Positions 1-22,071 of a stretch of DNA of 22,071 nt are shown here, piece by piece. The stretch is from NCBI GenBank assembly GCA_043813875.1, contig JBDRKP010000083.1, positions 1-22,071 of the forward strand, read 5' to 3'. Origin of the DNA: an archaeon. GTDB taxonomy: Archaea; EX4484-52; B79-G9. Under the pieces are notes generated by a model that was given only the letters and a program-made list of their open reading frames with translations, ran no database searches and was not told the origin of the DNA. Position 1 is the stretch's first letter. Each line of letters starts with the position of its first letter. The position numbers and the translations under genes were made by a program.

Positions 1-124
1 AAAAATTTCCGTGATAGTGTGTCTTTTTTGAAGCACCTAAATTGATATTTTATGCGTTAAAACGCACGCATTAAACCACGAATGCATTGGAAACAAAGGT
101 TGCGAGACTGAGCGATCATCACGT

Positions 125-185
125 AAAAAATAGGCAGACCCGAGAAATGAGAAAATGAAAATAAGGTGCAAGGCGAGTGAAAAAA
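125..185 (-). terminator. Pyrimidine-rich stretch with T6 tracts downstream of rps7; likely terminator of the rpo/str cluster
   Basis: Minus strand has T6 runs at 180-185 and 125-130 within a C/T-rich tract after the rps7 stop. Archaeal intrinsic terminators are oligo-T tracts. Confidence 0.4.
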
Positions 186-230
186 TTGAGAAACAGAGTA
201 AAGATAAGGGATAATGCGCCACGTTCAAAT

Positions 231-830
231 TCATCTTGAGCCTGTGGCTTCTTTGTCTCTTCTTGTCTTTTCCTGGATCGCAAAGCTTGTCGGGTCTTTT
301 TTGTAGGCTGCGAGCAATTCTTCTGCCAGGCTTTGTTCTGCTGTTTTCTTGGCCTTTACGCTTCTTTTATATGTGCCCTGTGCGATGTGTTTCAGTGCAA
401 GGTCGACTCTTCTTTGCGGTGCTGTGACCACGGATTCTCTTGCGAATATACCGCCTCTCTGATATGTGAGGACTTCTTCATAAGGAGCTGAGTTCTCTAC
501 TGCTTTTACGAATATCTCGACAGGGTTCTTTTTGGTTTTCTCTTCGATTATGTGGAATGCTCCGATAACTATCTTTGATGTTTTTGTGGAGGTGCCGACG
601 TTGCGACCGCTTGTGAATTTGTGCTTCTTGCCCCTGTGTCCTGCAACGAACATCTTGTTTATCAGGCGTTCTGTTATGTTGAGTTTTGATTTGTAGAATG
701 GCTTCTTTGCGTGGCGACCACCGCTTTTTGGTACTATTACCGGCGTCAGGTTGATATATGCAACTAATCCCGGGTCTTCTACTTTTATGCCTTCTGTGCT
801 CCATGTGTTGAATAGTTTTATTTCTGTCAT
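231..830 (-). CDS. rps7: 30S ribosomal protein S7 (uS7)
   Basis: Motifs ERLINK, NPVEIFVKAVENSAP, APQRRVDLAL and LAEEL; lies directly after rps12. Confidence 0.97.
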   Translation of the reverse strand: MTEIKLFNTWSTEGIKVEDPGLVAYINLTPVIVPKSGGRHAKKPFYKSKLNITERLINKMFVAGHRGKKHKFTSGRNVGTSTKTSKIVIGAFHIIEEKTKKNPVEIFVKAVENSAPYEEVLTYQRGGIFARESVVTAPQRRVDLALKHIAQGTYKRSVKAKKTAEQSLAEELLAAYKKDPTSFAIQEKTRRDKEATGSR

Positions 831-851
831 GTTATCATCTTCATCTGTTTG

Positions 852-1277
852 TTACTTGGTCGGTCTTTTCTTTTTGCCTTTGATGAGTTCTTTTAAGGAT
901 ATGCCGTTTACCTGTATCACTTTCCATTTAACTGATGGAAGGGATCCTTTTGGGCCGCTTTCTGAGCCGCCGATTCCTTCAAGAAGGACTTCGTCGTGTT
1001 CTTGCACGTGGTTTATTGCGCCTGTGAGCGGGCAGAAGGCTGTTATCTGTTTGCCGTTCTTGATAAGCTGCACTCTCACGCATTTTAACATGCCTGAGTG
1101 CGGCTGTTTTGCTTCCAGCTGTCTTTTCTCAAGGACTATGGCTTTTGCCTGTGCTGCGCCTTCCAGAGGGTCTGTCTTTTCCTGGAGGCGTAATGTTCTT
1201 CTTGCGTAGTCTATTGATTTCCATTTCTTACTTTTTCTGCTTCTTAGGAGGTTTCTTCCCGCGTATAGGCCAGGCAT
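852..1277 (-). CDS. rps12: 30S ribosomal protein S12 (uS12)
   Basis: MPGLYAGR, EAKQP..KCVRVQLIKNGKQITAF and EHDEV; GGTG Shine-Dalgarno (SD)-like motif upstream; synteny. Confidence 0.97.
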   Translation of the reverse strand: MPGLYAGRNLLRSRKSKKWKSIDYARRTLRLQEKTDPLEGAAQAKAIVLEKRQLEAKQPHSGMLKCVRVQLIKNGKQITAFCPLTGAINHVQEHDEVLLEGIGGSESGPKGSLPSVKWKVIQVNGISLKELIKGKKKRPTK

Positions 1278-1290
1278 TGTTTTTTCACCG

Positions 1291-1698
1291 TTATAATATT
1301 TTTATGTTATCAATATCGAACTGTCTTTTTAAAAAGATTTTGATTATGTTCAGGTTTTTGCCGTCTCTTCCAATCAATAGTCCTTTGTTTCTCTTTTCTG
1401 TTTCGATACTTATTGTCTTTCCATTGGTCTCGATTTTATCTATCGGGACCATTATCATGTTTTTTGTGAACTCTTCAATGTTATCTGAGTGTCTGTATAT
1501 TATAATGTTTTGGTTCATTTTCTTTTGGATATCTTTTATGTTTGAGCCGTTTCTGCCGATGAGCGATCTGAAGTTGTCTGTCTTTACTACGATATATAAT
1601 GTCTTGTTTTCGTTTATGTAGTCGACAACATGTGTTTTTGTGATCTTTTCGAATGTCGTGATGTTTATGATGTCATCATTTGTGTATTTTATTGACAT
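1291..1698 (-). CDS. nusA: Archaeal NusA-like KH-domain transcription factor
   Basis: Two KH GxxG motifs (LIGRNGSNI, LIGRDGKNL); lies between rpl30e and rps12. ATG 1698 preferred over GTG 1707. Confidence 0.93.
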   Translation of the reverse strand: MSIKYTNDDIINITTFEKITKTHVVDYINENKTLYIVVKTDNFRSLIGRNGSNIKDIQKKMNQNIIIYRHSDNIEEFTKNMIMVPIDKIETNGKTISIETEKRNKGLLIGRDGKNLNIIKIFLKRQFDIDNIKIL

Positions 1699-1718
1699 TG
1701 GATCCACAAAGCTCGTGA

Positions 1719-1982
1719 TTATTTTTTGATGCCTAATACTGTTATTGAAAACGGTTTTCTTGCTGTTGCACCAAGTTCGATGCTTGTGCCTTCAAATGTC
1801 TGTATTTTCAGGTCGCTTAGTTTTGCTGCTTTTTCGATGTCACGTTTGATGTCTGCCGGGCAGTTTGAGGCGATTATGGCGCTGTCTAGTTTTCCCTGGT
1901 TAAGGTTTTTTAGAGTCACGTCTGTGCCTATTGTTATCTTATTTGCATCTATTGCGTTTTTGATTGTCTTTACCATGTCCAT
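1719..1982 (-). CDS. rpl30e: 50S ribosomal protein L30e
   Basis: IIASNCP and FEGTSIELG..ARKPF motifs; lies directly after rpoA''. Confidence 0.94.
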   Translation of the reverse strand: MDMVKTIKNAIDANKITIGTDVTLKNLNQGKLDSAIIASNCPADIKRDIEKAAKLSDLKIQTFEGTSIELGATARKPFSITVLGIKK

Positions 1983-1992
1983 TTTAAAACCT

Positions 1993-3075
1993 TTAGTCTT
2001 TTACTTTTAATTTTACCATTCCTGTGCCGATTGGTGCTATGTTTCCGATGATTATGTTCTCTATGACGCTTTCAAGAGGGTCTATCTCTCCACCAGAAGC
2101 GGCATTTGTCAGGTGCTTTACTGTCTCTTCGAAGTTAGCTCTTGAGAGGACAGATGATTTCTGGCCTGCGAGACCGTATCTTCCTATCGGCTGGATGGTC
2201 CCGTCGTTTGTCATAGCGTCTGCGACGAGCAGGAGGTGGCGTATATCCGTATCTACACCCTGTTCTCGCATTGTGGTTATCGTCTCTTTTATTATCGCGT
2301 TTCTTGCAGCTTCGATCCCGAGAACCTTTGCCACTTCAAATATGTTGTTCGATGTTGTTTTTGTCGAGTCAACACCGGTCATCTTGAGAACTTTTTTGAG
2401 GTTCGATCCTAGCGTCTTTATTGTCCATTGATTGCTTTCGTTTTCAACTATTGCCTGCTCTATGCCTTTGATGCCTTTTATGAACAGGTTTCTTACGCGG
2501 ACCCTTATTGATTGCAGGTCGCTTATTGAGAAATCCGGTTTCTTGTTTTCCGAGATTTCAATTATTATTACATCGTTTTCAGATTTAATATTTATATACT
2601 TTATGCTTTTTTTGATAAGGGATACGAGACTTTCTGTCGTGACGTCAAGATTTTGCAATAGTGTCTTATCAGCGACAAATTCTGTTCGCATGTGTATTAA
2701 ATCTATGGAGTCTTCTTTTAGTATGTGTTTCAGCTTGGTTTCTTTTATCTTCGCTGCTATTTTTCGTGCGTCTTCCCTGTTGTTATGTTCGTCGTCAAGA
2801 TAGATTTCCATCGTCGGTGTTTTTGGTATCTTTCTTGCGTCAAATATCTCGATGAGTCTTGGCAGACCTTTTGTGGTAACCAGTTGTGTTCGGCCTTCTG
2901 AGTGGTATGCTCTTAATGTTGTCTGGGTTGCAGGTTCTGATATAGACTGGGCAGCTACCACGCCGACAGCTTCACCTACTTCGTATCTTATTTTTGGATA
3001 TCTTTTTAAAAGCTTGTCTTTTTCTTTTTTTGTAAGGTCTAGCTCTTCGTAGGGTTCTGGTAGTTTTTCAGTCAT
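1993..3075 (-). CDS. rpoA2: DNA-directed RNA polymerase subunit A'' (Rpo1C)
   Basis: [39 protein letters not shown] and [13 protein letters not shown] overlap with the rpoA' stop at 3072-3075. Confidence 0.97.
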
Positions 3076-5597
3076 TTCTTCACCGATTTGTGTTTCATCA
3101 TTATAGCTTTATCAATATATCCACCGTCGCTTTTTGCAGGGTCAATGCCGTCTTCACCTGGCATGAACTGGATTATGGTGCCTGAACTGTCGCGTACATG
3201 GTAGTCTTTGCCTACTTTTATGTCCTGAAGGGCACTTACTAACCTCCGTTGCATATAGCCGCTGACGCGCGTCTTTAGGGAGGAATCCATGATACCTTCA
3301 CGGCCTTTCATGACTTCGTAAAAGAATTCTATAGGGGTTATTCCTTTGACGAATGATGATCTGACAAATCCGTGTGCATATGGGCCGAGGTCGCCTTTTT
3401 TGAAGTGCGCCAGGGTACGTCCTGTATAGCCACGGAATACCCGTCTGCCTCTGATTGCTTCCTGACCTACGAGGCCGGACATGTATGCGAGGTTCTGGAT
3501 GCTGCCACGAGCGCCTGTTCTTGCCATTATTATGGCTGAACTGTCTTCATCTACGCTTTTGTCGATTATTTTTTGCGTCATGTTTGTGATGCGCCATAGT
3601 TCGATCATTATGAGGTCTTCAAGCGTCTCTTCAGGTGTTCTTCCCGGGGATACGTCTATGTTTCCTTTCTTGTAGTCTTCTATCAGTTTGTCTACTATAT
3701 CAAGCTGTTTTTTGATTGCGAGCTCTATATTTTTCTGGGTTTCTTTATCTGTGTCCAGGTTGTCAAGAGATATGCTGAACCCCAATTTCATCAAGGTCTG
3801 TGCGATTATCTTTGTTACCTGGTCTATGAATATTCTTGCGGATGTGTGTCCTTTTTCAATGTCGATGGTGTCGAGTATCCTGCCTTTGAATGCAGCGATA
3901 CCGTTGCTGTCGACTACACCTTTTTTTAGTTCGCCGTTTTCGATTATTACATATGCGTCGTGTTCGCAGTCTCCTTTTTTGCATTTTTCGCACTTGCGGC
4001 ATACTGTGGCTTTGTATTCAAGGTCTATGCCTTTTGGGATGGCGAAACTGAACATCTCTTTGCCTGTATATATGTCTTTTGTGAGATCTGCGGTTATATC
4101 TGCGTTGGTCAATATCTGTGCGGTCTCTTTTTTTGTGAATCTGGTGCTGCTTTTTGTCAACATGTATGCGCCGGAGATATAGTCCTGGTCGCATCCCATT
4201 ATAGGTCCGCCGAAACGCGGGGATCTGATGTTTTGTTCGACTAGCATGAGTTGTTCTGCTTCTGATCTTGCTTCTGCGGTCTGCGGGACGTGGAGGTTCA
4301 TCTCGTCACCGTCGAAGTCAGCATTGTATGGCTTGCATACGCACAGGTTTAGCCTGAATGTCTTGTCTGGCATGATTCTTGCATAGTGCGCCATCACAGA
4401 CATCCTGTGGAGTGAAGGCTGCCTGTTGAAGAGGACGACGTCGCCGTCCATCAGATGCCTTTCAATCATATAACCTGGCGTGAGTTCCAAGACTACTGAT
4501 TCTTTGTTCTCTTCTATTATCTTTTTTCTTATTCCGTCAGGGCGTGTCACGTAGTTTGCTCCAGGGTGCACTTCCGGTCCGTTCATGACGTATGTCTTTA
4601 TCTGTTCTATGTTCTCTTTTGTGACCTTGGTTGGAACTGTAAGTTCTCTTGCGATTATGGTTGGGATGCCGACTTCGTTTAAGCTGATGTTCGGGTCAGG
4701 GGATACTACTGTTCTTGCGCAGTAGTTCACTCTTTTACCTGTCAGGTTGTGCCTGAATCTGCCGTCTTTGCTTTTGAGTCTTTGCGCAAGTGTCTTTAAG
4801 CTGCGGCCTGATCTGTGTCTTGCAGGCGGTATGCTTGATATCTCGTTGTTGAAGTATGTGGTGACATGATATTGCAGGAGTTCCCACAGGTCTTCGATGA
4901 TGAAGTCCGGGGCGCCGATTTCCAGGTTGTCTGCAAGCCTGTGGTTGATACGGATCACGTCGACCAGCTTGTGCGTGAGGTCGTCTTCTGATCGATCACC
5001 GCTTTCAAGTGTGATTGATGGCCTTGCGGTCACCGGGGGTACCAGCATGAGTGTGAGGATGAACCATTCCGGCCTTCCGCCTCTGATCCCGATCAGGTTT
5101 GATGTCTCGTCGGAGATTTTTTCGAATTGTTCCCTTATCTCTATGGGGGTGAGGGGATGTTTGTCACGTACGAATGTCGATGGCTTTTCGAGTTTTATCT
5201 TGCCTTGTTTTGCGCCGCAGTCAGGGCATGTGGAGAGTATTTTTAGTTTCTTTATCGCTGCGCCTGCTTCGAGTTTTGACTTGTCTGCGAGGAGCGCGCC
5301 GCATTTGTGGCAGGTGTAGCTCAATAGAAGGCGTATCTGTGACAGGTAAAGTATGTTTATCACCGGGCGGGCGAGCTCTATGTGGCCGAAATGGCCTGTG
5401 CATTCGCCAATACGTCCGCCGCAGGTCTGGCAGCGCATGCCAGGATCGATTATGCCGAGCTTTGGGTCCATGACGCCTCCTTCTATGGGGTATGCGTCAG
5501 CGCCGTATACTTCGGATGTGACAACAGGCATTACTGAAAGCTTTCTTATCATTTCCGGGGAGACCATCTTGAAGTGAATCTCTTTTATTTTTGCCAT
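3072..5597 (-). CDS. rpoA1: DNA-directed RNA polymerase subunit A' (Rpo1N)
   Basis: Catalytic NADFDGD, zinc site CQTC..CTGHFGH, NRQPSLH and GKRVN; no intein apparent. Confidence 0.98.
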
Positions 5598-5625
5598 GTA
5601 TTTTGCACCTAATCTTTGTCATTAT

Positions 5626-7416
5626 CTAGTCTTTTGTAATTATCTGCGGGTATATCAGCATACTGCGCAGTTCGTCTAGCAGCAGCTTGAAGGCGTAGGA
5701 CATCTCCACATTTTCTATTTTTGAGCCTTTGCAGAGCGGACAGTACATCTTGTTCTTGATTTTGTCGTGTATCGCTGTGATTCCGCATTCTTTGCAGATT
5801 GGCATCTTGGTCTTGTCTGATGAGAACCGTTCTTTCAGGACGACTGCAGCGCCGTGGGCTATGAGGCAGTCTTTCTCCATTTCCCCGAATCTCAATCCGC
5901 CTTCTTTTGAGCGTCCTTCTGTCGGCTGTTTTGTCAGCAGTGCGACAGGGCCGCGTGATCGTGAGTGTATCTTGTGGGATACCATGTGGTAGAGGCGCTG
6001 GTAGTATCCGACCCCGAGGAGTATTGGCGCTTCGATGATTTCGCCTGTCACGCCGTTGTATAATCTTTCTTTTCCATCGTCCCTGAATCCCAGGTTCTTA
6101 AGTCCGGATCTTATCTCTTCTGCGTTTCCCTTGAATGCGGTGCCGTCCTGTTCTTTGCCTTCAAGGCTGCCTTTTTTGCCTGCTATTATTTCCAATAGCT
6201 GACCTACGGTCATTCTTGACGGGATTGCGTGAGGGTTGATTATGATGTCTGGTGTGATGCCGTTTGCGGTAAATGGCATGTCTTCTTCGGGCACAATCAG
6301 GCCGATGACCCCTTTCTGCCCGTGTCTTGATGCGAATTTGTCGCCGATTTCCGGGATCTTGGGTTCTCTTACTGATACTTTTATCAGGGTATTGCCGTCT
6401 TTTGTGCTTGTGAGCACTACTTTTTCTACGAAGCATTGCTCGCCTTTTGTTACGGTGAGTGAGTTGTCTCTTCTGTCTTTTATGCCCATTCGTATCTCTT
6501 TCTGGATGCCCAGGAATCTTAGGGGTGATGTCTTTCCGACTAATACGCTTGAGTCGCTCACGTCTGTCTCTGGTGAAATAACGCCATCTACGTCGAGCAT
6601 TGAGTATTCCTGTTGTGATCTGTATCCTCTTACTTCAGGGTCCGGGACACTTATCTCGTCTTCCTGCCCGCCCCAGTATCTTCTTGATTCGGTGATGTAT
6701 GTGCGGATGAATAATGATCTTCCAAGACCGCGTTCAAGCGAGCTCTTGTTTATCACGATGGAGTCTTCTATGTTGTAGCTGTAGTATGGCATTATCGCGA
6801 TGACCAGATTCTGTCCTGTCGGGTGGGTCGCAAGGCCTGTCGCGAGACTTGTCTGCGAGTTGACTATGGGCCTTTGTGAGTGTATGAGCAGATGGGATGT
6901 CGTGTCGTCTCGCAGGAGGTAGTTGTGGAGATAGATACCTGTTGACTGGACTATCATTCTTGAACCGTAGTTCAATCTGTCGCCACGGTCTTTTTCAGGG
7001 TATGCCAGCAGTGATGCTGCGACTCCGAGTATGAGTATGGGATCAATCTCAAGGTGTGTGTGTTCAGGGGTGAGGTCTTCTTTTGAGATTGCTATATATG
7101 TGTTTTCTTCTTCTTCTGCGTCAATGAATTCAACTATGTGTTTGTCTAGCAGGGCAGTCCATGTGGTCTTGCCTTCTTCAAGGTCTTTGAGCATTTCATC
7201 TGTAAGTCTTGATTTGCCGTTTTCGACGACTATCAGCGGGCGCCTTACACGGCCGCCATCGAGGTTTATCTGTATCTCGTCTTTGTCTTCGTAATATGCG
7301 AGGTTCATCTGTTCTGGCAGTACTCTGGTTCTTCTTTTTTCAATGAGTGACTTTGCGAGTTCTTTTGGATTGCCACATTTTCCGATATATATTCCGTCAA
7401 GATAAATTTCTGTCAT
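5626..7416 (-). CDS. rpoB1: DNA-directed RNA polymerase subunit B' (Rpo2C, C-terminal half of split subunit B)
   Basis: GDKFASRHGQKG, NPHAIPSRMT, GGLRFGEME and a C-terminal zinc ribbon CKEC..CPLC. Confidence 0.97.
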   Translation of the reverse strand: MTEIYLDGIYIGKCGNPKELAKSLIEKRRTRVLPEQMNLAYYEDKDEIQINLDGGRVRRPLIVVENGKSRLTDEMLKDLEEGKTTWTALLDKHIVEFIDAEEEENTYIAISKEDLTPEHTHLEIDPILILGVAASLLAYPEKDRGDRLNYGSRMIVQSTGIYLHNYLLRDDTTSHLLIHSQRPIVNSQTSLATGLATHPTGQNLVIAIMPYYSYNIEDSIVINKSSLERGLGRSLFIRTYITESRRYWGGQEDEISVPDPEVRGYRSQQEYSMLDVDGVISPETDVSDSSVLVGKTSPLRFLGIQKEIRMGIKDRRDNSLTVTKGEQCFVEKVVLTSTKDGNTLIKVSVREPKIPEIGDKFASRHGQKGVIGLIVPEEDMPFTANGITPDIIINPHAIPSRMTVGQLLEIIAGKKGSLEGKEQDGTAFKGNAEEIRSGLKNLGFRDDGKERLYNGVTGEIIEAPILLGVGYYQRLYHMVSHKIHSRSRGPVALLTKQPTEGRSKEGGLRFGEMEKDCLIAHGAAVVLKERFSSDKTKMPICKECGITAIHDKIKNKMYCPLCKGSKIENVEMSYAFKLLLDELRSMLIYPQIITKD

Positions 7417-7433
7417 GATTATCAGCTTTTAGA

Positions 7434-8933
7434 TTATTTTCTTACTTCTATTTCTGCTCCCAGGCTTTTTAGTGTGGAGATGATTTTTGTTTCGTCTGCT
7501 TCACTTGCCGGTATTGTTATCTGCGCGCCCAGGGCAAGGAAGTTTCTTAGGCCGATGCTCTGGCCTTCTGGTGTCCTTACTGCGCATAATCGACCCCATT
7601 GTGTTGAATGGAGTTCTCTTGCTTCGAAGTGTTCCTGAGTGGATGATAATGGAGATATGACGCTTCTTAGATGGCTTATTGTCCTTACGAAGTTTGATCG
7701 TTCGAGGCGCTGGCAAACACCGGTCTTTCCGCCGACCCAGTTTCCTGTTGCCATCGCTCTCATTATCTGTTTTGTCAGGACATCTGAGACTACTACGCTC
7801 TGGAGCTTTAGCAGTTTTCGGCCTCTTTTCATCATCTTCTGGTAGTTGTATTGAAGGCGGGCTATAAGTCCCCAGCGGCCCATGATGATTGACCTGAATA
7901 GTATTTCGAGGAGATCACCGGACATCTTCACTCTTTTGTTCGTGTAGTGGTCTATGTCTTCTTCTTTGAGTTTTCCTTTGTGGAGAAGCACGAGCTTGCG
8001 CATGACTATCCCTAAGTATTTGGCTTTTGCAATCCTGTCCTCTGGCTTGTTGCCGAGGTGGGCAAGAAGGTAATTGTCAAGCAGTTGTGTTGCTCTGTCT
8101 GCTCTTTGTTCTTTCTGGCGCACTTTCATCTTTTTGCCTATGTAGTCCAGTGCATCGTCTCTGTTTGCTATCTGGGTATCGTATATGTTGATGTAGATGT
8201 CTTCTATGTCTTCTTCTTTGGTTCCTATCGATTCTATGACTTCTTTGTCTGTCTCAAGGCCGAGCGCTTTCATGAGTACTATTATCGGTATCGGGGTCTT
8301 TACCAGGTTTGCGAATTTTGCTGTTATGATGCCTTCCGGGTTGCGTTCGAATACGTGGCGCTGGACGTAACCGCTTTTTTCGCAGTTTATTCTTGATGTT
8401 ATCTCTTCGCCTTTCTTCTGGAGTATGAGTTTGTTCGGCGCAATCTCTTCTGATAGCACTATCACCCGTTCTGTGCCGTTTACTATGAAGTAGCCGCCGA
8501 GATCGTATGGGTCTTCACCGGCTTCAATAAGTTCTTCATCGGTCATTCTTGATAATGGGCAGAGGATGGACTTCACCATTATCGGTATCTCGCCGATTTC
8601 AACGACTTCGGTGTCGTGTTCTCTTTCTTCGAATACCGGTGTCATCTCTACGAATATCGGTGTGGAGTATGTGAGGTTTCTTAGGCGCGCCTCGTGAGGG
8701 AGTATCGCTCTTACTGAGCCGTCTGCTTCATTTATCTGTGCTCTTTCTATAGAAACTTTTCCGAGCCTGATTATGAGCTCTTCGCCTGTAGGCAATTCGA
8801 TTATGATTTTGCCAATCTCGTTTATGGTCTTCTGGAGCCTTCTTTGGATGAAGTCGTTGTATGAGTCAATCTGGTGGGATATCAAGCCTTTGTTTTTGGC
8901 ATATTCGTCCATATAGCTTTTTGCGATTTTCAT
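7434..8933 (-). CDS. rpoB2: DNA-directed RNA polymerase subunit B'' (Rpo2N, N-terminal half of split subunit B)
   Basis: HQIDSYNDF, EARLRNLTY, GGYFIVNGTERV, NKRV and ARELH..WG..TPEG. Start may be ATG 8933 or GTG 8942. Confidence 0.96.
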   Translation of the reverse strand: MKIAKSYMDEYAKNKGLISHQIDSYNDFIQRRLQKTINEIGKIIIELPTGEELIIRLGKVSIERAQINEADGSVRAILPHEARLRNLTYSTPIFVEMTPVFEEREHDTEVVEIGEIPIMVKSILCPLSRMTDEELIEAGEDPYDLGGYFIVNGTERVIVLSEEIAPNKLILQKKGEEITSRINCEKSGYVQRHVFERNPEGIITAKFANLVKTPIPIIVLMKALGLETDKEVIESIGTKEEDIEDIYINIYDTQIANRDDALDYIGKKMKVRQKEQRADRATQLLDNYLLAHLGNKPEDRIAKAKYLGIVMRKLVLLHKGKLKEEDIDHYTNKRVKMSGDLLEILFRSIIMGRWGLIARLQYNYQKMMKRGRKLLKLQSVVVSDVLTKQIMRAMATGNWVGGKTGVCQRLERSNFVRTISHLRSVISPLSSTQEHFEARELHSTQWGRLCAVRTPEGQSIGLRNFLALGAQITIPASEADETKIISTLKSLGAEIEVRK

Positions 8934-8945
8934 AAGTAGCACATC

Positions 8946-9197
8946 TTATTCCTGAATTACAATTCGATAGTATTTTATTTTTCCTGCTGTCTTGCTGTTT
9001 CTTGTTATCTCGACGACGTCGCCGATTTTTGCCTTGAGGGTTTCGAGAGCAGGGTCTGTGTCAAGTATTTTTGGAAGCTGGTCCAGTGTGACCTTGAGTT
9101 CTTTTAGAATTTTGGTTGATTCCTCTTTTGTCATTATCCTGTGTTCTGGAACCAGTTTATGTATTATTGTTTCTGTGTTGTTTTCGTTTTCTGCCAT
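8946..9197 (-). CDS. rpoH: DNA-directed RNA polymerase subunit H (Rpo5)
   Basis: HKLVPEH, QLPKILDTDP and GDVVEITRNSKTAG..YYR; GTGGTG SD upstream. Confidence 0.96.
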   Translation of the reverse strand: MAENENNTETIIHKLVPEHRIMTKEESTKILKELKVTLDQLPKILDTDPALETLKAKIGDVVEITRNSKTAGKIKYYRIVIQE

Positions 9198-9233
9198 GTT
9201 GTTTTCACCACATTTTTGGTGGGCCTGACGGGA

Positions 9234-9266
9234 TTTTCTCGTACGTTCATGGTTTTGAACGTTCGC
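9234..9266 (-). other. tRNA intron 3 (33 nt, T-loop position 59/60)
   Basis: Central helix TTCA/AGAA (one A-A mismatch), bulges AA^G and AA^T, intron hairpin ACGTTCA/TGAACGT. Removal restores the T-loop TTCAAAT. Confidence 0.85.
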
Positions 9267-9288
9267 TTTGAACCCGCGACACCCGGGT

Positions 9289-9323
9289 ATCTTCTACAGA
9301 TTCCGGTGCATTAACCGTCTGGT
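9289..9323 (-). other. tRNA intron 2 (35 nt, canonical position 37/38), relaxed BHB
   Basis: Central helix CTTT/GAAG, bulges TA^A and AT^A, closed by the anticodon stem; internal CAGA/TCTG and CGGT/ACCG helices. Confidence 0.8.
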
Positions 9324-9330
9324 TAAAAGC

Positions 9331-9352
9331 TTCACCCTCGTCGATTAAGAGC
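9331..9352 (-). other. tRNA intron 1 (22 nt, position 30/31) with a strict BHB motif; contains the CTT anticodon cassette
   Basis: AGAG-CACC-GG^G-CTC pairs with GAG-GGTG-AA^G-CTTT, giving a 4-bp central helix, two 3-nt bulges and both flanking helices. Confidence 0.85.
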
Positions 9353-9430
9353 CCGGTGCTCTAGCCAGACTGAGCTACAGGCCCACTCCTTGTGTGTTTG
9401 AAAATTGAGATTACTCTATTCTCAGGATAA

Positions 9431-9440
9431 TTTTATAAAT
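9431..9440 (-). promoter_or_regulatory. TATA box for tRNA-Lys, and probably the rpoH operon
   Basis: Minus strand ATTTATAAAA about 50 nt upstream of tRNA position 1. A second ATTTATAAAC lies at 9661-9670. Confidence 0.5.
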
Positions 9441-9729
9441 GTATCTATGTCTGAGTGATTTTGCTTGATGTTGCTAGAATTTATTGCTTTATATGACCCA
9501 CACATGTTACTTTGCTCCGATATGATTATGATATGTTGATATCTGTTGTTGATATTTGATGGTAGTTGGGTATCATTTGAGAATATTAACCGGTCCATTT
9601 TAACAGACATAAATTGTTCTATTTGAATTTATATACGATTAGATTTTTTAGTATGCTTAAGTTTATAAATGTTTTGATGGGTGAAGAGTGGTAATGGTGT
9701 TGGTGGGATTAAGCGTCCCACATTATTTT

Positions 9730-11001
9730 TTAGTTCGTATTTATGTGTTCGGATATCGTCTTTATGTCTTTGGCGTTCTTGCTGTGCTTATTTCTGTATT
9801 GCTCTATTGTTCTTGTGATGATTTCGCTTGCTGATGTGAATCTGTTTTTTTCAATGAGGTATATGAGGACGGATGTTATGAGGACGCTTGAGAATATACC
9901 GCCGCCGACGATGTTTGTGAATACGGCGTCTGCCTGTATCACTGCGAGCATGACTGTCGGTGTCAGGCCTTTTGCGCACATGGCATCAAGGAAGTATGTG
10001 TCTTTGTCTTCGATGTCGTTGTTGCCGATTTTGTTTCTGGTGAGGGATCTTGCAAGGTATGCTATGAGGAAGAAGCCGAGCCCATAAAGGAGGTATGTCC
10101 ATTGGGTGAAGTCGACGAGGATGCCGAGGTAGAAGAACAGGAATGTGCGGATGAGGAAGCTTATGTCTTTGAAGAAGTGTTTTGTCTCCAGGCCGATGAG
10201 TGAGACGCTTTCTTTCTGTTCTTTGTAGAGGAGTTTGCTCCATATGGTGACGTTTCCAAGCATTATGGAGAAGAAGAAGACTGTTATGACTCCGTTTGCT
10301 TTTACGTATTCGGCGAAGGCGTAGAGTGTGACGAGGACTGCCATTGTGGCGATGGGGGCGCTTGAGTATTCGCCTACGTGCTTTAGGATGAATGCCCATA
10401 TCATCGCGACGACAAGGCCTATGCCGAGGCTTAGGAAGAGGTAGCTTGTGAGGCTTTGTGTAACTTCATTGAATGTCATTGTGGAGAAGTTGATTATGGA
10501 GAGTATGCCGACGATCACGAGGATGTCGATTATTGCGCTTTCGGTCTGGATCTGGGCTTCGGCTTTTGCGCTTAGCCTGATTGTCTCGAGGATGCTGTTT
10601 ATGATGGAGCCGTCAAGGACGCAGAAGAGGGCGCCAAGAGAGAATGCGAGTATCCATCTGAAGCCGAGAAAGTAGTGGGAGATTGCGCCGAGGACTGCTG
10701 TTATCAGTATGAAGTTGATGAGTGATGATGCGAAGGCGTATTTCATCGTCGAGAAGAGGGCTCTTAGCTTTATCGGGAGTGCGCCGTAGAATACGACGTA
10801 GATAAGGCTGAATATTATGAGGAATGTTATCTCTTCGCTTGTCGTTTTCATGCTTCCTGCGATGCCGAGGTGGGAGAAGAGAGCGCCTGCGGCGATGAGT
10901 ATGAGGACGTCGGGGATCTTTGTTTTTTTGAAGTTGTATTGCGCAAGGAGACCCAGGATGATGACTATGCCCACTATGAATAAGCTGCCTGTCGTGTCCA
11001 T
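9730..11001 (-). CDS. Cation:proton antiporter, CPA1/NhaP-like
   Basis: Roughly 12-13 hydrophobic segments; KIPDVLILI, ESAIID (cf. ES..ND), FLIRTFLFFYLG and AKGL (cf. PRGL). Confidence 0.85.
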   Translation of the reverse strand: MDTTGSLFIVGIVIILGLLAQYNFKKTKIPDVLILIAAGALFSHLGIAGSMKTTSEEITFLIIFSLIYVVFYGALPIKLRALFSTMKYAFASSLINFILITAVLGAISHYFLGFRWILAFSLGALFCVLDGSIINSILETIRLSAKAEAQIQTESAIIDILVIVGILSIINFSTMTFNEVTQSLTSYLFLSLGIGLVVAMIWAFILKHVGEYSSAPIATMAVLVTLYAFAEYVKANGVITVFFFSIMLGNVTIWSKLLYKEQKESVSLIGLETKHFFKDISFLIRTFLFFYLGILVDFTQWTYLLYGLGFFLIAYLARSLTRNKIGNNDIEDKDTYFLDAMCAKGLTPTVMLAVIQADAVFTNIVGGGIFSSVLITSVLIYLIEKNRFTSASEIITRTIEQYRNKHSKNAKDIKTISEHINTN

Positions 11002-11111
11002 TTTTGAACCTGGATTGATTTTTTGGTGTTTTTCAGTTTATATGTTGTATTATATTGTCTAAAAGTGTTATTATAGTTTTTTGTGGGGTTTTGATGATTT
11101 TGGGTGAAAAA

Positions 11112-11423
11112 CCTGAAAGCGTTTTTGTTATTTACGCAGTCCGCGTACCTTAGTTTTCCATCCTTTGCAGGCATTTTCAAACCGTGACAAATTGTCACGA
11201 GTTGCGGCTCTCTTTGCTTTAGTTTCCTCCAGTATGCCAGTTCATCAATGCTGTCTGTAAGGACTGCGATGATGTCTGTTACAGAATAGTGCCATTCGCC
11301 GTCGTGCCAGAGTCTTCTGATTTTCTTGTCCTGAAATACAGTAAAAGTCATAACTTTTTCATGCCACTTACGTGCCAAGCTTTCGAAGACTGCGTCTTTA
11401 AAATAGACTAATGACTTTTCCAT
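11112..11423 (-). pseudogene. Truncated Bro-N domain (phage antirepressor-like) gene; the open frame runs on to 10974 through unrelated AT-rich sequence
   Basis: FQDKKIRRLWHDGEWHYSVTDIIAVLTDS..YWRKLKQR..VTICHGLKM.AKDGK matches Bro-N proteins. Similarity stops at NAFR, where the family normally continues with an (L/I)IQSIPSPKAEPFK-type segment. Confidence 0.7.
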
Positions 11424-11726
11424 ATAATTGACGTCTATTGGTTTATTGGCGGTATTTGTCCAGATAGTAACGACGTCAACTATAGTATTAGAGAGTTATC
11501 TTTATTTTCCGTCATTGAATCCCTCGATGATTTTTATTGTATATAAAGTATAGAATCTCCAAGGTATGTTTCTTATGGAAAAAGTCTAACATATATATCA
11601 GTCAGGTATATGTTTTTTTGTAGCCACAAAATATAAGAATACTTGTCGATAGTATTTCTACTGGTGAATTTGGTGGTGTTCATATTTAAGCCTTTTGAGA
11701 TTAGATTGTTAAAGGTGGGCAGGGTT

Positions 11727-11930
11727 ATGAAGCATATAACTAAGACTGCTGGTAAACTTTATTCTAAATCAAAGCTCTACTTAAAGAATGATGATTTCGC
11801 GGATTGTAAGTATGAGTTATATGATATGGGGAGAGTTCATTTGCATGAATGCGATGGGCATGTTAAGGGTAGAGCGATGCTTATTTTTGTTCCGGATAAG
11901 CCCAGACATAAAAAGGATATCAGAATGTAG
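11727..11930 (+). CDS. Small hypothetical protein (67 aa)
   Basis: ATG 11727 is preceded by AAGGTG, the SD motif used by core genes in this window; no recognisable domain. Confidence 0.4.
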   Translation: MKHITKTAGKLYSKSKLYLKNDDFADCKYELYDMGRVHLHECDGHVKGRAMLIFVPDKPRHKKDIRM

Positions 11931-12000
11931 ATTCATTGAAATTTGGGAGCGACAGCGACCTTTCTTGTCTCTTCGGGTTAAACCGCACTGATTTGGTTGG

Positions 12001-12006
12001 AAAAAA
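12001..12006 (-). terminator. T6 tract after tRNA-Thr
   Basis: TTTTTT lies three nt after the discriminator base on the minus strand. Confidence 0.55.
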
Positions 12007-12009
12007 GAG

Positions 12010-12082
12010 AGCCCGGGGCGAGATTTGAACACGCGACCTCTGCCTTACCAAGGCAACGCTCTACCAGCTGAGCCACCCGGGC
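12010..12082 (-). tRNA. tRNA-Thr(GGT), intronless, CCA not encoded
   Basis: Acceptor stem GCCCGGG/CCCGGGC, D stem GCTC/GAGC, anticodon stem TTGCC/GGCAG with loop TT-GGT-AA, T-loop TTCAAAT, discriminator T. One T-T mismatch in the T stem. Confidence 0.95.
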
Positions 12083-12097
12083 TTTTTGAATGTGATT

Positions 12098-12139
12098 TAT
12101 GTTTGATGTCTGTTTAATGTATGTTTATGTCTGTTTAAT
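12098..12139. repeat. Imperfect tandem duplication (about 21 bp) upstream of tRNA-Thr
   Basis: tatgtttgatgtctgtttaat and tatgtttatgtctgtttaat share an exact 13-bp core atgtctgtttaat at 12106 and 12127. Confidence 0.75.
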
Positions 12140-12231
12140 TGGTATTGGTATGTGTTGAGTTGGGAATTGTATGTCATGATTTGATGGGTTATTTTTTTAA
12201 GCTTAATGAGGGATTGGATGAGAGGATGGTC

Positions 12232-13062
12232 CTATGATAGAGCGCTGACGAGGAATGCTATCAGTATGAGTATCATGCTGATTTTTACAAACCTGTGCGA
12301 TTCCATGGCGTATCTTGTGTTTATGAGGAGTCTTAGGCCGCTGTAGGCGAGTATTATGTCTGCCACGCTTATTATGTATTGATATTTGATGCCTAGTGAT
12401 GCGATCGGTATTATGCTTATGAATATCGCGATGATGAGAAGTGATGATGAGATCATGCCTGCCATCCTGTCGCCATAGTATGTGGCCAGTGTGTTTTTCC
12501 TGTATTTTATGCCGTCCTGGTTGTCTATGTTGTGCGCTATCTTTCTTGCGCTGCTTGTCAGGGCGATGAGCGTGGAGAGTATGAGGATGAGTTTTGTTAT
12601 CGCGATGTTTCCCGGGCTTATGGATAGGCCGCCGAAGAGGATGACGGATCCGTTGAAGTATCCCTGGTAGAGTTCTGTGAGCGGTGATCTTTCTTTGTTG
12701 TAGCTGTAGATTATGACGATTATCGTGTTTATCAATATCAGTGCGGTGCAGAAGGGATTCAGGAAATAGTGGGATAAAGCGAGGCTTAGTGTGAACAGGA
12801 ATGCTGAGAGCGCTACTGCGTTGTCTTTTGTTATCAATTCCATGCAGAGCGGACGTTTCAGCTTGCGGGTTTTGTCTTTCTCTATATCAAAGTAGTCGTT
12901 TATTATTGTGACTGATGTGAGTGAGGCTAGCGCAGTGAGTATCGTAATCAAGGCGTGTGACATATCCGGCAATCCGCCGGTTGCGACTATAAGGCTTGCG
13001 ATTATCAGGCAGGTGATTTTTGCTGCAGCGTAAAGCCTGATGAATCCTCGAACTCTTTTCAT
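12232..13062 (-). CDS. UbiA-family prenyltransferase, digeranylgeranylglyceryl-phosphate (DGGGP) synthase-like
   Basis: INDYFDIEKD....RPL first Asp-rich motif, TLA..YG, and about 8 TM helices. Confidence 0.85.
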   Translation of the reverse strand: MKRVRGFIRLYAAAKITCLIIASLIVATGGLPDMSHALITILTALASLTSVTIINDYFDIEKDKTRKLKRPLCMELITKDNAVALSAFLFTLSLALSHYFLNPFCTALILINTIIVIIYSYNKERSPLTELYQGYFNGSVILFGGLSISPGNIAITKLILILSTLIALTSSARKIAHNIDNQDGIKYRKNTLATYYGDRMAGMISSSLLIIAIFISIIPIASLGIKYQYIISVADIILAYSGLRLLINTRYAMESHRFVKISMILILIAFLVSALS

Positions 13063-13084
13063 AGTGTCGCCTATGATCAGGTCA

Positions 13085-13258
13085 TTATTTCGTGCCTGTT
13101 TTCATCTGCTTGCTCTTTAGTCTTAAACTCTTGCTGCCGCATTTTCTGCATTTGGCTTTGTCGGGCTTGTTTGTCCTTATCTTTGCGTTGCATTTCATGC
13201 ATATTCTTACGTTTGTGAACGTTCTTGTCATTGCTACTGAATCTTTAGCTTTTGCCAT
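13085..13258 (-). CDS. rpl40e: 50S ribosomal protein L40e
   Basis: ICMKCNAK...KCRKCGSKSLRLK zinc ribbon; GGTG SD before ATG 13258. Confidence 0.92.
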   Translation of the reverse strand: MAKAKDSVAMTRTFTNVRICMKCNAKIRTNKPDKAKCRKCGSKSLRLKSKQMKTGTK

Positions 13259-13331
13259 TTTTTTCACCTGTTTTGATAAAGAGTTTATATCTTTAGTTAG
13301 TTTTAAATAGATTGTTGTGATGATGTGGGGA

Positions 13332-13850
13332 TTATATATATCTTTCCCAGTTGATTTTTCCTGGTTGGTGCTCTTTTCTTATCTTTTCTTCTTTTATAAT
13401 GTTGATTATCGTGTCTGCTGTTTTTTCTGCTGTTTTTCCTGTTGTGTCTATCTCGTATGTGTTTTTGTTTTGGCTAACGGATTCCTGGAGTATGATGTCT
13501 AGTGTCTCTGCTTCTATGTTCTCTTCTATCTTTTTTTTGGGCCATTGTCTTTTTTTGAGGCGCTCTCTTAGTATTTCCGGATTTGTGCGGAGGATTATTG
13601 CGATGTCTGCTGTGCAGTAGTGCGCAAGATGGCCTTCCATTATTGTGTTGTCTTCGATTGATATTGATTTTTTTCTCAATTTATTTTCGTCTATGATCTG
13701 TGAATTCCTGTCCGTGTCGGTTCCGGTTATCAGGTGGTTCTTTTTTGCGAATGTGTTTATGTCAATTAGCCTGTAGTTTAATTTTTTGGCAAGTAGTTTC
13801 GATACTTCTGTTTTTCCTGTGCCTGGTGTGCCGCTGATGATTATTTTCAT
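13332..13850 (-). CDS. Adenylate kinase, AK6/Fap7(hCINAP)-type
   Basis: ISGTPGTGKT P-loop, EGHLAH motif and L.ERL..R.W...KI.EN.EAE. Start 13850 or 13859. Confidence 0.9.
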   Translation of the reverse strand: MKIIISGTPGTGKTEVSKLLAKKLNYRLIDINTFAKKNHLITGTDTDRNSQIIDENKLRKKSISIEDNTIMEGHLAHYCTADIAIILRTNPEILRERLKKRQWPKKKIEENIEAETLDIILQESVSQNKNTYEIDTTGKTAEKTADTIINIIKEEKIRKEHQPGKINWERYI

Positions 13851-13883
13851 GGGTATCATCTGATGTTTTTCATTTTATCTGTC

Positions 13884-14078
13884 CTATTTTCCGCCGAGCA
13901 GTTTTCTGATGTTTTCGCCTGCCTGTTCTATGATTGTTATAAGATTGGTCTCTGTGCTACTGCTTGTTGTGCTCAGCAATATTATCAGCGCGAGTGCTGT
14001 CGCCAATGCGACCACGATTGTGATGATGATCCATATCGCCTGTTCCATGCCTTTTTTGTGGTATTTAGGGTATGGCAT
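13884..14078 (-). CDS. Small pilin-like membrane protein with a probable class III signal peptide
   Basis: KKG followed by MEQ and a hydrophobic run of about 22 residues. Alternative GTG start at 14138 overlaps the upstream stop. Confidence 0.6.
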   Translation of the reverse strand: MPYPKYHKKGMEQAIWIIITIVVALATALALIILLSTTSSSTETNLITIIEQAGENIRKLLGGK

Positions 14079-14134
14079 GACAACATGATTAGAAATGTTC
14101 TGGCATGTGCGATTTATATGGCTTTTAATCACTT

Positions 14135-16261
14135 TCACCCGATGATTTTTCTTATCATTTCCCTGACGAAGGCAAGTATCTTTTCTAAGGTTGTCTGTTC
14201 TTTTATTACAATTGTGCTGTTTTTGGTGTATTTGTTGCTTCCCACGTCTGTATATCTTATTGTCGCTACGTGGGTACCTATGGGGAGTTCGAATTCCACG
14301 CTTGTCTTTATTTTAGGGTCGTCTATATGTTTTGTGATTCCGTTGATATCTATTGATATGTCTTTTGGGATGTCTTTTGTTGATTCAATGTAGAGGGTCG
14401 CTATGTTTTTTTTGTAGTCGTATGTTGTCTTTATCTCTATTTCCGGTTTTTCGTATATGCGGATGTTTCTTGTTGTTCTTGTGTCCACGTTATCTCCACT
14501 TAGGTGGAATGATAATTTCTTGTCGCCTGTGGTGGAATATGTTGCGGTTGTGTTGATGTATGTCTCTTTTTCAATCCTTGTTGAGATCATGTCGGTATTG
14601 CTTTCTGATGTTGTGGTGAATTTTATTGTCTCTGGGGTGTTGCGGTTGTTTTTTATGAGGATCGATATGGGTATTTCCTCGTTTGTCTTTGCGTATTCGG
14701 GTATCTCTATTTTGTCCATGTATATGTCTCCGTTTTTTCCTACTTTGTATCTTGTTGTTTTTATGGTTCCTGTTGATGCGTATACAAGTATTTCCTGTTC
14801 TCCTGTCTCTTCGGGTGTGAATGTGTGTGTGATTCCTGCGGTTTCACGCGGGGAAAGTGTCACTGTTTTTTCTATGTGTTCGTTGCCGTGTATTATGCCG
14901 ATTGTCACAGGATTGCTGCCTTGTGTCTTAACAATCTCTATTTTTATTGTCTGCTGTTCGCCGAGGATCAGGTCTGTCTTGTCCAGTTCGGTGTATAATG
15001 TGACTTCGTCTGGTTTCTGGTTAACGAGCGTGTTTATTGTCATGTTGGTCGCCCGCGTGCTGAGGAGGCGGGAATTTAGTGTGAGCGGGCATGTGTATTC
15101 CATGTTTTTCTTCAGGTTGTCGCTTACTTTTATCTTCCAGTAGACTATCTTTTCTTTGTCTGGTTCGAGTATGACGCTTTTTTCTTTGTCTTCGATTTCT
15201 ACGATGTCTATTGTGCTTATGCATGGTTCGAGGTCCAGTTTGATTACCTTGTATTCCATGGGTGTGAATCTTAGGATGACTGCTGCTTCTTCGCCTGCCT
15301 GGAGCTTGTCTGAGCTTTTTATGAGTTCGTAGTCATTTTCTTTTTCTTTTTCTTTGACTTCAAGTATCTGTATGTTTGTCTCGTCTTCTGCCCAGTCCAT
15401 GTCGCTTATTTTTGTGCCGTAGACCTGGATTTCGTTTTTTACGATGTTGTCTTTTTTGGTGGTGAACTGGATGTGTGTGGCGTCGAGGTTCCCGACTTCG
15501 TTCCATGTGGGGTCGACGGGTATCCATCTGCCGATGTATACTTCTGCGAAGGCGTGTTTTTCCCAGCCGTCTTTTCCGTAGGCGTGGCCTGATATGTAGC
15601 GGGCGGGGTAGCCGGCGGCTCTTGCGAGCGCTATGAACAGGCTTGCGAATTCGTCGCAGGTGCCTACCTTGTTTTCGAGTGTCCATAGGGCGTCTTTTGC
15701 TTCTGTCCCTAGGCTCAATGTGTATTCTACGTTATCGTGGACCCAGGTGGCCAGATTCGCTATGCGTTCGAAGTCGGTTTTTGAGTCTTTTGTCAGTTCT
15801 GTTGCTAGGTTTGCTATTTCGGGGTTATCGCTCTGGATGTTTTCTGTCGGTTCGAGGTATGTTTTTATGTCGTCGGGCACTTTGTATGTTTCCGGGATGT
15901 ATAGTGTGCGGCGCTCTTTTATTGTGACTATGCTTTCTGCGTCGTAGGTTATTATGTTTCCTGGCTTTTCTTTTTTTATCGTGAGTATGTTGTTTCCAAG
16001 CTCGTCTTCTGAATATTTTTCGTCTGTTATGACTTCCTGGTTCGAGTTGTCCTGTGGGAATGTGAGGTTGATTTTCACCCATTCGAGCTTGCCGCTCGGG
16101 ACGATGATTTTTCCGTACTGGTTTATTTTCACCTTGAGTTCGCCGATGTTTGCGGGGTCTTTTATGTCCTGGGAGACTGCGAAGGCGGTTTCTGAGAGGA
16201 GGAGGGTGATGATAAGTATTGTTATTGCTGCAATTCCTGGTGTCTTGATGTTAGAACTCAT
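14135..16261 (-). CDS. Secreted transglutaminase-like (Cys-His-Asp) domain protein with a beta-rich C-terminal region
   Basis: Signal peptide ending AFA; GTCDEFASLFIALARAAGYPARY, HAFAEVY and W.PVDPTW. Confidence 0.88.
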   Translation of the reverse strand: MSSNIKTPGIAAITILIITLLLSETAFAVSQDIKDPANIGELKVKINQYGKIIVPSGKLEWVKINLTFPQDNSNQEVITDEKYSEDELGNNILTIKKEKPGNIITYDAESIVTIKERRTLYIPETYKVPDDIKTYLEPTENIQSDNPEIANLATELTKDSKTDFERIANLATWVHDNVEYTLSLGTEAKDALWTLENKVGTCDEFASLFIALARAAGYPARYISGHAYGKDGWEKHAFAEVYIGRWIPVDPTWNEVGNLDATHIQFTTKKDNIVKNEIQVYGTKISDMDWAEDETNIQILEVKEKEKENDYELIKSSDKLQAGEEAAVILRFTPMEYKVIKLDLEPCISTIDIVEIEDKEKSVILEPDKEKIVYWKIKVSDNLKKNMEYTCPLTLNSRLLSTRATNMTINTLVNQKPDEVTLYTELDKTDLILGEQQTIKIEIVKTQGSNPVTIGIIHGNEHIEKTVTLSPRETAGITHTFTPEETGEQEILVYASTGTIKTTRYKVGKNGDIYMDKIEIPEYAKTNEEIPISILIKNNRNTPETIKFTTTSESNTDMISTRIEKETYINTTATYSTTGDKKLSFHLSGDNVDTRTTRNIRIYEKPEIEIKTTYDYKKNIATLYIESTKDIPKDISIDINGITKHIDDPKIKTSVEFELPIGTHVATIRYTDVGSNKYTKNSTIVIKEQTTLEKILAFVREMIRKIIG

Positions 16262-16283
16262 AGAGTTTATTGGTATTTTTGGG

Positions 16284-16293
16284 TTAATATATT
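16284..16293 (-). promoter_or_regulatory. TATA-like box; likely leaderless transcript for the transglutaminase-like gene
   Basis: AAATATATTAA-type element about 25-30 nt upstream of ATG 16261; no SD. Confidence 0.4.
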
Positions 16294-16454
16294 TGTGGAG
16301 ATTGTTGATTTTTCTGTGATTTTATGAATCCTTGAATGATTCTCTTTTAGTTGTTTTGTGAGATTTTTTTTGAAAATCGGCCTGGAATGACTTCTGTTTT
16401 CCTGTGCGGGCATTCATGGATATCTATTTAAGTGCGTGTTGTGCTTAATTTTGC

Positions 16455-17354
16455 ATGGATTTCAAGTACCTTATGAGGAAGAATACCTGACTTATAATAT
16501 TGTGCGCAATCATTGCCGGGTTTGTTTATCCCGGGCCTGGATTGGTGCTCAATCCATATCTTGGTTATTTGTTGATGCTTCTTATGTTTTTTGGATGTCT
16601 TGATGTGAGTCTTTTTCAGATATTTGTGCATCTTAAAGATTACAGGAAGATTCTTCTGGTTCTTTTTGTGATACATCTCTCCGGGCCTATAGTTGTTTTT
16701 TTGATGAAGCCATTTTTTTCTTCTGAGATATATCTTGGCCTTATATTGGCTACGGTTATCTCATCGGGCATGAGCGTTGTGTTCTTGTCTCAACTTTACG
16801 GCGGGATTCCGTCGAAGGCATTGGTTATTACCTCCTTGTCTAATATTTTAAGCCCGCTTTCAGTTCCGTTTCTGGTGTTTTTGTTCGCTGGTACGGCAAT
16901 TGCGGTTGATTTTTTTGCGATGGCTTTGACTGTGGTGAAGCTGGTTATTGTTCCTGTGATTGCTGCATTGTTGGTCAAAAAGATAAGATTGTATGGAGTT
17001 CTGAGGGATTATGGCACATATATTTCTATTGTTGTGCTGTTCTTTCTAATTCTTGGGATCATATCGCCGGTCAGGGCGATTATTTTGGCTGATATCGGGC
17101 AGTCGCTTGTTCTTTTTGGTTTGGCATGCGTTTTTGTTGTGATTAATTTTTCGCTGGGTTACTTTGCCGGCTCAAGCAGGGAGGAGAAGATAACTTATGC
17201 GATTTCCGGGAGCTATAAGAATTTCACTCTATCGACAGTTATCGCCTTATCTTTGTTCAGCCCTGTTGTGGCCATGCCTTCTGTGATATATTCTGTGGTC
17301 AATAATCTGTCTTTGATAGCAATACAGTTTGTTTTTGGTGAGAAAAAGGATTGA
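16455..17354 (+). CDS. Bile acid:sodium symporter (BASS/SLC10) family protein; in-frame TGA at codon 12 (16488-16490), frame open from 16491
   Basis: LLMLLMFF, GG..SKAL..T..SN.L.PL..P, LVIVP and YKNFTL (cf. QN motif); about 9-10 TM helices. Confidence 0.8.
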
Positions 17355-17460
17355 TGGGTTGTAAAAACAGGGGCAAAAAGCGCACTTTTCGCGCATTTCA
17401 TTCCAGTTCTGGGTTTGATAGTCCAGAGATCTGCTCCGATTTTAAAAGTGTGCTCTTAAT

Positions 17461-17521
17461 GGGGCTTTGATGAGTGATTGATCTCTTGATAATTCGCATC
17501 GCTGTAATGCCTCTGAGCTCT
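17461..17521 (+). ncRNA. Candidate box C/D sRNA or stand-alone K-turn RNA
   Basis: Terminal stem GGGGC/GCTCT, C box TTGATGA (17467-17473), 12-nt spacer, D'-like TTGA (17486-17489), D box CTGA (17513-17516). No clear C' box. Confidence 0.35.
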
Positions 17522-17586
17522 GCTCCGGTAATAGGCGATGTCTAGGATTATTTTTATTGTCATCTTTCTGTGCTCTGATTGCTTAG

Positions 17587-17595
17587 TTTTATATT
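17587..17595 (+). promoter_or_regulatory. TATA box of rfcS (leaderless arrangement)
   Basis: TTTTATATT ends 23 nt before ATG 17618; no SD. Confidence 0.5.
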
Positions 17596-17617
17596 ATTTG
17601 GATGGCATACTCTTTCT

Positions 17618-18565
17618 ATGATTGAAATATGGACTGAGAAATACAGGCCAAAGACGCTTGGTGAGGTTGTCGGGCATGAGAATGTTGTCCTTCGCCTGAA
17701 GGCATTTGTGAAGGAGAAGTCTATTCCGAATATGCTTTTTGCCGGTACGGCCGGCGTCGGGAAGACTACGTGCGCTATCGCGCTTGCAAAGGAGCTTTAT
17801 GGGGATACATGGTCGCGCAATTTCATGGAGACCAATGCGTCTGATGAGCGAGGGATACAGGTCGTGAGGACCAAGATCAAGGATTTTGCGCGTATCAAGC
17901 CGTTTGATGCTGATTTTAAGATTATATTCCTTGATGAGAGCGATGCCCTGACTCCGGAGGCGCAGCAGGCGCTTCGCCGTACGATGGAGAAGTATACGCA
18001 TTCGACGCGGTTTATCCTGTCGTGCAATTATTCTTCGAAGCTTATCCCGCCTATACAGAGCAGGTGTGCAGTATTCCGTTTCGGGCCGGGGAGCGATGAG
18101 GCTATATCAAAATATGTCGGAAGGATCGCCAAGGGTGAGGGACTTGAGATCAAAAAGGACGGGATGGACGCTATCCTTAAGGTGTGTGAGGGCGATTTCA
18201 GGAAGGCTACTAATGTGTTGCAGTCTGTTTCCATACTCTCCAAGAAGGTCGATGAGAAGAGTGTCTATGAGGTCGCTGCTACTCTGCATCCGAAGGAAGT
18301 GAAGGATGTGCTGGATCTTGCTCTTGCGGGTAAGTTCCTTGATTCGAGGAAGAAGATATATGACCTGATGATTAACCGGGGACTTTCGGGGATTGATGTG
18401 ATCAAGGCAATTCATCGCGAGGTGCTCGGCCTTTCTGTGGATGACAGGACGAAGGCGGTTCTTATTGATAAGCTCGGTGAATATGAGTTCAGGATAGTCG
18501 AGGGCGGGACTGAGGATCTGCAGATTGAGGCGTTTTTAGCGCAGCTTGTGGTGCTGAAGAAGTAG
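17618..18565 (+). CDS. rfcS: Replication factor C small subunit
   Basis: WTEKYRP, Walker A GTAGVGKT, NASDERGI, LDESD, AQQALRRTME and IQSRC; no intein. Confidence 0.97.
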   Translation: MIEIWTEKYRPKTLGEVVGHENVVLRLKAFVKEKSIPNMLFAGTAGVGKTTCAIALAKELYGDTWSRNFMETNASDERGIQVVRTKIKDFARIKPFDADFKIIFLDESDALTPEAQQALRRTMEKYTHSTRFILSCNYSSKLIPPIQSRCAVFRFGPGSDEAISKYVGRIAKGEGLEIKKDGMDAILKVCEGDFRKATNVLQSVSILSKKVDEKSVYEVAATLHPKEVKDVLDLALAGKFLDSRKKIYDLMINRGLSGIDVIKAIHREVLGLSVDDRTKAVLIDKLGEYEFRIVEGGTEDLQIEAFLAQLVVLKK

Positions 18566-18675
18566 GCTAAAATAGGGAGCAAGCGAAAGATTGTCTCGGG
18601 ATTTTGATTTTTGGCACAGATTGTTCGATTAGAATGTTTTTTCTGTAGGTGATGGTTGTCCTGGTTGACAGGAGT

Positions 18676-21369
18676 TTATGCTGACTGTAGGCTGTTTGTT
18701 AGTGCAGCAAAGATTGCGAGCCCTATCGTCAATATTATTATGGCTAATATGGCTCCTATTATAAGGCAAATTAATATCATCCCTATTATGATTCTTAGAG
18801 TACTTATGTTGTGGACGTTTTTGTAGCCGATTATAGAGATGTATACCTGGTATATCATTGCAAGTATGCCGGCAAGAGGTATCCAGGAAACCACGTTTGG
18901 TGCTGATGCATATGCCATGACTCTTAATGTTGATTCGTAGTTGCCGCTACCACCCAGTATTTTTAATGTAATGTGAAACAGGGCGCAAAATACAAACAGA
19001 AGCGGGATGGTGATTATTGGTCCTATTATCAATATTGTGAGCATTGCTGCTATTCCTGTGGTTGTGGGATTGAATATGATAAGTAAAGATGATACGGGTA
19101 TGAGTGTGATTATGATAGTAATTGCATAAAAGATGATTGGGTCTTTGTAGCCGCCGGTTATGGGCATGATTTCAAAGAACCTGTGGGGGTCAAGCAATAT
19201 TAGTTTTATTTTTTGGAGGTAGTTCAGTTTGCCGAATTCATAGCTGCTGATGTTCACTGTTTTTGGGCTGATCGGTTTTGTATAGTCATTAAGCTTCTTT
19301 TTTTCACGATATTTTTTGTAGAGTATTATGAATACCGGAGAAAGTCCGATTAATATTATGAGTGTTAGTGGGCTGAATACTGTGGATTTTATTTTTTCGA
19401 TTATATTGTTTTGATCTTGCTCTTTTTGATTTTCTTCTTCGACTTTTTGCTCGTCGTCTGATGTCAGTTCTGAGAGGAGTTGGCTGTCGCTGAAGGTTGC
19501 CAGTTCCTGTATTCTTGCGTCGTATGTCTCTTGTGTTATCAGGTTGTCTTCAAGGTCGTCTTTCAGCCATGTTTTTTTTTCGCCGACTGTTTTTGGCGGG
19601 TCGATGCAGGCATTTTTGTGGCATATTGATTTTTCGCATTTGCAGTCTTTTTCGCATGTGCCGCAGTTCTCGTCTGCGTCACATACGCTGTTGCCGCAGC
19701 TTGTCAGCTTGAATGTGCTTGCCAGGTTGAACGGGCCTTCGCCGATGATTGCCTGGCCTGTGACTTCTATTGTCCAGATTCCGACACCAGGGTCTTTTAC
19801 GGCGCATGTGTATGATTCTTTTCCTGATGGCATTTTTGTGCATGTGCCAGCTTTGCCGTCTGGTTTCAGGACTTTTGTAATCTTGAATTCGTCTCCTGAC
19901 TGGAATGCTGTGAGCGTCAGGACGAATGGTGTTTTGGATTCTGTTACCTCGATATAATATGTCTTTTTTTCGCTGTTGCCTAAGTCGCCGTTGATCTGTG
20001 ACTGTGTCGATACGCTCGTCAGGTTGTAGTTTGATTTTGTGGTGACGGCTGACTCTTTCCATATTGATTTTACCTGCACTATCCAGCGTCCTTCGGCAGT
20101 CTGGCCAGGTACAAGGAATGCTTTCTGCGCCACTTTTTCATCTGATTCGGATACGTCGTATACTGATTTCAGGTTCGTTGATATTATGGTAAGTTCCATG
20201 TTCGGCTCGTAGCTGGTCCAGTTTGAGACTACTACGAGATGCGTGTTGTTTTCTGTCCGGATGTCGGTGTAGTAGAAGACTGCGCCTTTGTTTTTTATCG
20301 TGTCTGTGACTTCATAGTCTTCGGGTATGTATGTAGAGTGAGTGCTTGCGAGGCGGAAGGGCGCGTGGCCGGTCACGGTCTGGCCTTCAAGGTTTACGAG
20401 CCATATGCCTGGCTCCGGGTCTTTTATTGCGCAGCCGTCGGTGTATGCTGAGCATGACCTTTTCTTCCCGCTCGGGTCAAAGACGCTGTATATCTTCACT
20501 ATGTCTCCTGCCTCTAGCCTTATCGCTGTCAGGGCGAGTGGAGTGGTCCGGTCCTTGATGATTATGGGGTATTCCTTGATTTCTTTTTCACCTGATATCC
20601 CGTTGATGATTTCCTGGTCTTCTATGTATTCGAATTTGTAGTTTGAGTAGAAGTTGAGGTCTGCTCTTGCGTCAAGGGCTCTTAGCTGCGTGATCCAGGT
20701 TCCTTCTGCGACTGCGCCGGGCTGGAGGTAGTATGCCTGGACAACCTTTTCGTCGCCTTTTGATGCGTCGCTTTTGGTTTTTGCGTCTGGCGTGATTATC
20801 GTCATTTCCATGTTGGAGTATATGTCGGACCAGTTTGCTGATACTGCCAGTGGCTCTTCTCTTACTCCTGTCTTGATGTATGTCTTGTAGAATTTGATTT
20901 GGTCCTGGAGGATTGATGTGTCTTTATTGTATTTGCGGGGCTTGTATATGTCGAAGTTTGAGCTTACTGTGAAGGTGCCTTCTCTTGGCACTGTCTTTCC
21001 CTTTATTTCCAATAGCCATATCCCGAGGGTCGGATGGTCTATGAAGCATTTGCCTGTTATGGATCCTGCGCAGTTGTTTTCGGAGTGACCTTTTCCTATG
21101 GGGTCATAGAGGCCGCTTATTGATATGTCGTCGCCCGCATTCACTATGGCGCCTGATATGTTGAGTCTTTTGTCTTTGTATACGTTTATGAGGAAGTAGG
21201 TGGTGTCTCCTTCTCTTACATAATCCGTGCTATGGCAGAATATGTCCTGGGCCGGATCATCGTTTATAAATGTGCAGGGGTTGTCTGTGCCGAGCTGTTG
21301 TGCTGTTATCGGCGATGCCAGAAGGACGAATGCCAGCAGGAGTGTCAACAGTATCAGTTTTTTTTTCAT
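18676..21369 (-). CDS. Large cell-surface protein (897 aa): signal peptide, five beta-sandwich (PPC-like) repeats, Cys-rich module, SHOCT-like helices, TM helix and C-terminal Yip1 domain
   Basis: Probable start MKKKLILLTLLLAF at 21369. Five G-x-W repeats; CGNSVC...ENC..C..DC; L..D....LITQE.YD....EL; Yip1 signatures P..FF, LGG.G.YE.T.R..AY and GY..VH.IS. Confidence 0.8.
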   Translation of the reverse strand: MKKKLILLTLLLAFVLLASPITAQQLGTDNPCTFINDDPAQDIFCHSTDYVREGDTTYFLINVYKDKRLNISGAIVNAGDDISISGLYDPIGKGHSENNCAGSITGKCFIDHPTLGIWLLEIKGKTVPREGTFTVSSNFDIYKPRKYNKDTSILQDQIKFYKTYIKTGVREEPLAVSANWSDIYSNMEMTIITPDAKTKSDASKGDEKVVQAYYLQPGAVAEGTWITQLRALDARADLNFYSNYKFEYIEDQEIINGISGEKEIKEYPIIIKDRTTPLALTAIRLEAGDIVKIYSVFDPSGKKRSCSAYTDGCAIKDPEPGIWLVNLEGQTVTGHAPFRLASTHSTYIPEDYEVTDTIKNKGAVFYYTDIRTENNTHLVVVSNWTSYEPNMELTIISTNLKSVYDVSESDEKVAQKAFLVPGQTAEGRWIVQVKSIWKESAVTTKSNYNLTSVSTQSQINGDLGNSEKKTYYIEVTESKTPFVLTLTAFQSGDEFKITKVLKPDGKAGTCTKMPSGKESYTCAVKDPGVGIWTIEVTGQAIIGEGPFNLASTFKLTSCGNSVCDADENCGTCEKDCKCEKSICHKNACIDPPKTVGEKKTWLKDDLEDNLITQETYDARIQELATFSDSQLLSELTSDDEQKVEEENQKEQDQNNIIEKIKSTVFSPLTLIILIGLSPVFIILYKKYREKKKLNDYTKPISPKTVNISSYEFGKLNYLQKIKLILLDPHRFFEIMPITGGYKDPIIFYAITIIITLIPVSSLLIIFNPTTTGIAAMLTILIIGPIITIPLLFVFCALFHITLKILGGSGNYESTLRVMAYASAPNVVSWIPLAGILAMIYQVYISIIGYKNVHNISTLRIIIGMILICLIIGAILAIIILTIGLAIFAALTNSLQSA

Positions 21370-21410
21370 CTCAATCTCAATCAATATTAGTCTTAGGTGG
21401 TTTATATATT

Positions 21411-22070
21411 TTATTTCATGTATTCGTTTTCCCATGCGTCCAGCTCGTCGTCGGAGAGTTCGTCTTTTATGCTGTCTTTTATCTCTTTTTCTTCGGAGAA
21501 GCGGTTCCTGCTGAGGAGCCCGTACATGGCTCCTGCTGCGAAGCCTGCCAGATGGGCGGCGTGGCCTGTGTTGTCTATTGGGTGGAAGAAGCCGATGAGG
21601 TCTATGAGCATCCACATGGCGGAGAGAAGTATGAGCGGTATGGGGCCGCCCAGGAATACGACCATTTTCGGGCGGAGGAGGGTGAGGGCGCCGAGGATGC
21701 CCATTATGGCGCCGGATGCGCCAAGCGACATGGAGTGGGGATAGAATATGATGCCTGCGAGGTTGCCGAATATGCCTGCCAGAAGGTATATCTTCAGGAA
21801 TTCTTTTGATTCTATTATCTTTTCCAAGAGGATTCCGAAGAGGCCGAGGGCGACCATGTTCTGGAGGAGGTGGTTGAGGTTGAGGACTGTTGCGCCGTCC
21901 GGTAAGGTTGCTGTGGTTGAGTGGAGGAACATGGCTGTGATGAGTGTCCAGGGGGTATGTAGTATGGTTGATGGGTTCAGGGCGAGTAACGGTATTATGA
22001 TGGGGAATATCAGTTCGAGGAAGAATATTAGGATGTTTATTCCAAGGAGCTTCCATGCGAAGTATTTCAT
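21411..22070 (-). CDS. Rhomboid-family intramembrane serine protease
   Basis: PWTLITAMFLH, HLLQNM, catalytic GASG and AHLAG. The start lies at the window edge, so it could extend further. Confidence 0.93.
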   Translation of the reverse strand: MKYFAWKLLGINILIFFLELIFPIIIPLLALNPSTILHTPWTLITAMFLHSTTATLPDGATVLNLNHLLQNMVALGLFGILLEKIIESKEFLKIYLLAGIFGNLAGIIFYPHSMSLGASGAIMGILGALTLLRPKMVVFLGGPIPLILLSAMWMLIDLIGFFHPIDNTGHAAHLAGFAAGAMYGLLSRNRFSEEKEIKDSIKDELSDDELDAWENEYMK

Positions 22071-22071
22071 G

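Follow-up and report, generated by a model that had tools for sequence, protein, structure and literature searches.

Disrupted and split tRNA genes in Archaea

Among Archaea, tRNA genes with several introns at non-canonical BHB sites are known from Thermoproteales, Korarchaeum and ARMAN (PMC4033280). A different solution is found in Nanoarchaeum equitans, where tRNA-Glu is split and one 3' half is common to two 5' halves, and in Caldivirga maquilingensis, where the anticodon pieces of a tri-split tRNA can be swapped such that synonymous tRNAs arise (PMC4033280). The tRNA-Lys gene described here is encoded on the minus strand of a 22,071-nt stretch of archaeal DNA (GCA_043813875.1 JBDRKP010000083.1:1-22071, analysed at its full length and termed the window in the following) and carries two tandem anticodon cassettes, CUU and UUU. 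We propose that this one gene may yield both Lys(UUU) and Lys(CUU) from one precursor by alternative cuts, and we judge the chance that it does so to be about even.

The gene shares with the multi-intron genes the short BHB introns at positions 30/31, 37/38 and 59/60, an EndA and an RtcB encoded in the genome and the fact that gene finders miss it. It differs from them in that a second, complete and invariant anticodon loop is contained in one of its introns, that the introns can be defined in two overlapping ways and that an anticodon resides on a 7-nt micro-exon, an arrangement without counterpart in the parts of the source considered here (PMC4033280). With the tRNA-Glu of N. equitans it has in common isoacceptors that differ at the wobble base, a single body and splicing of the BHB type; in N. 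equitans, however, separate genes are joined in trans and each pairing gives one product, whereas here one transcript would adopt competing cis folds. The combination of a short anticodon piece with common 5' and 3' parts recalls C. maquilingensis, the micro-exon corresponding to the middle piece, but three transcripts are involved in that organism as compared to a single gene here, which is devoid of leader sequences for annealing in trans. These comparisons apply to the split genes as they are portrayed in the same parts of that source. The split/tri-split class is defined by separate genes and joining in trans; all parts of the two-cassette gene reside in one gene, which thus falls outside this class. 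Two alternative cassettes and a common body, which might be combined into synonymous tRNAs, are present and conserved at the level of the gene.

The sequence-only reading from which this work started knew of no described example, and a search of the full-text literature, covering a minority of the subscription journals, likewise returned no account of a pre-tRNA that is alternatively spliced in cis to give two isoacceptors. As far as searched, alternative splicing by which a tRNA acquires another decoding identity is apparently undescribed, and known cases of swapping join separate pieces in trans.

Anatomy of the two-cassette gene

The tRNA-Lys gene (9217..9384, minus strand, as are all features described below) ends with an encoded CCA. 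The Rfam tRNA model RF00005 matches 9384-9220 from end to end with 42.8 bits (gathering score 29) and with insertions of 59 and 34 nt. ARAGORN missed the unspliced gene irrespective of whether the intron option was on or off. Standard finders miss this gene, and the genomes therefore appear to be without tRNA-Lys altogether. All of its parts lie within 168 contiguous bases in the host genome (G000), and they are contiguous in every orthologue, too.

The first exon (9353..9384) provides tRNA positions 1-30, comprising the acceptor 5' strand, the D arm and the first four bases of the anticodon stem; counting also the opening G of the cassette, it spans 33 alignment columns, of which 25 are invariant among 19 distinct orthologues. 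By hand reading, the acceptor stem is GGGCCTG/CAGGCCC and the 5' strand of the anticodon stem is CCGGG, for which CCCGG (9287-9283) is the sole possible 3' strand. Two 8-mers follow exon 1, GCTCTTAA at 9352-9345 and GCTTTTAA at 9330-9323, spaced by 14 nt. Such a pair at this distance matches once in the window and not at all in 100 dinucleotide-preserving shuffles, and the arrangement is far beyond chance, as the same gene, complete with both cassettes, recurs in 29 of 42 genomes that make up the phylum. The first 8-mer contains cassette 1 (CTCTTAA, 9345..9351), an anticodon loop with the anticodon CUU.

Two sets of cuts can be formulated. Route A removes intron 1 (9331..9352, 22 nt, position 30/31, a strict hBHBh' motif according to hand reading and pair counts) and intron 2 (9289..9323, 35 nt, position 37/38, relaxed BHB) and retains the micro-exon GCTTTTA (9324..9330), which supplies tRNA positions 31-37 with the anticodon UUU. 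Route B removes a single 57-nt intron (9289..9345) that sits at 37/38 relative to cassette 1. Cassette 1 is therefore part of intron 1 under Route A and exonic under Route B. The following exon (9267..9288; positions 38-59) encodes the 3' strand of the anticodon stem, the variable loop and the 5' half of the T arm, and 20 of its 22 columns are invariant in the 19 distinct orthologues. The T arm is broken after TTCAAA by an intron of about 33 nt (9234..9266, position 59/60, relaxed BHB with a 6-bp inner hairpin), as apparent from the Rfam insertion and hand reading. Its boundary can slide within A runs and, by hand reading, its central helix consists of three of four possible pairs with one A.A mismatch, accompanied by the inner hairpin. 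This intron is variable among orthologues, being present in some and absent from others, and some 15 further tRNA genes of the host genome contain an intron at the same place. The last exon (9217..9233) covers positions 60-76, i.e., the 3' strands of the T stem and the acceptor stem, the discriminator A and CCA.

In silico splicing that includes removal of the T-loop intron leads to two 78-nt products that differ in one base. ARAGORN recognizes them as tRNA-Lys(ttt) and tRNA-Lys(ctt), respectively, and both fold as tRNA-Lys. Removal of the introns thus yields a canonical cloverleaf, as is characteristic of archaeal tRNA genes spliced by EndA at BHB motifs, and boundaries within 3-nt bulges next to a 4-bp helix, be it in strict or relaxed form, are found for the 30/31 intron, the 37/38 intron that goes with cassette 2 and the T-loop intron. 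The sequence-only reading had reported the two 8-mers, the intron and micro-exon coordinates of Route A (9352-9331, 9330-9324 and 9323-9289) and the 57-nt intron of Route B (9345-9289) with an otherwise identical tRNA body, and all of these agree with our results. Its account of the anticodon-region introns was also right; the T-loop intron (9266-9234) had been overlooked, although it must be removed in both routes.

Distribution and the search for separate lysine tRNA genes

An exact-pattern scan with one genome per species detected the two-cassette arrangement in 28 loci, all of them from uncultured DPANN archaea labelled Nanohalarchaeota, Aenigmatarchaeota or Nanobdellati, with few bins bearing other labels. 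The class and the phylum of the host genome consist of the same 42 genomes, most of which are incomplete MAGs (57-96% complete). Whole-gene BLAST identified the two-cassette gene in 29 of them, distributed over families f1, f2, f3, f5, f6, f7 and f8, with 70-95% identity over gene positions 1-118, introns included. No BLAST match to the gene was obtained for three genomes with a completeness of 57-71%, and it is absent from the ten genomes of family f4. One genome (G001) has a second two-cassette copy that is identical to those of genus g2.

Only one of the 29 two-cassette genomes (G028) contains another lysine tRNA gene. This Lys(CUU) gene resides on a contig of 1045 nt and has a canonical 37/38 intron, in which the 3' strand AGAG is fully complementary to CTCT; no other genome of the phylum yielded a gene of this kind. 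Other second matches to the Lys query turned out to be tRNA-Ile(GAU) in three genomes and Arg-like in two, one anticodon being our own reading. A separate UUU gene was found in none of the 29 genomes, five of which are 92-96% complete. To gauge the power of the search, we used a tRNA-Glu query designed in the same way, which produced at least two matches in 18 of the 29. When we searched for the pattern CTCTTAA combined with a T arm, plain Lys(CUU) genes were recovered from nine of the ten f4 genomes. In other families the matches did not exceed the level of a reversed-pattern control, and eleven of them that stemmed from two-cassette genomes had no match to a tRNA model in Rfam at E values up to 1. 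The sequence-only reading had pointed out that the lack of a separate gene would speak for dual use, and no such gene was indeed found in the host genome or in any two-cassette genome but G028.

In family f4, nine of ten genomes contain a Lys(CUU) gene and nine of ten a Lys(UUU) gene, and neither type has introns in the anticodon region. The tRNA bodies are 90-93% identical with that of the two-cassette gene over positions 1-42, the f4 CUU gene lies upstream of rpoH just like the two-cassette gene, and in some f4 copies a T-loop intron is present at the same position. The f4 organisms differ in having two genes with one anticodon each and in an anticodon stem that closes with A-U, compared with G-C in the gene studied here.

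The route to tRNA-Lys(UUU)

In BHB motifs, the upstream exon and the intron each end in a hexamer of four helix bases followed by two bulge bases. On candidate introns we applied the general rule that cleavage occurs two bases into each bulge. Pairing was evaluated in an alignment (A1) of 19 distinct orthologues from seven families.

The BHB of intron 1 is composed of a central helix CACC (9358-9355)/GGTG (9336-9333) with the bulges GG|G and AA|G, an outer helix AGAG (9362-9359)/CTTT (9329-9326) that draws on the 3' strand of the D stem, and an inner helix CTC (9351-9349)/GAG (9339-9337). Over these eleven pairs, 98.1% of the alignment cells are paired, while sliding the partner strand by one to three columns lowers this value to 30-66% (maximum 65.6%). 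Central and outer helices are paired in 100% of the cells in the 19 orthologues. A compensatory change from A-U to G-C in the central helix occurs in two f3 genomes and represents one event. The classification of the 22-nt intron as a strict BHB in the sequence-only reading is thereby borne out, and this strict motif at 30/31 is kept in all 19 distinct orthologues. In A1, five of the nine columns of the 3' BHB strand are invariant, as are all seven of the micro-exon, which is required to complete the anticodon stem and loop.

For intron 2, the central helix CTTT (9329-9326)/GAAG (9294-9291) is paired in 97.4% of the cells, the exceptions being two f6 genomes with U.U at position 34. The 3' bulge is AT|A (9290-9288), a variable hairpin lies inside, the inner helix is offset, and just six of the 35 intron columns are invariant in A1.

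In 798 long ORFs of the host genome, AAA makes up 56% of the lysine codons. Neither BLAST nor T-arm/acceptor scans that tolerate T-loop introns revealed a further Lys-like gene in this genome. The UUU product is therefore indispensable, and the two-cassette gene is its only visible source. Route A, which would remove the 30/31 and 37/38 introns, keep the 7-nt micro-exon and give Lys(UUU), is thus well supported by comparative evidence, and we strongly infer that it operates.

The candidate route to tRNA-Lys(CUU)

The central helix available to Route B, CTCT (9351-9348)/GAAG (9294-9291), consists of C-G, U-A, C.A and U.G. Here 75% of the cells are paired, and in none of the 19 distinct sequences does the wobble C pair; the base opposite to it is A in 17 and U in two of them and never G, a base that would pair with both cassettes. 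The shared 3' splice strand hence fits the UUU cassette better (97.4% versus 75% of cells paired). An inner helix is lacking, and the motif is the weakest of all 37/38 motifs among the tRNA genes of the host genome, most of which have central helices of four Watson-Crick pairs. The sequence-only reading had already called this motif the weaker one and noted the C-A mismatch. The table of 37/38 motifs omits candidates C54 and C75, whose assignments are probably wrong, and takes the place of a screen by removal of single introns followed by ARAGORN, which proved too permissive to be informative. Constrained folding gave -55.0 kcal/mol for the Route A conformer, -51.3 kcal/mol for a three-way junction with cassette 2 and -49.0 kcal/mol for the Route B conformer, which is thus the least stable of the three compared, about 6 kcal/mol above that of Route A; such free energies of a precursor are a rough guide and were not used to choose between the routes.

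Imperfect central helices occur elsewhere in the host genome, with two mismatches in Arg(UCG) and one in Val(UAC), as well as in the T-loop intron of the present gene with its A.A, and in family f6 a mismatch at position 34 affects the indispensable route to UUU. Provided that those genes are functional, mismatched or relaxed motifs are evidently processed in the host, and it is therefore possible that the splicing machinery tolerates the mismatch of Route B as well. Taken together with the conservation described below, the comparative evidence favours Route B, and we infer that it may operate today. Other ways to arrive at CUU were considered. Moving the splice register by one base (38/39) creates four Watson-Crick pairs (TCTT/AAGA) but destroys the outer helix according to hand reading, and two-step routes to CUU were ruled out in the same manner.

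The RNA material consisted of the assembled contigs of two RNA libraries, among which a single 161-nt contig (X20) covers the gene and is uninformative on splicing, while X19 yielded nothing. In this X20 contig the anticodon region is still unspliced, there is no T-loop intron and the sequence extends past CCA; it therefore stems from a relative and may represent DNA or a primary transcript. Twenty-four sequencing runs were listed; 20 contain 0.06-0.17 of the words of the stretch and four contain almost none.

The tRNA complement of the host genome

The host genome (1.64 Mb on 90 contigs, 91.5% complete, 44% G+C) possesses, by our own reading, genes with C34 as well as U34 for Glu, Leu(UUR), Arg(AGR), Pro, Ala, Gly, Ser and Leu(CUN). 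In the 798 long ORFs, AAG accounts for 44% of the lysine codons and GAG for 46% of the glutamate codons, and GAG is served by its own C34 tRNA. With C34 tRNAs kept elsewhere and an AAG share of this size, a CUU tRNA is expected from the genomic context.

The T-arm/acceptor scan recovered many tRNA genes of the host that ARAGORN and Rfam had missed. The lysine gene stands alone among 48 tRNA-like candidates in having two cassettes. Four other pairs of loops in the genome are overlaps or oddly placed, and a loose anticodon-loop scan was too noisy to be of use. Four candidates for a second lysine gene (C72, C53, C58 and C70) are not tRNAs, and short-word BLAST returned chance words only.

The rpoH locus and the history of the gene

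The gene for RpoH (8946..9197, minus strand, 83 aa, taken from the ORF list), followed by a split rpoB''/rpoB', is located 20 nt downstream of the tRNA gene and serves as a positional marker of the locus. It follows the two-cassette gene in 28 of 29 loci, and the remaining one is too short to tell. Conservation of both cassettes upstream of rpoH in related genomes, which the sequence-only reading had recommended to inspect, is therefore confirmed, with cassette 1 identical in 19 of 19 orthologues. In family f4, the Lys(CUU) gene precedes rpoH in nine of nine genomes, and the Lys(UUU) gene does so in none of eight. The two-cassette locus is thus the positional counterpart of the CUU gene and not of the UUU gene.

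Whichever state is ancestral, it is hard to construct a history that does without a CUU product. If two genes were ancestral, the CUU gene linked to rpoH would have gained the UUU micro-exon together with the 30/31 BHB inside its intron, and both tRNAs would consequently have been made at one stage, prior to the loss of the separate UUU gene. If the two-cassette gene was ancestral, f4 would have lost exactly the 57-nt Route B intron at the rpoH locus. Precise intron loss can occur by recombination with a copied-back spliced tRNA, and the exact loss of 57 nt would thus most simply imply that a copied-back, spliced CUU tRNA had recombined with the locus.

We calculated an RpoB' tree from 35 of the 42 genomes and 14 database proteins, one of which is identical to that of G026; G009, G013, G014, G020, G031, G034 and G039 were left out as they gave no full-length match. 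In this tree, f4 is sister to the two-cassette family f5 (SH-aLRT 99). An AU test did not reject a position of f4 outside all two-cassette lineages (p 0.35). The tree therefore favours the two-cassette gene as the ancestral state, but the AU test allows either polarity.

Constraint on the CUU cassette and alternative explanations

Cassette 1 reads CTCTTAA in 19 of 19 distinct orthologues from seven families and in nine of nine metagenome loci retrieved with a search pattern that left the cassette free; in f6 the aligner split off the seventh base, which is nevertheless A in every sequence. The spacer that follows is strikingly different. It has no invariant column in A1, and its length ranges from 3 nt in f6 to 30 nt in f8, where the spacer contains a separate hairpin. 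Invariance stops at the final base of the would-be anticodon loop.

It is possible, though in our view doubtful, that Route A alone is used and UUU is the only product. The CUU loop would then be the former anticodon loop of an ancestral Lys(CUU) gene linked to rpoH, now turned intronic and kept by pairing with a GAGGG segment, both within the inner helix of the BHB at 30/31 and as part of an alternative hairpin, while a modified U34 would decode AAG through wobble pairing. As E. coli illustrates, one Lys tRNA with a modified U34 is able to read AAG, and organisms with a single U34 Lys tRNA exist, so that a CUU tRNA is not strictly required. This explanation agrees well with the strict and conserved 30/31 BHB of Route A, with a shared 3' strand that matches UUU and leaves the wobble C unpaired throughout, and with a Route B that has the weakest 37/38 motif of the genome and the least stable of the three conformers. 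It can also draw on two registers in which C-U-C-(U), i.e., four of the seven bases of the cassette, can find partners among the constrained, nearly invariant G/A bases of GAGGG, and such pairing could freeze a part of the cassette. However, the wobble C is invariant although its partner in the inner helix varies and leaves it unpaired in four of 19 sequences, and pairing alone therefore fails to explain the invariance. The last three bases (the equivalents of U36, A37 and A38) have no conserved partner and are yet invariant in all 19 orthologues and all nine metagenome loci. Judged from this pattern, pairing appears to account for only part of the conservation of cassette 1. Further points against UUU as the only product are that the host keeps C34 tRNAs for other split boxes and does not avoid AAG, and that a switch from CUU to UUU at one locus needs a stage with both products unless a redundant copy existed.

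Conservation of cassette 1 for a role other than decoding appears improbable. It might be a protein-recognition element of the precursor that mimics an anticodon loop, or the 22-nt intron might act in circularised form. Excised archaeal BHB introns are circularised and are sometimes stable, and a sequence-specific invariance that is not due to pairing would fit such a role. Against this stands that no candidate partner or precedent was found, that cassette 1 corresponds exactly to a Lys(CUU) anticodon loop in sequence, in length and in its place beside a real stem, and that the locus is that of a CUU gene. Very improbable, finally, is a conventional Lys(CUU) gene with a single 37/38 intron of 57 nt, an unused 30/31 BHB and a UUU gene that is missing from the assemblies: while the position common with the f4 Lys(CUU) gene and the canonical place of the CUU loop in the primary transcript would conform to it, it is contradicted by the failure to find a separate UUU gene in any of the 29 genomes, five of them 92-96% complete, by a micro-exon and BHB strands that are invariant or covarying and by a 3' strand that is tuned to UUU.

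The sequence-only reading had also considered that the CTT cassette could be a duplication relic. This is disfavoured, as the cassette is invariant while adjacent intron bases vary and as the locus is that of the CUU gene; the CUU cassette seems to be under selection. The dual use put forward in the same reading finds backing in the invariant CUU, in the lack of a separate lysine gene in 28 of 29 genomes and in the CUU-gene locus, whereas the poor splice motif of Route B speaks against it.

A model for two isoacceptors from one precursor

We return to the proposal that both isoacceptors originate from a single gene, which is the likeliest of the explanations considered. EndA would perform two mutually exclusive sets of cuts on one precursor, and RtcB would subsequently ligate the exons. 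In Route A, the intron would pair with the D stem's 3' strand and with the first bases of the anticodon stem to form the strict BHB, such that the cut discards the CUU loop, and a second pair of cuts at 37/38 would then allow the 7-nt micro-exon to be joined to the 3' body, giving tRNA-Lys(UUU). In Route B, the anticodon stem would form directly with the CUU loop in the normal loop position, and one pair of cuts at 37/38 would take out 57 nt including the UUU micro-exon, resulting in tRNA-Lys(CUU). Both routes would make use of a common 3' splice site, and the T-loop intron would be removed in either case.

Because of the C.A mismatch at the wobble C, the single step of Route B may not outcompete the two steps of Route A. 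We speculate that a perfect one-step motif beside a preformed anticodon stem would starve Route A, and the weakened motif of Route B may in this way tune the ratio of the products. In its full form, the model would comprise cis-alternative splicing by competing folds throughout the phylum, an isoacceptor ratio set by folding and, maybe, a later resolution of the gene into two intron-free genes in f4 via spliced copies. We would give this combined scheme half of our confidence.

If this is true, a whole DPANN phylum makes both lysine isoacceptors from a single gene. Confirmation would signify that BHB splicing can create tRNA diversity from one locus, that isoacceptor stoichiometry can be encoded in the folding of a precursor and that the disruption of tRNA genes can serve small genomes as a functional solution, beyond being a by-product of intron spread. 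Even with Route A alone, the gene would provide a clean and conserved case of a 7-nt anticodon micro-exon between two BHB introns.

Splicing enzymes

Both a splicing endonuclease and an RNA ligase are encoded in the host genome. There is one EndA, which is of the alpha type (PF01974 with 96.3 bits, plus PF02778) and has 5x89 and 1a79 as its best solved relatives. Compared with the enzyme from M. jannaschii, it contains an insert of seven residues immediately before the conserved KDH. Alpha4 EndAs with an extra loop, the 'L3' loop of DPANN, have been linked with disrupted tRNA genes in the part of the work by Kaneta et al. (PMC5829648) considered here. The ligase RtcB is recognized by PF01139 with 574 bits.

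Additional tRNA-Lys genes in two-cassette genomes

Among the genomes with a two-cassette gene, i.e. a tRNA-Lys gene carrying both CUU and UUU anticodon loops, a sole extra Lys gene was found. It resides on a 1045-nt contig of genome G028 (G028:C147, loci L068/L100) and encodes a separate tRNA-Lys(CUU) with a canonical intron at position 37/38, the 3' strand of which, AGAG, is the full complement of CTCT. The same gene also features a long T-loop intron. A counterpart was sought across the rest of the phylum and none was found; the gene may represent either contamination of the bin or a retained ancestral gene. Genome G001 from genus g1 contains a second copy of the two-cassette gene itself on a 4-kb contig (G001:C121:3300-3412, L077). 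Its type is identical to that of the genes from genus g2, and it probably stems from a mixed bin.

Genomic surroundings of the two-cassette gene

In the window, the sequence TTTATAAAA is present at positions 9431-9439 (minus strand), 47-55 nt upstream of the 5' end of mature tRNA-Lys, and resembles an archaeal TATA box. Only 20 nt lie between the 3' end of the tRNA and the start codon of rpoH, with GGTGA situated immediately 5' of ATG, so that the tRNA and the rpoH-rpoB operon may share a transcript. The top-ranking match to tRNA-Glu is only a few hundred bases away from the two-cassette gene in two families (G017:C3:18985-19046 and G021:C91:2400-2471), which suggests that some lineages have a small cluster of tRNA genes upstream of rpoH. 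Elsewhere in the window, an ordinary, intron-free tRNA-Thr(GGU) gene is encoded at 12009-12082 (minus strand; ARAGORN; Rfam, 64.3 bits).

The open reading frame surrounding the RpoB' match comprises 1098 amino acids in three genomes of the two-cassette family f3 (G017, G024 and G029; L162, L163 and L166) and 1426 amino acids in G019 from another such family, f5 (L151), but about 600 in the remaining genomes. It therefore seems that rpoB is unsplit in one part of the phylum and split in the remainder.

T-loop introns and the splicing endonuclease of G000

In G000, the genome holding the window (91.5% complete), only 26 tRNA genes were detected by ARAGORN and only 25 by Rfam above cut-off. A simple scan tolerant of T-loop introns additionally retrieved Asp, Glu(UUC), His, three Pro, Asn, Ser(GCU), Arg(GCG), Leu(CAA), Leu(CAG) and others. 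T-loop introns of 18-46 nt at or near position 59/60 occur in about 15 tRNA genes when such introns are tolerated (T-loop lengths 25-53 nt), as exemplified by tRNA-Asp (contig C6:235-343), tRNA-Glu-UUC (C12:24022-24139), tRNA-His (C12:24355), tRNA-Pro (C14:36366, C14:36494 and C32:14955) and tRNA-Asn (C39:392). D-loop introns are also present in several genes.

G000 encodes one homologue only of the splicing endonuclease EndA, a single subunit of the alpha type (PF02778 and PF01974; L112:1474-2187, minus strand, contig G000:C67). Compared with EndA from M. jannaschii, it carries a seven-residue insert directly preceding the conserved KDH, which may be relevant to the enzyme's handling of relaxed motifs.

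Follow-up and report, generated by a model that had tools for sequence, protein, structure and literature searches.

The locus described here raises the question of how one transfer RNA gene that carries two anticodon loops is spliced, and whether sequences inside its introns choose between them. In the window, by which we mean the whole stretch of 22,071 nucleotides of archaeal DNA that was analysed, positions 9384-9217 of the minus strand are an archaeal (DPANN) tRNA-Lys gene with an encoded CCA (9219-9217), and the segment 9301-9340 lies between and after two anticodon loops, CUCUUAA (9351-9345) and CUUUUAA (9329-9323), inside the intron region of this gene. The original prediction held that a hairpin and a repeated word in this segment could switch the precursor between two conformers, one favouring tRNA-Lys(UUU) and one favouring tRNA-Lys(CUU). 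On balance, if with some reserve, we favour a composite tRNA-Lys gene in which two anticodon cassettes lie between shared 5' and 3' parts and the precursor has two exclusive folds. That both isoacceptors, tRNA-Lys(UUU) and tRNA-Lys(CUU), would be produced from it in cis we hold a little more firmly, as probable from the sequences compared below.

The arrangement of the gene is simple. The two loops lie downstream of the 5' anticodon-stem strand CCGGG, and a single 3' strand, CCCGG (9287-9283), preceded by GAAG-AUA, follows them, which leaves one 3' splice half for both; the CUUUUAA loop has a G directly before it and CCAGAC directly after it. The Rfam tRNA model (RF00005) matches the gene with 42.8 bits, takes CUU to be the anticodon and places inserts of 59 nt in the anticodon loop and 34 nt in the T loop, while ARAGORN did not find the composite gene, also when introns were allowed. 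The coordinates of its parts are collected in the table.

Table. Parts of the composite tRNA-Lys gene and the tRNA-splicing endonuclease gene of the same genome (positions are those of the window unless a contig is named).
Feature	Position	Strand	Basis or remark
Composite tRNA-Lys gene: acceptor, D arm, two anticodon loops, T arm with intron, CCA	9217..9384	-	Rfam and homologues
Shared 5' exon, tRNA positions 1-30	9353..9384	-	bounded by the 5' cut site of the strict BHB; D arm invariant
Intron 1, 22 nt, position 30/31, removed in the UUU route	9331..9352	-	strict BHB
CUU loop CUCUUAA inside intron 1	9351-9345, anticodon 9349-9347	-	sequence
CACC, 5' strand of the central helix of the intron-1 BHB; partner GGUG 9336-9333	9355..9358	-	paired 23/23
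Bulges of the intron-1 BHB	GGG 9354-9352, AAG 9332-9330	-	
Outer helix of the intron-1 BHB	AGAG 9362-9359 with CUUU 9329-9326	-	
D-loop GUCUGG; partner CCAGAC 9322-9317	9365..9370	-	free ensemble, MFE, alignment
UUU cassette: G31 and loop CUUUUAA, anticodon 9327-9325	9323..9330	-	all 29 composite loci
Intron 2, 35 nt, canonical 37/38, removed in the UUU route	9289..9323	-	junction ambiguous by one A
Central helix of intron 2	CUUU with GAAG 9294-9291		
Long intron, 57 nt, canonical 37/38	9289..9345	-	removal would give tRNA-Lys(CUU)
Shared 3' half of the long intron	GAAG 9294-9291, bulge AUA 9290-9288	-	
Hairpin UUAACC-AGAC-GGUUAA (9326-9321, 9320-9317, 9316-9311)	9311..9326	-	sequence and folding, -4.1 kcal/mol
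GCACCGG, copy of exon 9359-9353	9303..9309	-	sequence
T-loop intron, 33 nt, position 59/60	9234..9266	-	BHB-like: central 3/4, outer 5 bp, inner 2 bp
tRNA-splicing endonuclease gene	G000:C67:38221-38742 (L113:1474-2187)	-	

Three further observations concern the surroundings and the T arm. A TATA-like TTTATAAAA lies at 9431-9439 on the minus strand, about 50 nt upstream of the 5' end of the mature tRNA-Lys, which would be compatible with a leader of about 20-25 nt. At 12009-12082, also on the minus strand and 2.6 kb from the Lys gene, lies a tRNA-Thr(GGU) gene of the ordinary kind, with no intron. The T-loop intron is absent in g3, f2, f3, f6 and f8, and differs greatly in length and sequence in g1, g2, f5 and f7.

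An unbiased BHB scan of the precursor placed at its top CACC/GGUG with the bulges GGG and AAG, the outer helix AGAG/CUUU and the inner helix CUC/GAG, and this motif around intron 1 was the only one in the precursor to combine a central helix of 4/4 pairs with flanks of 4 and 3 bp. Intron 1 (9352-9331) thus has the archaeal hBHBh' form, two 3-nt bulges with a 4-bp helix between them, flanked by an inner helix of 3 bp and by outer helices of 4 bp and 6 bp. A cut behind the second nucleotide of the bulge, which we take to be the cut position within a BHB bulge and which is consistent with a 30/31 junction, joins position 30 to G31 and removes the 22-nt intron together with the CUU loop; excision restores the 5-bp stem CCGGG followed by the 7-nt loop CUUUUAA. 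The outer helix is extended by CCAGAC, the exact complement of the D-loop word GUCUGG. This D-loop:CCAGAC helix is part of the MFE of the whole precursor (P ~0.65) and is paired in 98.6% of alignment cells across homologues, and among the non-composite Lys(UUU) introns of a metagenome scan none begins with CCAGAC and two begin with CCAG.

The structure built from these helices, here called Fold U, requires both an open D stem and an open anticodon stem. Its 17 pairs are standard pairs in 98.0% of 391 cells (23 homologues), compared to 31-56% when the partners are slid, and 3/500 shuffles reach the observed value. The central helix CACC/GGUG is paired in 23/23 homologues and shows one compensatory change, A-U to G-C, in 2/23 (L026 and L027). 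Most Fold U pairs never vary, and the covariation consists of one pair in one genus, so that the covariation evidence for Fold U is thin; its register specificity is strong.

Fold C is the cloverleaf, in which the anticodon stem stacks on loop positions 32-35 paired with the shared GAAG, with 3-nt bulges at 37/38. Among the 23 distinct cores represented by the 30 unique genes of the composite set, the central helix with GAAG is complete (4/4) for the UUU loop in 21, and 3/4 for the CUU loop, with C34 unpaired, in all 23. At the CUU site an inner helix of at least 3 bp directly follows the 3-nt bulge in 11/23 cores, compared to 0-4/23 in slid registers, and the flank after the UUU loop pairs with the flank before GAAG in 2/23 cores only (inner-helix counts were obtained with anchor-based scripts; MAFFT misplaces the inner-helix columns of family f6). 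An adjacent inner helix at the UUU site is found only in family f6, which has lost one nucleotide on both sides, so that the register of the CUU site is kept, and which shows the same central mismatch in its obligatory intron 2, indicating that the mismatch is tolerated there. In the genome studied here the adjacent inner helix is 1 bp at the CUU site and 0 bp at the UUU site, and neither canonical intron passes a relaxed BHB scan. As neither canonical site is strict, a relaxed motif must be cut in either route. The stems of the cloverleaf are invariant across homologues and so are uninformative for covariation.

We infer that both routes are used, the precursor partitioning between two mutually exclusive folds. 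In Fold U the D arm and the anticodon stem would be open, and D-loop:CCAGAC, AGAG:CUUU and CACC:GGUG would build the strict 30/31 BHB, the cleavage of which would remove the CUU loop, after which the relaxed canonical intron would be taken out to give tRNA-Lys(UUU). In Fold C the precursor would be a cloverleaf, the CUU loop would pair with the shared GAAG, and the 57-nt intron with the UUU cassette in it would be removed to give tRNA-Lys(CUU). In Fold C the inner stem of the long intron would consist of the hairpin and the CACC copy; in Fold U the same letters would find partners in the 3' anticodon-stem strand, which is free there, and in exon positions 8-12. As far as can be read from the alignment, the conserved determinants of this competition appear to be CACC/GGUG, AGAG/CUUU, the D-loop GUCUGG:CCAGAC pairing and the anticodon stem. 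Constrained ensembles of the full precursor give -62.7 kcal/mol for Fold U and -58.7 kcal/mol for Fold C, putting Fold U ahead by about 4, and for the D-to-anticodon part a nearest-neighbour model favours Fold U in all lineages, the margin ranging from 0.3 to 9.3 kcal/mol and being smallest (0.3-1.6 kcal/mol) in this genus.

The arrangement is not peculiar to the window. A similarity search covering 60 relatives found the composite gene in 28 of the 31 genomes of the order outside family f4, which with the window's own makes 29 genomes, and the three genomes that lack it are 57-71% complete; in family f4 it was found in 0/10 genomes. In f4, cmscan confirmed for genomes G018 and G025 that Lys(UUU), without an intron, and Lys(CUU) are encoded by two different genes, six more genomes have both words at Lys-like matches, and locus L030 is a plain CUU gene, not a composite one. 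All 29 composite loci (L001-L029, from 8 families) contain both loops, with every part contiguous within 168 nt and CUCUUAA invariant. They keep GGG(U/C)GA(A/G)GCUUUUA and, except in family f6, CCAGAC; GCUUUUA is invariant, the last letter of the UUU loop is A in 19/23 rows and G in 4/23, and the D arm does not vary among the homologues. The spacers between these conserved blocks vary in length (4-31 nt and 16-39 nt) and also in sequence. A scan of species genomes with the two-loop pattern returned 28 stretches, mostly in DPANN-type MAGs (Nanohalarchaeota, Aenigmatarchaeota, Nanobdellati), and a metagenome scan anchored on the 5' exon only added five new composite variants. No decayed composite was seen among 52 unique sequences, those of the 5'-exon-anchored metagenome scan included. 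Since its parts lie together within 168 nt in 29/29 loci, we do not class the composite gene as a split or tri-split tRNA.

Some members of this set deserve separate mention. Two composite genes, L055 and L066, come from MAGs labelled Methanosarcinales and Bathyarchaeota and do not differ from the g1 and g2 types in the first 140 nt, the part that was compared; their contigs have probably been mis-binned. In this genus, genome G001 has a second composite gene of g2 type (L050/L054, on G001:C121), which suggests a mixed bin. The members of family f8 (L028, L029, L088, L104) have an extra hairpin of 8-10 bp after the CUU loop inside intron 1, the sequence of which differs between genomes yet stays paired, a case of covariation within the spacer.

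The elements on which the original prediction was built are present in segment 9301-9340. The 6-bp hairpin is perfect, and its 5' arm covers U35, U36 and A37 together with the splice junction, so it does bury the 3' part of the UUU anticodon and the 5' splice site of intron 2 as described; the intron-2 word GCACCGG is likewise an exact copy of the exon word. Both are only mildly unusual against chance: a perfect hairpin of at least 6 bp occurs in 184/5000 dinucleotide shuffles of the 57-nt intron (P=0.037), and a word of at least 7 nt in common with the exons in 351/5000 (P=0.070). The MFE of the isolated 57-nt intron, -11.6 kcal/mol, consists of GGUG/CACC and the hairpin and matches the fold as it had been drawn, and its stability is unremarkable (z=-0.73; 40/200 shuffles fold at least equally well). 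Hairpin and copy are identical in all 8 genomes of the genus, one pair weaker and uncompensated in L009 and L090/L096, and absent in other families, which gives a range of this genus, one sister family and one metagenome contig. The ten pairs of the predicted fold are formed in 50.3% of 195 cells (23 homologues), compared to 26-48% when slid, and 44/500 shuffles match this value, so that the fold does not outperform its controls; the hairpin helix alone is paired in 40.9% of cells. The expectation of a conserved element that covaries in homologues thus failed, as it is limited to the genus and its near neighbours and shows no covariation.

Folding of the whole precursor gives a more differentiated picture. 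The hairpin is not negligible in the free ensemble (P ~0.33), where it competes with D-loop:CCAGAC. The proposed capture of GGUG by the CACC of intron 2 appears when the cloverleaf and the CUU helix are enforced, the long intron then having GGUG/CACC around the hairpin as its best interior, but in the free ensemble this pairing has a P of only 0.008 and the copy pairs with the 3' anticodon-stem strand CCGG (P 0.38-0.65), thereby helping the UUU fold. In the model, forbidding the GGUUAA arm to pair has a cost of 6.7 kcal/mol in Fold C and 2.6 kcal/mol in Fold U, and for CACCGG the corresponding costs are 5.8 and 7.8 kcal/mol. Silencing both costs the two folds alike, 9.9 for Fold C and 10.2 kcal/mol for Fold U, so no net bias of the route (net ~0) is predicted from the pair of elements that had been thought to set it. 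Nor does the hairpin seem to be a serious trap, as once intron 1 is removed it is modelled to be 4 kcal/mol worse than the splice-competent fold. The modelling thus points to a hairpin and copy that would be genus-specific intron filling, stabilising whichever fold forms, and not a conserved switch. What survives of the two conformers is that two exclusive architectures do exist in silico, but the letters that decide between them lie elsewhere in the precursor.

The cleavable motif that had been drawn within this segment fared less well. GGGU (9337-9334) and ACCG (9307-9304) are each followed by GAA, as claimed, but the motif they form (9339-9329 with 9309-9299) has a central helix of 3/4 with a G-G mismatch and flanks of 2 bp each, and 56 motifs meet the same description in an unbiased scan of the 168-nt precursor, which makes it a chance-level look-alike. 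It is absent outside the genus, L009 and L090, and cleavage there would leave 27 intron nucleotides in the product. With a weak central helix and weak flanks, no conservation and a product that is not a tRNA, we rejected it as an archaeal BHB intron.

A looser relation between GGUG and intron 2 extends beyond the genus. Inside Fold C, GGUG is captured by intron 2 with P of at least 0.7 in 11/23 cores, with differing intron-2 words, and the complementarity between the GGUG segment and the intron-2 interior, measured against shuffles, reaches p <=0.1 in 12/23 of these related cores and p >=0.3 in 8/23, so that as sequence evidence it is suggestive only. The UUU cassette is complementary to intron 2 with p <=0.05 in 4/23 cores. 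A looser anti-BHB element, general across lineages and closer to the idea behind the original prediction, is conceivable in these models; the plain reading of the GGUG/intron-2 pairing is that the long intron closes on itself.

How many products the gene yields depends on how these features are weighed. The gene may make tRNA-Lys(UUU) only, as a three-intron gene (30/31, 37/38 and 59/60) in which the CUU loop simply caps the intron-1 hairpin and the intron-2 hairpin and GCACCGG are neutral, a reading that we consider rather unlikely. The strict BHB and its covariation serve the UUU route alone, the shared 3' half suits the UUU loop and is mismatched to the CUU loop in every core, Fold U is favoured in every model, and the composite-bearing MAG G028 also has a stand-alone Lys(CUU) gene, all of which speak for it. 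However, an inner helix needs just CUC, whereas the whole of CUCUUAA is invariant in 29/29 loci of 8 families beside a spacer that varies; the flanks of the CUU site are complementary in register in 11/23 cores and, if formed, would themselves make a cleavable BHB; and no other Lys(CUU) is found in 28/29 composite genomes, whereas f4 keeps two genes. The extra gene of G028, for its part, sits on a short contig and is missing from a well-covered congener, as described below. It is because of the invariant CUCUUAA beside its varying spacer and the in-register inner helix of the CUU site, and because the composite and two-gene arrangements are complementary in distribution and AAG makes up 45% of Lys codons (622 long ORFs), that we take both products to be likely. 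A UUU tRNA alone might read AAG by wobble, and this counts against two products.

That the hairpin and the GCACCGG decoy are a dedicated switch, with GAA/GAA cleavage excising the UUU cassette and driving CUU production, now seems very improbable. In its favour, the isolated intron has the predicted fold as its MFE, the modelled cloverleaf precursor contains it as its interior, the hairpin is formed in about a third of the free ensemble (P ~0.33), its arm alone favours Fold C by ~4 kcal/mol, and the Fold U advantage is smallest in this genus (0.3-1.6 kcal/mol). Against this, the fold is neither conserved nor covarying, L009 and L090 losing a pair uncompensated, the decoy pairs with the 3' exon and not with GGUG in the free ensemble, the modelled net effect of both elements is nil, and the GAA/GAA motif is one of 56, the use of which would leave those 27 intron nucleotides behind. 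It is more improbable still that a single 57-nt canonical intron is removed to give tRNA-Lys(CUU) alone, with the UUU cassette as a relic: the Rfam tRNA model does read the gene as CUU, but the strict conserved 30/31 BHB, its compensatory change and the invariant GCUUUUA and CCAGAC would be left unexplained. Within the composite-gene reading that we prefer, cis alternative splicing in which the fold would be chosen probably during transcription and in which lineage-specific intron-2 words (the hairpin and CACC copy here, CCCUCC and CUUCC elsewhere) would tune the CUU:UUU ratio is an idea that we hold to be doubtful.

Searches for other lysine tRNA genes bear on these alternatives. No second Lys gene was found in this genome by blastn-short with the exons, by ARAGORN with introns or by RF00005, and a pattern match at C27:6665 was discarded as a candidate, being outside the RF00005 matches and reading as coding by eye. 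Among extra Lys-like matches in composite genomes, a tRNA-Lys was found in 0/15 loci and in 0/17 extra matches in 5 genomes. Among seven further Lys-like loci, five are other tRNAs, L118 has no tRNA match and L115 is the exception that is a Lys gene; L115 apart, the extra matches are non-tRNA or Arg and Ile tRNAs. L115 (G028:C147:650-950, minus strand) is a stand-alone Lys(CUU) gene with a canonical intron and a T-loop insert, in a MAG that also has the composite gene. Its central helix, CUCU/AGAG, is perfect and gives a picture of what a dedicated CUU intron looks like. It lies on a contig of 1045 nt and is missing in the 92%-complete congener G016, and may be either a binning stray or a true second gene. 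A stand-alone Lys(CUU) was not seen in the other 28/29 composite genomes. A second synonymous anticodon loop was not found in 12 other intron-bearing tRNA genes inspected by eye.

The tRNA set of the genome of the window (G000, 91.5% complete) comprises only 25 RF00005 matches and about 31 ARAGORN genes, and genes for Asp, Asn, His, Pro, Trp, Tyr, Glu(UUC) and Gln(UUG) were not found; more heavily disrupted tRNA genes are likely to be present in G000. At G000:C72:9263-9381 on the minus strand ARAGORN reports a Ser(tga) with an intron, the loop of which reads by eye as C-U-UAC-A-U and would be Val(UAC). The one tRNA-splicing endonuclease gene detected in G000 is an ORF of 237 aa that has a single N-terminal domain and a single catalytic domain; a second endonuclease unit was not found in the genome. 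In the catalytic domain, 85 profile positions are matched over 94 residues, so that it may carry an inserted loop.

To our knowledge, synonymous tRNAs made from shared pieces have so far been reported only where the pieces come from split or tri-split genes and are joined in trans. The comparisons that follow refer to parts of the papers cited. The tri-split tRNA-Gly of Caldivirga maquilingensis yields synonymous isoacceptors from constitutive 5' and 3' parts and alternative anticodon-loop pieces joined at BHB motifs (Fujishima 2009, as described in PMC4390854); the lysine gene resembles it in having constitutive parts common to synonymous anticodons and a BHB at the junction, the two products being in our case inferred, and differs in that both cassettes lie in one 168-nt gene, where two exclusive folds would make the choice that separate transcripts joined in trans make in Caldivirga. 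One constitutive half also serves two synonymous anticodons in Nanoarchaeum tRNA-Glu(CUC/UUC), with one shared 3' half, and in Caldivirga tRNA-Ala, with one shared 5' half (PMC4390854), but there the halves are separate genes that are trans-spliced. [quoted passage not shown] The tRNA family, the junction and the canonical hBHBh' are the same as here; however, those tRNAs are assembled in trans from two genes and give CUU, whereas here the junction is that of a cis intron, the removal of which discards CUU and selects UUU. Archaeal tRNA genes with multiple introns can contain several BHB introns, including at non-canonical positions such as 59/60 (PMC4090602), and unlike the genes described in that part of the source an intron here carries a second intact, conserved and synonymous anticodon loop. 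A limited full-text literature search found no description of cis alternative splicing of an archaeal pre-tRNA or of a tRNA gene with two anticodon loops.

The hairpin matters less in this context than the composite gene, being a feature at the level of the genus for which the models predict no net effect. Because the tRNA finders either miss the gene (ARAGORN) or call it CUU only (Rfam), the lysine tRNA inventories of these genomes are wrong. If our reading is true, this would be the first tRNA precursor to be spliced alternatively by a protein endonuclease, and the gene would be a simple system in which the ratio of two decoders is set by RNA folding alone. Isoacceptors made from shared pieces would then have a cis version as well, conserved across an order of small-genome archaea.
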